From: Myxococcales bacterium
GTDB lineage: Bacteria; Myxococcota_A; Bradymonadia; UBA7976; UBA1532
Reading direction: 5' to 3'
Length of the DNA stretch: 64,000 nucleotides
NCBI GenBank assembly: GCA_020633465.1
Contig: JACKDN010000006.1
Location: 111,047 to 175,046, forward strand
Shown: piece by piece, positions 1 to 64,000 of the stretch
Layout of the letters: each line of letters opens with the position of its first letter
Position numbering within the stretch: the stretch's first letter is position 1
Translations under genes and position numbers: made by a program
The notes under the pieces: generated by a model
Databases searched by the model: none
What the model was told of the DNA's origin: nothing
Seen by the model: the letters and a program-made list of their open reading frames with translations, nothing else

Positions 1-1178
1 AGACGTGGGCCGGCGTCGAGGCCCTCGTCGCGACCGGCGAGGGCGACGCCGAGGCGCTGGCCGGCGAGCTGGTGGCCTGGCTCGACGGCCGGCCGGTGGG
101 TGATCTGGACGCCGTGCTCGACGCCCTGCGCGATCGCGGCGCCTACCCGATCAGCGTGGTGTTGTTGGAGCACGCCTGGAACGCGCAGCTGCCCCTCGAC
201 GCCGCCGGGCGCGTGGCCGAGGACTGGCTGGGCACCGTGCTGCACGGCCTGGGCGATCGAGAGGGCGCGCGCGTCGTCGCCCGCCACCTGGTCGCCGGCG
301 CCGTCGAGCGCGGCCCCGCCTTCGCCGGCGATCTGGGCGACCTGCTGATGACGATGACCCTGTTCGACGAGGCGCGCCCCTTGGTCGAAGAGGCGGTGGC
401 GCGCCACCCCGGCGACCTCACCCACCGCTTCAACCTGGGCGTGCTGCAGAAGATGGCCGGCGAGTGGGCGGGCTGCCGGGCCAGCTTCGACACCGTGGCG
501 CGCCTGCGCGGCGATCCCGCCGCGTGGTGGAACCTGGGCATCGCCTGCACCGCGCTGAGCGACTGGTCCGCGGCGCGCGCGGCCTGGCGCAAGGTGGGCT
601 TCGAGATGCCGCCGGGCGAGGGCGACTTCGCCCGCCCCGGGCAGGCGACGCCGGTGCGGCTGCGGGCGCCGGCCGACGCGCCGGTGCAGAGCGAGATCGT
701 CTGGGGCGACCGCCTGTGCCCCGCGCGCGTGCGCCTGCGCAACATCCCCCGCTTCGCGGCGGCCGGCTTCGGCGACGTCGTGCTCATCGACGGCGTCGCC
801 GCCGGCGAGGTGCGGGGCGCCGATGGCCAGAAGGCCACCGTGCACGCCGCGCTGGGGGTCCACGCCCGCTACGGCGGGCGCGCCTTCGCGCTGCGCGCCG
901 TCGACGGCGGGCCGGCCCACCGCGAGGCCGCCGCGCGCCTGGCCGAGCGCCTCGCCCAGGCCGGCTGGCCCGCGGCGGATCACACGCCCTTCGGTGACGA
1001 GCCGGGCCTGCGGGTGGTGCTGGTGGTGCCGCCCGGCGCCGAGGCCGCGACGGCCTTGGCGGCGGTGGACGAGCTGCGCGGCCCGATCGCCTGGTGGTCG
1101 CCGGCGCTGGCCGAGGCCGCCGGCGCCGACGCCGCCACGCACCGGGCCGCCCTCGACGACGCGGGGCTCGCGCCATGA
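1..1178 (+). CDS. hypothetical protein, 5'-partial (continues upstream of window)
   Basis: Frame of ORF 72..1178 is open back to nt 3 and reads protein-like (..EALVATGEGDAEALAGELVAWLDG..), with high GC3. No recognisable family. Confidence 0.5.
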   Translation, partial: TWAGVEALVATGEGDAEALAGELVAWLDGRPVGDLDAVLDALRDRGAYPISVVLLEHAWNAQLPLDAAGRVAEDWLGTVLHGLGDREGARVVARHLVAGAVERGPAFAGDLGDLLMTMTLFDEARPLVEEAVARHPGDLTHRFNLGVLQKMAGEWAGCRASFDTVARLRGDPAAWWNLGIACTALSDWSAARAAWRKVGFEMPPGEGDFARPGQATPVRLRAPADAPVQSEIVWGDRLCPARVRLRNIPRFAAAGFGDVVLIDGVAAGEVRGADGQKATVHAALGVHARYGGRAFALRAVDGGPAHREAAARLAERLAQAGWPAADHTPFGDEPGLRVVLVVPPGAEAATALAAVDELRGPIAWWSPALAEAAGADAATHRAALDDAGLAP

Positions 1179-1435
1179 AGCGATCGACCTACCTGAACCT
1201 CTGCTTCTATCTGACCCTGGCCACCGTGGTGACGGCGATGATCGTCAAGCTGGTGCGCGATCCCAGCGGCGCCGGCGGACCGGGCGGCGGGACGCTGGTG
1301 CTGGCCAGCCCGATCTTCTTCGTGATGGCGGCCAAGCGCGCGACGCGCTTCGGCGGCGCGGCGGTGGTCATCGCGACCATCGGCCTGCTGTTCGGGTTGG
1401 GCGCGGCCGCCGCCGTGCTGAGCGGCGGCGGCTGA
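1175..1435 (+). CDS. small membrane protein (2 TM helices)
   Basis: ATG at 1175 overlaps upstream stop (ATGA). Product MKRSTYLNLCFYLTLATVVTAMIVKL..., hydrophobic segments. Confidence 0.5.
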   Translation: MKRSTYLNLCFYLTLATVVTAMIVKLVRDPSGAGGPGGGTLVLASPIFFVMAAKRATRFGGAAVVIATIGLLFGLGAAAAVLSGGG

Positions 1436-1451
1436 CCGACCGAGGGAAACC

Positions 1452-2694
<1,243 letters not shown>

Positions 2695-2698
<4 letters not shown>

Positions 2699-2991
2699 AA
2701 CGAGATGCCGCCGAACATGAACAACACCATCGCGATGACCAGCAGCCAGAGGACCGCGCTGATCCAGCCGCCCGACTTCTTGGCGCCGCCCCCGCTGGCC
2801 ACCTTCTGGAAGCCGCCGCGCATGCCGGTGAGGAAGCCGCCGCCGCCGTCGAACTCGACCTTCTCGGGCAGGCCCTCGCCCGGCGCCTCGTTGCGCCGCA
2901 CCGCGTCGTGCGCCTCGACCCGCTCGGCCCGCTTGGCGGCGGTGACCTGCGCGGCCTTGCTCTTCACGCGCTTCTTCTTCTTGCTGCTCAT
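2695..2991 (-). CDS. small basic membrane protein (hypothetical)
   Basis: MSSKKKKRVKSKAAQ... with a C-terminal TM helix. 4-nt overlap with the downstream gene. Confidence 0.5.
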
Positions 2992-3950
2992 GGCGACGTC
3001 CGACCCAGCCGTACGCTCCAGTCGACCCGCGGGCAGTGCCGCGTCCGCCAGACGGCCAGGGCCTGGCGCGTGCTGTAGCGCGGCCGGAAGCCGGTCGCCC
3101 GCGCGAAGCGGGCGCAGGACATGGCCGCGGTCTCGTGGAACCAACCGGGATCAGCGTAGCGCGTCGGCAGCCCGTGCGCGCGCAGCAAGGCCGCCAGGGC
3201 CGTGCGCATCAGCCACGGGGGCAGCCGCACCAGCCGCTTCTCGAGGATGCCGGCCACCACCTCGAAGTCGATGGGCTCGGGCCCGGCCACGTTGAAGGCG
3301 CCGCGCAGCTCCGGATGCGCCGCCGCCACCAGCAGCGCGTCGGCCGCGTCGTGCACGTGGACGAACTGCACCGATCGCCCCGCCTCGGCCGGCCCCAGCA
3401 GCCAGGGCAGATCGAGCACCGCGTCGATGGGCCGCCCCCGGTCGGGGCCCAGGATGGCCGGCAGCCGCATGCACACCAGCTCGCGGCTGGGCTGCTCCTT
3501 CCAGATCTGCCCCCACATCCGCTCGGTCCGCAGCTTGGCGGCCAGCGGGGGCGAGCGCTGCGCCTCGACCGCGCGCAGGGGGTCGTCCTCGCCGCGCAGC
3601 CCCTCGCCGGGCGCGTACACCCAGTCCCGGCTGACCACCACCAGGCGGCGCGTCTCGGCCAGCGCCGTCGCCTCCAGCAGGCGGCGCGTGACCGCCGGCT
3701 CGTCCCGCGCGCCGCGCGCCGCGACGCCGTCGGCGTACTCGAGGTGCAGCACGACGTCGACCATGTCGCACACCAGCAGGTCGGCCAGATCGACCGTGCG
3801 CAGATCGGCCTGCACGAAGTGCACGGGGCCCAGCAGGCGGGGGACGTCGCGGTCGATGCCGAAGACGCGCCGGAAGGGGTTCTCGTGCATCAGGCGCTCG
3901 GCGATCGCCTGGCCCAGGGGGCCCGCGAAGCCGGTGATGAGCAGGTTCAC
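2988..3950 (-). CDS. NAD-dependent epimerase/dehydratase family protein
   Basis: N-terminal VNLLITGFAGPLGQAIAERL Rossmann motif, ~320 aa. GTG start overlaps upstream stop (GTGA). Confidence 0.7.
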   Translation of the reverse strand: MNLLITGFAGPLGQAIAERLMHENPFRRVFGIDRDVPRLLGPVHFVQADLRTVDLADLLVCDMVDVVLHLEYADGVAARGARDEPAVTRRLLEATALAETRRLVVVSRDWVYAPGEGLRGEDDPLRAVEAQRSPPLAAKLRTERMWGQIWKEQPSRELVCMRLPAILGPDRGRPIDAVLDLPWLLGPAEAGRSVQFVHVHDAADALLVAAAHPELRGAFNVAGPEPIDFEVVAGILEKRLVRLPPWLMRTALAALLRAHGLPTRYADPGWFHETAAMSCARFARATGFRPRYSTRQALAVWRTRHCPRVDWSVRLGRTSP

Positions 3951-4861
3951 GCCGGTGGCCTCTCGTAGGTCAGCTCGCGCCGATGATCGACGAAGCCGAG
4001 CGTCGCGTACAGGTGCACGGCCGGGGCGTTGGCGGCGTCCACCGCCAGCTCGACCGTGTGGAAGCCCTGCTGCGCCAGCGCGTGCAGCGCGGCGACGGTC
4101 AAGAGGCGGCCCAGCCCCCTGCCCTGCGCGTCCGGCCGCACCTGCACCGCGTGCAGCACGCCGACGCCGGCGTGAAAGGGCAGCGTCTGGAAGGCGCCGA
4201 GCAGCGCGTCGTCGGCCTCGAGCACCACCGTGCGGCCGCCGGGCGCCGACGCGGTCTGCAGAAGCTCGTCGGGCTCGAGGGGGGCGAAGCCGAAGGCCCC
4301 CGCGTGGGCCGCGTTGTGCAGGGCGGCCAGCGCGGCGGCCTCGGCGGGCAGCCGGGCGTCGCGCAGCTGCGTGCCCGCGGGGGGCGCGCCCGCGGGCGGG
4401 GGCACGCCGGCGCGCCGCATGACCCGGGTGGTCTGCACCAAGACGTAGCCGCGCCGCGCCAGCAGGGCGCTCAGCCGCGCCGCCTCGGCGTCGTCCAGCA
4501 CGGTGCGCAGGGCCACCTCGCCGGGCGCGTCGAGCGCCTCGACCGCGTCCAGCAGCCGCCGCCCGACCCCCCGACCGCGCGCCGCCGGCGCGACGGCGAC
4601 GCGGAAGCCGCGCACCGGAAAGGGCCGATCGGCCACCGCGTGGCGGCTGGACAGCAGGGCCCCGGTCAGGCGCCCGTCGTCGTCCTCGCACAGCAGGAAG
4701 GCGCGCCCGCCCTCGCGATCGATCTGCGCGACGAAGGCCGCGAAGGCGTCGTCCTCGGGCCCCGCGCCCTCGGCGTCGGCCGGCTGCGTGGCGCGCAGCA
4801 GGGCGGCCACCCGGGGCAGATCGGCGTCGGTCGCGGGTCGGAGGACGGCCACGGGGGGCAT
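3947..4861 (-). CDS. GNAT family N-acetyltransferase (tandem GNAT domains, MshD-like)
   Basis: Two acetyl-CoA binding motifs (VAPAARGRGVGRRLL; VRPDAQGRGLGRLL). Confidence 0.8.
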   Translation of the reverse strand: MPPVAVLRPATDADLPRVAALLRATQPADAEGAGPEDDAFAAFVAQIDREGGRAFLLCEDDDGRLTGALLSSRHAVADRPFPVRGFRVAVAPAARGRGVGRRLLDAVEALDAPGEVALRTVLDDAEAARLSALLARRGYVLVQTTRVMRRAGVPPPAGAPPAGTQLRDARLPAEAAALAALHNAAHAGAFGFAPLEPDELLQTASAPGGRTVVLEADDALLGAFQTLPFHAGVGVLHAVQVRPDAQGRGLGRLLTVAALHALAQQGFHTVELAVDAANAPAVHLYATLGFVDHRRELTYERPPA

Positions 4862-4883
4862 CCTACTCGCGGGGGGGCGGCGG

Positions 4884-5684
4884 TCAATCGAGGCAGCCGC
4901 CGAGGCGCCCGGGGCGGCGACAGAGGCGCCCCGAGCAGCCGTGGCCCTCCAGGCAGCCGCTGACGCAGCCGGTCAGATCGCTCCAGCCGAGCACCCCGTC
5001 GTCCTGCTCGACGCAGTACCGCGCGCTCAGGCCCTCGCAGACGGCGGCGCCGCGCTGCCGGCAGCCCCCGGGCCGCACGCAGCCCTGCCCGTCGAGGCAG
5101 CTCGAACCCTCGGGGCACATCTCGGGCACCGACCACACGAAGTCGATGCCCTGGGCCACGCAGCGCTGCAGCAGGCCGTCGGTGCACTTCGGCCCCGCGT
5201 CGAGGTCGCACAGGCGCCCGACGTCCTGCGCCGCGGGACAGCCGCGGCCGTGCACGCAGGTCAGCTGCGCCGGACACCGCTGCGTGAAGGTCCAGGGGCC
5301 GCCGGCCTCGCAGGTGAAGACGTCCTGGCCGACGCAGGCGATCGAGCCGTCGGCGCCGCATCGCGGCAGCGCCACGCAGCCGCGCCCGATGGCGCACTGG
5401 GTGCCGGCCTCGCAGGCGCCGCGGTCGATGTAGCGCCCGCCCGCGTAGCCGTCCTGGCAGTACAGGGCGTGATCGCCGTCGCAGCTCCAGGTGCCGGGCT
5501 GATCGCAGGGGGCCGCGGTCGAGGTGTGCGGGGGTGCCGGAGGGTCGGGATCGTCGGCCTTGGGATCGGGCCGGGTGTCGGTGGCGGGGGGCGGGGCCGC
5601 GCCGCCGTCGCTGGGGGGCGCGTCGGCGGGAGGCTCACAGGCCCAGAGCGCGAAGACGATGAACCAGCAACGTTCGAGCTTCAT
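4884..5684 (-). CDS. Cys-rich secreted lipoprotein (hypothetical)
   Basis: Signal/lipobox MKLERCWFIVFALWAC followed by >25 Cys in EGF-like spacing. Confidence 0.6.
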   Translation of the reverse strand: MKLERCWFIVFALWACEPPADAPPSDGGAAPPPATDTRPDPKADDPDPPAPPHTSTAAPCDQPGTWSCDGDHALYCQDGYAGGRYIDRGACEAGTQCAIGRGCVALPRCGADGSIACVGQDVFTCEAGGPWTFTQRCPAQLTCVHGRGCPAAQDVGRLCDLDAGPKCTDGLLQRCVAQGIDFVWSVPEMCPEGSSCLDGQGCVRPGGCRQRGAAVCEGLSARYCVEQDDGVLGWSDLTGCVSGCLEGHGCSGRLCRRPGRLGGCLD

Positions 5685-5813
5685 CGTTCGACCCTCCCCG
5701 AAAACGATACGGCGAAGGCGCCCTTCGATTTGAGTTTTCTCGGCCGTTGGTGGGCGCCGACCCCGCAACATCCCGGGTTGACGCCCCCCCGAACCCGGAG
5801 GACACTCCCCGGC

Positions 5814-6476
5814 GTGGAGTGGCTGGAACCCGAGGAAGAGGCGCCGGACTTCGTCGACGCGGAGCGTCTGTTCGGCGTGCTGGAGGCCGTGCGCGACGGG
5901 CCCAACCTGTACGAGTGCGCCACCGACAAGTTCCCGGTGCCCGACGAGACGCCCGTGCCCTTCGACGAGCCCGCCTACGACTGGCTGGTGGCCGAGGAGT
6001 TCATCGACGTGCCGCTCGAGCTGCGCAACGCGATCGAGCGCTTCCGGCACCTCGAAGAGAACAGCGAGCGCACGCGCGAGACGCTGACCGACGTGTACCG
6101 GCGGCTGCGCACGCTGGCGGTGCAGCTGCGGGCCGCCGACAAGGAGCTCGAGCGCGGGGGCTTCCTGAAGTCGAAGCAGCAGAAGTGGGGCGAGCAGACC
6201 CGGCGCGACGAGCTCGCGACGCAGATGGACGATCTGACGCTGACGCGCCGGCGCCTGGAGAGCGACCTCGAGAAGGCCGGCACGCTGCTGCGCGACCTGC
6301 TCGACCGCATCTACCGCGATCAGGGGCTGCGCGAGGCGCACTGGATCTGGGGCCGCCCGGTGCGCATCACACACCACGGCCGCTTCCTGCTCGACTACCT
6401 GGCCGACATGAACCCGGCCAACTTCCGCGGCCGCTCGCTGGCCGAGATCATCGAGATCGGCCCGTCGTTGGCTTGA
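5814..6476 (+). CDS. hypothetical protein
   Basis: Strong GC3 bias, protein-like composition, GTG start with GGAGGA upstream. No family recognised. Confidence 0.5.
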   Translation: MEWLEPEEEAPDFVDAERLFGVLEAVRDGPNLYECATDKFPVPDETPVPFDEPAYDWLVAEEFIDVPLELRNAIERFRHLEENSERTRETLTDVYRRLRTLAVQLRAADKELERGGFLKSKQQKWGEQTRRDELATQMDDLTLTRRRLESDLEKAGTLLRDLLDRIYRDQGLREAHWIWGRPVRITHHGRFLLDYLADMNPANFRGRSLAEIIEIGPSLA

Positions 6477-6552
6477 CCGCCGGACCGACCGCGCCGCGGC
6501 GGGACGACCAAGTGCCGAGGGTGTCGGTGACCCCTCTGATCGGAGCGCCGCC

Positions 6553-7572
6553 GTGACCCGCAACGAATGTCTCCACGCCGGCGGCGCCGTCTTCGACGGC
6601 GACGTCGTGCGCAGCCACGGCGATGCCGGGGCCGAGGTGCTCCACGCCGAGGGTGGCGCGCTGCTGGTGGCTCTGGGCCACCACGACCGCCTGCGCATCG
6701 CCGGACCGGACGCCGCCGGCTTCCTGAACCGGCTGCTGACCGTCGACGTGCTGCACCTGGCGCCGGGCCAGGGCGCGCGGCCCTTCCTGCTGGACGCCAA
6801 GGGCAAGATCCTGTTGGCCTTTCACCTGCTGCGGGTCGACGAGCAGACGTACCTGGTCGAGTGCAGCGCGGGGCACGGCGAGGACGTCGCGGCGCGGCTG
6901 GACATGTTCCACTTCGGCGAGGCGCTGACCATCGAGCCCGTCGACGACGCCTTCACGGTGATCACGCTGCAGGGCGGCGGCGCGGCCGGCGTGCTCGAAG
7001 CGCTCGACGTGCGGCCGCCCGAGGCGGCGTGGGCCCACGCCGAGGCGACGATCGCGGGCCACCCGGTGCGCGTGGCCCGCGTCGACCGCGCGGGGCTGCC
7101 CGGCTTCGACCTGTGGCTGGCGCCCGACGCCTTCGCCGCCGTCTGGCAGGCCGCGCGGGACGCCGGCGCGACACCCTCGGGTGTGGACGCGCTGGAGGTG
7201 CTGCGCGTCGACCACGGCGTGCCCGGCCACCCCAACGAGTTCGGCCCGCACGCGGTGCCGCTCGAGCTGAGCGTCGAGGACGGCTACACCGAGGGCAAGG
7301 GCTGCTATCCCGGGCAGGAGGTCATCGAGCGGACGCTGGCGCTGGGCCGTCCGGCGCGCCAGCTGCTGCGGCTGACGCTCGACGGCCCGGCCGACGTCGG
7401 GGCCGACCTGCTGAGCGAGGGCCGCGTCGCCGGCGTGCTGACCAGCGTGGCGACGCGCCCGGACGGCGTCGTCGTGGGCCTGGCCCTGGTGAAGCGCAAG
7501 TACCTGGACGCCGAGGCGTTCACCTGCGGCGACGTCGCCGCCCACCCCCGAACCACGAGCCCCGCCGCATGA
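6553..7572 (+). CDS. ygfZ: folate-binding protein YgfZ (aminomethyltransferase-like)
   Basis: KGCYPGQEV signature motif and GcvT-like fold, 339 aa. Confidence 0.85.
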   Translation: MTRNECLHAGGAVFDGDVVRSHGDAGAEVLHAEGGALLVALGHHDRLRIAGPDAAGFLNRLLTVDVLHLAPGQGARPFLLDAKGKILLAFHLLRVDEQTYLVECSAGHGEDVAARLDMFHFGEALTIEPVDDAFTVITLQGGGAAGVLEALDVRPPEAAWAHAEATIAGHPVRVARVDRAGLPGFDLWLAPDAFAAVWQAARDAGATPSGVDALEVLRVDHGVPGHPNEFGPHAVPLELSVEDGYTEGKGCYPGQEVIERTLALGRPARQLLRLTLDGPADVGADLLSEGRVAGVLTSVATRPDGVVVGLALVKRKYLDAEAFTCGDVAAHPRTTSPAA

Positions 7573-8267
7573 CCGAGTACGAGAAGTACATCCGCACTGC
7601 CGAGCTGCTGGCGCTGCAGAAGCCGCGCGACGCGCAGGTATGCCACGACGAGCTCGCTTTCCAGGTGGTGCACCAGGTCGAAGAGCTGTGGATGAAGCTG
7701 GCGCTGCAGGAGGTCGACCTGCTGGTCGAGCGCATCGACGCCGACCGACTGGTCGAAGCGATGGACGTACTGAAGCGGCTGCGCGAGATCCTGCGGCTGA
7801 TGGCCGGGCAGATGGTGATCCTCGAGACCCTGTCGCCGCGCAGCTACTTCACCATCCGCGGGGCGCTGGGGCGCGGCAGCGGCCAGGAGTCGCCGGGGTT
7901 CAACCAGATGCTCGAGACGCGGCGGCCCATCCGGCGGGCGCTGCGCGATCTGTTCGAGCGGCGGTCGGTGGATCTGCTGGCGCTGCACCGCGATCCCAGC
8001 GCCGATCCCGAGGTGTTCGCGCTCACCGAGGCGCTGGTCGACTACGACGAGGGCTTCCAGCACTTCCGCTACCGGCACCTGGCGCTGGTGCGCCGCATCA
8101 TCGGGGGCCGCACGCCTTCGCTGAAGGGCGCGCCCGCCGAGCTGCTCGAGCACGGGGTGCGGCAGTCGTTCTTCCCCGAGCTGTGGCAGGTGCGCGAGGC
8201 GCTGTTCCGCGACTTCACGCCGGGGCGGCCGCTGTTCGACGACACCGATCCGCCGGGCGCGCACTGA
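7569..8267 (+). CDS. tryptophan 2,3-dioxygenase family protein
   Basis: YIRTAELLALQKP...HDELAFQVVHQVEELWMKL matches the TDO N-terminal helices. ATG overlaps ygfZ stop (ATGA). Confidence 0.65.
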   Translation: MTEYEKYIRTAELLALQKPRDAQVCHDELAFQVVHQVEELWMKLALQEVDLLVERIDADRLVEAMDVLKRLREILRLMAGQMVILETLSPRSYFTIRGALGRGSGQESPGFNQMLETRRPIRRALRDLFERRSVDLLALHRDPSADPEVFALTEALVDYDEGFQHFRYRHLALVRRIIGGRTPSLKGAPAELLEHGVRQSFFPELWQVREALFRDFTPGRPLFDDTDPPGAH

Positions 8268-9616
8268 TGGCGAAGGACTGGGAGCGCCTCGGCGGCGAGA
8301 CGGGCAAGAAGGTCGACACCAGTCGCCTGGGGCGGGCCATGCGCCTGGGCCGCCTGGGCGCGCGCTTCGCGGGCTCGGCGATCAAGGCCGGCCTGTCGCG
8401 GCGCGGCGACGACGAGGGCGAGGGCCTCGACACGATGGCGCGCGCGGCGATGAAGAACGCCGAGCACATCGTGGACGTGATGGGCCAGATGAAGGGCGCC
8501 GCCATGAAGGTCGGCCAGCTTCTGTCGGCCGATCCCGACCTGGTGGCGCCCGAGTTCGCCGACGCCCTGACGCGGCTGCAGCGCGAGGCGCCGCCGATGA
8601 CCTTCCAGACGGTCAGCGAGGTCATCGAGGGCGCGCTCGACCGCCCGCTGTCCGACGTGTTCCGCTTCTTCGACCCCACGCCGCTGGGCGCCGCGAGCAT
8701 CGGCCAGGTGCACCGCGCGACGCTGTTCGACGGGCGCGAGGTGGCGGTCAAGGTGCAGTACCCGGGCATCGCCGACAGCCTCGACAGCGACCTGCGCAAC
8801 CTGGCCGGGCTGATGAAGTTCAGCCGCGTGTTCATGACCAAGGACCGCGCCGACGCCTTCGTGAAGGAGGCACGCGAGGCCATCCTCATCGAGGCCGACT
8901 ACACGCGCGAGGCCGCCAACCTGGCGCGCTTCCGCGAGCTGTTGGCCGACTGGCCCGACGTCGTGGTGCCCGAGCCCGTGCCCGAGCTCAGCCGCGCCAA
9001 CCTGCTGGTGATGCAGTTCGTCGAGGGATCGAAGTTCGACGACGCCGTCATCGCCATCGAGGACCGCGACCGCCGCAGCGCCCTGGTGTCCCGCTTCGTC
9101 GAGCTGTTCGTGTTCATGTTCCACGAGCTGAACGAGCTGCACGCCGATCCGCACCCGGGCAACTTCATGCTGACGCCCGACCAGCGCATCGTGCTGCTCG
9201 ACTTCGGCTGCATCCGCGCCTTCCGGCCCGAGCTGGCCGACGGCGTGCTCGAGATGCTGGTCGCCTTCTGGGACGACGACATGGAGGCGCTCGCCGCCAT
9301 CTTCCGCCGCTTCGGCTTCGGCCGCGAGGGCATGGTGTACCCCGACGCCGAGGTGCTGCGGACGTACCACCGGATGATCCTCGAGCCCCTGCTGGTGGAC
9401 GCCCCCTTCAACTTCTCGACCTTCAGCGTGCACCAGAAGGCGCGCGCCTTCATCCGGCAGCACCCGAGCTTCCTGAAGATGGTCCCGCCCGCCGAGCTGC
9501 TGCTGTACTTCCGGGTGATCGCGGGCGTGAAGGGCCTGCTGACGCGCATCGACGCCGACGTGAACCTGCGAGCGATGGCCGAGGCGACCTGCCGGCACCG
9601 GGGGATCCTGCCGTGA
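8267..9616 (+). CDS. ABC1/UbiB family atypical protein kinase
   Basis: AASIGQVHRA..VAVKVQYPG and ADPHPGNF motifs. Start overlaps upstream stop. Confidence 0.85.
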   Translation: MAKDWERLGGETGKKVDTSRLGRAMRLGRLGARFAGSAIKAGLSRRGDDEGEGLDTMARAAMKNAEHIVDVMGQMKGAAMKVGQLLSADPDLVAPEFADALTRLQREAPPMTFQTVSEVIEGALDRPLSDVFRFFDPTPLGAASIGQVHRATLFDGREVAVKVQYPGIADSLDSDLRNLAGLMKFSRVFMTKDRADAFVKEAREAILIEADYTREAANLARFRELLADWPDVVVPEPVPELSRANLLVMQFVEGSKFDDAVIAIEDRDRRSALVSRFVELFVFMFHELNELHADPHPGNFMLTPDQRIVLLDFGCIRAFRPELADGVLEMLVAFWDDDMEALAAIFRRFGFGREGMVYPDAEVLRTYHRMILEPLLVDAPFNFSTFSVHQKARAFIRQHPSFLKMVPPAELLLYFRVIAGVKGLLTRIDADVNLRAMAEATCRHRGILP

Positions 9617-9735
9617 GCGCGCCCACCGAGAGCGCCGTGCCCGACGCCGCGCATCACGCCGTGAGTACACCCACCGAGATCGCGGTGCCCGGCGCCGCGC
9701 ACCGCCGCCGAGGCATCACGCCGTGAGTACCCCGA
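9613..9735 (+). repeat. three tandem copies (48, 62 and gene-borne) of the NUDIX gene 5' end, each beginning GTGAG(C/T)
   Basis: GTGAGCGCGCCCACCGAGAGCGCCGTGCCCGACGCCGCGCA / GTGAGTACACCCACCGAGATCGCGGTGCCCGGCGCCGCGCA / GTGAGTACCCCGACCGACGTGCCGGTGCGCGACGCCGCGAC. Confidence 0.7.
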
Positions 9736-10580
9736 CCGACGTGCCGGTGCGCGACGCCGCGACCGTGCTGCTGCTGCGCGGCGACAACCCCGCCGAGGTG
9801 TTCCTCGTCCGCCGCACGCGCAAGGCCGCCTTCATGGCCAACGCGATGGTGTTCCCCGGCGGCCGCCTCGACGACGCCGACGCCGACGACGCCCTCGCCG
9901 CCCGCTGCGACCTCAGCCGCGCCGAAGCCGCCGCGCGCCTCGACCTGGACGACGGCGCCCGCGCCCTCGCCCTGCTGATCGCCGGCGTGCGCGAGACCTT
10001 CGAAGAGGCCGGCGTCCTGCTCGCCCGCCGCGGCGACGCGCCCCTGACCTTCACCGATCCGACCGAGGCCGCGCGCTTCGACGCGCACCGCGACGCGCTC
10101 AACGCCGGCGAGACGACGCTGACCGCCATCGCCGAGGCCGAGGACCTCACCCTCGCGACCGCCGACCTGCGCTACCAGGCGCGCTGGATCACGCCGCCCA
10201 TCGAGAAGCGCCGCTTCGACGCACGCTTCTTCGCGGTGCGCACGCCGGCCGGCCAGCGGCCGCTGCACGAGGGGGTGGAGACGACCGCCAGCGCATGGAT
10301 GACTCCGCGGGCGACGGTGAGCGCGTACCGCGCCGGCGACCTGGAGCTGGCCCCCCCTACCCTGCGCATCCTCGACGAGCTCGCCGCGCTGGGCAGCGTC
10401 GAGGCGATCCTGGCGCACCGCGTCACGGCCCCGGCCGCGATCCAACCGCAACCCACCTTCGTCGACGGCGCCCTGCACCTGCTGCTGCCCGGGGATCCCG
10501 CCTTCGATCCGCCGGGCGCCGCCCCCAACCGCATCGTCCTGCGCGACGGCCGCTGGCACAGCGAGGGCCGCGGGTACTGA
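9723..10580 (+). CDS. NUDIX hydrolase (CoA pyrophosphatase-like)
   Basis: NUDIX box FPGGRLDD..E...A..RETFEEAGV, 285 aa. Confidence 0.8.
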   Translation: MSTPTDVPVRDAATVLLLRGDNPAEVFLVRRTRKAAFMANAMVFPGGRLDDADADDALAARCDLSRAEAAARLDLDDGARALALLIAGVRETFEEAGVLLARRGDAPLTFTDPTEAARFDAHRDALNAGETTLTAIAEAEDLTLATADLRYQARWITPPIEKRRFDARFFAVRTPAGQRPLHEGVETTASAWMTPRATVSAYRAGDLELAPPTLRILDELAALGSVEAILAHRVTAPAAIQPQPTFVDGALHLLLPGDPAFDPPGAAPNRIVLRDGRWHSEGRGY

Positions 10581-10640
10581 GGGGGCGGAGGACCGCGGCG
10601 CCGTGTAGGCGGGGTCGGGGTCGGCTGGGTCGGGCGGCCA
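10553..10640 (+). repeat. direct repeat DR1 (NUDIX 3' end and downstream)
   Basis: CTGGCACAGCGAGGGCCGCGGGTACTGA (28/28 identical) plus ~60 nt of similar sequence, repeated at 11548..11640. Confidence 0.7.
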
Positions 10641-10724
10641 CCCACCGATCGGACTCGGCCCGCGCGCCGGAAGCACCGCCCCCGCGTTTGACACACCCGC
10701 GCGCTGGCAGTACCCCTTACCATC

Positions 10725-10997
10725 ATGGTGCGCGAAATTACCATCGACGCCGCCGGGCGGCTCGTCATCCCCAAGTCGATGCGCGAACGCCTGCATCTCA
10801 CCGCCGGCACGCGGCTGTACATCAGCGAGGAAGGTGACCACCTCCTCATCTCGCCGGCACGTCCCGAGCCCGCGCTGGTCGAACGAGACGGGGTCCTCGG
10901 CATCGACGTCGGCGGGAACGCCGGGCGCCTCGCCGATCATGAGCAGGCGCGCGACGAGCGGCTGCGGGACTTGATCGATTACGCGCTGCGACGGTGA
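10725..10997 (+). CDS. vapB: AbrB/MazE/SpoVT-family antitoxin (VapB-like)
   Basis: IDAAGRLVIPKSMRERL swapped-hairpin motif. TTGACA -35-like box 35 nt upstream. Stop overlaps the PIN gene start. Confidence 0.8.
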   Translation: MVREITIDAAGRLVIPKSMRERLHLTAGTRLYISEEGDHLLISPARPEPALVERDGVLGIDVGGNAGRLADHEQARDERLRDLIDYALRR

Positions 10998-11449
10998 AGG
11001 TCGCGTTCGACACGTCCGTGCTGGTCGCCGCCAGCATCGTCGGCCACCCCCACGAAGCCAGGGCGCTCGCCTGGGTGCAAGCCGCCCGGCGCGGCGAGAT
11101 CGAAGGTGCGGTGAGCACGCACGCGCTCGCCGAGACCTGGGCAACGCTCACCGCGCTCCCCGTCGAGCCCCGCGTCGCGCCGACCGCTGCCGCGCGGGTG
11201 GTCGAGCGACTCGAAGAGCACCTCGAGGTGCTCGAGATCTCGACCGCGGTGTATCGAGAAGCGATCCGTCGATGCGCGGACCGCGGCCACCGCTCCGGCG
11301 CCCTGTACGACGCCCTCCATCTCGTCACCGCCGAACACTGGCGGGCCGACGTCATGCTCACCTTCAACACGGCGCACTTCACCCGGCTTGCTCGCGAGGA
11401 AGGGCCGCGGGTGCTGGCACCACCGGATCCGCCGAGCGTTCTGCGCTGA
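10994..11449 (+). CDS. vapC: PIN-domain toxin VapC
   Basis: VAFDTSVLV ... LTFNTAHF, with the conserved acidic residues. Confidence 0.85.
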   Translation: MKVAFDTSVLVAASIVGHPHEARALAWVQAARRGEIEGAVSTHALAETWATLTALPVEPRVAPTAAARVVERLEEHLEVLEISTAVYREAIRRCADRGHRSGALYDALHLVTAEHWRADVMLTFNTAHFTRLAREEGPRVLAPPDPPSVLR

Positions 11450-11547
11450 CGACGGACTCGCCGTCGCCCGTTGCCAGACCCGAGCAGCAGGCGACGCGAT
11501 GGCGCCGCCGATCCCGTGTTCAGATTTGGGGGCACCAGAAGCAGCCC

Positions 11548-11640
11548 CTGGCACAGCGAGGGCCGCGGGTACTGAGCGCGCGGACAGACGCGGCGCCGCG
11601 TGGGCGTCGTCGTGGTCGTCGTGGTCGGCCCGAGACGCTG
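11548..11640 (+). repeat. direct repeat DR2 (copy of the NUDIX 3' end)
   Basis: See DR1. Together they flank the first TA module (~1 kb). Confidence 0.7.
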
Positions 11641-11704
11641 CAGGACAGGCCCCGCCCGGTTGACCAGGCAGCCTGGTCAGACTACCGTTTCGGAGGAGGC
11701 CGCC

Positions 11705-11962
11705 ATGTCGCATCCGATCCGCACCGTGAACGTTCAGGACGCGAAGACGCACCTCTCGCGCCTGCTGCGCGCCGTCGAAGCCGGCGAGGAGATCGCGATC
11801 GCGCGCGCAGGCACCGTCATCGCCCGGCTGGTACGGGCCGAGCAGCCAACGCAGCGCACGTGGGGCGGCCTCGAGGGTTGGGTGCAGATGGGCGAAGACG
11901 CGTTCGCACCGCTTACCGACGCCGAGGCCGACGAGTGGGACGAGGGGCCTCTCGAACCTTGA
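11705..11962 (+). CDS. vapB: Phd/YefM-family antitoxin
   Basis: NVQDAKTHLSRLLRAVEAGEEIAIARAG, GGAGGAGG RBS. Confidence 0.8.
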   Translation: MSHPIRTVNVQDAKTHLSRLLRAVEAGEEIAIARAGTVIARLVRAEQPTQRTWGGLEGWVQMGEDAFAPLTDAEADEWDEGPLEP

Positions 11963-12348
11963 AGCCCGTCCTGCTCGATACCCACGTGTTCGTCTGGGCC
12001 CTCACCGCCACCGAGCGCGTGCCCGAGGCGGCGTGGCCCATCCTCCGGGATCCGGAGCGTCGGCTGCTGCTCAGCGTGGCGAGCGCCTGGGAGTTGGCAG
12101 TGAAGTCAGCCCGTGGCCGCATTCGACTGCCCGGTGGCGTCGCCCGCTTCGTCGCCGAGGGCTGCCGTCGAAGCGGGGTCGACCTGCTCGGCGTCGATCT
12201 CGAACACGCCGCCGCGGTCGAGCGCCTGCCTCATCACCACCGTGATCCCTTCGACCGGATGCTCGTCGCGCAGGCGCAGGCCGAGGGCTTCGCGCTGCTC
12301 ACCTACGACCGGGCGTTGGACGCCTACGACGTCGATCGCGTGGGATGA
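11959..12348 (+). CDS. vapC: PIN-domain toxin VapC
   Basis: VLLDTHVFVWAL...SAWELAVKS..., TTG start overlapping antitoxin stop. Confidence 0.8.
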   Translation: MKPVLLDTHVFVWALTATERVPEAAWPILRDPERRLLLSVASAWELAVKSARGRIRLPGGVARFVAEGCRRSGVDLLGVDLEHAAAVERLPHHHRDPFDRMLVAQAQAEGFALLTYDRALDAYDVDRVG

Positions 12349-12443
12349 GCAGAGATGAGCGTCGATTCTGGGCGCGTCGCCCGGCACACCGCTGTTTGCA
12401 TTCCTCACCTGCCGGTCTCACCCTCGGCCTAAGGGAGGTCCGC

Positions 12444-12704
12444 ATGGCGACCGCGACGATGTCGACGAAGGGCCAGATCGTCATTCCCCGCGCCTTGCGC
12501 GAGCAGCTCGGGTGGGCCGCGGGCACCACGCTGAAGGTCGAGGTGCAGGGCAGCGCGCTCGTATTGAGGACGACCCCCGCGGTCGAGCCCACCACCGTCG
12601 ACGACTTGCTCGGGTGCCTCCCCTACGACCGCCGGGCCAAGACGATCGAGGAGATGGACCAGAGTGTCGCCGCCGGCGCCCGAGCGAGCGACGCCTCGCG
12701 ATGA
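12444..12704 (+). CDS. vapB: AbrB/SpoVT-family antitoxin
   Basis: MATATMSTKGQIVIPRALREQLG, AAGGGAGG RBS. Confidence 0.75.
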   Translation: MATATMSTKGQIVIPRALREQLGWAAGTTLKVEVQGSALVLRTTPAVEPTTVDDLLGCLPYDRRAKTIEEMDQSVAAGARASDASR

Positions 12705-13010
12705 CCGCCCTCGACACCCACGTAACTCGTGCGCCTCCTGACGCGAGACGACCCGCAGCAGGCCGCCGTCGCCGCCGAGGTGATGCGCGGCGAAGACCTC
12801 TTCGTCTCGAAGACCGTGTTGCTCGAGCTCGAGTGGGTCCTCCGGTTCACCTATCGATTCGAGGCGGCGGCGATCAACCGCGCGCTGCGGGGGCTGTTAG
12901 GGCTGCCCACGCTCACCGTCGAGGACAGCGCCACGGTGCTGGACGCTCTCGACGCCCACGCCGCCGGCCTGGACTTCGCGGACGCCCTGCATCTGGCCGC
13001 CAGCCCAAAG
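12701..13010 (+). pseudogene. vapC: vapC (PIN) pseudogene: 1-nt frameshift at ~12722 and 3'-truncated by IS insertion at ~13005
   Basis: MTALDTHV then +1 shift to LVRLLTRDDPQQAAVAAE...DFADALHLAAS; the PIN C-terminus is missing. Deleting one A in CACGTAACTCGTG restores the frame. Confidence 0.6.
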
Positions 13011-13251
13011 GTGTTGCCGAGCAGGCTATCCGATGCCGGTCCGCGCAGCCTGCCTGATGGACGCCGCGGCTCGAAGCGAGCACCGCCACGATGGACACCC
13101 AACCGATCGGTGAAACGGCGCCACGGCCGATGCCCACCGCCGGCTGGCGTGCGGCACCACGATAGAGATGGACGTCAGGAGGCTGGCAGCGTGGCGCCAG
13201 CGAGGATGGGCACCGCGGCGGTGGAGGGCGCCGCCGGGGCGGCGATGGCCG

Positions 13252-14058
13252 TCAGTGCTTGTGCACGTTGGCGACGCGCAGGAGCAACTCGCGGTCGACC
13301 TGGGCGTGCTGGCCGCGGGCGGCGGCTTTGAGGGCGGCGGTGGCGATGCGATCGACGTCGCGGAGGCGACCGCCGCAGGCCTCGTGGAGGAGGGCGAGGG
13401 CGTCGGAGCTGAAGAGCATCCGCTCGGTGCCGGCGAGGCGGAGACGGTGGCGCACGTAGGCGGTGGTGTCGCCGGGCTCCGGCTCGGGCAGCCGCAGCCG
13501 GGTGTGGATCCGGCTCCAGAGCGAACGGTTGTGCCGGACGGTCATCCGGTCCCACAGATCGGGCAAGCCGGCGAGCACGAGCGTTAGGAGCGGGCGCGAG
13601 TCCCACTCGTGGTTGGCGAGGATGTGCAGGTGATCGAGGACGTCCTGGTGCAGCAGGTGCGCCTCGTCGATCACGAACACGGGGTGCAGCTGCTCGCAGC
13701 TCAGCTCGTTGACGTACTCGCCGAGCGCGTTGAACACACCGGCGGCGGTCGCCTTCGGGTTCAGTCCGATCGCTCGACAGATGTGGCGGTAGAAGTCGCG
13801 TCGTCCGAGGGTCGCGTTGTGGCAGTAGGTGAGGCGCACAGGGCGGTTGCTCAGCCGGTGACGCAGCACCCGCAGAACGCAGCTCTTGCCCTGGCCGGCC
13901 TCACCGACGATCAGGATGCCGGTCTGCCGCTCCTCGATCGCCTCGACGACCTCGTCCACGGCCGCTTCCTTGGCGGCCGTGAGCCAGAGATCCTGGTCGG
14001 CGATGCTCTTGCCGAAGGGCGCGAGGCGCAGCTCGAAGTGGTCGAGCCAGTACATCAT
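13252..14058 (-). CDS. transposition helper AAA ATPase (TniB/ExeA-like)
   Basis: Walker A ILIVGEAGQGKS, Walker B VFVIDEAH. ATG overlaps tnpA stop (ATGA). Confidence 0.8.
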   Translation of the reverse strand: MMYWLDHFELRLAPFGKSIADQDLWLTAAKEAAVDEVVEAIEERQTGILIVGEAGQGKSCVLRVLRHRLSNRPVRLTYCHNATLGRRDFYRHICRAIGLNPKATAAGVFNALGEYVNELSCEQLHPVFVIDEAHLLHQDVLDHLHILANHEWDSRPLLTLVLAGLPDLWDRMTVRHNRSLWSRIHTRLRLPEPEPGDTTAYVRHRLRLAGTERMLFSSDALALLHEACGGRLRDVDRIATAALKAAARGQHAQVDRELLLRVANVHKH

Positions 14059-15400
14059 GACGCCTCCCGCGACGAGCGCCCGAAGACGCGGTCGAGCAGG
14101 ACGGTCGCCGGATCGAAGGCCACGGTGTCGATGCCGGGCTTCGGCTGGAAGCCCTTGTGCCGCTCGCGCCGCTTGCCGTTGGCGACGGGATCCACGTAGC
14201 GCAGCGGGTGTCGCTTCTCTTCGTGGACCAGGACCGGTGGCGCCTGGGGCTCGAGCAGGCAACGCTCGATGCGCACCATGCGGCCAGCGAGGAAGCGGAG
14301 GTCGGTCTCCCAGTCGACGCCACCGACGCTCAGCGTTCCGTCGCGCCGGACGCGGCGTCGGCCGTGCGCGGTCAGCGCCGTCTGCAGCTCGGCCTCGTCG
14401 AGCGCGCGCAGCGTGCGCTCGGCCCACACCTCGTTCGGGGCGCTCCCCATGAGTCCGCCGTGGGGCGCGCGGTGGTAGTGGGCGTCGAGCCACGCGAGCA
14501 GGCGCACCTGCACGTCGTGCAGTCGCCCGACCTGGCCGATGTGGTCGAGGCAGCCCTCGCGGAGCGTTCGCCAGAAACGCTCCATCTTGCCGCGCGCCTG
14601 GGGATCGTAGGGGCGCGCGTGAACCAGGGAGACGCGCAGTCGGCTGCACGCGGTGGCGAGCATGTCGCCCGTGTAGGTGGGGCCGTTGTCGAGGTAGAGC
14701 GTTCCCGGCGCGCCGAAGCGGCGCAGGGCGCGGCTGAACAGCTCCAGCATCTCGATCTCGCGCTCGGTGCTGCAGGCCATCAGCGCGACGACGTAGCGGG
14801 ACGCGTCGTCGAGGATGGCGTGGATGCGCAGCGGTGTGCGCTGACCGTCGAGGGTCAGGATCGGGCCGTGGCAGACGTCGGCGTGCCACAGTTGGCCGGC
14901 GCGCTCCGCCTGCCAGCGGCGACGCGCCGCGGGATCGTACTGGCGCCGGCGGGGCAGGCGCGGGAGGCCAGCGTCGCGGAACAGCCGACGGACGGTCGAC
15001 GCCGACACCTGCTCGTCGTCGAGGCGCCCGTCGAGCACGAGGGTCCGCAGGATCAGCTCGGCCGAGGCGCTGGGGTGCTCGCGCCGGATGTCGCAGAGCA
15101 GCTGGCGCTGCGCTGCGCCGCGGTCAGGTCGCGGGCGTGGCCGGCGTCGCTGCGGCGGCGCGGCCGCAGCGCGTCGAGGCCGCCGCGCTTGTAGGCGTAG
15201 AACCAACGCTCCATCGTCGAGACGCCGTAGGTCCGCGTGGTGGAGGCGCCGGGCGGGCGGCGCCGGATGCGGCTCATGCGGCGCAGCTCCGCGCGCAGCT
15301 CGCCGTGGCGGAACTCCTGGGTGACGAGCGGTCCGATGATCTGCGCACGGAAGTGTGCGACGGCCTCCGCGTGGTCGCGCGGGGCAAGCTCCAGGGTCAT
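14055..15400 (-). pseudogene. DDE integrase-core (rve) transposase, interrupted by a 5-nt (AGCGC) duplication near 15115
   Basis: N-terminus MTLELAPRDHAEAVAHF...DLTAAQR joins QLLCDIRREH... in another frame. D..D..E core (HADVCHG...LYLDNGPTY...MERFWRTL). GGAGG RBS. Confidence 0.75.
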
Positions 15401-15570
15401 GTCGACCTCCGTTCTTGGGCGCCTTCCAGCAGGCGCCAGGGAGGTTTCGCAGGGTTCGGCGAGCGCCGGCAGGATCCTACCTGGTGGGCTCCTTCCGTCC
15501 GCTGGGCACAGGGGGTGGCCATCACCGAGGTTGCAGGGACGCCGCGAAGATCCGGGCCTGGATGCCGCGC

Positions 15571-15599
15571 CCCGGGACTCTAAGTCCTCCGAAAACACT
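15571..15599 (+). repeat. R motif copy A (terminal hairpin motif CCCCGGGACTCTAAGTCCTCCGAAAACACT)
   Basis: GGACT-cta-AGTCC hairpin core. Identical copies at 17897 and 18423, a degenerate one at 18738. Confidence 0.8.
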
Positions 15600-15790
15600 T
15601 AGCTTTCTGGCCGAGGCCGTCGAGCGGCCGCCCGGGGGACGTCCAGACGGCCGTCTTCGGCCGCCGTCGGGCCGCCTTCCGGTGCTGATCGGGGTCAATG
15701 GGCGCCGGCGCGCCGTATTCGGCGCGCACCTCAGCGTATGCGCGGCGGGGCGCGCGGGGGATGGCGGGTTCGGGAGGGCCGGCGGCGGCG

Positions 15791-16888
15791 TCAGCCGTCG
15801 CCGATCACCCTCGGGGGGTCGCCCCACTTGGCCGGCCAGCGCGGCAGGGGGGCGTCGGGCGGGAGGAAGGGGCCGACGATGGGGGCGTCGTCGAAGGCGT
15901 CGTTGATCACCGGCGGGTAGTCGAAGCCGTCGGGCAGGTCGGTCCAGGGGTGCTCTGGGTCGGCGTCGTCGTGGGTGACGGCGGCGCGGCCCCGCTCGAC
16001 GACCTTGGCCACGGCCGCCATCACGGCGCCGGTGCCCTCGCGGCGGGCTTCGTAGGCGGCTTTGAGCAGCTCGTCGGCCAGCGGGCCCATCGCCGAGAAG
16101 GCGGGGCAGCGGCTGCGCTTCACCTCGGCGGGCTCGTACATGGGCGAGATGGCGAGGGCGGCGGGGACGCCGACGAAGTGCTTGTCGGCGTGGTCGGCGA
16201 CGACGTTGTCGAACACCTTCTTGCAGAAGGCGCGGTACCGCTCGGCGGGGTAGCGCTCCCAGCCGGTCAGCGGCGTCAGCTTGACGATCACCTCGCGGTA
16301 GAAGGGCGTGCGGTCGTCGGGGCGGCCCTTGTCGTCCCAGGCCTGGTAGTCGAACCAGAGGCCGCGCGGGCTCGTGCCGTTCAGCAGGTGGTCGACGCAC
16401 TGCAGGCCGGGCCACTGGTTCGGCCTCGGCGTCACGCCGTCTTTTGTGAGGTGTGCGAGGATGTAGGCGAACCAGAACTCCTCGGCCTCGACGTCGAGGA
16501 TGGTGCTCGCGCGGAAGGGGCCGTCCCACACGGGGCCGGACGTCTCGTAGGTCTTGTGCGTCAGGCGCGCGAAGCCGGCCTTCACGTACTGCATGAACGC
16601 GCTGATGGCGCCGGGGCGGTCCGAGCGCAGCAGGCAGTGGAGGTGGTTCGAAGCCACCACGGCGATCGCGACGTCGACGCCGTACCGGATCTGGGCGCGG
16701 CCGATGATGCCCCACATCAGCAGGACGAACAGGCCGCCCTCCTCGGGCGGGACGAAGGCGTAGCGGCCGCGCACGACCCGGCTGCTCACGTGCACCCAGT
16801 GGCCGCGCGGCATGCAGCGGTGGCGGGGGTTGCGCTTCTTGGCGCGGTAGCGGACGCGGCGGCCGAGGCTCTCGTTGAGGGCGGGCAT
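15791..16888 (-). CDS. HuH-Y1 (IS200/RAYT-like) transposase with ~200-aa C-terminal extension of unknown function
   Basis: VVASNHLHCLL (HuH) and FWFAYILAHLTKDGV (catalytic Tyr, RAYT-like YI..NPVKAGLV). GGAGGAG RBS. Confidence 0.7.
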   Translation of the reverse strand: MPALNESLGRRVRYRAKKRNPRHRCMPRGHWVHVSSRVVRGRYAFVPPEEGGLFVLLMWGIIGRAQIRYGVDVAIAVVASNHLHCLLRSDRPGAISAFMQYVKAGFARLTHKTYETSGPVWDGPFRASTILDVEAEEFWFAYILAHLTKDGVTPRPNQWPGLQCVDHLLNGTSPRGLWFDYQAWDDKGRPDDRTPFYREVIVKLTPLTGWERYPAERYRAFCKKVFDNVVADHADKHFVGVPAALAISPMYEPAEVKRSRCPAFSAMGPLADELLKAAYEARREGTGAVMAAVAKVVERGRAAVTHDDADPEHPWTDLPDGFDYPPVINDAFDDAPIVGPFLPPDAPLPRWPAKWGDPPRVIGDG

Positions 16889-17227
16889 GGGTCTCCTCCG
16901 GGCAAATCGGGGGAGATCCATCGGACAGCGGCGGCGCGTGTTGCGCGGCGGCGGTCGATTTCTCGAATTTCGCTCGACGCGGCGGTCGCGGTCACGGGAG
17001 TTCATCCACCCGCGATCAACCGCTCACTCTCCGTCGGCACGAACGCGACGTCAGGCGCGAGCGCTGCTCGTGCACGGCCCGGTCGGCCAGGCGGGCGCCT
17101 CGCGCCCAGCACGCATGCGAAGCGCCGCCTCCGAGCGTCCGGCGCGACCGGTCGTCAGCCGGGCGCGCGCCGGTAGTGCAGGGCGACCGCGCCGTTGCTG
17201 AGCGGCTTCGCCGAGACCAATACGAGC

Positions 17228-17896
17228 CGTCGTGTGCTGGGTGAGTCTGATACCCAATTCTGGCCCCACTTGAGGGCAAACTGATCTCCAGAAATGGCCC
17301 CACCTCGGCCACAACTACCCCGGAGACGTTGGACGGCGTTTCGGGGGACGGAGATGACCAAGGTGGAGCTGTTCGAAGCTATCAGACGCGATCGACACGT
17401 GCAGCAGAAGAGCGTGCGCGAGATCGCCCGGGATCGCGGGATCCATCGAAGGACGGTGAGGCAGGCGCTCGAGAGCGCGGTGCCGCCGGCGCGGAAGCGG
17501 ACCGAGCGGGAGGCGTCGGTGCTGACCGCGGCCATGCGCCAGCTGATCGACGCGTGGCTCGAGGGGGATCGCGAGGCGCCGCGCAAGCAGCGGCACACGG
17601 CGCGGCGGATCTGGCAGCGGCTGCGCTCGGAGCAGGACTTCCGGGGGGCGGAGTCGACGGTGCGGCGCTACGTCGGGCGGCGACGGCGTGAGCTCGGCGC
17701 CGGCCGCAAGGACGTGACCATGATCCTGGTCCACGAGCCCGGGGCGGAGGCCGAGGTGGACTGGTACGAGGCGGCGGTGGACTTCCCGGGCGGCCGCCAG
17801 ACCGTGCAGGTGTTCGCCATGCGCGCCTGCTACAGCGGCCGGGAGTTCCACATGGCGTTCCCCCGAGCCACGCAGCGCGCGTTCCTCGAGGCCCAC
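17228..17896 (+). mobile_element. IS21-family fragment: left end plus istA codons 1-181, truncated by R copy B
   Basis: TGTGCTGGGTGAG... terminus with GGCCCCAC direct repeats. IstA HTH MTKVELFEAIRR...PRKQRHTARRIWQRL...EVDWYEAAV ends abruptly at ..EAHAQA|R. Confidence 0.75.
17354..17896 (+). pseudogene. istA: istA (IS21 transposase) 5' fragment
   Basis: See above. Confidence 0.8.
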
Positions 17897-18422
17897 GCGC
17901 AGGCGCCCCGGGACTCTAAGTCCTCCGAAAACACTCAGCTTTCTGGCCGAGGCCGTCGAGCGGCCGCTCGTGGGCTGGCCAGACGGCCGACTTCGGCCAC
18001 CGTCGGGCCGACTTCGGGTGCTGATCGGGGTCGATGAGCGCGGCGGCGCCGGCTTCGGCGCGCACATGGGCGACGGCGCGGCGGGGCGCGCGGGGGATGG
18101 CGGGTTCGGGAGGGCCGGCGGCGGCGTCAGCCGTCGCCGATCACCCTCGGGGGGTCGCCCCACTTGGCCGGCCAGTTCGGCAGCGGCGCGTCGGGCGGGA
18201 GGAAGGGGCCGACGATGGGGGCGTCGTCGAAGGCGTCGTTGATCACCGGCGGGTAGTCGAAGCCGTCGGGGAGGTCGGTCCAGGGGTGCTCGGGGTCGGC
18301 GTCGTCGTGGGTGACGGCGGCGCGGCCCTGCTCGACGACCTTGGCCACGGCCGCCATCACGGCGCCGGTGCCCTCGCGGCGGGCTTCGTAGGCGGCCTTT
18401 AGCAGTTCGTCGGCCAGGGCGC
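17897..18422 (+). repeat. partial copy B of element X 3' end (R plus 3' part of the Y1 gene)
   Basis: Encodes orphan Y1 C-terminus LADELLKAAYEARREG...PRVIGDG (ORF 18127..18450). Confidence 0.8.
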
Positions 18423-18766
18423 CCCGGGACTCTAAGTCCTCCGAAAACACTCAGCTTTCTGGCTGAGGCCGTCGAGCGGCCGCCCGGGGGACGTCCAGAC
18501 GGCCACGCTCGGCCCCCGTTGGGCCGCCTTCCGGTGCTGATCGGGCTCGATGGGCGCCGGCGCGCCGGATTCGGCGCGCACCTCGGCGCGACGGCGCGGC
18601 GGGACGCGGGGCGGATGGCGGGTTCGAGAGGGCCGGCGGCGGCGTCAGCCGTCGCCGATCGACCCGGGGTCGCCGCCACTTAGCCGGCCAACGCGGCAGC
18701 GGGCGTCGGCGGGAGGAAGGGGCCGACGATGGGGGCGCCCCGGAACCTGCTCAAGTCCTCCGAAAC
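18423..18766 (+). repeat. partial copy C of element X 3' end (diverged, internally deleted), followed by degenerate R copy D (18738..18766)
   Basis: Alignment to 15571..15895. R_D = CCCCGGAACCTGCTCAAGTCCTCCGAAAC. Confidence 0.7.
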
Positions 18767-19146
18767 GTCGAGGAGCTTGCCGCTGCCGAGGAGCACGCCG
18801 GCCGGGTCGCGTCCTTGAGCGTCTGCACGCTGCTGCAAAGGTCGCCGGCGATGTGGTGGCTGTTGGTCCACGGGAAGCGGGTTCGCGTCGACGACACGAC
18901 GTACTTCGGCTTGGCTTCCAGCTTGACCGCCCACTCGCGGATCGCAGGCGGGGCCTCCTCGTCACCGCGGGCGACCGCCGGCCAGTAGCTCTCCATCATC
19001 TCGTAGGTGACGCGGCCCCACAGCATCGCCCCGCCCTCGTCCATGAGGCGGGTAAAGAAGGCGTGCGTCTCGTCGTCGGCGATGCCCTCTTGGTGGTCGA
19101 CGCATCCGTCGAGGGTGACGTTGAGGCCGAAGGTCAGAAGTCCCAT
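18767..19146 (-). pseudogene. RibD C-terminal-domain/DHFR-family protein, internal frameshift and 3'-truncated at R copy D
   Basis: MGLLTFGLNVTLDG...WPAV...KPKYVVSSTR...NSHHIAGDL..LKDATRPAG/VLLGSGKLLD, then the ORF ends at R_D. Confidence 0.65.
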
Positions 19147-19219
19147 GCGAGTCCACTCCAGGCCGTGCTCGGTGCCAGGCAGATAGGGGAGGCAGGTCGT
19201 CGGCGACGGCGCCCCCGCG

Positions 19220-20371
19220 CTACTGCGCGTCCTTGCTGCGCGCGTGGTGGCGCACGATGAAGTCGGCCACCGCGTCCCAGGTGCGCGCGAACGCGTGCCG
19301 ATCGAAGGCCGAGTGCGTCATCAGCCAGTCGTGGTGCGGGGGGTCGCGGCCGGTGTCGCCGAAGTGGCCGATGACGTCGAGGTGATCGGCCCACACGGCC
19401 GCGAGCACCTCGCCGTGCACCTGCGAGAGCGTGGGCACCACGGCGTCGTTGTCGGTGGTGCTGGGCGCGGTGCCGAAGGCGCGGGTGAGCGTGGTCACCT
19501 GCTCCGAGGTGGCGCGCGCGGCGGCGGGCGCGGCGGCGGCGATGCCGTGCAGCACGCGGTAGAGCGCATAGCCCACCTGGCCGGAGGGCGAGAGCCCGGT
19601 GCTCATCATCCCCCGCAGGCGGGGCGGTCGGGCGCGGGTGACCACGCAGCCGTAGCGCACCGATCGGCGGTCGCTGGTGCGCGCGTCGAACAGGTCCATC
19701 GCTTCGGGGCCGAGCTGGGCCATCAGCGCCTGGTCGCCGATCACCTGGCCGAGGAACGCGACGATCTGGGCGCGCCGGTCGGCGGAGAAGTCCTGCAGGA
19801 TGCCCTGGTACACCGAGTCGATCAGGCCGCCTTGCAGCTCGGTCAGGCGGCGCGGCAGCGCCAGCGCCTCGGCCAGCGCCACCATCGCAGGCAGGGGCAC
19901 GCCGCCGAGGCGGATGGCGTGGATGGTGATCGCCGACACCAACTGGAGCAGCTTCTGCCCCATGCGGCTGTTGAAGTAGCTCGCCGTCGGCGTGCCGTGG
20001 TGCGGCGTGGCCACCGTCACCACCGAGCGCACGCGCCGCGCGATGCCCTCGACGCTGGCCGCCGTGGGCAGCGTGACGCCCGGCGTCACCAGCAGGCGCG
20101 CGTCGAGGCCGCCGGTGGAGTGGCCGACGAGGTGGATGCCGCCCGGCTCGACGGCGCCCATCGCGATGGCGTCGGCGACGGCCGCGGCGCGCTCCCGCAG
20201 CGAGGCCGTCGGCGGCACGGGCGCGTGCACGACCCGCACGTCGAGTCCGCGCGTCGCCAGCGCGTCGCGCAGGTAGCGCTCGACGTGGCCGAAGTAGCGG
20301 AAGTCGCCCAGGTTGGCGAATCCGAAGAAGCCCGGCACCAGCACCACGTGTCCTGATGGGCGCGTCCCCAC
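19220..20371 (-). CDS. secreted lipase/alpha-beta hydrolase (triacylglycerol lipase-like)
   Basis: HLVGHSTGG nucleophile motif. GTG start with GAGGAGG RBS. Confidence 0.75.
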   Translation of the reverse strand: MGTRPSGHVVLVPGFFGFANLGDFRYFGHVERYLRDALATRGLDVRVVHAPVPPTASLRERAAAVADAIAMGAVEPGGIHLVGHSTGGLDARLLVTPGVTLPTAASVEGIARRVRSVVTVATPHHGTPTASYFNSRMGQKLLQLVSAITIHAIRLGGVPLPAMVALAEALALPRRLTELQGGLIDSVYQGILQDFSADRRAQIVAFLGQVIGDQALMAQLGPEAMDLFDARTSDRRSVRYGCVVTRARPPRLRGMMSTGLSPSGQVGYALYRVLHGIAAAAPAAARATSEQVTTLTRAFGTAPSTTDNDAVVPTLSQVHGEVLAAVWADHLDVIGHFGDTGRDPPHHDWLMTHSAFDRHAFARTWDAVADFIVRHHARSKDAQ

Positions 20372-20644
20372 CTGTCCTCCTCGCGGGCCGCCACCCGTCG
20401 GTCGTCCGCCCCGAGCATCGCCCGGCCGGAGCGCCGGGCGCAACGCCGCAGCGCGCACGGAGCTGGTCGTGGTCGTCGTCGTCGTCGCCGACGACGACGC
20501 AGCCGATGCCTCGATCAGGCGGGCTGGCGGGGCTCGCCGGGCATCGACCCACACGGCCCGCCTCGAGACGCTCGCCCGGCGCGACGACCACTCGGGCGCC
20601 GCGCGCAGGCCGCTCGTGCCCCACCCGCTCGTGCGCGTCCCGTC

Positions 20645-21472
20645 GTGACCCTCCGCACCCCCTCGAGCCGTGCGCTTCGCGGGCTCCGGCGCGATCCCCC
20701 CCCTCACCCCCTGAAGCCGCCGACCCTCGCCCTGCCCTGCGCGCCGCGCTGTCGGCGCCCGATCCGGCGATCCGCGCCGCGCGCCCTGCTCGGCCCTGGG
20801 CTGGCAGCGCGACCCGCCGTCGGCCCGTGGCTACGCGCGGCGACGACCGATCCAGCGCCCACCGTGCGCGCCGCCGCGGTCGCCGCGCTGGCCGTCGTGC
20901 GCGACGCGGGCGCGGGCGCCACGCTGGAGGGCCGACTCGACGACGCGCGCGCGCCGCAGCGCGCGGCCGCCGCCCGGGTGCTGGGCTTCCTCCGCCTCGC
21001 GGCGCACGCCCCTGCCCTGCGCGCCGCGCTCGCCACCGACGCCGCCGCCGAGGCCCGCGCCGAGGCGGCGCGGGCCCTCGGTCGCCTCGGCGACGCAGCA
21101 TCGATGCCGCTGCTGATCGAGGCGCTGGCGGCGCCGGTCGCGTGCCTGCGCCACGCCGCCGCTCAGGCGCTGGCGCGGCTGCCCACGGACGAGGCCGCCG
21201 CGGTGCTGCATGGCCGCCTGGACGATCCGGATCCCGAGGTCCGGGCGGCCGCGGCGCGCGGTCTGGCGATCGTCAGCCCGGGCGACGCGCTGGTGCCCCT
21301 GTGCGCCACGCTGGCGAACGACGCCGATCCCGGCGTCCGGGTGACGGCCGCTGTCGCGCTGGGCCAATTGGGTGGGGAGGCCGCCCGCGCGGCCCTGCAG
21401 CGCGCGACCGCCGATCCGCACCCCGAGGTGCGCGATCGCGCGCGGGCCGCGCTGACTCAGTCGCCGCGCTGA
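20645..21472 (+). CDS. HEAT-repeat (PBS lyase-like) protein; N-terminal repeat appears in another frame (possible frameshift near 20780), start uncertain
   Basis: Repeated DPDPEVRAAAARGL / VRVTAAVALGQLG motifs. Confidence 0.5.
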   Translation: MTLRTPSSRALRGLRRDPPPHPLKPPTLALPCAPRCRRPIRRSAPRALLGPGLAARPAVGPWLRAATTDPAPTVRAAAVAALAVVRDAGAGATLEGRLDDARAPQRAAAARVLGFLRLAAHAPALRAALATDAAAEARAEAARALGRLGDAASMPLLIEALAAPVACLRHAAAQALARLPTDEAAAVLHGRLDDPDPEVRAAAARGLAIVSPGDALVPLCATLANDADPGVRVTAAVALGQLGGEAARAALQRATADPHPEVRDRARAALTQSPR

Positions 21473-21612
21473 GCCGGTCAGCCCGCCTGACGCGGTCGCC
21501 GCGCCGCCTCGATCGCCGCGCTGACCCGGTCAGCCCGACCGACGCGGTCGCCGCGCCGCTTCAGTCGCCACGCTGACCCGGCCGCCGCGCTGGCTCAGTC
21601 GCCGCGCTGACG
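21440..21612 (+). repeat. ~55-bp tandem repeat (x2-3) containing a 15-bp perfect palindrome GCTGACCCGGTCAGC; convergent terminator region
   Basis: CAGTCGCCGCGCTGA three times and CCGGTCAGCCCG.C.GACGCGGTCGCCGCGCCGC twice. Both flanking genes end in this motif. Confidence 0.6.
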
Positions 21613-22086
21613 CTTGATCCGGTCGTACTCGAACAGGAACAGCGACGCCCGGCTCAGCAGCTTGCGCATGCCCGGGTGGAACAGGCGGCGCGTCGCCTCG
21701 CGCTCGCTGACCCAGACGTGCCAGACGCCCTCGTGGGGGTGCGGCCCATGCTCGCGGGTGGGCGCGGCGGCGGGCAGCGGCGACCAGTCGTGCACCTGGC
21801 CGGTGAAGAAGACGACGGTCTTGTCGATGGGCCGGCCGGCCCGGCGGTAGTTGTAGTGCACCTGATCGCGGAAGTCCGGCAGCAGCTCGATCTGCGTGAT
21901 GCCCGTCTCCTCGCGCAGCTCCCGCAGGGCGGCGTCGACCTCGGTCTCACCCGCCTCGATGCTGCCCTTGGGGAACTCCCAGGCGGCGTCCGGGTTGCGC
22001 ACCATGACGCTGTGCAGCAGCAGGTACTCCACCCCCGCGTCGGTTCGCCGGAAAGGGATGACCCCGCAGGAGTTCTCGTACAGCAA
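21595..22086 (-). CDS. NUDIX hydrolase
   Basis: NUDIX box GSIEAGETEVDAALRELREETGI. TTG start. Confidence 0.75.
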   Translation of the reverse strand: MLYENSCGVIPFRRTDAGVEYLLLHSVMVRNPDAAWEFPKGSIEAGETEVDAALRELREETGITQIELLPDFRDQVHYNYRRAGRPIDKTVVFFTGQVHDWSPLPAAAPTREHGPHPHEGVWHVWVSEREATRRLFHPGMRKLLSRASLFLFEYDRIKRQRGD

Positions 22087-22244
22087 CCGTGGCGTTCCTC
22101 TCGGTCGGTGATGCGCCGGGGCGCGGATCGCCGACGCTACCAGCACGCGCCCTCGCCGGGCAACCGCGGCCGCTTCACCGCAGAGTTCGGGGCGCTACCG
22201 GACACTCGGGCAGTTCGGTCCTGCGTCGGGCGCCCGAGCCGCGC

Positions 22245-23903
22245 TCAGGGGAAGCAGGACGCGCCGGCGCCGGTCGCCAGGTAGCCCAAGTCGGGGTTGC
22301 ACACAATACCGAAGGACTCCGCGCCCTCGCACGCGCCGCCCGGGCTGATGACCGCACCCTGATTGGCGTCGAAGCAAATGCCGCCAGCGGGCGTGTAGGT
22401 CGCGCGCGTAAAATGGATGGTCGCCGAGCTGTCGGCCTTCGCTGCCACGGCCGTGGTGCCGCCAATGGTCACATCCGCCCCGACGACGGCGCCTCGGGTG
22501 CTCGCGCCCACCCCACGAGACGCCCCGTCCACGGTCAGACGACTGACCGAGACAAGGCCGCCGGCCGTCGCGATCACCGCGTAGTTCCCCGCGTCCGTCA
22601 CGGTCAGGCCCTCGGCGAGGATCACGCCTCCCCCACCCGCCTGGACACCGTCGGCCTCCGGTCCGTCGATGCGCGCGTCCCCGACGTAGGCGAACCCTCC
22701 CAGCGCCTCCACGCCGGCCCTTCCTGCGTCCGTCACGACCACGCGCGCCGCCGACACGAGTCCGCCCTGGGCGGTGCCGATGGCGTTGCCTCGTCCGCGC
22801 ACGACGGTCGAATCGTCGATGCTCACCCGGCCGCCCCACGCGGCCCCGATCGAGGTGCCCCCACCGTCCTGGAAGGCGCTGTCCGTGGCGATCACGACGC
22901 CATTGTCCGTCGCGCTCACCAGGTTGTAGAAGCCCTCGACCGCGACGCGGCTCGCCGCGATCCATCCTCCGGCGCTCGACAGGCCGATCTCGCCGATCGT
23001 GGGCTCCGGGTTCTCGCTGCGCAGCGTCACACCACGCAGGCCACCCAGCGCTTGCCCAGGGGCGACCACGAGACCGCTGCTGTCGCGAAAGCGGAAGACC
23101 ACCCGCTCGGGAAAGTTGGGGTTCCCCTCGATCCGCAGGCGCGCGCCGTCCGGATGGTCGATGAAGATGGGCTCCGAGGCAGCGGGCTGACCGTCGGGTG
23201 GGTACGTGCCGTCCGCGATCTGAATGGTGGTCCCCTGCGGGGGTACGTGGCGCCCCTCGAGCGAGGCGAGGGCCTGAGCGAGCGATGCGAACTCGTCTGC
23301 CCGCGGCTCGGGGCTCACGCGAATCTCACCCGGCGCCATCCGCACGCTGTCGGGCGGCGCGCATCGCCAGCCGGCCGCGGCGCGCACCAACGTGTCGCCC
23401 GCGGCGCAGTCTTCGGGCAGCGCGCGGGCCTCGAGCGCGTCCAAACGTGCCAGCAGCGCGTCGGCGTCCCAGCGGCCCGCGGCGGTCGCGAGCCCCAGCG
23501 CGGTCGGTACGGCCCCGATGTCCTGCCGCGGGAAGCGCACCTCGCCCTCGCCGATCTCGATCCAGGTCGCACGCGCGCACAACGCCGCGTTGGGGCAGCT
23601 CAGCGACGCGCTGAAACGGCCGTCGTCCTCCTCGGGATCACACCTGACCGCCTCGACGCCGAGGTCCGCCTCGATCTCCTCGTCGCCGATCCGCGCAGAC
23701 AGCATCGCCGGGCACCGTACCACGCCGTTCGGCTCGGTCAGCCTGCCCTCGTAGACGAGCGTCTGAGCACCCGCAGGGCCCGACACCGCCACCAGTGATG
23801 CGCACACCCACAGGATGATCCGCAGCAGTCCATGAACCGGGCCCCGAGGGCCTCTCCACAGAAACCGGATCTCCCCGATCGACCTCGACCTCGATGTGCT
23901 CAT
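22245..23903 (-). CDS. secreted right-handed beta-helix protein
   Basis: Signal peptide, then QTLVYEGRLTE, then Gly/Ala/Val-rich parallel beta-helix repeats. Confidence 0.65.
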   Translation of the reverse strand: MSTSRSRSIGEIRFLWRGPRGPVHGLLRIILWVCASLVAVSGPAGAQTLVYEGRLTEPNGVVRCPAMLSARIGDEEIEADLGVEAVRCDPEEDDGRFSASLSCPNAALCARATWIEIGEGEVRFPRQDIGAVPTALGLATAAGRWDADALLARLDALEARALPEDCAAGDTLVRAAAGWRCAPPDSVRMAPGEIRVSPEPRADEFASLAQALASLEGRHVPPQGTTIQIADGTYPPDGQPAASEPIFIDHPDGARLRIEGNPNFPERVVFRFRDSSGLVVAPGQALGGLRGVTLRSENPEPTIGEIGLSSAGGWIAASRVAVEGFYNLVSATDNGVVIATDSAFQDGGGTSIGAAWGGRVSIDDSTVVRGRGNAIGTAQGGLVSAARVVVTDAGRAGVEALGGFAYVGDARIDGPEADGVQAGGGGVILAEGLTVTDAGNYAVIATAGGLVSVSRLTVDGASRGVGASTRGAVVGADVTIGGTTAVAAKADSSATIHFTRATYTPAGGICFDANQGAVISPGGACEGAESFGIVCNPDLGYLATGAGASCFP

Positions 23904-24268
23904 CGGCCAGACAACCTGCCTTCCAAGCGGAGTCGCCCATCCGCTGACTGCACCTCGGACGGCCGAAGAACCACGCCCCGGCCGGGGCCACCCGCGGCCC
24001 AACGCAGACCCCTCCGTTCGAGCCTCAGCGACGCTCCGCGCCCTCCGTCGGCGGCGTCGGGCAGGTCGATCGGCGCGGCGTCCGAGGACGCACCTGGAGC
24101 GCAGCGCCCGTCACTGCAATGCTGACCGGCCGGGCATGGCGTATCGTCGTCGCAGGCTCGCACCGAGATGTCGTCGACGCAGCCCCCCGAACCCGACACG
24201 AACGAGGCCAGCGCAGCGACGCGAGCGACACGGGCGAGCCACCCACCGGGCGCTGCCTTCATGAGCAT
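23900..24268 (-). CDS. small Cys-rich secreted protein (hypothetical)
   Basis: Signal peptide plus CDDDTPCPAGQHCSDGRC. Stop overlaps downstream start (ATGA). Confidence 0.4.
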   Translation of the reverse strand: MLMKAAPGGWLARVARVAALASFVSGSGGCVDDISVRACDDDTPCPAGQHCSDGRCAPGASSDAAPIDLPDAADGGRGASLRLERRGLRWAAGGPGRGVVLRPSEVQSADGRLRLEGRLSGR

Positions 24269-24295
24269 CCTCCTTCGTGCGTCCGATCAGTGGAC

Positions 24296-25840
24296 TCAGT
24301 GGACAACGAGTCCACCGTCCGACCAGAGCGAGCTGATGGCCGGTGAGCAGCATTCGGCGGGTTGGATGTCGAGGTAGATCACGCCGCCCGAGCGCGCCCA
24401 CGCCGTCTTCGAGTTCGAGTCCTCGAAGGTCGCACTGGTCGCGCGGACGTAGGCCCCCCGGTGCGCCACGACTGCGCCGCGGTATTCGCGGTACTGCATC
24501 TCGCGGTGACCGTTGCGCGCGAAGACCGAGCCCGACGCGAAGACGGACGCGCCCTCGAATGCCCCGACCCCGGCATCGCCGTTGTCGGTGAAGGCTCCCC
24601 CGCTGACGTCGACCAGCGCGCCATCCTCGGCGTGCACGCCGCTGTGACGGTTCGAGCTGACCAAGCCGGGGAGCCGGACGATGGCGCTTCGGGCCACAAG
24701 GAGGCCCGTGTTGTTGTTGCGCAGGGCGATGGACGGCAGGAGGGCGGCCAGCTCGTGGGACGCGTTCCGCGGCTGCTCGGTCAGGGCCTCGGGCCGCGCC
24801 ACGCGAGCCCCGTCCGACACCTCGACACCCACGCCGAAGAACTCGGCCTCGAGCGCCCCCACGTACGCGGTCGCGCCATCTCGGATCGCCACGGCCGGCG
24901 CGTCGCAGGTGGAGGGATCGAAGGCGTCGTCGCCAGAGGACATCGCGCACTCCCCGCGCATCTCGAAGCCCGCGAGCAGACCGAGGGTGACACCCCGATC
25001 CAGCCGGAAACACCCCTCGTTGCACAGCAACGTGGCACGCCCCGGCCCCTCGGCGGCGCGCCCCACCACGCGCAGCCGGGCGCCGTCCGCGTGGTTCAGG
25101 CTCACCGGCGCCCGGTGCACGTGATCCCCGACCACCTCCACGGTGACCGTCGCGCCGGGTCCGATGCGCCACCGGCGCAGGGCCGCCATCGCCGCGTCGA
25201 TCGTCGGATAGGTGTCGGCGTCCCCGGCAGCTCCGGCGGCCACACGGTAGGTCCGATCTTCGTGGATCGTCTGGTCGCCCGGGCCCGGGCTCAGGCGCTG
25301 CCAACCCTGAGACGTGCACCCCCAGAACGTGTCGTCACCGAATCGCATCTCGCCCGGCTGGCAGTCATCGGAGCGCTCGGCCTCGTCTCGCAGGGTGACG
25401 TGCGGGGCCTCGACCCCACCCACCGCGTCGATGGTCGCCTCCGGCGCCAGCCGGGCCGTGCTCGCGAGCCGGTCACAGACGAGGGCCCGCGGCACAGCGC
25501 CGATCAGCTGCACCTCGAAGGGCACTCCGTTGATGATCGGGCGTAGCGCATGGGCTCCGTCCACGTCGGGCCCGAGCGGCTCCACGTCGATCTCGGCGCC
25601 GAAGCGCCCTCCGCCCAGCTCGACCACGCGCGCGACGACGCGAGACCCGATGACGGCGTCCTCGGCCGTCAGGAAGTCGAACTCGGCGCTCTCCACCGCC
25701 ACCTCGCCCATGTCGTCCGTCAAGCGTCCCTCGTAGACGAGCACCTGCGCCCACGTGGGCGCAGCGCCCAGCAACACGAAGAGGACGTACGCGACGCTGC
25801 GATGCCAGGTCGATGCGCGCGCTCGGTACCGTTCTTCCAA
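24296..25840 (-). CDS. secreted beta-helix protein (paralog of 22245..23903)
   Basis: Signal MEERYRARASTWHRSVAYVLFVLLGAAPTWAQ, then VLVYEGRLTD. TTG start with GGGGAGGA RBS. Confidence 0.65.
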   Translation of the reverse strand: MEERYRARASTWHRSVAYVLFVLLGAAPTWAQVLVYEGRLTDDMGEVAVESAEFDFLTAEDAVIGSRVVARVVELGGGRFGAEIDVEPLGPDVDGAHALRPIINGVPFEVQLIGAVPRALVCDRLASTARLAPEATIDAVGGVEAPHVTLRDEAERSDDCQPGEMRFGDDTFWGCTSQGWQRLSPGPGDQTIHEDRTYRVAAGAAGDADTYPTIDAAMAALRRWRIGPGATVTVEVVGDHVHRAPVSLNHADGARLRVVGRAAEGPGRATLLCNEGCFRLDRGVTLGLLAGFEMRGECAMSSGDDAFDPSTCDAPAVAIRDGATAYVGALEAEFFGVGVEVSDGARVARPEALTEQPRNASHELAALLPSIALRNNNTGLLVARSAIVRLPGLVSSNRHSGVHAEDGALVDVSGGAFTDNGDAGVGAFEGASVFASGSVFARNGHREMQYREYRGAVVAHRGAYVRATSATFEDSNSKTAWARSGGVIYLDIQPAECCSPAISSLWSDGGLVVH

Positions 25841-25887
25841 TGGATCCTCCCCGTGGGCGATGCCCCCTCCGACCTGCCGCGGGACGA

Positions 25888-27153
25888 CTACCACAGCCAC
25901 GTCAGCGTCGCCGATCGCCCCAGAGGGTCGACGTCGAACGCCACCGGCTGCCCGGACCTCCGAGGCCAGAGCAGGATCGCGAGTCCACCCGCCACCAGGA
26001 CGCCGCCGATCCCGAGCCCGGTCCAGGCGATAGCCCGCTCGTCCTCGAGGCGAGACTGCAGGCGCCCCGCCTCGGCGTCCGAACCGGGTGGTAGACGATT
26101 GCCCTCCGCGCTCGTGTCCGCCGCCTTGGACCAGTAGATACCTCCGACCACCGCGGCCGCCACGCCCAACGCCATCGTCCCACCGCCGATCCAAGGCCAG
26201 AGATCGGCGCCGTTAGCGTCCGCCTCGAGGGCCTGCTGCGCCGACGGCTCCGGCTCCGACGCCCCCCGGCGGTTCGCGGCCGGCGTCGATGGTCCGGCGT
26301 TTGCGAGGGCGGCGAGGACGGCCCTGACTTCGGGCGCATCGTCTGCATCGGGCGCCTTGTCGAGGTACTTCGAGTAGTTGATGCGCGCGCCCTCCCGATC
26401 GCCTGCCCCCTCGAGCGCACGGGCGAGGTTGTAGGGGAGCTTGGTCGAGGCCGGAAAGAGCGCGAAGGCGACCTGGAAGGCCTCGGCGGCTTCCTTGAAG
26501 AGCCCCTCGCCGTACAGCCCGCGGCCCTGGTGGTATCGAATCAGGGCGGGCGCCGGTCCTCCGGGTTCGAGGGCCTCTCGGCCCACGGCCTCGGGTCGCG
26601 GGGCCACATGATGAACGAGCCGCGTGATCTCGATCGTCTCGAGCCCATGGGTTCCGTCCCGTGCGATGATCCGAACGCCGTGCCGCCCCGCCGTGACGTG
26701 GCGTCTCGAACGGCGCCAGCCCAAGGGCACCTCGTCCACCCAAACCTGAGCCCCGGGCGGTCCCGGCACCATCAGCGTCGCCCCACAACGATTCGCCAGA
26801 CGCCGCTCTACCTGCGCGCCCTCATCGCGGCGAGCGCAATCCTGGCAGTGGGTCGCGAACTCCGTGAAAGTACGGCGCGCCCCTTCACACTCGGCCGGGC
26901 TCGGCACATCAGGGATCGCCCCCGCTTCGAGCAGCAGCACGTCGGGCCAGCACGTCTCGTCCCAGATCGTGCGCAGCGCCGCTCGTGCCACCGCGTGCTG
27001 ACCCGAGCGCATGAGCCGCTCGGCGGTCGCCACCCGCTTTCGCGCCCCCGCGCAGCGACCGCACGCGACACCGCCGCGGGGCACTCGGCCTGCGCGATCG
27101 GTGGCCACTCGAACGGCGATGACGGCCATGGCGACCAGGATCGTGGTCCTCAT
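25888..27153 (-). CDS. TPR-repeat protein with signal peptide and C-terminal TM helix
   Basis: MRTTILVAMAVIAVRVA signal. TPR-like YNLARALEGAGDREGARINYSKYL. Confidence 0.55.
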   Translation of the reverse strand: MRTTILVAMAVIAVRVATDRAGRVPRGGVACGRCAGARKRVATAERLMRSGQHAVARAALRTIWDETCWPDVLLLEAGAIPDVPSPAECEGARRTFTEFATHCQDCARRDEGAQVERRLANRCGATLMVPGPPGAQVWVDEVPLGWRRSRRHVTAGRHGVRIIARDGTHGLETIEITRLVHHVAPRPEAVGREALEPGGPAPALIRYHQGRGLYGEGLFKEAAEAFQVAFALFPASTKLPYNLARALEGAGDREGARINYSKYLDKAPDADDAPEVRAVLAALANAGPSTPAANRRGASEPEPSAQQALEADANGADLWPWIGGGTMALGVAAAVVGGIYWSKAADTSAEGNRLPPGSDAEAGRLQSRLEDERAIAWTGLGIGGVLVAGGLAILLWPRRSGQPVAFDVDPLGRSATLTWLW

Positions 27154-27346
27154 CGATAACCTCTGCCGGCGGACCGGCGGCTCACCTCTCGGGCGAGACA
27201 CGCTGCCGAGCGAGCGTTAGGTGGGCCAGACGCGACGGTCAACCCATCCAGTCGAGGGGGATCCTGCGGGACTCATCGGGAGCGCGCAGCGAGGGCGGCG
27301 TCGTTGGGGGGCGGCGAGAGAACGCCGGGCGCGGCGGCCGACCCTG

Positions 27347-29184
27347 TCAGCGGCGTCGCCAGCGGTGGCGGTGCGCCCCCTCGGCGTACAGCGTCTCGAC
27401 GGCGGCCGCGTGCCGCGCGATGATGACCGCCTTGCGGCGCACCTTCAGCGTCGGCGTCAGCAGCCCGTTCGCTTCGGTGAAGGGCTCGGTCAGCAGCGCG
27501 AAGGCTTTGAGCGTCTCGTGGCGCTCGAGCGTCCCGTTGAGGCGGTCGAGATCGTGCTGGAACCGGCGCAGCACCGTGGGGTGGCGCACCAGCGCCTCGT
27601 GGTCGTCGGGATCCAGCCCCTTGTCGGCCGCCCACGCGCCGAGCGCCGCGAAGTCGGGCACCAGCAGCGCGACGCAGTAGGGCCGCCGATCGCCCACCAC
27701 GGCCGCCTGATCGACGAAGCGCAGGCGCTTCAGCCGCCGCTCCAGCATCTGCGGCGCGATGTACCGGCCCGTCGAGGTCTTGAACAGGTCCTTCTTGCGA
27801 TCGGTGATACGCAAGAAGCCGTCGCGGTCGAGCTGCCGACGTCGCCGGTGGCCAGCCACCCGTCCTGCAGCACCTCGGCGGTCTCGTCCGGCCGGCCGAA
27901 GTAGCCCTGCATCACGTTGGGGCCGTGCACGAGGATCTCACCGTCGTCGCCGATGCGCACCCGCACGTTGTCCAGCGGGCGGCCCACGGTGCCGAAGCGA
28001 TAGGCGCCGGGGCGGTTGACGCTGACGACGGGCGACGCCTCGCTCAGCCCGTAGCCCTCGAGGATCAGCAGGCCCGCGGCCAGGAAGAACTCGGCCACCT
28101 CCGGCGCCAGGGGCGCGCCGCCGCTGACGAAGAAGCGCACCCGGCCGCCCATGCGCGCGGCCAGCGGGGCGAACACCTGGTCGAAGGCCAGGCGGTACTT
28201 CGCGCCCAGGATGCGCCCCGGGCGCTCGCCGTGCTGCTTCAGCCGCGCGACCTCGCGCCCGACGGTCAGCGCCTCCTCCAGCAGCCGCCGGCGCAGGGGC
28301 GGCGCCGCCTCGAGCGTGGCCAAGAAGCGGTGGTAGATCTTCTCGTACACGCGCGGCACGCCGGTCATCAGCGTCGGCCGCACCAGCCCCATGTCGTGAA
28401 TCAGCCGCCCCATGCTCTGCACGTAGTGCAGCGTGGCGCCGCCGAACAGCGAGGCCATGTAGTAGCCGGCCATGCGCTCGAAGCTCTGGCTCAGCGGCAG
28501 GAACGACAGCAGGTGGTCGTCGGCCTTGATCGGCAGCGCGCGCGCGCCGCGGCGGTGCAGTTGGCGATCATGTTGCCGTGCGACACCATCACGCCCTTCG
28601 ACACGCCGGTGGTGCCCGAGGTGTAGATGAGCGTCAGCAGATCGTCGGGGCGCAGCGCGGCCACCCGCGCGTCGACCTCGGCGGCGCCGCGCGCCGCGCC
28701 CAGGCCCTCGAGCTCGAGCAGGCTGAGCACGGTCAGCCCCTCGATCGCCGGCCGCTGCTCCACCTCGGCCACCGTGATCGACGTGCGACAGGCCGGCCGG
28801 CCGGTCGGTCATGCGCGCGACGACCTTCAGCTGCTCCGCCCCGTCGATCACCAGCACCCGCGCGCCCGCGTCGCCCAGCACGAAGCGCACGTACTCGGGC
28901 GTGCTGCTGTCGGCGATGGGCGCGTCCACGCCGCCCGCCGACGCGGTGGCCAGATCGGCCAGCACCCACTCGGGGCTGTTGCGCGCCCAGATGGCCACGC
29001 GCTCCCCGACCTCGAGGCCCAGCGCGACCAGGCCGGCGGCGGCGTGCGCGACGCGGACGCCCATCTGGGCCCAGGTGAGCGGGCGCCAGTGGCCGTCGAG
29101 CTTGCCGTAGGCCATCGGGCGCGCCTGCAGCTTGAGCACCTGCTCGCGGAAGACGGCGGGGATGGACGGGGGGGACATCGGCAC
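27347..29184 (-). pseudogene. long-chain fatty-acid-CoA ligase (AMP-binding), at least 3 frameshifts
   Basis: LIYTSGTTGVSKGVMVSH (AMP-binding) and GWLATGDVG../LDRDGFLRITDRKKDLFKTSTGRYIAP lie in three frames. One shift sits at a CCGGCCGGCCGG repeat. Confidence 0.7.
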
Positions 29185-29350
29185 TCGGGGGTGGACGTGG
29201 CGGCGCGGCCATGGAACCAGCGTCGACGCACCGTGTCAATCGCCGCTCGCGGCCGCGTCGCGGGGGTATCGCCGGCCCCCGAGCGCAGGCGCCGTGAGGC
29301 CCCGACGACGGCCCGCGCGCGTGCTTGCGCCCCCGCCGAAGGCGCGTGCT

Positions 29351-32300
29351 ATGGTGGCCGACGGCCAGCAGACGGGCGGCGCCGCCGCCTCGGTGGAGCG
29401 CATGGATCCCGACGACTTCCCCACCGGCTATCGCCCGTGCCGCGAGCTCGGCCACGGCTCGATGGGGACCGTGTGGCTGGCCTGGCACCAGCAGGCCGAG
29501 GGGCACTGCGCGGTCAAGGTGCTCAGCCTGCGCAACGACCGCCGGGGCAGCGCCGAGCGCAGCTTCAACCGCGAGGTGCGGGCGATGGCCCGCCTGCGCC
29601 ACCCCAACATCATCGAGGTGCACGACTACGGCCGCACGCCGAAGGGCTCGCCCTTCGTGGCGATGGAGTACGCCCCGGCGCCAGCCTGCACGGCTACGTG
29701 CGCGGACCGTGGACCTGGCCGCGGCTGTGGACGCTGCTCGACGGGCTGCTGGCCGGTCTGGGCCACGCCCACGCGCGCGACCTGGTGCATCGCGATCTGA
29801 AGCCCGGCAACGTGATGGTGGCGCCCGACAAGGTGGGGCCGGGCGCGATCAAGCTGGCCGACTTCGGCATCGCGCTGGCCGTCACCGAGGCCGGCCGCGC
29901 CAGCCGCCGCATCGAAGGGACGCCGGCGTACATCGCGCCCGAGGCCGCTTCGGGCGACGTCGCCTCGACCGGCCCCTGGACCGACCTCTACTCGCTGGGC
30001 GTCATGCTGTTCGAGGTGCTGGTGGGCGATCTGCCCTACCACGGGCGCCACCTGCTGGCGCACCACCAGCGCTCGCCGCTGCCGCCGATCGTCGTGCGCG
30101 ACGACGTGGACGTGCCGCGCGGGCTGGTCGACATCACCCGCAAGCTGATGGCCAAGTCGCCGGTCGAGCGCTTCCGCTCGGTGGCCGGGCTGCGCGACGC
30201 GCTCGCCGCGCTGGGGCCGCTGCCGACGCCGGCGCCCCTGGGCCCGCCGCCCGGCCGCAGCCGGCTGGACGACGATCCGCCGCCCGGCGCCGAGCCCATC
30301 CGCCCGCTGCGCGGCCCGGCGGGGCCCGCGCTGTTCCACCTGCGGCAGCCGGCGCTGGTGGGGCGCGAGGGGGCGCAGCAGGTGCTGAAGCAGGCCGCCG
30401 AGGCGGTGCTGGCGGGCGACGGGCCGCGCGTCGTGCTCATCGAGGGCGAGGCCGGCATGGGCAAGAGCCGGCTGGCGGGCTGGCTGCGCGAGGAGATGGA
30501 AGAGACCGGGCTGATGCGCACGATGACGGTGCGCAGCGAGCCCCAGACGCGCACCGGCGGGGGGCTGCGGCAGGCGGTGCTGCGCTACATCGGCGCGCCG
30601 ACGCTGGCCAAGCACGCCGCCCCCGAGGTGTTCGCGCGCGCCTTCCCCGACGAGACGCTGCGCCGGCAGGCGCTCGAGACGCTGTGGGCGCAGCCGCAGG
30701 GCGAGGGCCCGGGCTTCGGCGAGCTGCTCGTGAAGCGCGCCGGCGACATGCTGGCGGCGCTGATCGGGCCGCGCCCCTTCCTGTTCTGGAGCGACGACGC
30801 GCAGTGGTCGCCCGAAGGTCGGGTGCTGCGGCTGATCCACCGCCTGGGGCGCGATCCGGCGCTGTCGCGGCTGCTGCTGGTGGTGACGCTGCGGGCCAGC
30901 GACCGGACGACGGTGCAGGCGGCGCGGCGGGCGCTGCTGAAGCTGCCCGGCGCCCAGCTGATTCAGCTGTCGCACCTGACGCCGCGCGATCTGGCGCCGG
31001 CGCTCGAGGGCCTGGCGCCGCTGCCGGCGGGCATCGCCGAGGCCGCGTGCATCAGCGCGGCCGGCAACCCGCTGCTGGCCCTCGAGGCGGTGCGCGCGCA
31101 CCTCGAGGACGAGGGGCTGGGCAGCGCGCCGGCCGATCCCAACGCGGTGCTGGCCCAGCGCATCGAGCGGGCCAGCCAGGGGCCGGGCGGCGGTGAGCTG
31201 CGCAGCGCGCTGGCGCGAGCCACGCTGCTGGGGCGGTCGTTCACGGTGAAGCCGCTGGCGCACCTGTGCGCGGTGCCTGGTGATCCCGAGGCGCCGGACC
31301 TGCCCGCCGAGCCGGACGCGGTGGAGGCGATCCTCGAGCGCGCGGGCGCCGCGGGCCTGGCCATCGAGCAGGGGCCCGGGCGCTGGCGCTTCAGCCACGA
31401 CCTGGTGCGCGCGCAGTTCCGCGAGGTGTGCCGGCAGTTGGCGAACTGGCCGGCGCTGAACCTGGCCGCGGCCGAGCTGAAGAAGAAGCGGGCCGCCGTC
31501 GATCCGACCGGCATCGAGCTCGAGGTGGTGGCGCGGCACCACTGGGAGGGCGGCGAGCGCGCGCTGGGCATGCGGCAGGGCCTCGAGAGCGTGCAGCGAC
31601 TGCACGCGGCGGGGCTGATGGGGCACGCGACGTCGTTCACGCGGCGGCTGCTCGAGTGGGACGACCGCACGCAGCTGTTGAGCGCCGAGGATCGCTGCGA
31701 GCTGCGGCTGCTGGGCAGCGACGCCGCCGAGCACGCGGGGCAGCCCTTCGAGGCCGAGCGCCACGCGCTGGCCGCCGTCGAGCTGGCGCGGCGCAACTAC
31801 CTGCCGGCGCTGGGCGCGCGGGCGGCCAGCCGGGTGGGCGTGCTGAAGATCCAGGCCGACGACGTGACGACGGCCGAGCGGTGGCTGTGGGACGCGCTGC
31901 GCTTCGCGCGGCAGAGCGGCGACGCCAAGGCGCGCAGCAACGCGCACCTGTCGCTGGGGCAGCTCTACAACTACACCGAGAAGAAGAGCCTGGCGCTGAC
32001 GGCCTTCGAGGCCAGCCTCGAGGGCGCGCGGCAGGCGGGGCTGGACGCCGAGGCGCTGGCGGCGCGGGCGGCCATCGCGCGCATCGACCGGCTCGAGGGG
32101 CGCACCGACCGGGCCGAGCGCACCTTCGAGCAGGTGGCGCGGTCGGCGCAGGAGGCCGGGCTCGAGGTGATGGCCCTGGACGCGCGGCTGCAGCTCGGCC
32201 TGTGCGCGTGGGTGCGCGACGATCCGGACGACGCGAAGACGGCCTTCGACGAGGTGCGGCGCGGGGCGCGGGGCAACCTGTTCGTGCTCGAATTCCAGGC

Positions 32301-32535
32301 GTGCCTGGGCGAGGCGTGGGCGCACGCGGCGACCGGCGCGTGGACCGACTGCGAGATGGCGCTGATGCAGGCCGAGGATCTGCGCTACGACGTGCGGCTG
32401 CACGATCCCGAGGTCGAGCGGCTGCGGCAGGATCTGCGCGCGCTGGCGCAGGACGCCCACCGCATCGACGTGGTCGAGCGCGCCGACCGGCTGGACCTGC
32501 GCACCACGCGCACGCACAGCACGCACGCCGAGTGA
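29351..32535 (+). CDS. Ser/Thr protein kinase with C-terminal AAA (STAND-like) and TPR domains; 1-nt frameshift at ~29680 (GGG run)
   Basis: LGHGSMGTVWLA..AVKVL; HRDLKPGNVMV; DFGIA; GTPAYIAPE. GEAGMGKSRL Walker A. TPR-like C-terminus. Confidence 0.75.
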
Positions 32536-33656
32536 GACGGCCGGTGCGGGCGACGGTGCTGGGCGCGCTGCTGCTGGCCTCGGTGGGCTGCGAGGACAGC
32601 GCAAAGGGACGCGGTCGCGCCCCGGTGGACGCGGCGCAGCCGGCGACGACGCCAACGGACTCGGGTGGTCCCTTCCAGATCGACGGGTCAACCTCCCGTG
32701 AGGGCGACGCGTGGACGGCGTTCGACGGAGCGACTCCGACGGATGGTGGACGCACCGACGGCGCGGGGTTCGAAGACGCAAGCGGCGGTGGCGGACCCGA
32801 TCGGGTCGACCTGGGCCCGGGTGGGCGCGACGGCGACGCGGCAGCGGGTCGGGACGACGTGGGGGGCGGTCGCGGCGACGCCGCGGCCGACGCGGCCGGC
32901 GGTAGACTGGATGCCGCCGGGCGCGGCGACGACGACGCGGGCGCGCCCGCCGACGCAGCGGCCAGCGAGGACGCCACGGGCGGTGAGGACTTCGGCGCCC
33001 GGCGGGACGCCGCGCCTCACTTCGACGCCGGCGCCCGCCCGGACGCCGCGCCGCCCGTCGACGCCGCGCCGATCCTCGACGCCGCGCCCATCCCCGACGC
33101 CGCGCCCATCCCCGACGCCGCGCCCGTCCCCGACGCCGCCCCCAACCCCGACGTGCCGCCCGGCCGCCAGCCGTGCACGCAGGGCCCCGGCTGGACGCTG
33201 CTGGCCGTGCACTGGAGCGGCGGCAGCACCAGCGCGCGGGTCGATCGCTGGGACGCCCCCTGCGACTACTCGATCGACATCAACGCCGCGTGCGGCGCCT
33301 TCGCCCGGTGCCGCGGCGCCATCCCCTGCCGCAGCGAGCTGACCGACGGCGGCGAGGCGCTGCTGCTCGACGGCAGCGACGACATGCTGCTGCGCTTCAG
33401 CGTCGACGGCCTGTTCTTCGACACCGCCACCGTCTACTTCGAGGCGCGCGGCACCCGCGGCAACGCCCAGCTCGAGGTGTGGTCGCCCCTCTACGGCGGC
33501 CTCGTCGGCCCCATCGACGGCCTCGGCTACCAGGTCTACGCGCTCGACTGGAGCGACTTCCTGCAGCCCGGGGACGACCACGGTCTGACCGGCATCCGCT
33601 TCGACGCGACCCAGAGCCACGTGGCGCTGCACGCGGTCGAGGTGTGCCTGCAGTGA
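32532..33656 (+). CDS. lipoprotein with (DAAPIP)n Pro/Ala/Asp-rich linker and Cys-rich C-terminal domain
   Basis: GTG overlaps the kinase stop (GTGA). LLLASVGC lipobox. Confidence 0.6.
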   Translation: MRRPVRATVLGALLLASVGCEDSAKGRGRAPVDAAQPATTPTDSGGPFQIDGSTSREGDAWTAFDGATPTDGGRTDGAGFEDASGGGGPDRVDLGPGGRDGDAAAGRDDVGGGRGDAAADAAGGRLDAAGRGDDDAGAPADAAASEDATGGEDFGARRDAAPHFDAGARPDAAPPVDAAPILDAAPIPDAAPIPDAAPVPDAAPNPDVPPGRQPCTQGPGWTLLAVHWSGGSTSARVDRWDAPCDYSIDINAACGAFARCRGAIPCRSELTDGGEALLLDGSDDMLLRFSVDGLFFDTATVYFEARGTRGNAQLEVWSPLYGGLVGPIDGLGYQVYALDWSDFLQPGDDHGLTGIRFDATQSHVALHAVEVCLQ

Positions 33657-33807
33657 GCGCGCGGCGCCGACGCGCCGACCTGCCCCGACACCCGGCCATC
33701 CGCGGTCCGCTCGCCGGCTTCGCCGAGCTGTCCGCTGTCCGCGCCCCCGGCGAGCGCTGCGCTCGGATCGGTCTCGACCGCGGGCCGCAGGCGGCCCGCC
33801 ATCGGGA

Positions 33808-35385
33808 TCAGCGTCCGTCGGCTCGGCGGCGGCGCAGCCCCAGCAGAACGACGGCCACGAGCAGCGTCCAGGCGGGTGCGGGCGCCGAGCCCTGCGTGCA
33901 GCCGCCCGCGAACGCCGACTTCTCCTCGTCGTCGGCCGCCGGCGCCGAAGCGGGGGGCGGCGCGCCGGCGTCCACCTCGCGCGGCGCGGGCGCGGCGGGC
34001 GGCGCGTCGTCGACCTCGGCCTCGTCGGCGCGCGCCGACAGCCGGACCGGGCTCATCGCGAAGCCCGGCGCCGGGCACGCGATGGGGGTGCCCTGCACCA
34101 CCAAACCGAAGTCGGTGGTCACCGGCGCGCTGCGATCGGTGGGCATGCGCACCGGGAACATCACCGTCGCCACCTCACCGGGCGCCACGTCGCGCTCGAG
34201 CGGCTGCGGCGCGTCGTGCGCCGACCAGATGGCCTCGTCCCACAGCCCGCTGGGCCCGCCGGTGCTGATCCAGGTCGCGTGCGCCGGCCAGATCTCGAGG
34301 CCCACGTTGCGGAACCGCGCCCACACCTCGGCCCGCTCGCCGGGCCGCAGGGCGCCCGGCGCCGACACGTCCACCAGCTCGGCGGCGTAGCGCGCCGGCG
34401 GATCGGCCAGCTCGCGCGCCTCCTCGTCCACCGGCCCGTCGCAGTCGTTGTCGCGGTCGTCGCACACCTCGGGCGACGGCTCGACCAGGTCGACGCACAT
34501 CAGGCAGCCCGTCACGCAGCGCACCGCGCCCTCGGCGCAGTCGCCCGGCTTGCCGGTGTCGCAGGCCGGCGGCCCGGCCGGATCGGGCCCGCCGCAGGCG
34601 CCCCAGTCGGGCCACCGGCAGTCGCGGGTGCACGATCGGCTGCGGCGCCCGCAGTCGCAGCACGCCTCCTCCTGCCGATCGCCCGGCGAGCAGGGCCCCT
34701 GCCCCTCGCAGCCCGACCAGCCGCCCCAACGGTGGTCGCCGCCGCAGCGCCGGGTGCGCGTCCCGCAGCGCCCGCAGCTCTCGCGCTGCTCGGCGCCCGG
34801 GTTGCACTCGTTGGCGCACTGCGTGCCCGGCGCCCCGTTGTACGGCCCCTGGTCCACCCAGGCGTTGCCCCCGTTCGAGCACCGCCCCGAATACGGATCG
34901 CGCGCCGCGCCCCCGCCCGGGTTCCAGCCCATGTGCAGGTGCGGCCCCGTCGAGCTGCCCGAGCTGGCCGACTCGCCGATCTTCTGGCCGCACCCCACCC
35001 GCTGGCCGTTGCCCACGGTGATCGAGCCGTTGCGCATGTGGCAGTACAGCGTCGTCCCGCTGCCGTGCGCGATGCGCACGTGGTTGCCGCAGCGCCCGCC
35101 GCACGGGTTGCCCAGGTAGCCGGTGTTCGCGCAGCCCTGCACGACCGCCACCACCGTGCCTTCGGCCGCCGCCACGACGTCGGTGCCGGTCGGCATCGGG
35201 TAGTCGCTGCCGGTGTGGCGGTCGTAGCACTTGCCGCCGCAGTTGTAGTCGCTGCAGCCGCCCCCGTTGCCGTTGTTGTCGTAGCCGGTGCCCAGGCCGT
35301 GCCCGGTATTGAAGGGCCGGCGCAGGCGCTGGGCGTCGGCCGGGCTGGCCGCCAGCACGACCACCGCGCAGAGCAGGGCGCGCAT
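33808..35385 (-). CDS. M23 family metallopeptidase with MYXO-CTERM sorting signal
   Basis: HTGSDYP...GNHVRIAHG...GPHLHM (HxxxD/HxH). C-terminus GGC..AWTLLVAVVLLGLRRRR. Confidence 0.8.
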   Translation of the reverse strand: MRALLCAVVVLAASPADAQRLRRPFNTGHGLGTGYDNNGNGGGCSDYNCGGKCYDRHTGSDYPMPTGTDVVAAAEGTVVAVVQGCANTGYLGNPCGGRCGNHVRIAHGSGTTLYCHMRNGSITVGNGQRVGCGQKIGESASSGSSTGPHLHMGWNPGGGAARDPYSGRCSNGGNAWVDQGPYNGAPGTQCANECNPGAEQRESCGRCGTRTRRCGGDHRWGGWSGCEGQGPCSPGDRQEEACCDCGRRSRSCTRDCRWPDWGACGGPDPAGPPACDTGKPGDCAEGAVRCVTGCLMCVDLVEPSPEVCDDRDNDCDGPVDEEARELADPPARYAAELVDVSAPGALRPGERAEVWARFRNVGLEIWPAHATWISTGGPSGLWDEAIWSAHDAPQPLERDVAPGEVATVMFPVRMPTDRSAPVTTDFGLVVQGTPIACPAPGFAMSPVRLSARADEAEVDDAPPAAPAPREVDAGAPPPASAPAADDEEKSAFAGGCTQGSAPAPAWTLLVAVVLLGLRRRRADGR

Positions 35386-36167
35386 CAGGGCACCTCCAGC
35401 GCGGTCGCGCGGTGCGCGGGGCCGGCGATCAGCCGCAGGCCGCGCCCGTCCGGGCCCCAGTGCGGGGCGCGGCCACCGACGACGCCCAAGGGCACGCCCG
35501 CGGCGCTGACGACGTGCACCCGCCCGTCCGCCTCGAACGCGACGCGCGCGCCGTCGAAGACGGTCGGCGTCAGCCCGTTGGGGAATGGGCTCAGCCGCGT
35601 CGGATCCGGCGCGCCGAGGTTGGTCAGCTGCCGGGGCGCGGCGCCGTCCTCGGCGATCCAGAGCGCCGGCACCCCGCTCTTCGCCGAGGTGAACACCACC
35701 CGCCGCCCGTCCGGTGAGACGGCCGGCGACCAGCAGGGCGCCATGCCGCGGGTGATCGCCCGCGGCGCGCCGCCCTCGCTGACCTGCCACACCTCGAGGT
35801 CGGGGGCCTCGCCCTTCGTGTAGACCAGGTGCCGCCCGTCGGGCGAGGCGCCCACGGCGCCCACGACCTCGGTGTCCACCGCCGTCCGCGCCCCCGCCGC
35901 GTCGACCCGCACCAGCGCGCCGCCCGAGAGTGTCGCGAGGAAGCCGCCGCCGGGCAGCAGGCGCGCCTGCTCGAGCGGCTCGCCGGCCAACGGCCACGCC
36001 CGCTCGGCCCCGCCGACCGTCAGCTTCACCCGCATGCGCAGGTCGACGTCCGAGTCGGGCGGCGCGGGCAGCGGGTGCCCGACGAGCACCCGCTCCCCAT
36101 CGGCGTCGAGCACGTGCGGCCCGCCCGCGGGCGCGGCCAGCGCGAGGATCAGGGCGAGGATGATCAT
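35385..36167 (-). CDS. TolB-like beta-propeller (PD40 repeat) protein
   Basis: Repeated SPDGRHLVYT / SPDGRRVVFTS motifs. Confidence 0.7.
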   Translation of the reverse strand: MIILALILALAAPAGGPHVLDADGERVLVGHPLPAPPDSDVDLRMRVKLTVGGAERAWPLAGEPLEQARLLPGGGFLATLSGGALVRVDAAGARTAVDTEVVGAVGASPDGRHLVYTKGEAPDLEVWQVSEGGAPRAITRGMAPCWSPAVSPDGRRVVFTSAKSGVPALWIAEDGAAPRQLTNLGAPDPTRLSPFPNGLTPTVFDGARVAFEADGRVHVVSAAGVPLGVVGGRAPHWGPDGRGLRLIAGPAHRATALEVP

Positions 36168-38050
36168 GGGTCCACCGCCATGCGCAGCAGGGTGTGGGCG
36201 TCGCCGGCGCGCGGCACGCTGGCGACGTCGAGCCGACCGTCGCCGTCGAGATCGGCCACGACCACCGCCGCGGTGTCGAGCGCGTCGAAGCCGAGGCGGG
36301 GCGTGACGTCGCGGAAGCGCCCGTCCGCGCGCCCGAGGTACAGCCGATCGGTGGTGCCCGCGTTGCCGATGACCAGATCGGTCAGGCCGTCACCGTCGAC
36401 GTCGGCGGCCACCACCGAGCGGCCGTCGGCCCAGTCCAGCGGCAGCGCGCCCTCGGTGATGTCGAGCAGCCGGCCGAAGCCGTCGCCCACCAGCAGTCGG
36501 TCGCGGCCTCCGCCGGTCAGCAGGGCGTCCAGGTTGCCGTCGCCGTCGGCGTCCAGCAGCACACCGTCGCGCAGCGCGCCCGGCGCCTCGAGGCGCACGG
36601 TCCGCGCGGTGAGGCCGCCGCCGTCGCGCGTCGTCAGCAGCGCGGGTGCGGCCTCGCCGCGCAACACCAGCAGATCGTGGTGGGCGTCGCCGTCGACGTC
36701 GCCGGCCACGAGCCCGGTCGCGCCGTCCCACGCGAACCGGGGCGCGCGCCGCTCGAAGTCGTCGATCAGTCGGGGCATGAAGCCGTCGCGCTCGGCCACG
36801 ACCTCGTCGACGCGCAGCACGCCGGCGGCCAGGTCGTCGGCGGTGACCACCAAGGCGAAGGCGCTCAGCGGCGCCGCCGGGGTGCCCGCCTCGCCGTCGG
36901 CGCGGGTCCAGCCGTCGACGCCCTCGGCGGCCGCCGCCCGCCAGCTGGCCCCGACCGCCAGGGGCGGGCCATCGAAGGCCGCGCCAGTGGCGTCCACCAC
37001 CCGGGGCGTGACGGTCACCGCGTCGCCCTCGGCGCGCAGCTGCAAGCGCACGGCGTCGGGCACGAAGGGCAGGTCGACCGGCAGCGCAAAGACGGCCTCG
37101 CCGCCGCCCGCGGGCAGCGCGAACACCGCGTCGGCCGCGGCGCCCCCGCCCGCCGCGTCGCCCAGCGCCCGATCGAAGGTGGCCGTCGCGCCCTCGACCG
37201 TCGTGGTGGCCTGCCCGACCGGCCCGACCGCGTCGGCGGGCGGCGTCAGGTCCTCGTCGAGGCGGGCCGCGCCCGCCCGCGGCACCCGGGTGATCCAAAG
37301 GCCCGGCCCGTCGCCCGCGTCGACCAGCGCCGCCAGCTCCGGCATGCCGTCGCCGTCCACGTCGCCCACCGCGACGCGGCGGCAGGCGCCCGCCCGCAGC
37401 GGCAGCTCGGCGATGGGCGTCAGGCCGCCGGGCGTCGGGCCCAGCAGCAGATCGCGCGCGGCGCCGGTGCAGGCGACCAGCGCCGGCGTGCGATCCGGGC
37501 CGGTCACCGTGAGGGCGAGGTCGTACACCGCGCCGCGCCCGCCGGGGCGCACCGGCTCGCGCAGCGGCTCGGGCGGCTCGGGCGGGAGGCCCACGTCGAC
37601 CTCGGCGTCGGCCGGCCCCGCGTCCGGCGGGGGCCCCACGTCGGCCGCGAGCCCCGCGTCGACCGGCGGCGGCGGCTCGGGCGGCGCCACCTCGACGCTG
37701 TCCAAGGTGAAGCGCGCCGCGCCGTCGTTGATCAGCACGCGCAGCCCGTCGTCGGTGGCCAACACCAGGTCGGGATCGCCGTCGCCGTCCACGTCGAAGG
37801 CCACCGCGTCGTGCACCACCTGCGCGGCCGGCGGCGCGGTGAGATCGGGCAGCGCCTGCACGAAGGCCAAGGTGCGGGGCCCCGTCGGGCCGCCGTCGCG
37901 CAGGCCGCCGTCCATCGACGTCGCGTCGGCCGCCGCCGCGCCGCCGTCCGCCGACGTCTGCGGCTCGGGCTCGTCCTCCGCGCCGCTGCACGCGCCCAGC
38001 AGGGCCGCCGCGACGGCCAGCGCCCGCGCGACCGGGAGAGGCCGCGTCAC
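36164..38050 (-). CDS. FG-GAP/VCBS-repeat lipoprotein
   Basis: LLGAC lipobox. Repeated DVDGDG..DL motifs. Confidence 0.7.
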
Positions 38051-40221
38051 GGCCCGCCCTCCCCGGCGCAGGCGTCGCCCACGCCGTCGCCGTCGGCGTC
38101 CTCCTGACCCGGGTCGGCCACCTCGGGGCAGACGTCGCAGGCGTCGCCCACGCCGTCCCCGTCGGTGTCGGTCTGCTCGGGATCGGCGTCCTGCGGGCAG
38201 GCGTCGCACGCGTCCCCCACCCCATCGCCGTCCGCGTCGGCCTGATCGGGATCGTGCACGTCGGGGCACACGTCGCAGGCGTCCGGCGCGTCGGGCGACG
38301 GCTCGAGCACGTCGTCCTCGCAGACGACGCCGCGCGTCGCGTCGCAGGGCAGGTCGTTCCACACCGCGTTGCCCGGCTCGATCACCCGCAGCTCGCCGCA
38401 GTCCTCGTTGCCGCCGCTGTCGTTGGGCTCGCCCTCGGCCCAGGGCGCGAAGGGGGGCTCGACGCCTGCCGCCGAGACGAAGCGCCCCTCTTCGGCCTGA
38501 TCGGTGAGGTCCAGCCAGTAGCGCCCGGGGAAGTTGGCCAGCAGCAGGTGCTCGGCCTCGTCGTCGACGAACAGCAGCCGCCCGCCGCGCGCTTCGCAGA
38601 AGGCCGCGGCCGCGGCGTGGACGACGCCCGCCTCGGGGCAGATCAGCCACGCGCGCCCGTCCTCCGAGGTCTCGACCACGCAGCCCGCGCCCGATCCGCA
38701 GCGCGCCGCGTCCGGGCAGCCGAAGTGGTGGGCGTCGCGGTTCTGCTGATCGGGATCGTAGTCGTCGGGGCAGCCGTCGAGCTCGGCCGGCACGTCGTCG
38801 CCGTCGGCGTCGTCGAAGGGCATCGGATCCCAGCTGCGCAGCACGGCCAGGCCCTCGGCGCGCAGGCCCACGAGATCGGGATCGGCGTCGTCGTCCAGGT
38901 CGACCAGGGCGACCGCCGCCAGCGGCCCGCCGCGCGTGAGCAGCGCGTCCGAGTAGTCGAACAGGCGGCCGTCCTGGTTGCGCAGCAGCAGCGCCCCGTC
39001 CGGGCCCACGGCCAGCACGTCGGGCAGCCCGTCCACGTCCAGGTCGGCCAACATCACCGCCGAGGTGTCGAGCGGCGGCACCGACACCACCAGGGCCGAG
39101 TCGTCGGCGAAGCGGCCCGCGCCGTCGTTGACCCACAGCGCCGCGCCGCCCGGCCCCACCAGCAGCACGTCGGTCGCGCCGTCGCCGTCCATGTCCCCCA
39201 GCGCGGGCCGCGCGCCGGCCTCGCCCAGCGGCGCGCTGCCCGCGGGCGCGTCGGTGAAGCCGCCGTGGCCATCGCCCAGCAGCAGGCGCGGCGGCGCGTC
39301 CTGCCGCCCGGCCACCAGATCGAGCGCGCCGTCGCCGTCCAGATCGGCCAGCGCCAGCCCGGCCGAGGCGCCGCCGAGCGCGACGCGCCCCGGGGCCAGC
39401 TCGAGCCCGCCGCGGCCGTCGCCCGCCAGCACGCGCAGCGTCGGAGCGGCCCCCTCGGGCGTGGCCACCACCAGCACGTCGGCCGCGCCGTCGCCGTCCA
39501 GATCGCCGCACACCGCGTCCGTCGCCCGCACCCGCGCGGCCACGGACTCGGGCGCGACGAGGCCGGAGACGTCCTGCCGGAAGATGCGCGCGGCGCCCTC
39601 GGCGTCGACCACGAACAGATCGTCGTCCCCGTCGCCGTCGACGTCCGCCGCGCAGGCCGCCGCGATCGACGCGGGGCCCTCGACGCCGCCCTCGGCGACC
39701 ACGCGCCCGGCCGCCACGCCGAACCAGCGGACGAAGCCGTCCTCGAGGGTGGCCAGCCGACCGGGGGCCAGCGCCAACAGCCGCGCGCCGCCGCCGTCGG
39801 GGCCCTTGGGCAGCTCGACGAAGCGCAGCGCCGGGGGCGGGATGCCCAGGTACTCGAAGCCGGTGTAGATCAGCGGCCCGTCGGGGGTGGTGACCTCGAT
39901 GTCGACCGGGCCGCCCGAGCGCACGGCGGGCACGCGGACGATCAGGGCGCCGTCGGCGCGGCTCTCGATCTCCACCGGCTGCGTGCCGACGCTGACCGCG
40001 GTGGCCAGGTCGACCCCCGGGCCGCTGATGCGCACGACCTCGCCGCCGCGGAACGAGGCCGCCGGCGGATCGACGCTGAGCAGCTGGTCGCTCGGCCCGC
40101 CGCCCGCGCCGCCGTCGGCGCCGGGGGACGGGCGCGCGGTGGCGTCCGCGGCGTCGTCGTCGGTCGAGTCGTCGCACGCGAAGCCCGCCAGCAGCAGGAG
40201 GGCGGGCAAGAGTCGCCGCAT
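38047..40221 (-). CDS. lipoprotein with FG-GAP repeats, C-type lectin-like domain and thrombospondin type-3 repeats
   Basis: LLLAGFAC lipobox; DLDGDG repeats; WNDLPCD; [12 protein letters not shown] x3. Confidence 0.75.
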
Positions 40222-40410
40222 TCTTCACTCCCGAGTCGAACCCCGTCTGCCGTGGCACGCGGCGTGCCAGGGCGCGGGGCGGTCGTTGCGTCGCGCGGGC
40301 ACGGCAGACCGTGACGTCGAGGTCTCGGTGTGGGACGTGCGGGCGTCAGTTTAGGGGGGATGGGGGTGCGGGGGCGAGGGGGGTGGGGTCAGGGGCCTTC
40401 GGGCAGGGAA

Positions 40411-40482
<72 letters not shown>

Positions 40483-40517
40483 AGGGGGCGCTGGGGTGGG
40501 TTGGGGCTCGGTTGCGC

Positions 40518-41660
<1,143 letters not shown>

Positions 41661-41714
41661 GGTTCTCCTCACCGCAAGAAGGGCGAGGCAGTCTAACCAA
41701 GTCGGCCCGCGCGG

Positions 41715-42583
41715 TCACCCGCGGCGGCGCACCCCGATCAACAGCAGCAGCGCGATCAGCCAGGCGCCGCCCGCGGCGGGCGCGTCGGCCGCCGCGGCGC
41801 AGCCGTCGCCCTCGTCGAGCGTGATGGTGCGCTTGGGCGTCTGCCCCCCCGCGTCGACGACCGGGGGCGGGGGCGTGGCCGCGTCGCGCCGAGCCGCCGG
41901 GGCCGCGCGTCGGGCGTGGGCGCCGGCGGCGCGCCCGATCCACCTCGGGGCCCGGCGGCGCGGCGTCCACGCGCGGCCAGGGCCGCCCGCGTCCAGCGGG
42001 GCGGCGGCCGGCCCGCGTCCACCACCGGCCCCGGCCCCGGCCCCGCGTCGACCGGCGGCGGCGGCGGCCCATCGCCCCGCAACACCAGATCGGCGCACTG
42101 GTAGTACAGGTCGTTGCCCGGCGACGTCTGCGGCGGCTTGTCGAACATCACCTGGATCACCTGCAGCGTGCAGTTGTCGCACTCGACGTCCGGCAGCGTG
42201 ACCATCACCCGGTACTGCCCGCCGTTGCGATCGGCGATGCCGTCGAGCAGCACGGCGTCGTTGCTGTACATCTCCATCGTCGGGTTGCGCGTGTCGCAGC
42301 CGGCCAGGCAGGCGGGATCGACGAAGTCGTCGTCGCCGTCGCGATCGAAAGAGATGCGGAAGTAGCCCGGGTGATCGACGTACTCGTCGAACACCACCTC
42401 GATGGTCTCGCCCGGGGCGTAGGTGGTGACGTTCTGCGTGCGCCCGCCGCCGTCGCGCCCGCAGGGGCCGGGCTTCAGCTGCTGGCCGCCGTAGCGGCTG
42501 GGCGGCTGGCTCAACGACAGGTGGGCGGCGGCCGGCGCGGCCAGCGCGCCGAGGGCGATCGAGACGAGTGCTACGCGACGCAT
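41715..42583 (-). CDS. secreted His1-type (SCE4755/LPMO-like) protein with MYXO-CTERM; frameshift between ~41880 and 41990
   Basis: Signal ...AAPAAA|HLSLSQPPSRYGG.. N-terminal frame, then C-terminal frame ending GDGCAAAADAPAAGGAWLIALLLLIGVRRRG. Confidence 0.5.
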
Positions 42584-42684
42584 GGCGCCACGTTAGCAGA
42601 CCCGTGCGTGCGCGCACGCACCGAAGCGTTGCGCGGCGGCCCTGGCGACGGCATCGTCGGCGGGCAACCCCCGCGGAGGACGCC

Positions 42685-43710
42685 GTGACCGACCTTCAAC
42701 CTCACACCGTGCGCGTGCTCGACGTCGGCGAGACGCCGCCCGGCAGCGTCCGCGCCCACTGGCTGCACATCATCAACAACGGCCTGGGCGAGCCCGTGCG
42801 CGTCCCCATCCTGGTGGCGCGCGGCAAGCACGACGGGCCGGTGCTCGGCCTCACCGCCGCCCTGCACGGCAACGAGCTGAACGGCATCCCCATCATCCAG
42901 CGCGTCATCGCCGATCTCGACCTCGAGGTCCTGCGCGGCACGGTCGTCGGCGTGCTGGCGGCCAACGTGCCCGGCGTCCTGCGCGGCGAGCGCAGCTTCA
43001 ACGACGGCGTCGACCTGAACCACATCGCCCCCGGCAAGCCCAACGGCAACAACAGTCAGGTCTACGTGCACCGGCTGGTCGACCGCGTCCTGAAGCAGTT
43101 CGACTTCCTCATCGACCTGCACACCGCCAGCTTCGGCCGCGTGAACTCGTATTACGTGCGCGCCGACATGAACCACGCCGTCACCGCCCGCCTGGCGCGC
43201 CTGCAGATGCCCGACATCATCGTGCACAACCCGCCCAGCGACTACACGCTGCGCGGCTGCGCCGCCGGCCTCGGCATCCCCGCCGTCACCTGCGAGCTGC
43301 GCGATCCCAACGTCTTCCAGCCCGGCGTCATCGACACGGGCACGCTGGGGGTGCTGAACGTGCTGTACGACCTCGACATGCTCGAGGGCGAGGTCGTCTG
43401 CCCGATCACCGACACGGTGCTCTGCCAGGGCTCGTTCTGGATGTACACCGACGAGGGCGGACTGCTGACGGTCAAGCCGAAGGTGACCGCCTACGTGACC
43501 GAGGGTGAGATCGTCGCCACGGTGCGCGACATCTTCGGCCGCGTGACGAAGACCTACACCGCGCCCGAGGACGCCATCGTCGTCGGCCGCAGCGTCAACC
43601 CGATCAACCAGACCGGCAGCCGCATCGTGCACCTCGGGCGAAGCCCGCGCACCATCCCGTGCATCACCGCCGACGAGCCCCGCGCCGCGACCACGAGGAC
43701 CACGCCATGA
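42685..43710 (+). CDS. succinylglutamate desuccinylase/aspartoacylase (AstE/AspA, M14-like) family protein
   Basis: LTAALHGNELNG zinc-ligand region, ~340 aa. Confidence 0.7.
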   Translation: MTDLQPHTVRVLDVGETPPGSVRAHWLHIINNGLGEPVRVPILVARGKHDGPVLGLTAALHGNELNGIPIIQRVIADLDLEVLRGTVVGVLAANVPGVLRGERSFNDGVDLNHIAPGKPNGNNSQVYVHRLVDRVLKQFDFLIDLHTASFGRVNSYYVRADMNHAVTARLARLQMPDIIVHNPPSDYTLRGCAAGLGIPAVTCELRDPNVFQPGVIDTGTLGVLNVLYDLDMLEGEVVCPITDTVLCQGSFWMYTDEGGLLTVKPKVTAYVTEGEIVATVRDIFGRVTKTYTAPEDAIVVGRSVNPINQTGSRIVHLGRSPRTIPCITADEPRAATTRTTP

Positions 43711-44054
43711 ACCGCACCCTGCCCGCCCTCGCCCTGCTGACGCTGACCGCCTGCGGCGGCGCGCAGCGCCTCGACCGCAGCGCGCCCGCGGCCTACACCG
43801 CCACCACCGCGCAGATGGCCCGCGAGCTGGCCGGCCCCGACACCCTCATCGTGCGCAGCGATCTCGAGCTTCAGCTGACCCGCGCCCGCGACGGCGAGAA
43901 GTTCACGATCTCGCTGCAGTCGCCCTGGGCCTGGTGCCAGACCGAGCCGGACGACTGCGACGACGGCACCAAGCGCTACCTGCAGCAGGCCCTCGACCGC
44001 GCGGCCATCGCCGAGGGCGGCCACATCGATCCCGACGCACCCGCCCCGCAGTGA
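43707..44054 (+). CDS. lipoprotein (hypothetical)
   Basis: MNRTLPALALLTLTACGG. ATG overlaps upstream stop. Confidence 0.55.
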   Translation: MNRTLPALALLTLTACGGAQRLDRSAPAAYTATTAQMARELAGPDTLIVRSDLELQLTRARDGEKFTISLQSPWAWCQTEPDDCDDGTKRYLQQALDRAAIAEGGHIDPDAPAPQ

Positions 44055-44533
44055 GGCGCCTGCTGCTGCTGGTCGCGCTGACGGCCTGCGCGCCCGCACG
44101 CACCCGAGTGACGACCGAGGATCGCCCCCACCTGGGCGACGCCTGGTACGCCCACCGCGCGGCCACGCTGAACATCACGCCCGAGGCCGCCCGCGCCCGC
44201 GACGCCGCCCTGCCCGCCGGCCCCGACGCCGGCCCGCCCGACGACGCCCTCGACGCGCACACCGCCCGCGAGGCCGCCGCGCTGTGGCGCGACCTGTGCG
44301 CCGCCTGCCACGGCCCCGACGGCCAGCCGCCATCCGAGCTGGGGCTCGATCCGCCGCCCAAGACCTGGGGCGGCTTCGGCGTCCGCATGGGCTTCACGTT
44401 CGGGGGCGACGCGATGCGCCGCGGCATCTACCGCAGCATCGCCGAAGGCAAGGGCGAGGGCATGCCCGCGTGGGGCGGCCGGCTCAGCCGCGAGCAGATG
44501 TGGGCGCTGGTGCGCCACATCGAGAGTCTGTAG
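44051..44533 (+). CDS. c-type cytochrome lipoprotein
   Basis: CAACHG heme-binding site and LLLLVALTAC lipobox. GTG overlaps upstream stop. Confidence 0.7.
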   Translation: MRRLLLLVALTACAPARTRVTTEDRPHLGDAWYAHRAATLNITPEAARARDAALPAGPDAGPPDDALDAHTAREAAALWRDLCAACHGPDGQPPSELGLDPPPKTWGGFGVRMGFTFGGDAMRRGIYRSIAEGKGEGMPAWGGRLSREQMWALVRHIESL

Positions 44534-44575
44534 CGACGGCGCGGCCGTGTCGGCGCGCCGTCGCGGCGGGACGCC

Positions 44576-45607
44576 TTACTCGACCGTCCAGATGTGCGCG
44601 GCCTCGATGGCCTGCTGCACCTTGGCGCCGGGCTTGCGCCGCTTCGCCTCGTCCACCTGCGCGCTCATCATGCGCTCGTAGCTGGGCCGCTCGACGCAGC
44701 GGAACACACCCACCGGCGTGGGGAAGTCCGGGTGCAGCAGCTGGCTCAGCAGGTAGGACAGCGTCGGGTTCGTCTCGTCGTGCACCAGCAGCGCGTCCTC
44801 GCCGACGTCCTCGACCTCGACGACGATGGGCCGCATGCTGCGGTCGAGCATGATGCCCTTCTCGTTCTTCGGGCCGAAGCGCAGCGGCTTGCCGTGCTCG
44901 AGCTTCAGCTCGTGCTCCACCTTCGTGCGCCGATCGCTCAGGTACGCGTAGGCGCCGTCGTTGAAGATGTTGCAGTTCTGGTAGACCTCGAGCAGCGCGG
45001 TGCCTTCGTGCGCCGCCATCCGCTGGATCATCGACTGCAGGTGCCGCGCGTCCACGTCGACGGCGCGCGCGACGAAGGTGGCCTCGGCCCCCAGCGCCAC
45101 CCCGACCGGGTTGAAGGGATAGTCGATCGAGCCCATCGGCGTGGACTTGGTCGTCTTCCCCTGCTCGCTCGTCGGGCTGTACTGGCCCTTCGTCAGGCCG
45201 TAGATGCGGTTGTTGAACAGGATGATCTTCAGCCCGATGTTGCGCCGCAGCGCGTGCATCAGGTGGTTGCCGCCGATCGACAGCGCGTCGCCGTCGCCGG
45301 TGATCACCCACACGTTCAGCTCGGGCCTGAGCGCCTTGACCCCGCTGGCCACCGCGGGCGCGCGCCCGTGGATGCTGTGCATCCCGTAGGTGTCCATGTA
45401 GTACGGGAAGCGGCTCGAGCAGCCGATGCCGCTGATGAAGACGTAGTCCTCGCGCGGGATGCCCAGCTCGGGCAGCGTGCGCTGCACCTGCGCCAGGATG
45501 CTGTAGTCCCCGCAGCCCGGGCACCAGCGCACGTCCTGGTCGGTGGCGAAGTCCTTGCGCGTCAGGGCCGACGCGTCGGTCGACGGCAGGTTCGGGTACT
45601 TGCTCAT
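44576..45607 (-). CDS. korB: 2-oxoacid:ferredoxin oxidoreductase beta subunit (TPP-binding)
   Basis: WCPGCGD...ITGDGD...GGNH TPP motif. Confidence 0.9.
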   Translation of the reverse strand: MSKYPNLPSTDASALTRKDFATDQDVRWCPGCGDYSILAQVQRTLPELGIPREDYVFISGIGCSSRFPYYMDTYGMHSIHGRAPAVASGVKALRPELNVWVITGDGDALSIGGNHLMHALRRNIGLKIILFNNRIYGLTKGQYSPTSEQGKTTKSTPMGSIDYPFNPVGVALGAEATFVARAVDVDARHLQSMIQRMAAHEGTALLEVYQNCNIFNDGAYAYLSDRRTKVEHELKLEHGKPLRFGPKNEKGIMLDRSMRPIVVEVEDVGEDALLVHDETNPTLSYLLSQLLHPDFPTPVGVFRCVERPSYERMMSAQVDEAKRRKPGAKVQQAIEAAHIWTVE

Positions 45608-47451
45608 CGGGTGCCCTCCAAAAGCGCGCGCACGGCCTGCACGATCTCCGATTCCTTGAACGGCTTGCCCTGCACCTTGGTGTGGCTGACGACGTCGATC
45701 AAGTAGCGCGCCCGCAACAGCATCGCCAGCTGACCCAGGTTCAGCTCCGGCACCAGCACCTTGCGGAAGCGCCGCATGATGTCGCCGAGGTCCTTCGGGA
45801 AGGGGTTCAGGTGGCGCAGGTGCACCTGACCGACCGCGGCCCCCTCGTCCACCAGCTTCGACACGCCGGCGTGCAGCGCGCCGTAGGTGCCGCCCCAGCC
45901 CAGCACCAGCACGTCGCCCTCCTGGGCGCCGAACACCTGGGTCGGCGGGATGAAGTCGGCCACCTTGTCCACCTTGGCCTGGCGGACGTGGATCATGTGC
46001 TCGTGGTTCGCCGGGTCGTAGCTGACGTTGCCGGTGCCGTCCTGCTTCTCGAGGCCGCCCACGCGGTGCTCGAGGCCGGGCGTGCCGGGCACCGCCCAGG
46101 GCCGCGCCAGGTTCTCGTCGCGGTTGTACGGCTGGAAGCCCTCGACCTGCGTGTGGAACTCGACCGGGATGGGCTCGAGCGCCGACATCTCGGGCACCCG
46201 CCACGGCTCGGCGCCGTTGGCCAGGTAACCGTCGCTCAGCAGCACCACCGGCACCATGTGGCGCACCGCGATGCGCACGGCCTCGATGGCCGTCTCGAAG
46301 CAGTCGCCGGGCGACATGGCCGCCACCACCGGCATCGGGCACTCGCCGTTGCGCCCGAACAGCGCCTGCAGCAGGTCCGACTGCTCGGTCTTGGTGGGCA
46401 GGCCGGTGCTCGGCCCGCCGCGCTGCACGTTGACCACGATCAGCGGCAGCTCGAGCATCATGGCCAGGCCCATGGCCTCGCCCTTCAGCGCGATGCCGGG
46501 GCCGCTGGTCGTCGTCAGCGCCAGGCCGCCCGCGAAGGCCGCGCCCACCGCCGCGGCCACCGCCGCGATCTCGTCCTCGGCCTGGAAGGTCTTCACCCCC
46601 AGGTGCTTCTGCTTCGACAGGAAGTGCAGGATGTCCGAGGCCGGCGTGATGGGGTACGAGCCGAGGAACAGCTCGAGCCCGCTCAGCTCGGCCGCCGCCA
46701 GCATGCCCAGGCCCAGGGCCTCGTTGCCGGTGATGTTGCGGTAACGCCCGGCGGGGATGCTGGCCTTGCGCACCATGTAGCTGTGGTCGAACAGCTCGGC
46801 CGTCTCGCCGTAGTTGTAGCCGGCGCGCAGCGCGTGCAGGTTCGCGTCGGCCACCTCGGGCGTCTTCGCGCGGAACTTCGCCTCGATCCAGCGCTCGGTG
46901 TGCGCCAGGTCGCGGTTGAACAGCCAGTACACCAGGCCCAGGGCGAAGAAGTTCTTCGAGCGCACGGCCGCGCGCTGGTTCAGCCCGACGTCGGCGATGG
47001 CGTTGAGCGTCATCGTCGTGATGTCGACCGGGTACACCTTGTAGGCGCTCAGGCTGCCGTCCTCGAGCGGGTTCTCGCTGTACCCCGCGCGCTCGAGGTT
47101 CTTGTCGCTGAAGGCCTGGGTGTTGGCGATCAGGATGCCGCCGGGCTTCAGATCGGGCAGGTTCACGCGCAGCGCGGCGGGGTTCATGGCCACCAGCACG
47201 TCGGGCGCGTCGCCGTGGGTGAACACCTCGCGGCTCGAGAAGTTGAGCTGAAACCCCGACACGCCGGCCAGCGAGCCCGCGGGGGCGCGGATCTCGGCGG
47301 GAAAGTCGGGGAAGGTGGCCAGGTCGTTGCCGGCCAGCGCCGACGTCTGGGTGAACTGGGTGCCGGTCAGCTGCATGCCGTCGCCCGAGTCACCGGCGAA
47401 CCGGATGGCGACCGTCTCGACCGTCTCGACCGCGTCGCTCGCTTTGGACAT
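45604..47451 (-). CDS. korA: 2-oxoacid:ferredoxin oxidoreductase alpha subunit
   Basis: Full-length KorA architecture (..FAGDSGDGMQLTG.. domain III, domain I). 4-nt overlap with korB. Confidence 0.9.
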   Translation of the reverse strand: MSKASDAVETVETVAIRFAGDSGDGMQLTGTQFTQTSALAGNDLATFPDFPAEIRAPAGSLAGVSGFQLNFSSREVFTHGDAPDVLVAMNPAALRVNLPDLKPGGILIANTQAFSDKNLERAGYSENPLEDGSLSAYKVYPVDITTMTLNAIADVGLNQRAAVRSKNFFALGLVYWLFNRDLAHTERWIEAKFRAKTPEVADANLHALRAGYNYGETAELFDHSYMVRKASIPAGRYRNITGNEALGLGMLAAAELSGLELFLGSYPITPASDILHFLSKQKHLGVKTFQAEDEIAAVAAAVGAAFAGGLALTTTSGPGIALKGEAMGLAMMLELPLIVVNVQRGGPSTGLPTKTEQSDLLQALFGRNGECPMPVVAAMSPGDCFETAIEAVRIAVRHMVPVVLLSDGYLANGAEPWRVPEMSALEPIPVEFHTQVEGFQPYNRDENLARPWAVPGTPGLEHRVGGLEKQDGTGNVSYDPANHEHMIHVRQAKVDKVADFIPPTQVFGAQEGDVLVLGWGGTYGALHAGVSKLVDEGAAVGQVHLRHLNPFPKDLGDIMRRFRKVLVPELNLGQLAMLLRARYLIDVVSHTKVQGKPFKESEIVQAVRALLEGTR

Positions 47452-47846
47452 CGCGCGCGCCTTCCAGGCCCGTGGGGCCAGCCGAAAGTCGCGTGAACCT
47501 AGTGCATCCGGTAGCCGTTTGACAACCGCACGTTGCGCGAGATACGCGGGCGCCGGGCGCCGTCGCGTCGGTTCCGAAACGGGGGGTCACCCGCCCTTCA
47601 CGGCACGGCGAAAACACGTCACCGAACCGTGCCTGCGGTCGACGCGTTCATGCGGCCTCGCGACCGCGCCGACCCGCGGATCGCGATGTGTCGCGCAGTC
47701 ATCGCGGCGCGACGGGCCAGCCTCGAACCGACCGCGAAGACACCCGTTCGGGCGCCCGTTGAACCCGACGCGCGGCCGATCGGGTCGGCCCGTATCAGGA
47801 TCGTCGACGGGTCGCGCCGGGCGGCTCGACGGACGAGGAGACCCCG

Positions 47847-49412
47847 ATGCGCGCCGCCCCCGCCTTCGACTGCGTCGTGATCGGCGGTGGTCTGGCCGGG
47901 CTGACCAGCGCGGTGGGCTTGGCCGACGCCGGCCTGAAGCCGCTGGTGCTCGAGGCGGGCGCGCTGCTCGGCGGGCGCGCCCGCAGCTGGACGGACCCCA
48001 CGACCGGCGATCCCGTGCACATCGGCCCCCACATCTTCCTCAGCGAGTACCGCAACCTGCTGCGCCTGTTCGACCGCCTGGGCACGCGCGACCGCATCGT
48101 GTGGCAGCCGGCCGACCCCTTCATCACGCTGGTGGACGGCCGCCGCGCCGTCCCGATCCGCCCGGCGCCGCTGCCGCCCCCGATGCACCTGGTGCCGAGC
48201 GTGCTGGCCGACCCCACGACGCGCCTGGCCGACAAGCTGTCCAACGTGCCCCTGTCGGCCCGCCTGCTCAGCCTGGACGACGACCAGGTGCTCGCGCTCG
48301 ACGCCCTGCCCGCCGACACGCTGCTCCGGCAGGGCGGCGTCTCCGAGACCTACATCCGCTCGTTCTGGTCGTTCGTCGCGCAGTCGATCCTCAACGTGCC
48401 GCTCGCCGAGTGCTCGGCGGCCGCGCTCGCCCGCTTCTACCGCGCCCTGATCGGCACCCGCGGCTACCGCGTCGGCTTCCCCGACCGGGGGCTCGGCGAC
48501 GTGTTCGCCCCCGCGGCGCGGCGGGTGATCGAGCAGGCCGGCGGCCAGGTGCTCACCGACACCCGCGTCGCGCGCTTCACGCACGAAGGCGACCGCGTGA
48601 CCGGCGTGGTGACCGACGAGGGCCGCGCGTTCGCTGCGCCGCACGTCGTCGCCGCGCTGGCGCCCCAGGATCTCGATCGCCTGGTCCGTGCGCCCTGGCG
48701 AAGGCTGTCCCCCTTCCGCGACCTGCCCGCCTTCGAGCCCAGCCGCTATCTCTGCGTCTACCTCTGGTTCGACCGCAAGCTGACCCGCCGGCGCTTCTGG
48801 GCCCGCGTCTACGACCCCGGCGACCTGAACTGCGACTTCTACGACTACGGCAACATCCTGCGCGGCCCCCGCGATCGGCCGTCGCTGATCGCGAGCAACA
48901 TCATCTACGCCCAGCGGCTGCCCCCGATGGACGACGCCGCGATCATCGCGCGCACCCGCGCCGAGCTGGCCGAGTACCTGCCCGCCGCGAACGCCGCGCG
49001 CCTGGTGCACGCCGTCGTCCACCGAGTGCCCATGGCCATCCACTGCCCGCGCCCCGGCACCGAGCGCCTGCGCCCCGCCACGCGCACGCCCATCGATGGC
49101 CTGCTGCTGGCCGGCGACTGGATCCGCACCCACCTGCCCGCCTCGATGGAGAGCGCCGTCTGCGCCGGCTGGCGCGCCGCCGAAGCCGTGCTGGCCGACC
49201 ACGGCCACCACGCCGCCCTCGCCGCCCCGGCTTGGAGGCTGCCCCGCGCCCCCCGCATCGCCAGCCGCGTGCTCGCCGATCTGCTGCGCGCGCCGACGCT
49301 GCCCGACCTGGACGTGCTCGCACGGCGGCCGCCGGTGGATCGGACGCTGAGCGTCGACGAGATGGACCGGGCGACGGGCGCCTGGCTCGCCGACCGGGCG
49401 CGCGCCCCCTGA
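47847..49412 (+). CDS. FAD-dependent oxidoreductase, HpnE (hydroxysqualene dehydroxylase)/phytoene-desaturase-like
   Basis: DCVVIGGGLAGLTSAV..LEAG..LGGRA dinucleotide-binding motif. GAGGAG RBS. Confidence 0.7.
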   Translation: MRAAPAFDCVVIGGGLAGLTSAVGLADAGLKPLVLEAGALLGGRARSWTDPTTGDPVHIGPHIFLSEYRNLLRLFDRLGTRDRIVWQPADPFITLVDGRRAVPIRPAPLPPPMHLVPSVLADPTTRLADKLSNVPLSARLLSLDDDQVLALDALPADTLLRQGGVSETYIRSFWSFVAQSILNVPLAECSAAALARFYRALIGTRGYRVGFPDRGLGDVFAPAARRVIEQAGGQVLTDTRVARFTHEGDRVTGVVTDEGRAFAAPHVVAALAPQDLDRLVRAPWRRLSPFRDLPAFEPSRYLCVYLWFDRKLTRRRFWARVYDPGDLNCDFYDYGNILRGPRDRPSLIASNIIYAQRLPPMDDAAIIARTRAELAEYLPAANAARLVHAVVHRVPMAIHCPRPGTERLRPATRTPIDGLLLAGDWIRTHLPASMESAVCAGWRAAEAVLADHGHHAALAAPAWRLPRAPRIASRVLADLLRAPTLPDLDVLARRPPVDRTLSVDEMDRATGAWLADRARAP

Positions 49413-49489
49413 TTGTCGCGCCCGGACGCATGGGCGACCGTGACCCGAGGCCATGCGCGCCGGCAACCCGCCGCCTGCGGCACCAGGGA

Positions 49490-50671
49490 TCAGAAGCGCA
49501 GGCCCGGCATGACCGAGGACAGCGAGACCGTCAGCCCCAGCGCCGTCGCGCCGCCTCGGGTCCAGAGCCCGTACGCGCCGAGCTGCACCGAGCCGGTGTC
49601 GAACGCGCCGGGGTAGACGTTCAGGCCGACGTGATTCCCCTCGGGGTTGACGTCCAGCGTCGCCAGCAGCGACCCCTCGCGGTCCCAAGCCAGCCGCAAG
49701 GACGCGACCTCGTGGCTCTGCGCCTCGCGCTCCGGGACCTCGAGCTCTTCCTTGTCCGGATCCCAGTAGAAGATCGGCCCGGTCGTGGGCCGTTCGTAGT
49801 CGCGCGGCGGCACGCCCGCCCCCCCGGCGATCAAGCCCCAGGTGATGTACTGGTCGCCGCCGATCGGCGTCGACACGCCCAGCCCGATGGTGGACACCCC
49901 GAAGAGCGTCGCCAGCTTCCAGCGGGTCCAGTCGCCGAGCGTGATGCGCAGCAGGTAGTCCTCGGCGTGGTTGAACAGCACGCCGTCGCGCATGTCGACC
50001 ACCGGCTGGCCGGGCCAGTAGTACAGGTGCATGGCGTCGTTCGCGAACAGCTCGGCGAAGCCGTCGAAGCAGAACGCGATGATGCCGGCCGTGTTGAAGA
50101 TCAGATCGGCGGTCGTATCGGCGGGCTGCGTCGTCTGCGCCTCGACCAGCTCGTTCATTTGCTGGGACAGGACCATCGTGGTGATCGCCGCGGCGCGCGC
50201 CCACCCCGGGCTCATCCCCTCGGTCCGGTAGTACTCCTCCAGCTTGCGGGTCAGCATCCCCTCGCCCAGAAAGTGGAGAACGTAGTTGGGGTACGAGATC
50301 TCACTGAGGACCGGCACGAACTCGAGGAAGGCCCAGACGCCGACGTTGCCGTAGCCCTCTCGAATGGACCTGGCCGGGTGAAAGTAGGCGTCGCCGAGGT
50401 GCCCGAAGCCCTGCTCGAGATCGATGTCACCGAGCCGCGCGCTGGCGTTGAGCCCGGCCCGCCCGACGACGCCGAGGCCGACGTTCGTGAACACGTTCAG
50501 CGGCCCGAACTGCGACTCCGAGCCGTAGTCCTGGCCTTTGTAGAACAGGGGGGTGAACGCCTCATCGGTCGGCGCCGCCACCGCGGGTGGGGCCTCCGGC
50601 TCGAGCACCGGCGCCTGCTCCGCGGCGGACCACCCGGGCACGCACAGGGCGAACAGCGTCGCGAGGCCCAC
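49490..50671 (-). CDS. hypothetical secreted protein, possible outer-membrane beta-barrel (C-terminal Phe)
   Basis: Signal ..LATLFALCVPGWSAA. Ends ..SSVMPGLRF. Confidence 0.45.
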   Translation of the reverse strand: MGLATLFALCVPGWSAAEQAPVLEPEAPPAVAAPTDEAFTPLFYKGQDYGSESQFGPLNVFTNVGLGVVGRAGLNASARLGDIDLEQGFGHLGDAYFHPARSIREGYGNVGVWAFLEFVPVLSEISYPNYVLHFLGEGMLTRKLEEYYRTEGMSPGWARAAAITTMVLSQQMNELVEAQTTQPADTTADLIFNTAGIIAFCFDGFAELFANDAMHLYYWPGQPVVDMRDGVLFNHAEDYLLRITLGDWTRWKLATLFGVSTIGLGVSTPIGGDQYITWGLIAGGAGVPPRDYERPTTGPIFYWDPDKEELEVPEREAQSHEVASLRLAWDREGSLLATLDVNPEGNHVGLNVYPGAFDTGSVQLGAYGLWTRGGATALGLTVSLSSVMPGLRF

Positions 50672-51063
50672 CCGCCGCGCGCCGCGCGCACCCGAGCTCG
50701 ACCTCGTGTCGTCCCGGTCGCTCGCCGCGGTCCTGCCGCCCGCGCCCCCCGCTCCTCGCCTGCCCACGCGCACCGCCCCGCCACCTGTGGTTTCGAATCA
50801 AGGTCGCGGGGCCCCGCCCCACATCCGCCTCGCCGATGCCAGCCCGGCGCGGCCGCCGACACGCCGCCGCCCGTCTCGCATCCACACCGCGAGGACCGAT
50901 CGCTGTTCACGTTGATGGGCCGCTCACGTCCCGTCAAGAGGCGTTCGAGCGTTCCGTGACCCCCGCCGACGCGGTTGCTCCATGGGGTCGCTGGCTGGGT
51001 CAACGATCGTCCGTTGCGGGTCCTGCGCTTGCCCGGCCGGGTCGCCCGCCCTACCGTGCGGGC

Positions 51064-51645
51064 ATGGACACCCCGAACGTCGGTGCGCAGGTCCCGGCCA
51101 CCCTCCCGGAGCACGATCGCCGCGCCGTGCGCGTCGACACCACCACCGCCTGCGAGCTCGCCCTCGCCAGCTACCCCGATCACGTCCTGCCGCGCGTCGA
51201 GGCGCTGCGCGCGTTGATCATCGACACCGCCGCCGAGGCGGGCATCGCGACGCTCACCGAGACGCTGAAGTGGGGCGAGCCCAGCTACGTGGCGCCCCGC
51301 GGCAGCACGCTGCGCCTCGACTGGAAGCCGCGCGCCCCCGACCGCGTGTCGCTGTTCTTCACCTGCACCAGCACGCTGGTGCCCACCTTCCGCATCCTCT
51401 TCGGCGACGTCCTCGACCTCGAAGGCGACCGCGCGCTGCACCTCGCCCATGGCGCGCCCCTGCCCCGCGACGCGCTGCGCGCGTGCATCCGGATGGCGCT
51501 GTGCTACCACGACCTGAAGCACCTGCCGCTGCTGGGGTACGAGGCGAAGCAGCCCGCGCGCCCGCTGGGCTGGGGTGGCGTCGACGGAGTGTCTACAGCG
51601 GACGGCCTCGACGCGCCGCTCGAGGACTTCGAGGGCGACGCGTGA
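51064..51645 (+). CDS. DUF1801-like protein
   Basis: LKWGEPSYVAPRGSTLRLDWK motif. Confidence 0.5.
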   Translation: MDTPNVGAQVPATLPEHDRRAVRVDTTTACELALASYPDHVLPRVEALRALIIDTAAEAGIATLTETLKWGEPSYVAPRGSTLRLDWKPRAPDRVSLFFTCTSTLVPTFRILFGDVLDLEGDRALHLAHGAPLPRDALRACIRMALCYHDLKHLPLLGYEAKQPARPLGWGGVDGVSTADGLDAPLEDFEGDA

Positions 51646-51854
51646 GACACGGCGTGGAGCTCCGATGCGTTGGTTGATCGAAGCCGGTGTGTTCGGCCCG
51701 GACTACGCGCCGCGGATGACCGCGGCGGTCGAGGCCGCGGGCGGGTCGGTCGGTCGGTCGAGGGAGACGGTGCACACCGATGAACGCCCCGCCGCCCATC
51801 GGGACGGGCCCCGGTCAACGCGGGTCGCCCACTTCAGACCGAGGAGTCGCTCCC

Positions 51855-52286
51855 ATGCAACGCACCGATGAGCCCGTCCACCAGGGGGGTTGCCTGTGCG
51901 GCGCGGTGCGATTCGAAGTCACCGGCCCCTTCGACGCCTTCATGCTCTGTCACTGCTCCCGCTGCCGCCGTGACACCGGGAGCGTCCACGCCGCGAACCT
52001 GTTCTCCGGATCCGCCACGCTCCGCTGGGCTTCGGGTGGCCGACTGGTGCGCTCGTTTCGTCTCGCTGGGACCCGGCACGAGCGAGCCTTCTGCGGGCAG
52101 TGTGGCGCGGCCGTCCCGTCGGTGCAGATGGAGGGGGCGCTGCTCGTGGTCCCTGCGGGCAGCCTCGACGAGACGGACCGCCTGCCGCCCCCGACGCACA
52201 TCTTCTGCGCCGACGCCGCCGCGTGGGAGCCAGGCGTCGCCGCCGCGCCGCGGTTCGCGAAGCTGCCGACGGACGAGGTCGGCTGA
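51855..52286 (+). CDS. GFA (glutathione-dependent formaldehyde-activating/CENP-V) family protein
   Basis: GGCLCGAVRFEV...CHCSRCRR...FCGQCG zinc motifs. GAGGAG RBS. Confidence 0.8.
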   Translation: MQRTDEPVHQGGCLCGAVRFEVTGPFDAFMLCHCSRCRRDTGSVHAANLFSGSATLRWASGGRLVRSFRLAGTRHERAFCGQCGAAVPSVQMEGALLVVPAGSLDETDRLPPPTHIFCADAAAWEPGVAAAPRFAKLPTDEVG

Positions 52287-52518
52287 CCGCCTCCGAGGGG
52301 GCCGGGCGCCAGGTCGTGAGACCCGGGTGAACGCGAACCAGGGGTCAGGACGATCGCATTTCGCATTTCGGCCCCCGCGACGGCCGCAGGCCGCCGATTG
52401 GCCGCCCTCCCACGGGGTGCACTCCCAAGCAAGCCCACGGCGATCGACCGGGAGTCGCTGAACGGGACCCTGCATCCTGGCGGTTGAGCTTCCGGCCCCC
52501 ACCCCCCACCATGCGCCC

Positions 52519-52740
52519 ATGAACCTGCAGCAGATCACCGACGACCTCGTCGCCGACCTCGCGCCCCTCGACTTCGGGCCGCCGGTCACGCACGTCTACA
52601 ACCCGCTGACCTACGCGCGCGCCGTGTGGGACGCGTACTGCGAACGCTTAGGGCGCGGGCCGCGCGAGGCGCTGCTGATCGGGATGAACCCCGGTCCGGT
52701 CGGGTCCCATTGGGATGCGGCGCAGGCAGGTCGTCTGTGA
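52519..52740 (+). pseudogene. SMUG1-type uracil-DNA glycosylase, N-terminal 62-codon fragment
   Basis: 75% aa / ~80% nt identical to the start of 53162..53869, including an identical 26-mer (52583..52608 = 53225..53250). Ends right after GMNPGP. Confidence 0.6.
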
Positions 52741-53165
52741 CCGGCTTCATTGGCGTCGATGTCCTCGTCGCGCACCCGCTGAGCGATCTTGGGCCGCTTC
52801 GGACGGCACTTGCCGCAGCGACAGGTGTTCCGGTCGAGCGTGTCGCTTGCATCTGCCAGATCGACGACTACCCAAGCCCAGATGATGCCGGGGTCGTTTG
52901 CGTGGTTACCCGAGGGACTGGCGAGTTCCCGACGCTCCTTTCCGTAGACGCCCGAGAGGGGCATGGACAGGAGCCGGTGTCGTTTGTTGCCCGCGTTGCT
53001 GCTGCACTCCAAGCCCCCTGCCTGTTCGGGACAGAAGACCCGAACCCCTTCGCGATGTATCGAGTGGAAGCCGGTCAGCCTATTCGCCGAGTGTTCTTGG
53101 ACCCGCAGGCGGAATCTGCGGGTGAGTACACCCTCGCCATTGAGTCCGAGGAGGGACAGCCGTGA
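52737..53165 (+). CDS. small acidic protein of unknown function (142 aa), translationally coupled at both ends
   Basis: GTG start overlaps the stop of the SMUG1 fragment (GTGA); its stop overlaps the GTG start of intact SMUG1 (GTGA). GC ~60%, lower than neighbours. Confidence 0.45.
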   Translation: MTGFIGVDVLVAHPLSDLGPLRTALAAATGVPVERVACICQIDDYPSPDDAGVVCVVTRGTGEFPTLLSVDAREGHGQEPVSFVARVAAALQAPCLFGTEDPNPFAMYRVEAGQPIRRVFLDPQAESAGEYTLAIESEEGQP

Positions 53166-53869
53166 GCCTCAAGCAGATCACCGACGACCTCATCACAGAC
53201 CTCGCCGGGCTCACGTTCGGCCCACCGGTCACGCACGTCTACAACCCGCTCATCTACGCCCGTACCGCATGGGACGCCTACTGCGAGAAGTACGGCCAGG
53301 GGCGGCGTGAGGTGCTGATGATCGGGATGAATCCTGGACCTTGGGGGATGAGTCAGTGTGGCGTGCCCTTCGGCGAGGTGGGCCACGTACGCGACTGGAT
53401 GGGCATCGACGCGCCCATCGGCAAGCCGCCGGTCGAGCATCCAAAGCGGCCGGTGCAGGGCTTCGACTGCACGCGCAGCGAGGTGAGCGGGGCGCGGCTC
53501 TGGGGGTGGGCGAAGGACACCTTCGGCGCGCCCGAGGCGTTCTTCGAGCGCTTCTTCGTGGCCAACTACTGCCCCCTCGTCTTCATGGAAGACAGCGGGC
53601 GCAACCGGGTGCCCGAGAAGCTGCCCAAGGCCGAGCGCACGCCGATGTTCGCGGCGTGTGATCGTGCGCTGCGAAGGACCATCGAGCACTTCGCGCCGCG
53701 CTACGTCATCGGCGTGGGCAAGTTCGCCGAGAAGAAGGCGCGGCAGATCGCGGACGATCTGGACGTGATCATCGGCAGCGTCCCCCACCCCAGCCCGGCC
53801 AGCCCGCTGGCGAACCAGGGGTGGGCGCCGCTGATGGACGCGGCGCTGGCCGACCTGGGGGTGCGGTGA
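53162..53869 (+). CDS. uracil-DNA glycosylase, SMUG1 family (UDG family 3)
   Basis: GMNPGPWGMSQCGVPFG signature and conserved HPSP motif near the C-terminus. Hairpin TCCTCGtcggCGAGGA downstream. Confidence 0.85.
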   Translation: MSLKQITDDLITDLAGLTFGPPVTHVYNPLIYARTAWDAYCEKYGQGRREVLMIGMNPGPWGMSQCGVPFGEVGHVRDWMGIDAPIGKPPVEHPKRPVQGFDCTRSEVSGARLWGWAKDTFGAPEAFFERFFVANYCPLVFMEDSGRNRVPEKLPKAERTPMFAACDRALRRTIEHFAPRYVIGVGKFAEKKARQIADDLDVIIGSVPHPSPASPLANQGWAPLMDAALADLGVR

Positions 53870-54066
53870 CCAGAATCAGCCGCGTCGAACAGGCTGCGTG
53901 AGGGCTCTCCTCGTCGGCGAGGACTCGGTCTGGCCCCTCACCGTGCCGACATTGGCGAGGCGCACCTCTTCGAACGCGAGTTGACCGGCGCTGGCCGATT
54001 GCCTGATAGCCCCTTGCCCTTCGGGCATCGTGGCTCGTAGGCTGGCCACCGTCCGGGAGGTGCAGG

Positions 54067-55209
54067 GTGCCCAGCAACAGTCTCGCCGGGAGGATGTTCG
54101 ATCGAGCCGCGGCCCTGGCGCTCCAGGACGCTCTGCCTCGACTCGCTGGCCTGCCCACCGAACGACTCGAGGCGATTCGCGCGGGCGCGTCCTTCTCGGC
54201 CGTCGAGTTCGAGGCCCTATGTAGGGCGCTGGCCGTCGATCCCGCAGCGATGTACCGCGGCGAGGACGCGCAGCCGGAGCGAATTCCGACCCGCTTCCGG
54301 ACAGCGATGGTCTCCGAGCATCCGTCCGGCGACGATCTTCGCCTGCTCGCGCTGGCCGTCGAGCAGGGTCGCATCCTCGGGCACCTGATCCAGCAACTCG
54401 GACGAACGGTGCGGGTGCAGGACGGCCGCGAGATTCGCCCACCCGAGGGCCCACGGGAAACGTGGCGCGAAGGCTACCAGTTGGGCGAACGAGCGCGAGA
54501 TGCACTGCGCATTCTGCCTGGGCCGCTCACCGACCTCGACGCCGTGCTCAGGGACTGCGGGGCACACGTGGCCCGCGTCGCGATGACCTCGACAGCGATC
54601 GACGGTGCCTCGATCTGGGAGCCGGGGGCGGTCCCCATCATCCTCCTGAACACGAGGGGCCGTCGGTACGGACATCCCGGCGCGGTCCGCGCGACGCTCG
54701 CCCACGAACTCTGCCACCTGCTGCACGACGTCGGTGATCGAAACCTGACCACGCAGGTCTCGTGGGGCGTCGAGGGGACCGGCAATTTCGCCGAGGCCGT
54801 CGAAGTCCGGGCGCGGGCTTTCGCGCCTGCGTTCCTGGCGCCGCCCCCAGGGATTCGACAGTGGCACGGTGCTCTCCCGCGCCGCGTGAGGAGCAAGCCG
54901 AGTAGCCTGGTGAAGGCCATGGCGGAGCACTGGGGACTCTCGTTCGAGGGGGCCGCTTGGCACGCGAAGAACTGCGACCTGCTGGAGGCCGATGTCGCGA
55001 GCGCAATCGCTGCCCGCTCGGGACCCTGGGTCAACCTCGCACGTTTCGAGCCTCGACCCGCGTACCTACCGCTGTCGCAGCTACACCCCGGTCTGCCCGA
55101 GGAGGCAGCGGACATCTGGAAGGGGACGGCGACCGACATCGTGTTGGACGCACTCGACGAGGGGCACATCACGTTGGGCCGAGCCCGTGAACTCCTGACG
55201 TGGAGTTAG
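54067..55209 (+). CDS. XRE-type HTH fused to ImmA/IrrE-family zinc metallopeptidase
   Basis: HTH LAGLPTERLEAIRAGASFSAVEFEALCRAL. HELCHLL (HExxH). GGGAGG RBS. Confidence 0.8.
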   Translation: MPSNSLAGRMFDRAAALALQDALPRLAGLPTERLEAIRAGASFSAVEFEALCRALAVDPAAMYRGEDAQPERIPTRFRTAMVSEHPSGDDLRLLALAVEQGRILGHLIQQLGRTVRVQDGREIRPPEGPRETWREGYQLGERARDALRILPGPLTDLDAVLRDCGAHVARVAMTSTAIDGASIWEPGAVPIILLNTRGRRYGHPGAVRATLAHELCHLLHDVGDRNLTTQVSWGVEGTGNFAEAVEVRARAFAPAFLAPPPGIRQWHGALPRRVRSKPSSLVKAMAEHWGLSFEGAAWHAKNCDLLEADVASAIAARSGPWVNLARFEPRPAYLPLSQLHPGLPEEAADIWKGTATDIVLDALDEGHITLGRARELLTWS

Positions 55210-55383
55210 GAGCCTCCCCACAAAATCCTCCGCGTCGCTGGGCACCGTTCTGCACGTCGATGCCGGCGTTGCGAAGCGCTTGCAATGCGCCGAGTATTGC
55301 TGCGGCTTCGCGCCTTGGCCTCGGCGCGCAGCCCGGCACCCCGCTCGGTCGGAACCTTGTGGGGAAGCACTTAGGAGGACAGG

Positions 55384-55899
55384 TTGCTCACCTGGATCGT
55401 CGATGACGGGCCTCTCGATGATCTGGCGATGGTCGTCGAGGCGAGTTCGATGTCGCGGTGGCCGCGAGGGCGGTTCCGAGTGGCGGCGGCAACCGTAGCG
55501 GGCGCGTCCGGCAATCGGAAGGCACTCTTGGACCATCCAGACTCACCATTCGATCCGTTCTCGGTGTCGATGGACAGCGAAGCCGCGGACGTGCTGTACA
55601 GCCATCTTCGGCAACCCAGCACCTCGGACAAGAACCTCGCCGAGCACGAGTCGATCGCGTGGGCGATCACGGCGTGTCCGAACGCCATCCTGGTGGCTCG
55701 CGACAAGCGAGCGGCGTTTCAGGCGCTCGCGGAACTCGGCCGGGGCGGCGCGGCTCATCCCTCCGAGCTGTGGCTCCACCTGCTCGACGAAGGACACGTC
55801 ACGCCCGAGCAGTTCGCTGACCTCTGCCGGCGAACCAAGCGAGGTGAGCAAAGCGTAGAGATCCCGCTCCGGTGCCAACGACGGCTACCGGGAACATGA
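55384..55899 (+). CDS. PIN-like nuclease-fold protein (candidate toxin partner of the ImmA/IrrE peptidase)
   Basis: WIVDDGPLDDL ... AILVARDKRAAFQA resembles PIN acidic motifs. TTG start with AGGAGGA RBS. Lower-GC codons. Confidence 0.5.
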   Translation: MLTWIVDDGPLDDLAMVVEASSMSRWPRGRFRVAAATVAGASGNRKALLDHPDSPFDPFSVSMDSEAADVLYSHLRQPSTSDKNLAEHESIAWAITACPNAILVARDKRAAFQALAELGRGGAAHPSELWLHLLDEGHVTPEQFADLCRRTKRGEQSVEIPLRCQRRLPGT

Positions 55900-55938
55900 G
55901 GGCCCGGCAGCGCGGGCGGTCTTCTCGATGAGCCCTCG

Positions 55939-56409
55939 ATGAAGCAGCGCACCTTCACGCTCTCCACCGCCCTCGCCGCGCCCGCCGACATCGTCTGGTG
56001 GCGCGTGACGACGCCCGCGGGCATCAACGACGAGCTGGCGCCCTGGCTGCGCATGACGGTGCCGGCGCCGATGGTGGGGCGCACGCTGGCCGACGTGCCG
56101 GTGGGATCGCCGCTGGGGCGTAGCTGGCTGCTGCTGTTCGGCGTGCTGCCCGTCGAGTACGACGCGATCACGCTCGCGCGCGTCGAGCCGTTGGGCTTCG
56201 TCGAGGCGTCTTCGATGCTGTCGATGCGCGCGTGGGGACACGCCCGCTCGGTGACGCCGACGCCGACGGGGTGCACCGTGACCGATCGCCTGACGTGGAC
56301 GCCGCGCCTGCCCGGCTTGGGCGCGCTGTCGTCGATGATCGTCGCCGCCCTGTTCCGGCATCGGCACGCCCGGCTGCGGCGGGCGTTCGGCGAGGGCACG
56401 GCGGGCTGA
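55939..56409 (+). CDS. SRPBCC (START/Bet v1-like) family protein
   Basis: Size and hydrophobic-pocket pattern; weak call. Confidence 0.55.
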   Translation: MKQRTFTLSTALAAPADIVWWRVTTPAGINDELAPWLRMTVPAPMVGRTLADVPVGSPLGRSWLLLFGVLPVEYDAITLARVEPLGFVEASSMLSMRAWGHARSVTPTPTGCTVTDRLTWTPRLPGLGALSSMIVAALFRHRHARLRRAFGEGTAG

Positions 56410-56791
56410 CGCGTCCTCCGAACGCCGCGAGGTCCTCGTCCGTCCTCGGGCGCACGCCAACTTGCCTCACGCCAACTTGACTCGAGACAACTTGACTGGA
56501 GGCAACTTGACGACGGTCCTCCCGACTGATGCCGCCGTTGGTCGATCGTCGGGACGAGATGGGCTGCGGGGCCACGCCGCGCGCGCGCCGGATCGGCTGA
56601 CGCGCGGCGCGCGGCTGTGCATCGCGTCAGCGGGCACGTTCACGGACGAGCTGCGCACGCTGGCCGAGGCTGAGGGTGTGTTGCTGCTCGACGCGGGTGC
56701 GCTGCTGCCCGGCTGACCTGGCCGCCGTCGAGGACCGGGGGTCAGGACGATCCCACTTCACCGGGCCGCGGCCCATCGACCTCGCGGACCA

Positions 56792-57739
56792 TCACGCACC
56801 CGCCTCCCCATCCCTTCGTCCCGGCGGCGGCGACAGGTCGCCACCGTGCGTGTCCAAGCCCAGCCGCTCGGCCAACGCGAGCGCGTCGTAGGGCGCGTGG
56901 ACCTTCTCGCTGTTGTCGAAGAAGACGTAGACGTCCCGCCGCGCTCGCTTCGGCGCCCGCTCGGGGTGCACGCGCTCGGCGTCCTGCGGCTCGCCCCCTT
57001 GGCTCCAGCGGTCGACCTTGGCCGCCAGCTGGTCCAGCGCCTCGCGGGCGTAGCGTCCGTGGTACGTCGGGCTGCCCTCGCTGCCGTGCATGCGCACGTA
57101 CAGGAAGCCCGCGGTCACGTCCTCCAGGTACGGCCACGCCTCGGGCGCATCGGACACCACCAGCGCCACGCCCTGCTCGCGGCACAGCGCCACCACCTCC
57201 TCGCACGCGAAGGTCGCGTGCCGCACCTCCAGCGCGTGGTGGATCGTCCGCCGGGCGCCCGTCTCGGCGACCACCTCGCCGTCGAGCTTGTCCGGATCGC
57301 AGCGCCGCGCCAGCGCCGCTGCGTCCTCGGTGTGCCGCGGCAGGGCGTCCAGGAAGTCCGTCAGCCGGGCGGCGTCGAAGCCCAGGTTGGGCGGCAGCTG
57401 CCACAGGATCGGCCCCAGCTTCGCCTCGAGCGCCAAAACGCCCTGGGCGAAGAAGTTGGCCAGCCCCACCTCGGCGTCCTTCAGCTTCTTCATGTGCGTC
57501 AGGTAGCGGCTGCCCTTGACCGCGAACCGGAAGCCCCGCGGCGTCGCGTCGTGCCAGCGCCGGAACGACGACGCCGCCTGCAACGAGTAGAAGGTGCCGT
57601 TGATCTCGACCGCACCGAAGTGCCCCGCCGCGAACTCGAGCTCGCGATCCTGATCCCACCCGTCCGGGTAGAACTCGCCGCGCCACGGCGCGTAGCGCCA
57701 GCCGGAGATGCCGACGCGGATGGCGCCTCGGTCGCTCAT
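56792..57739 (-). CDS. DUF72 family protein (YecE-like)
   Basis: IRVGISGWRYAPWRGEFYP...FAVEINGTFYSL signature. Confidence 0.8.
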   Translation of the reverse strand: MSDRGAIRVGISGWRYAPWRGEFYPDGWDQDRELEFAAGHFGAVEINGTFYSLQAASSFRRWHDATPRGFRFAVKGSRYLTHMKKLKDAEVGLANFFAQGVLALEAKLGPILWQLPPNLGFDAARLTDFLDALPRHTEDAAALARRCDPDKLDGEVVAETGARRTIHHALEVRHATFACEEVVALCREQGVALVVSDAPEAWPYLEDVTAGFLYVRMHGSEGSPTYHGRYAREALDQLAAKVDRWSQGGEPQDAERVHPERAPKRARRDVYVFFDNSEKVHAPYDALALAERLGLDTHGGDLSPPPGRRDGEAGA

Positions 57740-57922
57740 CAGCGCACCGGCTCGTCGGGATCTGCCGCCCGCCGGGCACGTCGCCACGGCATCACGGGTG
57801 CACCTCCTCACAGTGGCATCGACCACGCCTCGCGCGGGGGTGCGGCGCGCACTTCGGCGGCCGCGCCCCGAACACGGGCGGCGTCGTGCCGACCCATCGC
57901 AGCCTCGGCCGCCCTGCCCCCC

Positions 57923-60900
57923 TCACCGTCGGGCCCACCGCACGACGGCGGCGCCGAGCAGCGCGGCGGCCGCCGCGGCGATCAGGCTCCTCGGCCGGAG
58001 GCGCGCGGGCCGCAGGGCCTCGGGCTGCAGCGCCTGGTGCCGCGCCTCGGGGCGCGGGGCGCGGGGGGCCTGGTCGCGACGCAGCCCGAGCTGGATCACC
58101 TCGGCCACGTGCAGGGCGCGGCGGTCGGTGAGCTGGCGGATCTGTTCGCGGCACGAGAAGCCGTCGGCGACGATCAGCGTGGCGTCGGACGCGTCGCGCA
58201 CCCGCGGCAGCAACGCGCGCTCGCCGACGGCCACCGACACCGCGTACTTGGAACGCTCGAAGCCGAAGGCGCCGGCCATGCCGCAGCAGCCGGTGCTGGG
58301 CGTGTCGACGGTCATGCCGGCGCGGCGCAGCAGCTCGACGTCGTGCTCGACGCCCATCACCGCCTCCTGGTGGCAGTGTCCGTGGAAGAGCGCCGGCCCC
58401 GCGCCCTGCGGCGGCTGGTAGTCGAGGTCGCCCACCAGCAGCTCGCCCAGGCCGCGGGCCAGCTCGGCGAGGCGGTGGGCCCGGGGATCGTCGGGCAGCA
58501 GGCGGGGCAGCTCGTCGCGGAAGACGGCGACGCACGAGGGCTCGACGCCGACGATCGGCAGGCCGGCCTCGAGCGCGGGCGCCAGCGCGTCGAGCGTTCG
58601 ACGGCCCAGCCGGCGCGCCTCGTCGAGCATGCCGTAGTCGTACAGCGGGCGGCCACAGCACAGCCGCCGCTCGGGCACCGTCACCGCGCAGCCGGCGTCG
58701 GACAGCACCTCGGCGGCGGCGGCCAGCGTCCGCGGGTGGAAGTGATCGTTGAAGGTGTCGGCCCACAGCACCACCCGACGCCCCTCGGGCGAGCGTTCCG
58801 CGCGCCGCCGGCGCCAGTGATGGCGGAACGTCCGCCGAGCGAAGCGCGGCACGTCGCGCTCGGGCGCCATGCCCGCCGCCCAGCGCGCCAACGCGCCCGT
58901 GCCCGGGCCGTGCGTCAGCGCGTTCACCAGCCCCGGCGCCCGCGCGCCGAGCGGCGCCCAGCGTTGGATGAGTCCGAAGGCATAGGCCGCGCGCGGCCGC
59001 AGCCGGCCGGCGTAGTAATGCGCCAGGAACTCGGCCTTGTAGGTCGCCACGTCCACCTCGACCGGGCACTCGTGCGCGCACCCTTTGCACGCGAGGCACA
59101 GGTCGAGCGCCTCCTTCACCTCTTCGCTGCGCCACCCGTCGCGCACCAGATCGCCGCGCACCATCTCGTACAACAGCCGCGCCCGCCCGCGCGTCGAGTG
59201 ACGCTCCTCGCGGGTGACCATGTAGCTGGGGCACATGGTGCCCTCGCCCACGCGCCGACACTTCGCCGCGCCCACGCAGCGCAGCGCCGCGTGCGTGAAG
59301 TCGTCGTCGTCGGCCGGGTAGCTGAACTCGACGTCCGGGCGCCAGCCCGGCCAGCCCCGGCCCATCGCCAGCGCGCGGCTGCGCGGCGCGGCGTCCACCA
59401 CGCGGCGCGGGTTGAGCTTGCCGGCGGGATCCCACGCGGCGCGGAAGGCGCGCATCGCCTCGATGAGCTCGTCGCCGAACATCACGCTCAGCAGCTCGCC
59501 GCGGGCGCGGCCGTCGCCGTGCTCGCCGGAGAGCGATCCACCGTGCGCCGTCACGACCTCGGCCATGTGCCGGGTGAACGCTCGGTAGTCGGCGCGCCCC
59601 GCCTCGGTGGCGAAGTCGAAGTCCACGCGGGAGTGGACGCACCCCTGCCCGAAGTGGCCGTACAGCGAGCCGCGATAGCCGAATCGCTCCAGGGCGGCGT
59701 GGTAGGCCTTCAGATAGCTCGGCAGGCGATCGGGCGGCACCGCTGCGTCCTCCCAGCCCGGCCAGGCGTCGCGCTCGCCGGGCACGAAGGCGGTCGCGCC
59801 GAGCGCCGCCTCCCGCACCCGCCAGATGCGCGCCTGCTGGGAATCGTCGGTGAAGCACGCGAGGCGGGGCGGCGTGGGATCGGCCCGCAATCGCTCCACC
59901 GCGTCGCGCGTCTTCGCCTCGAGGGCCGCCCCGTTGGACGCCCCGAGCTCGACCAGCAGCCAGCCGTCGCCCTCGGGCAGCAGGTCGAGCGCCTCGTCGT
60001 GCAGCCCGGTGGCCTCGATGTCGCGCGCGAGCGCCCGGTCGATGGCCTCACAGCCCACCGGCCGCAGGCGGCGCACCTGCGGGATGTGCGCCGCGGCCTC
60101 GTAGATGCTGTCGTAGCCCAGCACCAGCAACGAGCGATGGCTCAGCAGGGGGATCAGGCGCACCGTCGCGCCCAGCACGACCGCGCAGGTGCCTTCGGTG
60201 CCGCACAGCGCGCGCGCCAGATCGAAGCCGTTCTCGGGCAGCAGCGCCGCGAGGTCGTAGCCGGACACGCGCCGCGGGATGTCCGGGAAGCGTTCACGGA
60301 TGGTGTCGGCGTAGGTGTCGCGCACGTCGCGCAGCGCGCGGTAGAGCTCGCCGCGCCGGCCCGGGAGCCCACACAGGCGCTCGAGCTCGTCCTCGGGCGT
60401 CGGACCCACCCGCAGCTGCAGGCCGTCGTAGGTCAGCACGTCGAGCGCGACCACGTTGTCGCCGGTGCGCGCGCCGGGTCCGTACATCTCGGCCTGCAGC
60501 GCGTGGATGCCGCAGGCGTTGTTGCCGATCATGCCACCGAGCGTGCAGCGATCGTGCGTGGAGGGGTCGGGCCCGAAGGTCAGGTCGTATGGCTCCGTGG
60601 CCGCGCGCAGCGCGTCGAGCAAGGTGCCGGGCTGGACGGTCGCCGTGCGCGCGTCGGGATCGACGTCGACGACGTGATGCATGGACTTCGAAAAGTCGAG
60701 TACGACCGCGGTGTTGCAACACTGTCCAGCGAGGCTGGTGCCGCCGCCGCGGGTCAGCACGGGCGCGCCGGCCGCGCGGCAGGCAGCGACCGCGCGGACG
60801 ACGTCGTCGGCGTCGCGCGGGACGACCACGCCGATGGGGATCTGGCGATATTGCGACGCGTCGTGGGCGTACAAGCCGCGGGTGCCCGCGTCGAAGCGGA

Positions 60901-61000
60901 CCTCGCCGCGCACGACCTCGCGCAGGCGACGCTCGAGGGCGCGGGCGTCGTCCGGCGGGAGGCCGTCCACGGTCGTCGAGGGAGCGTTCGGAGCGACCAC
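57923..61000 (-). CDS. FAD-linked oxidase fused to Fe-S (CCG-domain) oxidoreductase (GlcD/YdiJ-like 2-hydroxyacid dehydrogenase)
   Basis: FAD_binding_4 N-terminus, two CxxCxxCxxxCP ferredoxin motifs, C-terminal CCG cysteine-rich domain. Confidence 0.85.
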   Translation of the reverse strand: MVAPNAPSTTVDGLPPDDARALERRLREVVRGEVRFDAGTRGLYAHDASQYRQIPIGVVVPRDADDVVRAVAACRAAGAPVLTRGGGTSLAGQCCNTAVVLDFSKSMHHVVDVDPDARTATVQPGTLLDALRAATEPYDLTFGPDPSTHDRCTLGGMIGNNACGIHALQAEMYGPGARTGDNVVALDVLTYDGLQLRVGPTPEDELERLCGLPGRRGELYRALRDVRDTYADTIRERFPDIPRRVSGYDLAALLPENGFDLARALCGTEGTCAVVLGATVRLIPLLSHRSLLVLGYDSIYEAAAHIPQVRRLRPVGCEAIDRALARDIEATGLHDEALDLLPEGDGWLLVELGASNGAALEAKTRDAVERLRADPTPPRLACFTDDSQQARIWRVREAALGATAFVPGERDAWPGWEDAAVPPDRLPSYLKAYHAALERFGYRGSLYGHFGQGCVHSRVDFDFATEAGRADYRAFTRHMAEVVTAHGGSLSGEHGDGRARGELLSVMFGDELIEAMRAFRAAWDPAGKLNPRRVVDAAPRSRALAMGRGWPGWRPDVEFSYPADDDDFTHAALRCVGAAKCRRVGEGTMCPSYMVTREERHSTRGRARLLYEMVRGDLVRDGWRSEEVKEALDLCLACKGCAHECPVEVDVATYKAEFLAHYYAGRLRPRAAYAFGLIQRWAPLGARAPGLVNALTHGPGTGALARWAAGMAPERDVPRFARRTFRHHWRRRRAERSPEGRRVVLWADTFNDHFHPRTLAAAAEVLSDAGCAVTVPERRLCCGRPLYDYGMLDEARRLGRRTLDALAPALEAGLPIVGVEPSCVAVFRDELPRLLPDDPRAHRLAELARGLGELLVGDLDYQPPQGAGPALFHGHCHQEAVMGVEHDVELLRRAGMTVDTPSTGCCGMAGAFGFERSKYAVSVAVGERALLPRVRDASDATLIVADGFSCREQIRQLTDRRALHVAEVIQLGLRRDQAPRAPRPEARHQALQPEALRPARLRPRSLIAAAAAALLGAAVVRWARR

Positions 61001-61004
61001 GCCG

Positions 61005-62777
61005 CTAGCTCAGCAGGTCCTTGACCGACTGCTTCACCGCCCGCCACCGATGGGGATCCTGCTTCATCATCGACGTCAGGTACTGCTTGGCCTGGTCGAA
61101 GCGGATGTGGGGCGGCAGCGGCGGCACCTCGGGATCGGTGTGCGCGTCCACCACGACGGGGCGGTTGGCGCTCAGCGCCTCTTCCCACCCGGGGCGCACG
61201 TCGTCGGGACCAGCCATGGTCACGCCGAGCAGCCCCAACGACGTCGCGTAGGCGGCGTAGTCGAAGGCCGGCAGCGTCTGCGACGCGTCGAACTTCGGAT
61301 CGCCCTCCATGACCCGCTGCTCCCAGGTCACCTGGTTCAGGTCGCCGTTGTTCAGCACCAGCACGATCAGCCGCGGATCGTCCCACTCGCGCCAATGCTC
61401 GGCGATGGTGACCAGCCCGTTGATGCCGTTCATCTGCATGGCGCCGTCACCGACGCAGGCGATCACCGGGCGATCCGGGTGCACGAACTTGGCGGCCAGC
61501 GCGTAAGGCACGCCGGGACCCATCGTGGCCAGGTTGCCCGACAGCGAGGCCATCATGCCGGGGCGGATCTTCAGGTCGCGGGCCCACCAGTTGGCGGCCG
61601 AGCCCGAGTCCGACGTCAGGATCACCCGGTCCGGCAGCAGGGGCGAAAGCTCCCAGAAGACGCGCTGCGGGTTCAGCGGCTCGGCGTCCTTCATCGCGCG
61701 CGCCTCGAGGGTCTCCCACCAGTTGCTGACGTGGCGCTCGATGCGCTCGCGCCAGCGTCGGCGGTCGTCGCGCGCCTCGAGCCGCGGCAGCAGCGCGCGC
61801 AGCGTCTCGCGGGTGTCACCGCAGAGCGCGACCTCCATCGGATAGCGCAGGTTGAGCATGCGCGGATCGATGTCGATCTGGACGCCGCGCGCCTCGCCCT
61901 CCTCGGGCAGCCACTCGCTGTACGGGAAGCTCGACCCCACCATGAAGAAGGTGTCGCACGACGACATCATGTGGGCGCTCGGCTCGGTGCCGAGCAGGCC
62001 GATCGATCCCGTGACGTAGGGCAGATCGTCGGCGACGACGGCCTTGCCCAGGAGCGCCTTGGCCACGCCGGCGCCGAGGCGATCGGCGACGGCCATGACC
62101 TCTTCGGCGGCGCCCAGCGCGCCCGCCCCGACCAGCATCGCCACGCGGCGGCCGGCGTTGAGGACCTTGGCGGCGCGATCCAGATCGGCGTCGTGCGGCA
62201 GCACGCGCGGCGGCGCCCAGCCGATGCCCGAGAAGGTGGTGCCGTGCGTGCGCTCGGGGCTCTCGACGGCGTCCTCGTCCTGCACGTCGCTGGGCAGGAT
62301 GACGCAGGTGACCGTCCGCTGCGCCTGCGCGATGCGCACGGCCCGATCGATCAGGTGGCGCGCCTGCGCGGGGTGGGTGCAGACGTGGCAGAACTGATGG
62401 GCCACGTCTTTGAACAGCGACGTGAGATCGATCTCCTGCTGATAGTCGCTGCCGAGGGCGGTGCGCGCCTGCTGACCCACCAGGGCGACCACCGGCTGGT
62501 GATCCATGCGCGCGTCGTACAGCCCGTTGAGCAGGTGCACGGCGCCCGGCCCCGACGTGGCGAGGCACACGCCGACCTCGCCCGAGAACTTGGCGTGGGC
62601 GGCGGCCATGAAGGCGGCCAGCTCCTCGTGGCGGGCCTGGACGAAGCGGATGGCGCCCTCGGCGCGATTCAGCGCGCCGAGCAGGCCGTTGATGCCGTCG
62701 CCCGGGTAGCCATAGATGCGGTCGACGCCCCATCCGCGGAGGCGTTGGACGACGAAGTCGGCGACGGTGTGGCTCAT
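61005..62777 (-). CDS. thiamine-pyrophosphate enzyme (pyruvate oxidase/PoxB-like)
   Basis: GYPGDG, GPG..H, and C-terminal GDGAMQMNG...NNG TPP-binding motif. Confidence 0.85.
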   Translation of the reverse strand: MSHTVADFVVQRLRGWGVDRIYGYPGDGINGLLGALNRAEGAIRFVQARHEELAAFMAAAHAKFSGEVGVCLATSGPGAVHLLNGLYDARMDHQPVVALVGQQARTALGSDYQQEIDLTSLFKDVAHQFCHVCTHPAQARHLIDRAVRIAQAQRTVTCVILPSDVQDEDAVESPERTHGTTFSGIGWAPPRVLPHDADLDRAAKVLNAGRRVAMLVGAGALGAAEEVMAVADRLGAGVAKALLGKAVVADDLPYVTGSIGLLGTEPSAHMMSSCDTFFMVGSSFPYSEWLPEEGEARGVQIDIDPRMLNLRYPMEVALCGDTRETLRALLPRLEARDDRRRWRERIERHVSNWWETLEARAMKDAEPLNPQRVFWELSPLLPDRVILTSDSGSAANWWARDLKIRPGMMASLSGNLATMGPGVPYALAAKFVHPDRPVIACVGDGAMQMNGINGLVTIAEHWREWDDPRLIVLVLNNGDLNQVTWEQRVMEGDPKFDASQTLPAFDYAAYATSLGLLGVTMAGPDDVRPGWEEALSANRPVVVDAHTDPEVPPLPPHIRFDQAKQYLTSMMKQDPHRWRAVKQSVKDLLS

Positions 62778-62923
62778 GAGGGTTCTCCTGCGTGTCGGGC
62801 GGGAACCCAGCGGTCTTCACGATCCGCACCAAGCGGGCGCCGCGGTGCCGCGGCGCCCGCACCGGTGGCATCGTGCCCCACGGGCGGTGGGCGGCGCAGC
62901 GGAACGCCTCGCGGGCCTCGCGG

Positions 62924-64000
62924 TCAGCGCGGCGGGGGCAGGCAGAGGCCGTCGCGGCAGGTCTGGTCGGGCGGGCCCGGGGCGTCGGCGCAGACGGCGT
63001 CGTCGGCGCAGCGGAAGCCACACACGCCCACCCGCGGCGGGTTGATGCAGGCGCACCCCATCGCGACGTGGTCGGGGCAGGCGGCCGCGCAGTCGTCGTC
63101 GACCGCGCAGGCCGTCAGGGTGCCGTTGCCCGGCCTCCCGCTGGGGCCGTCGCCGCCCGGCCGCCCCGGATCGACGGCCGAGCAGGCCTCGCGCGCGGTC
63201 GGGCGGCCCAGCGTCACCACGAAGCCGTCGTCCACCAGGCAGGCGCCGGACACCTGGTCGCAGTAGTAGCCCTGCTCGGTCCGGCAGTCCGCGTCGTCGG
63301 CGCACGCGCGCACCCAGCGCCCCCAGTCGCCCTCGGGCGTGTTCACCACCTCGACCGCGGCGTCCGTCGGACGACAGGTGGCGCCGTCGGCCGCCGCGCA
63401 GTAGCCGCCCGGCCAGCCCTCGTCGACCTTGAGGCACGTGCCCTGGGCCCCGCAGACCTCCTCGCGCAGGCACGCCGCGCCCAGCGCGATGTCGCAGTCG
63501 GCCGAGCTGGGCGCCGGCGAGGGCGCGCAGGCGAAGGGCAGCTCGGTCTTGTGGAAGCCGGCGGACAGGGCCCGCCCGCTGGGTGACGCGTCCGCCGTCA
63601 AGGCTTCGGGCGCGTACACCAGCGCGTGTGTCGAGTCGCCCACCAGCGCCTCGTCGGCGTCGCGTCGACCGTTGCCGTTCGCGTCGACGTAGAGCGCGAA
63701 CCGCCCGATGGCGTAGCCCCGACCGTCGGCGGTGAGGCGGGCCCACAGCGCGGCGTCCGGCCGATCGAACACGCGCAGGGGCCCCGTGCCGACGTGGGCC
63801 GGCCGGCCCGTCTCGATCTGCTCGATCACGTCGCTGGGTGCCCCGTCGACGCCCTCGGCCATCCAGAACAACGCCAGGCGCAGGCCGCCCTGGACCGGCG
63901 GCACGCCGGTGACGACGACCAGCGGGTGCGCATAGACCGCGTCGCCCTGGTAGCTGGCGGGCGGCAAGGCGTCGCCGCAGCCCAGCATCAGGCCGCACAC
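62924..64000 (-). CDS. Cys-rich secreted protein, 5'-partial (start beyond window end)
   Basis: ORF open to nt 64000. >20 Cys in disulfide-rich spacing. Confidence 0.5.
   Translation of the reverse strand: MCGLMLGCGDALPPASYQGDAVYAHPLVVVTGVPPVQGGLRLALFWMAEGVDGAPSDVIEQIETGRPAHVGTGPLRVFDRPDAALWARLTADGRGYAIGRFALYVDANGNGRRDADEALVGDSTHALVYAPEALTADASPSGRALSAGFHKTELPFACAPSPAPSSADCDIALGAACLREEVCGAQGTCLKVDEGWPGGYCAAADGATCRPTDAAVEVVNTPEGDWGRWVRACADDADCRTEQGYYCDQVSGACLVDDGFVVTLGRPTAREACSAVDPGRPGGDGPSGRPGNGTLTACAVDDDCAAACPDHVAMGCACINPPRVGVCGFRCADDAVCADAPGPPDQTCRDGLCLPPPR

What the first reader, a model, noticed from the sequence alone, without database searches (positions are those of the whole stretch)
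15571..18770. Nested array of one-ended copies of an unusual HuH/Y1 element: same 3' hairpin motif (R) at four junctions with four different flanks
Motif R (GCGCCCCGGGACTCTAAGTCCTCCGAAAACACT, core hairpin GGACT-cta-AGTCC) occurs at 15571, 17897, 18423 and, degenerate, at 18738. On one side R is followed in three cases by the same sequence: the 3' UTR and 3' coding part of a 365-aa Y1/HuH transposase gene, complete only in copy A. The other side is different each time: the 5' region of the DDE insertion sequence (A), an interrupted IS21 istA (B), an internal point of another partial copy (C), and a DHFR-family gene (D). Copies B (526 bp, ~97% identical to A) and C (~315 bp, ~87%) are 5'-truncated and head-to-tail. 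In gene orientation the element's 3' end is ..GTTTTCGGAGGACTTAGAGTCCCGGGGCGC|flank. This looks like one-ended or rolling-circle/peel-and-paste activity of a single-strand HuH transposon, or tandem site-specific integration of deletion derivatives at an R-like att site. Neither behaviour is known for a Y1 element carrying this long C-terminal extension.
Basis: partly seen in the sequence, partly recalled or inferred. Interest (0 to 1): 0.8.

Follow-up and report, generated by a model that had tools for sequence, protein, structure and literature searches.

The report
One-ended Y1 transposon forming head-to-tail arrays
A small mobile element in a myxobacterial genome always keeps the same 3' end while its 5' end varies from 30 bases to over 2 kb; copies pile up head-to-tail behind that end, which has not been described for this transposase type.

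Summary
The exact 33-nt motif R lies at window 15567, 17903 and 18419, with a degenerate copy at 18736-18765. Each marks the 3' end of a copy of one element. Copy A is complete and carries a 365-aa Y1 HUH gene. Copy B is 516 nt, copy C 317 nt and R' about 30 nt.

The same pattern recurs in 11 contigs fetched from other assemblies. The 3' end R is constant and the 5' extent variable. The longest unit also carries a DUF433-DUF5615 toxin-antitoxin pair. Truncated units sit directly behind another R, and DNA downstream of an R is deleted.

Adjacent units often belong to different sequence lineages, so they are not local duplications. Junctions carry 1-3 nt of microhomology, often CGC. Full-length genes are under purifying selection.

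Best explanation (confidence 0.45): the Y1 enzyme nicks single-stranded DNA at the R boundary and joins it to another R boundary or a CGC-like site. This would produce tandem insertion and R-adjacent deletion. The layout resembles IS91/ISCR one-ended transposition, but the enzyme has an IS200/RAYT-type fold with a long extra domain shared by a large uncharacterised family.

Rivals are a rolling-circle mechanism and nick-induced template switching. I class it as a new variant of a known kind.

The parts
15567..15609 (-). R of copy A: the conserved 3' terminal motif. In gene orientation it reads ..CCAGAAAGCTAAGTGTTTTCGGAGGACTTAGAGTCCCGGGGCGC followed by the flank.
   Evidence: Exact 33-mer; 43-nt profile match, E 1.7e-15.
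15610..15790 (-). 3' untranslated region of copy A.
   Evidence: Aligned with B and C. Over the 224 nt of UTR plus R, A and B share 203 identical positions, against 10 differences in 291 coding nt.
15791..16888 (-). Y1 HUH transposase-like gene, 365 aa plus stop. It is identical to GenBank MCB9536002.1 of a Myxococcales MAG.
   Evidence: Pfam Y1_Tnp 25.7 bits. Invariant H82, H84 and Y142. Model pLDDT 81.5, with top PDB matches to RAYT, ISDra2 and IS608 TnpA. Identity to P0164. dN/dS 0.10-0.13 against close copies.
16889..16976 (-). Conserved leader: CGAGAAATCGACC..CGCGCAACACGCGC..GCTGTCCGATGGATC..GGAGGAGACCC, then ATG.
   Evidence: Conserved in L001, L003, L004, L014 and L015, and upstream of a paralogue of 23% identity in L008.
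16977..17064 (-). Remnant of the 3' end of a DUF5615 (PIN-like toxin) gene (..LAPDVAFVPTESERLIAGG*). It belongs to the transposed unit.
   Evidence: Homologous to the intact DUF5615 3' end that precedes the Y1 gene in L014 and L015, and to a degenerate remnant before L015 copy 1.
17158..17233 (-). Last 25 codons and stop of a DHFR-family (RibD_C) gene. This is the target gene split by IS21.
   Evidence: Aligns with residues 162-186 of the 186-aa homologues P0190 and P0193.
17234..17902 (+). Left end and first 183 codons of an IS21-family element (istA from 17354), cut off exactly at the R of copy B.
   Evidence: NCBIfam transpos_IS21 124 bits, profile positions 1-169 of 294; sequence.
17903..18418 (-). 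Copy B, a 5'-truncated unit: R 17903-17935, UTR to 18126, stop 18127-18129, last 96 codons to 18418.
   Evidence: It starts at CTGGCCGAC, the same point as the start of contig L013 and the interruption in L014.
18419..18735 (-). Copy C, a 5'-truncated unit: R 18419-18451, UTR, stop 18645-18647, about 88 nt of decayed coding sequence.
   Evidence: junction analysis.
18736..18765 (-). R', a degenerate solo 3' end: GTTTCGGAGGACTTGAGCAGGTTCCGGGGCG(C).
   Evidence: nhmmer E 0.16; abuts copy C and the DHFR 5' part.
18766..19146 (-). 5' part of the same DHFR-family gene (residues 1 to about 131, with a 1-nt frameshift), ending at R'.
   Evidence: RibD_C hit; alignment to the 186-aa homologues.
13252..15566 (-). 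IS481-like DDE transposase gene (frameshifted as assembled) with an ExeA-like AAA ATPase gene. Its 5' region abuts R of copy A. It is a flank and not part of the element.
   Evidence: Pfam rve and AAA_22; NCBIfam transpos_IS481 172 bits. No terminal inverted repeat was found.

Best explanation
The locus holds a single-strand (HUH, Y1) mobile element whose only constant cis-acting site is its 3' terminal motif R.

Inferred mechanism: the 365-aa Y1 enzyme nicks one DNA strand at the outer boundary of R (gene strand ...GGGGCGC|). It then joins that end to a 5' end made at another R boundary or at a look-alike site that ends in CGC. This is IS608-type chemistry in which both cleavages are of the right-end type and no defined left end is needed.

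Two outcomes would follow:
- Units integrate directly behind a resident R, which builds head-to-tail arrays.
- DNA downstream of an R is excised, which truncates the 5' part of whatever lies there, including the next unit.

In the window:
- A short R' unit entered a DHFR-family gene that also carries an IS21-family insertion.
- Units C and then B were added at the R ends.
- One deletion running from the R of B into istA removed DHFR codons 132-161 and the right-hand part of the IS21.
- Copy A, a unit truncated inside its DUF5615 gene, sits 93 nt downstream of the DHFR stop codon.

Shown: the constant 3' end, the variable 5' ends, the arrays, the R-adjacent deletions, the mixed lineages, the microhomology and the Y1 fold.

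Inferred: that the Y1 protein makes the nick, where it nicks, which strand is used, and the circular intermediate.
For: 1. R is constant and its outer flanks vary. There are 24 strong and about 5 degenerate R copies in the window and 11 other contigs, with at least 18 different outer flanks.

2. The 5' extent is variable.
- Solo ends of about 30 nt: window R' and L007 7120-7156.
- Intermediate units of 49 nt (L008), 57 nt (L003), about 120-145 nt (L002, L006, L007), 317 and 516 nt (window), about 410 nt (L013), 452 nt (L014) and 467 nt (L007).
- Y1-only units with a DUF5615 remnant: window A and L015 copy 1.
- A unit with intact DUF433-DUF5615 plus Y1: L015.

3. Truncated units follow directly on another R in the window (twice), L003, L006, L007, L008, L013 (twice) and L014; in L002 the two are separated by 'G' and two Ns.

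4. There are two R-adjacent deletions.
- In L014 an R is joined to the interior of DUF5615. At the same locus in L015, R is followed by intact DUF433-DUF5615.
- In the window, R(B) is joined to the interior of istA, while both halves of the DHFR gene flank the block in the correct order and on the same strand.

5. Neighbouring units come from different lineages.
- L014 unit 1 and unit 2 are 88.8% identical, yet they are 95.7% and 99.5% identical to units on other contigs.
- L006 unit 2 is 84% identical to its neighbour but 93-94% to L004 and L002.
- Window B differs from A at 7 synonymous and 2 non-synonymous codons, and its UTR is more diverged, so B came from a separate lineage that was under selection.

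6. Junction microhomology between the R end and the source site is 1, 3, 3, 2, 3, 1, 3 and 1 nt. CGC occurs in 4 of the 8 cases. My estimate of the chance expectation in this GC-rich DNA is about 0.4 nt.

7. The enzyme has invariant H-u-H and Tyr residues, a Y1 fold, and dN/dS of 0.10-0.13.

8. The same MAG holds 2 full-length and at least 5 partial copies. One 76-aa fragment is identical to the C-terminus of the adjacent full-length gene, which implies a recent event.

9. Contigs L001, L003 and L009 end at or within R and L004 ends 11 nt after it, as expected if R has several different continuations.
Against: - No empty site, circle junction or before-and-after pair of a clean insertion was found. 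The L014/L015 pair shows a replacement (452 nt gained, about 334 nt lost) and not a simple insertion.
- Only 4-5 of 8 junctions carry CGC, so a sequence-specific pseudo-site is not proven, and microhomology alone would also fit repair-type joining.
- The proposed hairpin is weak. It has 5 base pairs, a folding z-score near 0 and no covariation.
- No left-end structure was identified.
- Several supporting contigs are short-read metagenome assemblies of repeats. L002 has an 'NN' inside its array.
- Known IS200/IS605 transposases need two hairpin ends and work as dimers. A one-site reaction has no experimental precedent for Y1 enzymes (my knowledge).
Confidence: 0.45

Rival explanations
1. Rolling-circle, IS91/ISCR-like one-ended transposition. 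R is an origin on the strand opposite to the gene (5'-GCG|CCCCGGGACTC...). The enzyme attaches to the 5' end of that strand. The strand is displaced towards the gene, and transfer stops early (truncated units) or late (capture of the upstream toxin-antitoxin genes) at GCG-like sites. Integration then occurs at the nick site of a resident R.
For: The layout is that of IS91: the constant end lies downstream of the transposase gene, the other end is variable, adjacent DNA is co-mobilised, a short specific sequence abuts the constant end, and the bottom strand is active in IS91 (paper PMC13181058). GCG precedes the R core on that strand in nearly all copies, and 4-5 of 8 variable ends finish in GCG. 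The order of divergence from A (R' most decayed, then C, then B) fits successive insertion at the R nick site.
Against: The enzyme has one catalytic Tyr and an IS200/RAYT-type fold. Pfam detected only Y1_Tnp, with no hit to the Y2/zinc-finger domains that, from my knowledge, mark IS91 transposases. In IS91 termination failure gives longer products, whereas short products predominate here. R-adjacent deletions are not a direct product of copy-out. The junction sequences are symmetric (CGC/GCG), so they cannot identify the strand.
Confidence: 0.2
2. R is a protein-induced fragile site and not a transposon end for the truncated pieces. The Y1 enzyme, or a structure at R, nicks or stalls replication at the R boundary. 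Forks collapse, and microhomology-mediated template switching copies upstream sequence (duplications), downstream sequence (deletions) or another copy elsewhere (heterologous units). Only full units, if any, truly transpose.
For: 1-3 nt of microhomology at every resolvable junction. Duplications, deletions and replacement events all start at the same nucleotide. The L014/L015 difference is a replacement, as a double template switch would give. The very short tandem duplications (49 and 57 nt, identical copies) in L008 and L003 look like local events.
Against: Heterologous neighbours are frequent. Solo ends of about 30 nt, and a truncated unit not preceded by any R, lie in unrelated DNA (L007). 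The same 5' breakpoint (CTGGCCGAC) appears in three contexts, which suggests that truncated units propagate.
Confidence: 0.2
3. An ordinary two-ended insertion sequence that simply prefers to insert next to its own right end. The truncations would be later, unrelated decay: deletions, other IS activity, or homologous recombination between copies in an IS-rich region.
For: The window region is crowded with IS debris (IS481-like, IS21-family, a split DHFR gene). A conserved leader of about 88 nt upstream of the ATG could be taken for a left end.
Against: Deletion end points coincide with the last nucleotide of R in every case, which random decay does not predict. Sequence upstream of the supposed left end (the DUF5615 remnant) travels with the gene into different contexts. 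Truncated copies outnumber full ones, and assemblies break at R but not at the 5' side.
Confidence: 0.1
4. Assembly artefact: a collapsed or chimeric repeat in a metagenome-assembled genome.
For: The window comes from a MAG. Some supporting contigs are short, and one contains NN.
Against: The three window copies differ by 7-12%, so they are not duplicated reads of one copy. The two halves of the DHFR gene bracket the block in the right order and on the same strand. The pattern recurs in independent samples and assemblers.
Confidence: 0.03

Closest known systems
IS200/IS605 family (IS608, ISDra2): Y1 HUH 'peel-and-paste' single-strand transposons
   Same: Catalytic domain: Pfam Y1_Tnp, H-u-H plus a single Tyr, and predicted fold matching the IS608, ISDra2 and IS200 TnpA structures. 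No terminal inverted repeats. A short conserved motif with a possible small hairpin lies 8 nt inside the 3' end. No target duplication is visible.
   Different: The protein is 365 aa against about 130-160, with a folded C-terminal extension of about 200 aa. The Tyr motif is Y-I-L-A-H and not Y---Q. No left-end hairpin or fixed left end exists: the 5' extent ranges from 30 nt to over 2 kb. There are head-to-tail arrays and R-adjacent deletions. No tnpB gene is present.
RAYT / TnpA-REP with REP or REPIN sequences
   Same: The best structural match is the E. coli RAYT bound to a REP hairpin (4er8). The best NCBIfam hit is REP_Tyr_transpos. A short repeated motif is associated with the gene. Some sources name relatives 'RayT'.
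   Different: The score of 31.6 bits is far below the family cutoff of 80. The Y---NP motif is absent (PMC6006769). The gene is multi-copy and found in different contexts, not a single domesticated copy. R occurs only 3' of the gene, in direct orientation and attached to gene fragments, not as inverted REP pairs flanking the gene or dispersed by the hundred.
IS91 family and ISCR elements: HUH rolling-circle elements with one-ended transposition
   Same: Functional layout: one essential constant end downstream of the transposase gene, a variable or dispensable upstream end, co-mobilisation of upstream adjacent DNA, a short specific sequence at the constant end, and no inverted repeats (PMC13181058).
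   Different: The enzyme is a Y1 protein of IS200/RAYT fold; only Y1_Tnp was detected, with no hit to the Y2/zinc-finger domains of IS91 transposases. Products are mostly shorter than the element and not longer. Tandem arrays form at the constant end.
The wider family of about 310-aa Y1 proteins with the same C-terminal extension (uncharacterised; annotated 'transposase' or 'RayT')
   Same: The window protein aligns over residues of about 24-280 with 419 cluster representatives at E<1e-10. They share invariant R24, H82, H84, Y142 and W159. Nine of ten tested gave a Pfam Y1_Tnp hit (E up to 0.01), eight of them at or above the 23-bit cutoff.
   Different: The R motif and the arrays were seen only in the close subfamily (at least 50% identity). 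Two distant relatives on long contigs (L010, L011) showed no 3' arrays. The family does not fit any subclass signature in the 2018 TnpA-Y1 classification that I read (PMC6006769).

Membership tests
Y1 HUH endonuclease superfamily (Pfam PF01797 Y1_Tnp) | H-u-H metal-binding motif and a single catalytic Tyr on a downstream helix, in the Y1 fold | tested here: met
   Y1_Tnp 25.7 bits against a cutoff of 23. NHLH (H82, H84) and Y142 are invariant in 19 relatives. The model has pLDDT 81.5, and its top Foldseek hits are 4er8, 2xma, 2vjv and 2f4f.
IS200/IS605 | Small TnpA (about 130-160 aa) made of the core domain only, with the Y---Q motif | tested here: not met
   365 aa with a confidently folded extension over residues of about 160-330. 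The motif is YILAH. Family features are from PMC6006769, Table 1.
IS200/IS605 | [quoted passage not shown] | tested here: inconclusive
   At the 3' end a 5-bp or a 6-bp stem is possible, but neither is supported by energy (z about 0) or covariation. No conserved hairpin was found at a 5' end, because no fixed 5' end exists.
IS200/IS605 | Fixed element length, with insertion 3' of a specific tetra- or pentanucleotide that abuts the left end | tested here: not met
   The 5' extent varies from about 30 nt to over 2.1 kb. The 5' flanks end in CGC in only 4-5 of 8 resolvable cases.
RAYT / REPtron | Protein reaches the REP_Tyr_transpos family threshold and carries the Y---NP motif | tested here: not met
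   31.6 bits against a cutoff of 80; the motif is YILAH.
RAYT / REPtron | Single-copy gene flanked by inverted REPs, with REPs or REPINs dispersed at high copy number | tested here: not met
   The one MAG holds 2 full-length and at least 5 partial gene copies. R lies only 3' of the gene in direct orientation. Only 4 R copies occur in the 64-kb window, all at this locus. The genome-wide copy number could not be counted.
IS91 / ISCR | Y2 HUH transposase with an N-terminal zinc-binding domain | tested here: not met
   The Pfam scan gave only Y1_Tnp, and a single Tyr is conserved in the catalytic helix.
IS91 / ISCR | Functionally distinct ends, with the constant origin end downstream of the transposase gene and a variable far end (one-ended transposition) | tested here: met
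   R is constant downstream of the gene; the upstream end is variable and includes captured DUF433-DUF5615. IS91 features are from PMC13181058. This shows it behaves like IS91; it does not make it a member.
IS91 / ISCR | Specific tetranucleotide adjacent to the origin end and at termination sites | tested here: inconclusive
   CGC (GCG on the other strand) lies at the R boundary in nearly all copies and at 4-5 of 8 variable ends.
Any transposon | Demonstrated movement: empty site, circular intermediate or de novo insertion | not testable with these tools
   The remaining contigs of the MAG could not be fetched. Scans of the public collections for R gave 3 loci, 0 and 0.

The most novel reading that the evidence does not exclude
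A previously undescribed class of bacterial HUH mobile element in which a Y1 (IS200/RAYT-fold) enzyme with a large extra domain uses one short site, R, as its sole cis element. Any DNA lying between two direct R sites would be a mobilisable cassette. Cassettes would integrate at resident R sites and form integron-like head-to-tail arrays. The element could capture upstream genes, here a toxin-antitoxin pair, and delete DNA next to R. On this reading the large uncharacterised family of about 310-aa Y1 proteins would be active one-ended transposases and not domesticated RAYT-like genes.
Probability: 0.35. Interest if true: 0.8.

Novelty: new variant of a known kind. Interest (0 to 1): 0.66.

Why it matters
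Y1 HUH transposases are known from two settings. One is the strictly two-ended IS200/IS605 elements. The other is the single-copy RAYT genes linked to REP repeats.

An element with a Y1 enzyme that behaves in a one-ended, IS91/ISCR-like way would connect these branches of HUH transposition. Such an element keeps one end constant, carries variable amounts of upstream DNA and stacks in arrays. It would suggest that one-ended gene capture, important for the spread of resistance genes by ISCR elements, evolved more than once.

It would also give a first functional handle on a large family of about 310-365-aa Y1 proteins that are so far annotated only by similarity. The defined 43-nt site and a single protein make the hypothesis directly testable in vitro.

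The R-adjacent deletions also show that the element reshapes neighbouring genes.

Tried and rejected
- Scans for R. The genome collection gave only 3 loci. The metagenome collection gave none and the viral collection none. A protein-based metagenome scan added only one close locus, L009.
- Other contigs of the MAG. Look-ups of the window protein and of the MAG's other copies (P0155, P0164, P0175) found nothing on record, so the genome-wide table of R flanks could not be made.
- Rfam found nothing in 15300-19300.
- Hairpin tests. Single-strand folding of R and of the leader gave z-scores near 0. Pair counts for both candidate stems gave no covariation signal. I therefore do not rely on the hairpin.
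- Left end. The homology break about 88 nt upstream of the ATG looked like a left end. I rejected it once L014, L015 and the window were seen to share the DUF5615 remnant further upstream.
- A possible fifth, very degenerate R just after the DHFR stop codon (window about 17095-17157) scored too weakly to claim.
- Ends of the IS481-like element. No inverted repeat was found, so I cannot say whether R(A) abuts its true terminus.
- Guide-to-cleavage-site complementarity as in IS608. I saw no covariation between the 4 nt before the stem and the terminal nucleotides when inspecting alignment A6.
- Distant relatives L010 and L011 show no 3' arrays.
- The afdb50 fold library was unavailable.
- Sequence search of the PDB gave only a chance-level hit.
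- Retroelement-like 5' truncation was considered and rejected, because no reverse transcriptase lies in or next to the units.
- An integron attC or Xer/dif-type site was considered and rejected, because there is no tyrosine recombinase and I saw no resemblance of R to a dif site (comparison from memory).

Full report
**1. What is in the window**

The exact 33-mer R occurs at 15567, 17903 and 18419 on the + strand and in none of 100 shuffles. A degenerate copy lies at 18736-18765. To the right of each exact R the sequences are homologous (alignment A1). A self-BLAST gives B (17903-18418) at 93.3% identity to A over 522 nt, C (18419-18735) at 90.2% to A, and C at 87.7% to B. No further fragment exists elsewhere in the 64 kb.

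The shared sequence is the 3' UTR and 3' coding part of a minus-strand gene, 15791-16888, of 365 aa. In gene orientation R is therefore the 3' end of each copy: ...AAAGCTGAGTGTTTTCGGAGGACTTAGAGTCCCGGGGCGC, then the flank.

**2. The protein**

- It passes the Pfam Y1_Tnp threshold (25.7 bits against 23).
- It falls far below the NCBIfam RAYT threshold (31.6 against 80).
- An exhaustive HMMER search finds 1227 cluster representatives at E<1e-3 and 419 at E<1e-10. Most are about 310 aa and align over query residues of about 24-280. The 'long C-terminal extension' is therefore a family trait.
- In 19 relatives R24, H82, H84 (NHxH), Y142 and W159 are invariant. The Tyr motif is Y-[IV]-[LI]-x-[HQ], not the Y---NP of RAYTs (family signatures from PMC6006769).
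- An AlphaFold model (pLDDT 81.5, pTM 0.80) matches RAYT (4er8), ISDra2, IS608 and IS200 transposases best.
- Close full-length copies have dN/dS of 0.10-0.13, so the gene is maintained by selection.

**3. Origin of the window**

The protein is identical to P0164 (MCB9536002.1, 'MAG: transposase [Myxococcales bacterium]', on a contig of 383,947 bp). The copy B ORF equals H6704_07030.

The same MAG has a second full-length gene of a sister subfamily (H6704_10285, 364 aa, 79% identical). The 76-aa fragment ORF next to it (H6704_10280) is identical to its C-terminus. Further fragments are H6704_09975 and H6704_25445. That makes at least 2 full and 5 partial copies in one genome, one pair of them very recent.

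**4. The pattern recurs elsewhere**

An nhmmer profile of R finds 24 strong copies in the window and 11 other contigs. The arrays are:

| Contig | Arrangement |
|---|---|
| L003 | R followed by a 57-nt truncated unit ending in R, at the contig end |
| L008 | 49-nt unit behind R |
| L002 | 119-nt unit after 'NN' |
| L006 | unit of about 120 nt |
| L007 | a 467-nt unit not preceded by R, then a unit of about 145 nt, then a solo R 1.3 kb away |
| L013 | three successive units |
| L014 | UTR-R1, then a 452-nt unit ending in R2, then a 5'-truncated DUF5615 gene, then a Y1 gene |
| L015 | a degenerate R, a Y1 copy ending in R, intact DUF433-DUF5615, then a second Y1 copy |

Contigs L001, L003 and L009 stop at or within R, and L004 stops 11 nt after it. 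L013 starts at the very nucleotide where window copy B starts. This is what assemblers do when a repeat has several different continuations.

**5. The 5' end is not fixed**

A conserved leader begins about 88 nt before the ATG. However, the window copy A, L015 copy 1 and, more weakly, L003 also carry the 3' remnant of the DUF5615 gene. That gene is intact in front of the Y1 gene in L014 and L015.

These copies lie in different contexts: downstream of a DHFR-family gene in the window, and downstream of an unrelated gene that I read as Uma2-like in L015. The 'complete' copy A is therefore itself a 5'-truncated version of a longer unit, [DUF433-DUF5615-Y1-R]. The 5' extent ranges from about 30 nt to over 2.1 kb, while the 3' end is always R.

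**6. R-adjacent deletions**

*L014 and L015.* These two contigs cover the same locus. In L015, R is followed by GGCGCGACC..., then DUF433 and DUF5615. In L014, an R is joined to the interior of DUF5615 (source ...CATCGAC|GCCCAGCTG).

*The window.* The DHFR-family gene is split.
- Residues 1 to about 131 lie at 19146-18766.
- Residues 162-186 lie at 17233-17158, immediately next to the IS21 left end (alignment to the 186-aa homologues).
- The IS21 istA is cut at profile position 169 of 294, exactly at R(B).

A single deletion from the end of R(B) into istA explains the loss of DHFR codons 132-161 together with the right-hand part of the IS21. That both DHFR halves bracket the block in the correct order also argues against a chimeric assembly.

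**7. Units in an array are often not local duplicates**

- L014 unit 1 and unit 2 share 88.8% identity. Unit 1 is 95.7% identical to L008 and 94.2% to L015 copy 1, while unit 2 is 99.5% identical to L013 unit 1.
- L006 unit 2 is 84% identical to its neighbour but 93-94% to L004 and L002.
- In the window, B differs from A by 7 synonymous and 2 non-synonymous codons. Over the UTR plus R the two share only 203 of 224 nt, so B derives from a separately evolving, selected lineage.
- By contrast the 49- and 57-nt repeats in L008 and L003 are identical to their neighbours and may be local.

**8. Junctions**

For eight junctions with an identifiable source sequence, I counted the identical bases between the R end and the source just upstream of the breakpoint. 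The counts are 1, 3, 3, 2, 3, 1, 3 and 1. In four cases, or five if one R end carries a point change, the source reads CGC| like R.

My rough estimate of the chance expectation in this GC-rich DNA is about 0.4 nt. This fits a short recognition sequence, as in IS608 or IS91 target tetranucleotides, and it fits microhomology-guided joining equally well. Because CGC and GCG are complementary, the junctions do not reveal the strand.

**9. The hairpin**

GGACT-NAG-AGTC is conserved even in a relative of 50% identity (L009). As a structure, however, it is not supported. Folding energies equal those of shuffled sequences. Neither this stem nor the alternative CTRAGT/ACTYAG stem shows significant covariation. 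It may act as a sequence motif.

**10. Interpretation**

Shown:
- A Y1 HUH gene under selection.
- One constant 3' site and variable 5' ends.
- Head-to-tail arrays of mixed lineages.
- Deletions that start at the last base of R.
- Short junction microhomology.

Inferred: the Y1 enzyme nicks at the R boundary and transfers that end to another R boundary or a CGC-like site. The best-supported scheme uses IS608-type chemistry with two right-end-type cleavages. It gives integration behind a resident R and excision of DNA downstream of R. I put this at 0.45.

The rivals are:
- An IS91-like rolling circle from R on the other strand (0.2). The layout matches IS91 as described in PMC13181058, but the enzyme is Y1.
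- Template switching at a protein-induced nick (0.2).
- Passive decay of an ordinary IS (0.1).
- Assembly artefact (0.03).

**11. Comparison and novelty**

By fold the enzyme belongs to the Y1 HUH superfamily. The element fails the defining features of IS200/IS605 (small enzyme, two hairpin ends, fixed length), of RAYT/REPtrons (threshold, motif, single copy, inverted REPs) and of IS91/ISCR (Y2 enzyme). It does behave like IS91/ISCR in being one-ended.

I found no description of such behaviour for a Y1 element in the papers searched. That is not proof of absence, and ISfinder could not be consulted. I rate it a new variant of a known kind, with interest 0.66.

Noticed in passing
window 17158-17233 and 18766-19146: The split DHFR-family (RibD_C) gene has 186-aa homologues that are 87-95% identical in very different taxa (Eisenbacteria, Steroidobacteraceae, Kribbella, Cupriavidus, Planctomycetota), with thousands of member sequences. 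This is unusually high conservation and suggests the gene is itself horizontally mobile. There is also a 1-nt frameshift at about 18810.
   Followed up: partly
window 13252-15566: An IS481-like DDE transposase gene with a frameshift near 15120 (as assembled), followed by an ExeA/TIGR03015-like AAA ATPase gene. No terminal inverted repeats were found, so its ends are undefined. The 27 nt just outside R(A) (15532-15559) resemble the 'GLDFADALHLA' region of the VapC-like gene at 12965-12991.
   Followed up: partly
window 12345-13100: An AbrB/SpoVT-like antitoxin ORF and a PIN (VapC-like) toxin ORF lie just beyond the IS481-like element. The toxin ORF seems to run on abnormally at its 3' end. The identifications are from reading the translations only.
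   Followed up: no
L008 1261-2257 (minus strand): A 311-aa paralogue only 23% identical to the window protein (weak Y1_Tnp hit) lies tail-to-tail with the R array. It has nearly the same leader motif (CGCGCAACACGCGC..GGCTGTCCGATAGG..GGAGGAACCC ATG). The leader is more conserved than the protein, so it may be a shared regulatory or recognition site of the wider family.
   Followed up: partly
L014 1906-2070: A 166-nt insert interrupts the Y1 gene exactly at ATGGGCCC|CTGGCC, the point where window copy B and contig L013 begin. The insert starts with a degenerate R-like end (CGGGAGCCTGTTGCGCAGTCGGGGCGC) and contains a long inverted repeat (GCGAGAGCA..GGCGATACC / GGTATCG..TGCTCTCGC). Its nature is unknown.
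   Followed up: no
L015 6323-6350: The sequence between R and the DUF433 start carries two palindromes (GACCCCCGGGGTC and GCCATCCG-CAAGA-CGGATGGC). They could be the antitoxin operator or the true 5' end of the longest unit.
   Followed up: no
L002 1-340: The Y1 copy on this contig (binned as Planctomycetota) is preceded by what I read as the C-terminal end and terminal repeat of an IS66-family element, which seems to have removed its leader. The Y1 gene also has an internal deletion or frameshift (249-aa and 99-aa ORFs).
   Followed up: no
L006 and L007/L008 (record titles): Contigs carrying near-identical R units are binned as Verrucomicrobiia, 'bacterium' and Planctomycetota, while the protein clusters are otherwise Myxococcales. 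This points to mis-binning of short repeat contigs or to horizontal transfer of the element.
   Followed up: no
L010 5630-5762: A distant relative (30% identity) has three to four tandem copies of a 58-59-nt repeat just upstream of its gene.
   Followed up: no

Follow-up and report, generated by a model that had tools for sequence, protein, structure and literature searches.

The open reading frame (ORF) at positions 15791-16888 of the window (the whole 64-kb stretch of DNA that was analysed) encodes a 365-aa Y1/HUH protein, and is probably the transposase of an IS-like element of ~1.49 kb, in a new clade of single-strand transposons that resemble RAYT and IS200 and whose 3′ end is highly active. 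This reading is built on features that the analysis shows, namely membership of the enzyme superfamily, the fold, the conservation of a C-terminal extension, the boundaries of the element, the stacking of truncated copies behind one terminus, and the breakpoints that coincide with that terminus.

The transposase gene and its catalytic core

The ORF lies on the minus strand, as do the parts of the element and the truncated copies described below, and the coordinates given for it in a first-pass annotation were exact. Its product corresponds to GenBank entry MCB9536002.1 ("MAG: transposase [Myxococcales bacterium]"), and the start codon is preceded by the sequence GGAGGAG. An alternative start at position 17005, also an ATG, which would give a product of 404 aa, was rejected: no ribosome-binding site (RBS) was found upstream of that codon, the deposited product is exactly the 365-aa form, and none of the homologues in the alignment reaches upstream of the 365-aa start, all of them beginning there. 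The length of the ORF is about twice that usual for a single-strand-DNA transposase.

The HUH/Y1 catalytic core covers residues ~27-165 (16394-16810), as delineated by the Pfam Y1_Tnp domain, profile alignment, AlphaFold2 modelling combined with Foldseek, and counts in the columns of the family alignment. It includes the HuH motif S80-N-H-L-H84 (16637-16651) and the Tyr box Y142-ILAHLTKDGV, in which Y142 (codon 16463-16465) is the predicted catalytic residue and H146 stands at position Y+4. Y1_Tnp (PF01797) was matched with 25.4-25.7 bits, above the cut-off of 23, and was detected in 104 of the 122 family members by Pfam search (E<=0.01). In the columns of the family alignment H82 and Y142 are each kept in 121 of the 122 sequences and H84 in 113, and the residue at Y+4 is H in 78 sequences, Q in 27 and N in 15 (120/122 together), all three of which are plausible metal ligands. 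The family profile aligned the HuH motif and the tyrosine with those of ISDra2 TnpA (catalytic Y132), and a 'Y..x.VK.G.V....WP' stretch with E. coli TnpA_REP; the similarity to RAYT proteins extends through 'VK.G.V....WP' to about residue 165. The AlphaFold2 model, built on the 122 sequences, reached a pLDDT of 86 and a pTM of 0.84 for the whole protein, and its best Foldseek matches were 4er8, 2xm3 and 2vjv (probability 1.00), which are RAYT, ISDra2 TnpA and IS608 TnpA structures, with 4ER8 as the top match over 161 aligned columns. By score, motifs and fold alike, the protein thus belongs to the Y1 HUH endonuclease/transposase superfamily, whose members include both the TnpA proteins of IS200/IS605 and RAYT/TnpA_REP, in agreement with the Y1/HuH transposase call made at first pass.

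Boundaries and ends of the element

The complete element (copy A) spans positions 15567-17052 (~1486 bp), its 5′ end lying at ~17052, and consists of a left end with the 5′ UTR (16889-17052), the gene, and a 224-nt 3′ UTR with the right end (15567-15790). The right end finishes with the terminal module ..GCTAAGTGTTTTCGGAGGACTTAGAGTCCCGGGGCGC and stops at 15567. This 3′ boundary is common to copy A, to two truncated copies in the window (B and C, see below) and to a related locus, L001, and the 3′ UTR/right end is also common to L021, L006 and L024. The 5′ boundary is situated 165 nt upstream of the ATG and is the same at three different loci, namely copy A and the two L021 copies (L021_1 and L021_2); it was by comparison with L021 that a first estimate of ~16995 for the 5′ end was moved to ~17052. 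No terminal inverted repeats were found at the element ends, and neither a target duplication nor a flanking direct repeat was found in the flanks read. GCTCG occurs 2-5 nt from the boundary in all three independent left flanks (..GCTCGCGCCT, ..TGCTCGAG and ..TGCTCGCA), which are too few to define a target.

A TTCG-N8-9-AGAGT module is present at both ends in direct orientation. The left copy (TTCG-N9-AGAGT, ~17022-17039) is located some way inside the boundary and the right copy 10 nt before it, and the core CTYAGAGT of the right end recurs in distant relatives. Within the 5′ UTR a hairpin covers the RBS (~16887-16922), and a compensatory change was found for it in L006 (TCTCC/GGAGA to ACTCC/GGAGT). 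As to hairpins at the ends themselves, the fold energy was no better than that of shuffled sequence in this 73% GC DNA; a candidate GGACT/AGTCC hairpin is 92% paired with no covariation, and a CTRAGT/ACTYAG hairpin is 80% paired with one covarying pair. As a strong signal, end hairpins found support neither against shuffles nor in covariation. Rfam gave no match at gathering score in the window and none at E<=1 around the element.

Truncated copies stacked on the 3′ terminus

Besides copy A, the window contains two 5′-truncated copies. Copy B (17903-18418, 516 bp) retains the final ~96 codons along with the 3′ UTR and ends precisely at the 3′ terminus; copy C (18419-18737, ~319 bp, with indels) retains the final ~31 codons and the 3′ UTR. 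The three copies share their 3′ terminus to the base. The terminus of C directly abuts the 5′ breakpoint of B, and that of B abuts a truncated IS21-family istA gene, the IS21 being cut exactly at this point. Furthermore, when the window is set against L024, its orthologous locus, 3.2 kb of additional DNA is seen in the window, beginning exactly at the terminus of A. Identity between B and A is 96.2% in the coding part and 90.2% in the UTR, and the same pattern of a coding sequence more conserved than the UTR is seen between intact copies, which argues that B came from an active master copy and not from in-place decay of A. The end motif has 3-4 matches within the window, all local and none dispersed.

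The first-pass annotation had described the C-terminal segment of the protein as re-copied in B and C. Partial copies do exist and do hold C-terminal codons, but neither includes the whole extension; both are 5′-truncated copies of the whole element sharing its 3′ terminus, and carry no information on the C-terminal domain. At the junction of a RibD_C gene and copy C there is also a degenerate right-end-like stretch (GTTTCGGAGGACTTGAGCAGGTTCCGGGGCGC, 18738-18775), which may be a mini-copy or a patchwork. The intact orthologous gene in L024 is without it, which speaks against a natural target mimic within the RibD_C gene, but the junction has a patchwork structure, which makes a clean mini-copy uncertain as well.

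Arrays and breakpoints anchored on the same end were found in relatives, where mini-copies span 10-66 bp. In L001 the last 49 bp of the terminus are duplicated exactly and in tandem, and L004 has a copy with three mini-copies (39, 39 and 29 bp) ahead of it. Downstream of the homologue in L011 (34% identity) there are nested units of 54, 49, 45, 33, 33 and 10 bp, and downstream of that in L013 (29% identity) units of 35, 23, 12, 22 and 26 bp. L027 carries tandem arrays of 49- and 66-bp units upstream of the gene, which are absent from L026 (99.4% identical). Nested arrays are clear in these last three array-bearing loci (L011, L013 and L027), and weak or absent in L014, L016, L017, L018 and L020. 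Moreover, when L022 is compared with L023 (99.9% identical) or with L002 (92%), homology stops exactly at the terminus.

Proposed mechanism

For an IS-like element with its own single-strand transposase, we infer a chemistry in which the His pair of the HuH motif together with H146 would hold the metal, and Y142 would form a 5′-phosphotyrosine link. Activity would be highest at the right (3′) terminus, where the enzyme presumably makes its nick, the predicted cleavage falling after ..AGAGTCCCGGGGCGC on one strand only, and the freed end would be joined to other DNA. Such joining would line up 5′-truncated copies in head-to-tail order after a 3′ end already in place (D-like, C and B in the window), would produce the nested mini-copies of the relatives, and would let deletions or new junctions begin exactly at the terminus.

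A different process, one-ended replicative (rolling-circle-like) transposition as in IS91/ISCR elements and Helitrons, would begin its copying from the constant end, on the downstream side of the gene, and break off at variable points, so that there would be no true left end, and truncated copies and arrays would be normal products. The contrast between a constant and a variable end is consistent with it: relative to the ATG, copies start at -165, at -105 and at about -85, others start at codon ~270 and codon ~335, and the mini-copies measure only 10-66 bp; both the junctions and the deletions are anchored on the same end, with adjacent rearrangements as in those systems. By inspection, no common motif or consistent microhomology was found at the 5′ breakpoints of the truncated copies, which fits sloppy replication better than sequence-specific cleavage. 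IS91 and Helitron enzymes, however, are Y2 proteins, with a zinc-binding N-terminus in IS91 and a fused helicase in Helitrons, whereas the window protein has a single conserved tyrosine, no zinc-binding N-terminus and no helicase. In addition, a defined left end is favoured by the 5′ boundary, which is one and the same in three copies from separate loci, and the left-end module resembles the right end. One-ended transposition is considered rather unlikely.

Copy number, mobility and distribution

The close subfamily is multicopy in related metagenome-assembled genomes (MAGs), with differing flanks. MAG 2_bin.9 holds four copies or fragments, mostly at contig ends, two copies occur on one contig in L021, and an identical protein (P0099) was found with different left flanks. 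At six distant loci the gene stands alone between housekeeping genes, so that much of the clade may be resident and not actively mobile. The same context recurs in separate assemblies (L014/L015 and L018/L019), and copy A itself occupies an old orthologous site common to MAG 2_bin.9. The solitary genes, the repeated contexts and the old site would all suit a domesticated, non-mobile RAYT-like host gene, with B, C and the arrays as debris of deletions, slippage and other insertions. This is nevertheless unlikely given the multicopy state with differing flanks, the varied left flanks of the identical protein, the terminus shared by B and C to the base, the origin of B from another functional copy, and the coincidence of breakpoints with exactly that terminus in several independent comparisons.

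An exact DNA scan of metagenome contigs with the 3′-end motif gave 0 matches, and a protein-based scan of such contigs gave only four loci, at ~50% identity. No relative was found in viral contigs.

The C-terminal extension

Downstream of the core, the extension is composed of a conserved domain (residues 166-326; 15911-16393), delimited by profile coverage and the AlphaFold2 model, and an acidic, proline-rich tail (residues 327-365, ..NDAFDDAPIVGPFLPPDAPLPRWPAKWGDPPRVIGDG; 15794-15910). The earlier statement that the ~200-aa C-terminal part matches nothing recognised was borne out across all libraries tried. Residues 166-365 searched alone against Pfam had no match up to E<=10, and there was none in NCBIfam, PADLOC or PHROGs, hence no defence or phage family, nor any in the PDB by sequence or by fold; the extension fold had no match in BFVD either. 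Y1_Tnp was the only Pfam domain found in the 122 family members, in none of which was a Bac_DnaA_C or HTH domain found, so that no domain already known as a fusion to IS200 or RAYT proteins was recovered here, the distal domain of TnpAY1 subclass 2.3 having been compared by motifs only.

The profile search retrieved 909 representatives at E<=1e-10. Among the matches listed, residues 160-326 are covered over >80% of their length in all but one of the 136 representatives that measure 280-420 aa; that is, the domain is kept in at least 135 cluster representatives, of ~300-370 aa. The first-pass annotation was thus right that the fused architecture is real, but it is clade-wide and not peculiar to one gene. 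In the model, which predicts the extension with high confidence together with the core, pLDDT mostly exceeds 90 as far as residue ~280 and then stays at 81-87 up to ~300. The tail is specific to the subfamily: it was found only in close homologues, has low column occupancy in the broad family, and shows pLDDT <50 over much of its length. From the model, residues 166-326 are predicted to be a separate conserved alpha/beta domain. It defines a large clade of RayT-like proteins of ~310 aa, which has yet to be named and whose known members come mostly from uncultured bacteria of Myxococcota-like type; the tail is a recent addition in the subfamily.

That the extension might be a second HUH domain in degenerate form (pseudo-dimer), or else a repeat internal to the protein, was rejected, hhalign probabilities being 0.1-5%. 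No sequence or structural homologue ties the extension to HUH function, as would be expected of a fused accessory module or an annotation artefact (e.g. a lost stop codon joining two genes) outside the enzyme's working fold, but this is very improbable in view of an ORF that is unbroken and collinear in >120 homologues down to ~24% identity, an invariant W159 and a WPG motif spanning the core-extension join, and a model that is confident over residues 21-300, with the pTM given above for the whole chain.

In E. coli TnpA_REP, a short C-terminal tail contacts the cleavage motif and is required for binding and cleavage (PMC8266576). By analogy, domain 166-326 may be an enlargement of this short tail, serving to recognise the ends of the DNA, to hold them, or to assemble the complex, a role that we propose tentatively.

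Comparison with known systems

Large conserved C-terminal additions in Y1 proteins without canonical REPs are a feature that the window family shares with TnpAY1 subclasses 2.1 and 2.3. Subclass 2.1/TIRYT proteins carry a Bac_DnaA_C/HTH C-terminal domain (Quentin et al. 2018, PMC6006769), unlike the window family, which also lacks terminal inverted repeats. Subclass 2.3 has a median length of 325 aa, a YVDLNP motif, 55 additional residues inserted between beta3 and alphaC, and a distal domain of its own (PMC6006769); the motif and the core insertion were not seen here, in a comparison covering motifs and core. Replitrons are eukaryotic Y1 Rep transposons related to CRESS-Rep and possessing short direct terminal repeats (PMC10288648). 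They too combine a Y1 HUH domain with an adjacent second domain of obscure role, one imprecise ('fuzzy') end and copy-and-paste transposition (PMC10288648); a sequence relation to the window family is not expected.

With RAYT/TnpA_REP (E. coli YafM, PDB 4ER8, NF047646) the window protein shares the HuH motif, the catalytic Tyr and 'VK.G.V....WP', and distant members of the clade resemble RAYT genes in being solitary and flanked by short repeats. On the other hand, it scores only 31.3 bits against the NCBIfam REP_Tyr_transpos model (cut-off 80), with ten relatives scoring 31-57 bits or not at all; it has Y-x3-H (YILAH) where RAYTs have Y-x3-NP, and 365 aa where they have ~165. The repeats of the clade are direct, nested and tandem on the 3′ side of the gene, in contrast to the dispersed inverted REP pairs of RAYTs, and the window subfamily is multicopy whereas the RAYT gene is single-copy.

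The IS200/IS605 family (IS608 and ISDra2 TnpA) shares with the window element the Y1 HUH fold, the lack of inverted repeats and target duplication, and a pair of similar modules, one close to each end and both in direct orientation, of which the right-hand one is placed ~10 nt before the terminus, much like the IS608 hairpins. In IS200, too, a hairpin covers the ribosome-binding site. Elements of the family have subterminal hairpins at both ends that are recognised on one strand, and insert 3′ of a short specific target adjoining the left end; the window element offers candidates for these traits in its end hairpins and in the GCTCG of its left flanks. The window transposase is, however, 2.5 times longer, reaches 12.2 bits against transpos_IS200 (NF033573; cut-off 55), and has Y-x3-H instead of the Y-x3-Q of IS200; its element is without tnpB, its end hairpins are only candidates, and it is often 5′-truncated and stacked, a copy arrangement of which we know of no description for IS200/IS605.

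Implications

A well-folded domain of ~160 aa that matches nothing in the databases searched widens the known architecture of the superfamily, and gives structural and biochemical studies a well-defined object. No simpler machinery for cutting and rejoining single-stranded DNA is known than the Y1 HUH enzymes, which are used to tag DNA with protein and vice versa, and which drive IS200/IS605 elements, the carriers of TnpB. A more speculative reading, to which we give rather little weight, is that the clade constitutes a new kind of prokaryotic HUH element, whose Y1 enzyme would nick one fixed end and drive variable-length, replication-coupled copying, resulting in truncated daughters, nested 'stutter' arrays and end-anchored rearrangements, with the extra domain linking the enzyme to the replication machinery or dealing with the second strand. 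If true, this would be a DNA-level bacterial counterpart of LINE-type 5′ truncation or of Helitron-type one-ended transposition, operating with neither a helicase nor a second tyrosine. The recurrence of nested copies at a single end suggests an activity of local duplication or one-ended copying, for which we found no description in IS200/IS605 or RAYT systems; if it is real, bacterial genomes would acquire small tandem repeats and rearrangement breakpoints from a new source.

A Y1 HUH transposase with a family-wide C-terminal domain

The gene is located on the minus strand at 15791..16888, in a window of ~73% G+C, and encodes 365 aa, just as the first-pass annotation had placed it. Exactly the same 365-aa protein is found in GenBank as MCB9536002.1 ('MAG: transposase [Myxococcales bacterium]', from a 384-kb contig); the gene is already annotated as a transposase. 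A 404-aa reading from an ATG at 17005 was rejected, as a GGAGGAG motif precedes the 365-aa start, where all homologues begin; the 404-aa form is without a database record. The match to Pfam Y1_Tnp is barely above threshold (25.4 bits vs 23) and that to NCBIfam REP_Tyr_transpos far below (31 bits vs 80). A profile of 122 family members aligned the HuH motif and the tyrosine with TnpA of ISDra2, up to the catalytic Y132, and 'YilahgvKEgLVarpedWpG' with 'YIYINPVKHGWVKQVSDWPF' of E. coli TnpA_REP. Among the 122 aligned sequences, H82 and Y142 are each conserved in 121 and H84 in 113, W159 is invariant, and the residue four positions past the tyrosine is H in 78, Q in 27 and N in 15. AlphaFold2 modelling, which had been proposed for the extension, was run on the whole protein: seven sequences gave a poor model (pLDDT 62), whereas 122 sequences gave pLDDT 86 and pTM 0.84, with residues 21-300 confident. 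In a Foldseek search of the PDB the first match of this model was TnpA_REP (4er8, 161 aligned columns), followed by the ISDra2, IS608 and IS200 transposases. Motif alignment, residue conservation, the predicted model and its structural matches together show that the protein is a genuine Y1 HUH enzyme, in agreement with its initial reading as a Y1/HuH transposase.

Also as first noticed, recognisable RAYT similarity stops near residue 165, and the extension beyond it resembles nothing in the libraries searched. No Pfam match was obtained in this part of whole proteins, nor when the extensions of eight diverse members were searched by themselves at E ≤ 10, and there was no match in NCBIfam, PADLOC or PHROGs, none in the PDB by profile, and nothing beyond the core in a fold search of PDB and BFVD. 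That the extension could be a degenerate copy of the core was ruled out by hhalign. The extension is not peculiar to the window gene but family-wide. A word-indexed search recovered six close clusters only; an exhaustive profile search gave 6139 representatives at E ≤ 0.001, of which 909 reached E ≤ 1e-10. Nearly all of the best 150 are 296-400 aa long and align through profile position ~260-300, and 135 of the 136 listed representatives of 280-420 aa cover >80% of window residues 160-326. Conserved features in the family alignment are WPG (159-161), G176-x-W-x-D, (T/S)PLP (205-208), P253, K-R-S-x-A-P (257-262), an A-Y-R helix (~279) and F-P-x-G-x-F-P-P (318-326). The window subfamily carries, in addition, 12 inserted residues (306-317) and an acidic tail rich in proline (327-365); in the broad family few sequences occupy these columns, and the model is less confident there. 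Members are named 'hypothetical protein', 'transposase' or 'REP element-mobilizing transposase RayT' in their source records, and the named source organisms are MAGs of Myxococcales, Deltaproteobacteria, Bradymonadia and Planctomycetota.

Ends and copy number of the element

The three copies have in common the plus-strand sequence GCGCCCCGGGACTCTAAGTCCTCCGAAAACAC, which begins at 15567 in A, at 17903 in B and at 18419 in C; in gene orientation it is the 3′ terminus, 224 nt past the stop codon. This terminus also closes the copies in loci L001, L021 and L006 and a remnant in L024. A first estimate of the 5′ end at ~16995 proved too short and was revised after comparison with the two L021 copies: these and window copy A differ in their flanks but have one boundary in common, 165 nt upstream of the ATG (~17052), which gives an element of about 1486 bp. 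Neither terminal inverted repeats nor a flanking duplication were found at the element. The left region (TTCG-N9-AGAGT) and the right end (TTCG-N8-AGAGT) are similar and in the same orientation. In the 5′ UTR, a predicted stem-loop at ~16887-16922 on the minus strand (ATGG-TCTCC-CCG pairing with CGG-GGAGA-CCAT) covers the GGAGGAG ribosome-binding site and the start codon, and its pairing is kept in L006 by a compensatory change (ACTCC/GGAGT). This arrangement resembles the translational control known from IS200.

The element is multicopy. Four copies or fragments are present in MAG 2_bin.9, three of them ending at a contig edge, and cluster members are spread over many short contigs. Contig L021 carries two copies in the same orientation (2835-4319 and 4915-6028), 660 bp apart. 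These bracket a DUF433/DUF5615 toxin-antitoxin-like gene pair, which may represent a composite arrangement.

Partial copies anchored at the right end

Copy B (17903..18418, 516 bp) comprises the last ~96 codons, and copy C (18419..18737, ~319 bp) the last ~31 codons, each followed by the full 3′ UTR and terminus. This content identifies both as products of 5′ truncation of the element, not of selective re-copying of the C-terminal domain. The first-pass annotation thus stood in its observation and interpretation of the transposase, but not in its claim that the C-terminal part was re-copied in B and C. The two copies are arranged head-to-tail, the terminus of C adjoining the 5′ breakpoint of B, and the 5′ breakpoint of C adjoins a degenerate right-end-like stretch (D-like, 18738-18775). 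Copy B is 96.2% identical to A in the coding part and 90.2% in the UTR; since coding sequence is likewise better conserved than UTR between intact copies, B derives from another functional copy of the element. In C, the coding part and UTR are equally diverged. Divergence climbs from B to C to the D-like stretch, which fits successive additions beside the 3′ flank.

The terminus as a breakpoint

Contig L024 of MAG 2_bin.9 is an orthologous locus, with a lipase-like gene, an intact 186-aa RibD_C gene (501-1061), a decayed element remnant and a PIN region. The remnant (1176-1515) occupies the position that copy A has in the window and joins 277 bp of internal coding sequence (corresponding to window 16461-16185) to a ~47-bp 3′ terminus; it has lost the 5′ UTR and the first 142 codons, as well as ~560 bp ahead of the terminus. 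In the window, by comparison, about 105 bp of the dihydrofolate-reductase-like RibD_C gene are missing; in their place stand the D-like stretch, copies C and B, and ~670 bp from the start of an IS21-family element inserted in the gene (17233-17902, plus strand; left end and first ~200 istA codons), which stops exactly at the B terminus; the remainder of the latter was not among the ORFs of the adjacent region. The RibD_C gene, on the minus strand, is split into its last 26 codons beside the IS21 end (17155-17232) and its first ~125 codons beside copy C (18776-19146), with one frameshift near codon 115. On the other side, the window has 3.2 kb extra relative to L024 (12377-15566), beginning exactly at the A terminus and containing an rve-type DDE transposase (14055-15206, minus), an AAA_22 ATPase (13252-~14100, minus) and a PIN-domain gene (12729-~13010, plus). 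Homology also stops exactly at the terminus between L002 and L022 (92% identical) and between L022 and L023 (99.9%). These independent comparisons all point to a junction on one phosphodiester bond, at the terminus.

Nested copies and arrays at other loci

In locus L001, 49 bp of the terminus are duplicated exactly and in tandem, and L003 has a solitary 40-bp terminus. Three mini-copies (39, 39 and 29 bp) stand ahead of an L004 copy that begins at -105; each of the three ends in CCCRCGGCG. In L023, a mini-copy begins past the terminus that is absent from the 99.9%-identical L022. Similar units occur with more distant homologues: in L011 (34% identity), units of 54, 49, 45, 33, 33 and 10 bp from ~165 bp downstream all end in ..GTGCTTAGAGTTGAARCCCCAC, and in L013 (29% identity), units of 35, 23, 12, 22 and 26 bp all end in GGAACCATCGG. 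The core CTYAGAGT is common to the window, L004 and L011, and is also found in L006 and L002. Upstream of the gene for family protein P0099, at the left boundary, L027 contains tandem arrays of 49- and 66-bp units (1090-1340), the 49-bp array being an exact repeat, whereas L026, with a 99.4%-identical counterpart gene, has no such arrays. Around the P0099 gene (L026 1282-3000), the 15-nt motif GTCAGAGGCTTCGGC occurs in direct orientation upstream and in both orientations downstream. Arrays are not universal: in L014, L016, L017, L018 and L020, small duplicates only, or none, were detected.

Separately, a 21-bp direct repeat, ACGCCCATCTCTCG[C/G]GAGTAG, brackets the L011 gene and array (3778-3798 and 5423-5443, 1645 bp apart). 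Its first copy is the end of an upstream peptidase gene, including the stop codon, and the repeat may reflect either a duplication of attachment-site type or a long duplication of the target. Elsewhere in the window, very G+C-rich DNA at 21439-21628 holds three copies of a 52-bp tandem repeat (71-81% identity to the first) and an overlapping fourth match (63%), unrelated to the element.

Possible mechanism and significance

In IS608, ISDra2 and TnpA_REP, the Y1 enzyme cuts one strand beside a recognised end and stays on the 5′ phosphate, and the free 3′-OH resolves another such intermediate. The simplest account would be that the right-end 3′-OH often links up with a partner that is not the proper left end. 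A partner at an internal position of another copy would yield a truncated copy stacked behind the resident end, one a few tens of bases back a nested mini-copy, and a distant site a deletion or new junction. A replicative variant, with a nick and limited strand-displacement synthesis followed by re-ligation or template switch, would give the same products and would fit the lack of any common motif at the internal 5′ breakpoints of truncated copies. The IS200/IS605 model requires end hairpins; candidates in the element are no more stable than shuffles and show almost no covariation.

Quentin et al. (PMC6006769) recognised 12 subclasses in the TnpAY1 family, in which the tyrosine motif is Y-x3-Q, Y-x3-NP or Y-x4-Q. 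Long forms there are subclass 2.1, with DnaA_C/HTH domains, and subclass 2.3 (YVDLNP), with core insertions and a distal domain. With Y-x3-H, no HTH match and no core insertion, the window family appears to fit none of the 12; it is set apart from 2.3 by motif and core description. Work on E. coli TnpA_REP (PMC8266576) places contacts with the GTAG cleavage motif in the ~35 residues past the tyrosine helix, a segment that both binding and cleavage require, and assigns the last 13 residues a regulatory role. The new domain begins at the same point as this tail and has many conserved Arg and Lys residues; on this analogy, its leading candidate role, put forward tentatively, would be to recognise or hold DNA ends, or to assemble the active multimer.

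Beyond the transposase annotation already on record, no description of the ~160-aa domain, the clade carrying it or the end-anchored nested copies was found in the libraries or literature searched. At six distant loci the family gene is solitary among housekeeping genes, and for two of the six a second, separate assembly shows the same surroundings; the P0099 gene has one right flank and different left flanks (L026 and L027). At another locus (L018 3001-5333), a 252-aa family member lies immediately ahead of HTH_Tnp_1 and rve genes that form an IS3-type pair, and was probably truncated by that insertion. The solitary, recurrent contexts and the differing P0099 left flanks suggest that the clade may comprise both resident, RAYT-like genes and actively mobile, IS-like lineages, that of the window among them.

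Follow-up and report, generated by a model that had tools for sequence, protein, structure and literature searches.

The closest described systems to the locus presented here are the toxin-immunity architectures of MuF and Rhs/CDI proteins (PMC5576092, PMC3150448), the orphan modules of Rhs/CDI loci (PMC3150448) and the orphan immunity arrays of the V. cholerae T6SS (PMC5361080). We analysed a 64,000-nucleotide stretch of contig JACKDN010000006.1 from a Myxococcales bacterium (the window; 73.5% GC, native GC3 0.94-0.98), in which a 142-aa acidic ORF lies between a 5′ fragment of SMUG1 and an intact SMUG1 gene. The initial annotation had proposed that this ORF encodes an inhibitor or regulator of uracil-DNA glycosylase (UDG), or one half of an immunity pair with SMUG1. 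Our analysis indicates instead that it is most probably an orphan immunity gene, brought in by recombination that left a SMUG1 stub behind, and not a glycosylase inhibitor. The features of the locus, in order, are:

52519-52704, + strand: displaced SMUG1 5′ stub, codons 1-62 of a second allele, with native-like codon usage
52705-52740, + strand: eleven-codon tail (VGSHWDAAQAGRL and a stop codon), an in-frame fusion to the stub, unrelated to SMUG1
52737-53165, + strand: probable orphan immunity gene of a polymorphic-toxin immunity family (142 aa), assigned by a family profile match
53162-53869, + strand: intact SMUG1, a family-3 uracil-DNA glycosylase (235 aa, GTG start)
54067-55209, + strand: XRE/M78-peptidase gene (RmrA-like antitoxin/regulator; PADLOC RmrA, 8e-10)
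55384-55899, + strand: 171-aa ORF, putative partner of the RmrA-like gene and the last gene of low GC3, with native-like composition from 55939

The intact SMUG1 gene encodes a protein of 235 residues that matches the solved SMUG1 of Geobacter metallireducens (5H93) over its full length (residues 3-234, E 4.6e-87). The GMNPGPWG and HPSPASP motifs are kept and the Pfam UDG model matches at 5e-11. The GTG start overlaps the TGA of the immunity gene, and a GGAGG is located 8-12 nt upstream of the start, within the immunity gene. The upstream fragment consists of 62 codons homologous to 53162-53347 of the intact gene, as had been proposed, with 45 of 62 amino acids identical; nucleotide identity is 76% in a codon alignment and 78% in a blastn match of 181 nt (E 1e-36), rather than the ~80% first given. 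SMUG1 homology ends at 52704, inside catalytic motif 1 (between GMNPGP and WG), which leaves an incomplete catalytic domain of residues 1-62 only; the 3′ remainder of this second SMUG1 is found nowhere in the window. Together with its tail, the stub forms a dead ORF of 73 codons. The differences between the stub and the intact gene are distributed as 10/11/23 over the three codon positions, with most in third positions, as expected for two alleles that have diverged under purifying selection. In addition, the nearest SMUG1 orthologues rank differently by identity to the stub than by identity to the intact copy. These two observations rule out a recent tandem duplicate and identify the copies as two alleles. 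The GC3 of the stub (0.95) lies within the range of the neighbouring chromosomal genes (0.94-0.98), and the stub looks like the resident SMUG1 allele, displaced on entry of DNA of lower GC.

The identical 26-mer shared by the two copies, reported previously, is present exactly twice in the window (52582-52607 and 53225-53250). Versions of it with 1-3 mismatches occur in 18 of the 80 SMUG1 orthologue loci, including loci of other phyla; it therefore reflects motif conservation and codon bias rather than a recombination core; on the same grounds it was rejected as an att core. The tail has a GC3 of 0.50, and its TGA (52738-52740) overlaps the GTG of the immunity gene. It possibly represents the last codons of a lost toxin gene. 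Its WDAAQAG segment resembles the C-termini of the toxins described below (WTAAQGG, WSAAQ), a likeness that is suggestive only and not significant by shuffling, with 10-15% of shuffled tails scoring equally well.

The 142-aa ORF has a calculated pI of 4.28, with 20 Asp/Glu versus 8 Lys/Arg residues, and a GC content of 63.6% (~4 and ~60%, respectively, in the initial annotation); its GC3 is 0.66. An exhaustive HMMER search, the only search that exposed the family, returned 93 homologues at E ≤ 1e-3; most are stand-alone and ~137 aa long. The family profile matches the ORF over its full length (E 4e-44), the GTG start aligns with the N-termini of the homologues and the near-invariant residues Gly62, Phe64, Leu96 and Pro104 are all present. 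The AlphaFold2 (AF2) model has a pLDDT of 92.4 and a pTM of 0.86. The homologues, the full-length profile match and the confident model establish the ORF as a real gene, as had been assumed. An antisense ORF (52611-53012) with slightly higher GC3 was considered as the gene and rejected, since the plus-strand ORF has the full-length family match and the confident fold. The family is acidic throughout, with a median pI of 4.4 and 73 of 78 members below 5. It has no match in Pfam, NCBIfam, PADLOC or PHROGs. A word-indexed protein search returned nothing for the single ORF and six proteins only for an alignment of 79 sequences, and two scans of metagenome contigs for the family found nothing. Viral contigs scanned with the immunity alignment likewise gave nothing, whereas a scan with the toxin alignment did yield matches. 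A Foldseek search of the immunity model against the PDB and BFVD gave no match at E ≤ 1e-3, and the family profile gave nothing below E 0.05 against PDB sequences. Rfam and consensus promoter and terminator scans were also negative.

The genomic context of the homologues points to the function of the family. In about nine independent loci, a family member lies directly downstream of one C-terminal toxin domain of ~110 aa:

L081/L082: MuF phage protein with immunity ORF, ATGA overlap in L081, found from immunity homologues
L083/L084: unknown N-terminus beside an EndoU toxin, ATGA overlap in L083, found from immunity homologues
L090: Rhs core end with immunity gene, ATGA overlap, found from immunity homologues
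L091: DUF4157/eCIS_core protein with immunity gene, ATGA overlap, found from immunity homologues
P0032: fused toxin-immunity read-through, found from immunity homologues
L096/L097: immunity-family ORF directly downstream, found from toxin homologues
L098/L099: immunity-family ORF directly downstream, 4-bp overlap by coordinates, found from toxin homologues
L101-L103: phage contigs with immunity-family ORF directly downstream, found from toxin homologues

By contig look-up, the ATGA overlap is present in four of six sequence-distinct pairs (L081, L083, L090 and L091). The putative toxin domain is characterized by the motif INGRxYG...YPxSGPGFHxLxRxxxxALGxxN and is basic (median pI 9.6; 43 of 51 above 8). 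It is carried by Phage_Mu_F proteins, by an Rhs core ending in '...DPTGL', by eCIS_core/DUF4157 proteins, by short stand-alone forms and by a protein named 'filamentous hemagglutinin' by its source. Four distinct phage contigs (L081/L082, which is the same phage as L100, and L101-L103) encode proteins of ~460-510 aa that end in the domain; among these, Pfam confirms Phage_Mu_F for L081/L082 alone. The toxin domain itself is without a Pfam match, and its model gave no significant fold match in the PDB. The toxin profile matches nothing in the window; the cognate toxin is absent beside the window copy, which has the SMUG1 stub upstream instead and is thus classed as an orphan. Other copies are orphans as well: L093-L095 lie between pnp and a NUDIX hydrolase gene, L092 in an Rhs array, L086 next to an IS110 transposase, and L089 is a further case. 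The homologue L085 sits between ~100-nt repeats in a cassette-like arrangement.

SMUG1 was not found beside any other immunity-family locus among those examined (L081-L091 and the later gene tables), and in 80 SMUG1 loci the immunity gene never occurs upstream. We accordingly read SMUG1 as a bystander or landing site rather than as the acidic protein's partner. Of the earlier claim of a co-translated partner, the arrangement for coupled translation stands, but the partner of the family is the toxin domain and never SMUG1; 'immunity' was likewise correct in the toxin sense but not as immunity paired with SMUG1.

Composition changes along the locus, with GC3 values of 0.95 for the stub, 0.66 for the immunity gene, 0.91 for SMUG1, 0.80 for the RmrA-like gene and 0.76 for the 171-aa ORF, compared with 0.96 for the gene that follows. 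The RmrA-like gene also matches Pfam Peptidase_M78 (7.7e-8) and the NCBIfam spr1629 antitoxin model (1.3e-6), and is probably part of an imported or accessory island, outside the stub-immunity-SMUG1 unit. The 171-aa ORF has no match in Pfam, NCBIfam or PHROGs and a weak PADLOC match to Cas11a (E 0.0045). When 54067-55899 was checked as a RosmerTA system, the RmrA models matched at 8e-10 and the adjacent 171-aa ORF matched no RmrT model. No recombinase or integrase gene is present among the annotated neighbours (~42.5-62.8 kb), and the window contains no phage genes or MuF protein. The coordinates bear out the GTGA coupling noted earlier: at the stub/immunity junction as well as the immunity/SMUG1 junction, stop and start codons overlap within a GTGA. 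The chance expectation for two in-frame overlaps of 4 nt is about one in nine, so selection on coupling may still have played a part.

We propose the following origin for the arrangement. Members of the family would normally be coupled in translation to the basic C-terminal toxin domain directly upstream, and the immunity protein would bind and block a toxin delivered by a competitor or phage, by analogy with characterized toxin-immunity pairs; the acidity of the family opposite a basic toxin domain is consistent with such neutralization. Donor DNA from a related lineage would have carried a toxin 3′ end, the immunity gene, SMUG1 and possibly the RmrA-like pair downstream, and would have entered through homologous recombination at the right end and illegitimate recombination at the left. 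At the left, donor and resident DNA would meet within codon 62 of the resident gene, no more than 32 nt before the immunity gene starts, and the resident 5′ end would have been left as the dead 73-codon stub together with the resident upstream region. An insertion or replacement of ~640 bp at the SMUG1 5′ end, as suggested from the outset, is in keeping with this, the foreign segment being ~640 bp or longer. The left GTGA would correspond to the usual toxin-immunity overlap of the family, with GTGA in place of ATGA. On the right, SMUG1 itself starts (A/G)TGA, so that any ORF reading into it in that frame from upstream meets a stop codon. The overlaps would allow the stub, immunity gene and SMUG1 to be read as a coupled operon and would keep SMUG1 expressed. 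The donor arrangement, the empty site and the island boundaries we infer from composition only; the best match to SMUG1 reaches 81% identity without synteny to the window, the closest relatives found by SMUG1 are metagenome-assembled genomes, and among the 80 SMUG1 loci there is no flanking gene in common with the window, no empty site and no donor arrangement.

An unlikely alternative is the entry of a circular or cassette-like piece of ~643 bp, on which a toxin tail and the immunity gene were followed by codons 1-62 of a foreign SMUG1. A single crossover of Campbell type in the SMUG1 5′ region would turn the intact gene into a hybrid, with its N-terminus foreign and its C-terminus resident, and the RmrA-like pair would be a separate insertion. 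The two SMUG1 copies repeat at a distance of exactly 643 bp and lose homology at the same codon, A/T-ending codons cluster at this boundary (AAT CCT GGA CCT) and the L085 homologue lies between repeats. GC3 is also lower in codons 1-62 of the intact gene (0.855) than in the rest (0.93), but the shift is not significant (Fisher p 0.12). Furthermore, the same order of orthologues (L001>L002>L003>L004) is obtained with the N-terminal part of the intact gene as with its C-terminal part, and a different one with the stub; GC3 and segment identity together do not distinguish a wholly imported gene from a hybrid. The absence of a recombinase gene among the annotated neighbours (~42.5-62.8 kb) and the conservation of the 26-mer in other SMUG1 genes also argue against such a crossover, as does the 77% identity over 186 bp, which makes a poor substrate for homologous recombination.

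It is improbable that selection has joined the immunity gene to SMUG1 as a functional module. In such a module, toxin damage to bases or nucleotides, by deamination for instance or another modification, would make it beneficial to co-express the blocker with a repair or sanitizing enzyme. The coupling to SMUG1 in the window is tight, a second orphan (L093-L095) lies 6 nt upstream of the NUDIX hydrolase gene and the toxin domain is basic, a frequent property of toxins that target nucleic acids. SMUG1 and NUDIX are, however, two anecdotal neighbours among ~14 loci, and the other contexts include a phage scaffold protein, an EndoU toxin, a Ser/Thr kinase, IS110 and an Rhs array. The conserved columns of the toxin domain contain no deaminase-type H(A/C)E...PCxxC motif, the domain has no fold match, and the stub marks the SMUG1 junction as a recombination scar. 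There is a slim prospect that the toxin damages DNA bases or the nucleotide pool and that orphan immunity genes are preferentially kept in operons with repair or sanitizing enzymes as a two-layer 'block and repair' defence (SMUG1 here, NUDIX in L093-L095), which, if true, would link interbacterial toxins to base-excision repair; in a weaker variant, the acidic protein may have a second role in modulating SMUG1.

The original proposal, in which the acidic protein would inhibit or regulate the neighbouring SMUG1 as a DNA mimic similar to Ugi or p56, is very improbable. The protein is small, acidic (pI 4.3) and coupled to a gene of the UDG superfamily. However, the recurrent partner of the family in about nine loci is a polymorphic-toxin C-terminal domain and never SMUG1, none of the 80 SMUG1 loci carries the ORF, and the acidity is family-wide and explained by the basic toxin partner. 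The structure prediction suggested as a check gave a confident model that resembles no solved or viral structure, and there is no sequence likeness to Ugi, p56 or SAUGI. Known DNA-mimic UDG inhibitors act on family-1 UNG, and SMUG1 is insensitive to Ugi. Finally, a mis-join of two strain haplotypes of the SMUG1 locus during assembly is scarcely credible: the two copies do look like alleles of related lineages and the closest relatives found are metagenome-assembled genomes, but the left joint has no shared k-mer and just a few bases of microhomology, a mis-join through the 26-mer would yield a hybrid gene and a different layout, and reading frames and start/stop overlaps are kept at both junctions.

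With the 142-aa ORF read as an orphan immunity gene, the locus provides a clean example of such a gene planted in a housekeeping operon, where it would borrow the upstream region of the operon while the downstream gene would stay translated via the stop/start overlaps. A false lead, the 142-aa protein as a SMUG1 inhibitor, is thereby removed. The toxin and immunity domains constitute a pair outside Pfam, NCBIfam, PHROGs and PADLOC that is spread over MuF phages, Rhs proteins, DUF4157 proteins and stand-alone toxins, with confident structure models for both partners and a solved relative for neither.

Compared with known systems, the window protein resembles Ugi (PBS1/2), p56 (phi29) and SAUGI in being small, acidic and a neighbour of a UDG-superfamily enzyme, and differs from them in sequence and fold, in having a toxin rather than a glycosylase as the partner of its family and in having the family-3 SMUG1 as its neighbour. 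As with integrative elements that rebuild their target, a diverged partial target copy flanks the insert and the gene stays intact; unlike these elements, the insert has no integrase nearby and is at most a few kilobases without mobility genes, and unlike an att duplication, the only stretch that is identical in both copies is a motif that SMUG1 genes of other phyla also conserve. The phage members of the toxin family share with MuF polymorphic toxins (PMC5576092) a C-terminal toxin domain followed at once by an immunity ORF, whereas the window lacks phage genes and a MuF protein and the C-terminal domain is one that Pfam does not recognize. The strongest correspondence is with orphan immunity genes: a small acidic family directly 3′ of a variable C-terminal toxin domain, a toxin domain on several unrelated delivery N-termini, copies without a toxin, horizontal acquisition and a possible remnant of an effector 3′ end. 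As a point of difference, neither the toxin family nor the immunity family has an entry in Pfam, NCBIfam, PHROGs or PADLOC. In contrast to the Rhs/CDI and T6SS orphans, the window copy has been wedged into a housekeeping gene for DNA repair, at its 5′ end, and the remnant left beside it is the 5′ stub of that gene rather than a displaced toxin 3′ end.

The locus around SMUG1 in the window (GC content 73.5%) is arranged as follows, with GC3 to be read against 0.94–0.98 in neighbouring chromosomal genes.

51780–52286 (+), gene immediately preceding the stub, of the GFA family (glutathione-dependent formaldehyde-activating enzyme-like); GC3 0.85, somewhat under its neighbours
52519–52704, partial SMUG1 (stub); GC3 0.95
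52737–53165 (+), 142-aa ORF (pI 4.28, GC 63.6%); GC3 0.66
53162–53869, intact SMUG1 gene, 235 aa; GC3 0.91 (0.855 in codons 1–62 and 0.93 after)
54067–55209 (+), RmrA-like gene, 380-aa XRE/M78-peptidase protein; GC3 0.80, below the chromosome's
55384–55899 (+), 171-aa ORF after the RmrA-like gene, no family match; GC3 0.76, also below the chromosome's
55939 onwards, next gene; GC3 0.96

The stub belongs to a 73-codon ORF that starts with ATG at 52519 and whose codons 1–62 are homologous to codons 1–62 of the intact gene, with 45 of 62 amino acids identical and nucleotide identities of 76% in the codon alignment and 78% over 181 nt (blastn E 1e-36, tblastn E 5e-27). The homology breaks off within the catalytic motif (GMNPGP/WG, broken at the slash) and is followed by 11 unrelated codons up to a TGA at 52738–52740. 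This stop is overlapped by the GTG at 52737 that starts the 142-aa ORF, the TGA of which (53163–53165) overlaps the GTG start of the intact gene. The 235-aa product aligns with the solved SMUG1 of Geobacter metallireducens (5H93) with an E value of 4.6e-87 over residues 3–234, retains both signature motifs and is a bona fide SMUG1; no second SMUG1 3' part was found across the window. The initial annotation had described a SMUG1 5' fragment and an acidic ORF with GTG/TGA overlaps at both ends, and coordinates, blastn/tblastn and pI bear this out. The identical 26-mer that it reported in the two SMUG1 copies is present, but codes for the conserved PVTHVYNPL motif. Of 80 loci with a SMUG1 orthologue, 18 have it with 1–3 mismatches, some of these in other phyla, and it is uninformative about a crossover site.

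The 142-aa ORF has no match in curated family libraries or in a word-indexed protein search. HMMER, run exhaustively against 1.84 billion representative sequences, returned 93 homologues at E ≤ 1e-3 (16 at E ≤ 1e-10), almost all of them stand-alone proteins of 130–145 aa that align with the window ORF end to end. A profile from 79 homologues matches the ORF with E 4e-44 across positions 1–131, and GTG 52737 aligns with the initiator Met of the homologues (VTGFIGVDV in the window; MSISGVDV and MIVFEGVDV elsewhere). Structure prediction, suggested in the initial annotation, gave a confident α/β AlphaFold2 model with the family alignment (pLDDT 92.4, pTM 0.86). The ORF is a real gene, and its family is conserved. 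Owing to the profile match, the aligned start and the confident model, both an antisense ORF and an extended 179-aa version were rejected as the gene.

Homologues of the ORF occur in the following settings, the last two lines having been reached from homologues of the toxin domain described below.

L081/L082, 4-nt overlap with the 3' end of the gene for a Phage_Mu_F protein of 492 aa, in a phage head module
L083/L084, overlap with the 3' end of a gene whose product has at least 319 aa; an EndoU toxin gene adjoins
L090, overlap with the end of a protein with an Rhs core terminus (RYYAPWLGRW...DPTGL)
L091, after a frameshifted DUF4157/eCIS_core protein
P0032, 767-aa read-through in which a DUF4157-type toxin continues into the immunity ORF
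L096/L097 and L098/L099, toxin-domain genes, each with an immunity-family ORF directly downstream
L101–L103, three more phage contigs; ~470-aa proteins with the toxin domain C-terminally, then an immunity-family ORF

The upstream proteins in L081–L084, L090, L091 and P0032 have in common a C-terminal domain of ~110 aa, the toxin domain, with the motif ...NT(V/I)xEPxVDVxxDVAAIxxG...(V/I)NGRxYG...YPxSGPGFHxLxRxx(F/Y)xALGxxNxxG... A search with this domain found 174 proteins at E ≤ 1e-3, including many short stand-alone forms and one that its source calls 'filamentous hemagglutinin'; no Pfam domain was seen in any of the 174. About nine independent toxin-to-immunity adjacencies were reached from both search directions, and four of the pairs examined (L081, L083, L090 and L091) overlap by ATGA. 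The immunity family has a median pI of 4.4, with 73 of 78 members below 5, and the toxin domain one of 9.6 (above 8 in 43 of 51); the acidity that had suggested DNA mimicry is a family-wide trait matching a basic toxin partner.

The AlphaFold2 model of the toxin domain (mca1d7b85a464) is confident (pLDDT 94.9) and has no fold match in the PDB; neither Pfam nor PHROG contains a family for the domain, and no solved relative was found. It is widespread, with carriers in Cystobacter fuscus, Tuwongella immobilis, cyanobacteria, Chloroflexi and Acidobacteriota, and the homologues P0097–P0216 are often stand-alone proteins of ~135 aa. In the Myxococcota genome of L096, a 235-aa immunity-family variant (488–1195) with a C-terminal extension of ~110 aa directly follows the toxin domain; its length equals that of SMUG1 by coincidence only.

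The toxin profile has no match in the window. The ORF probably belongs to an uncatalogued polymorphic toxin/immunity family as an orphan immunity gene that was inserted at the SMUG1 5' end, where the resident allele is left as a displaced stub. Other orphans occur in four settings (L093–L095, L092, L086 and L089). The orphan P0006 has pnp on one side and a NUDIX hydrolase gene on the other, 6 nt before the NUDIX start (L093 6001–6902, on a 550-kb chromosomal contig where the NUDIX gene has no 5' duplication; also in L094 and L095), another is within an Rhs array (L092), and P0094 adjoins an IS110 transposase (L086). On contig L085, P0094 (355–780) sits between cassette-like ~100-nt repeats with GC-rich hairpin cores (20–117, 170–268 and 789–888). 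Two orphans, in the window and in L093–L095, thus directly precede nucleic-acid 'sanitising' genes; at two of ~14 loci this is an anecdote, and a meaningful placement is improbable.

The initial annotation had put forward the acidic protein and SMUG1 as a candidate UDG-regulator or immunity pair, with reference to Ugi and p56. Its proposed comparison with orthologous loci found the ORF in 0 of 80 (the best 80 SMUG1 loci out of 185,579 species' genomes), and no SMUG1 was found near the other immunity-family loci examined (L081–L091 and the remaining gene tables). Neither the PDB, where Ugi, p56 and SAUGI are represented, nor BFVD has a significant match to the ORF's AlphaFold2 model, and the family profile finds nothing below E 0.05 among solved chains. 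The known protein inhibitors act on family-1 UNG, and insensitivity to Ugi was part of the definition of SMUG1 activity. A role as UDG inhibitor is therefore unsupported, and the family is paired with toxin domains, not with SMUG1.

The left GTGA overlap fits the usual toxin/immunity overlap of the family (ATGA in the four pairs). The right overlap arises because SMUG1 of this clade starts with (A/G)TGA (ATGAAC in the stub, GTGAGC in the intact gene and ATGAAT in the orthologue locus L005), and therefore an ORF that runs in from upstream in the +1 frame always ends on the SMUG1 start codon. The chance of both joints falling in a coupling-compatible frame is roughly 1 in 9. A GGAGG lies 8–12 nt before the SMUG1 GTG, within the last codons of the immunity gene. 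Selection may plausibly have kept both genes expressed from the upstream region of the resident allele. Scans for consensus promoters and terminators found nothing at the locus and are uninformative here.

The stub and intact SMUG1 differ at 10, 11 and 23 sites in codon positions 1, 2 and 3, the mark of two alleles diverged under purifying selection and not of recent tandem duplication. Intact SMUG1 orders the nearest orthologues alike in its N- and C-terminal parts (L001 > L002 > L003 > L004), and the stub orders them differently. On the most economical reading, DNA with a toxin, the immunity gene and SMUG1, perhaps with the RmrA-like pair too, would have come from a related Myxococcota-like lineage and entered by recombination, with a homologous crossover on the right and an illegitimate joint on the left. 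The latter would connect resident SMUG1 codon 62 to a point ≤32 nt upstream of the immunity start, leaving the resident 5' end stranded as the stub. For orphan immunity arrays, such homology-facilitated illegitimate recombination is a published proposal (PMC5361080). A similarity between the 11-codon tail (…HWDAAQAGRL*) and the C-termini of toxins (…WTAAQGG*, …WSAAQ*) is not significant. It is rather unlikely that a 643-bp piece integrated by a single crossover, making intact SMUG1 a hybrid: the GC3 step at its codon 62 fits but is not significant (p 0.12), and no recombinase is found among the neighbours annotated over ~42.5–62.8 kb.

The RmrA-like pair and the orphan immunity gene share a small accessory stretch of lower GC. 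The RmrA-like protein matches PADLOC RmrA (8e-10), the NCBIfam spr1629 antitoxin and PHROG 2439, and with the 171-aa ORF looks like a possible RosmerTA-like defence or toxin–antitoxin pair. A 31-nt imperfect direct repeat (52332–52362 and 56729–56759) flanks the whole block from the SMUG1 stub through a 156-aa gene; its exact 15-mer GGGGTCAGGACGATC occurs in the window only at these copies, both ~45 nt past a 'GGCTGACC' stop context. With no recombinase nearby, the repeat may be a regulatory motif, a REP-like one or what is left of an old att site. Past the 156-aa gene, four intergenic tandem 15-nt units starting CAACTTG(A/C)C (56458–56517) look like iterons or operators.

The value of the finding lies in the definition of a family and in a tidy example of a horizontal-transfer scar; it would not surprise a specialist. 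Polymorphic toxin architectures have been described for Rhs/CDI toxins (PMC3150448) and MuF toxins (PMC5576092), and the immunity family with its upstream toxin domain has the same architecture as both.
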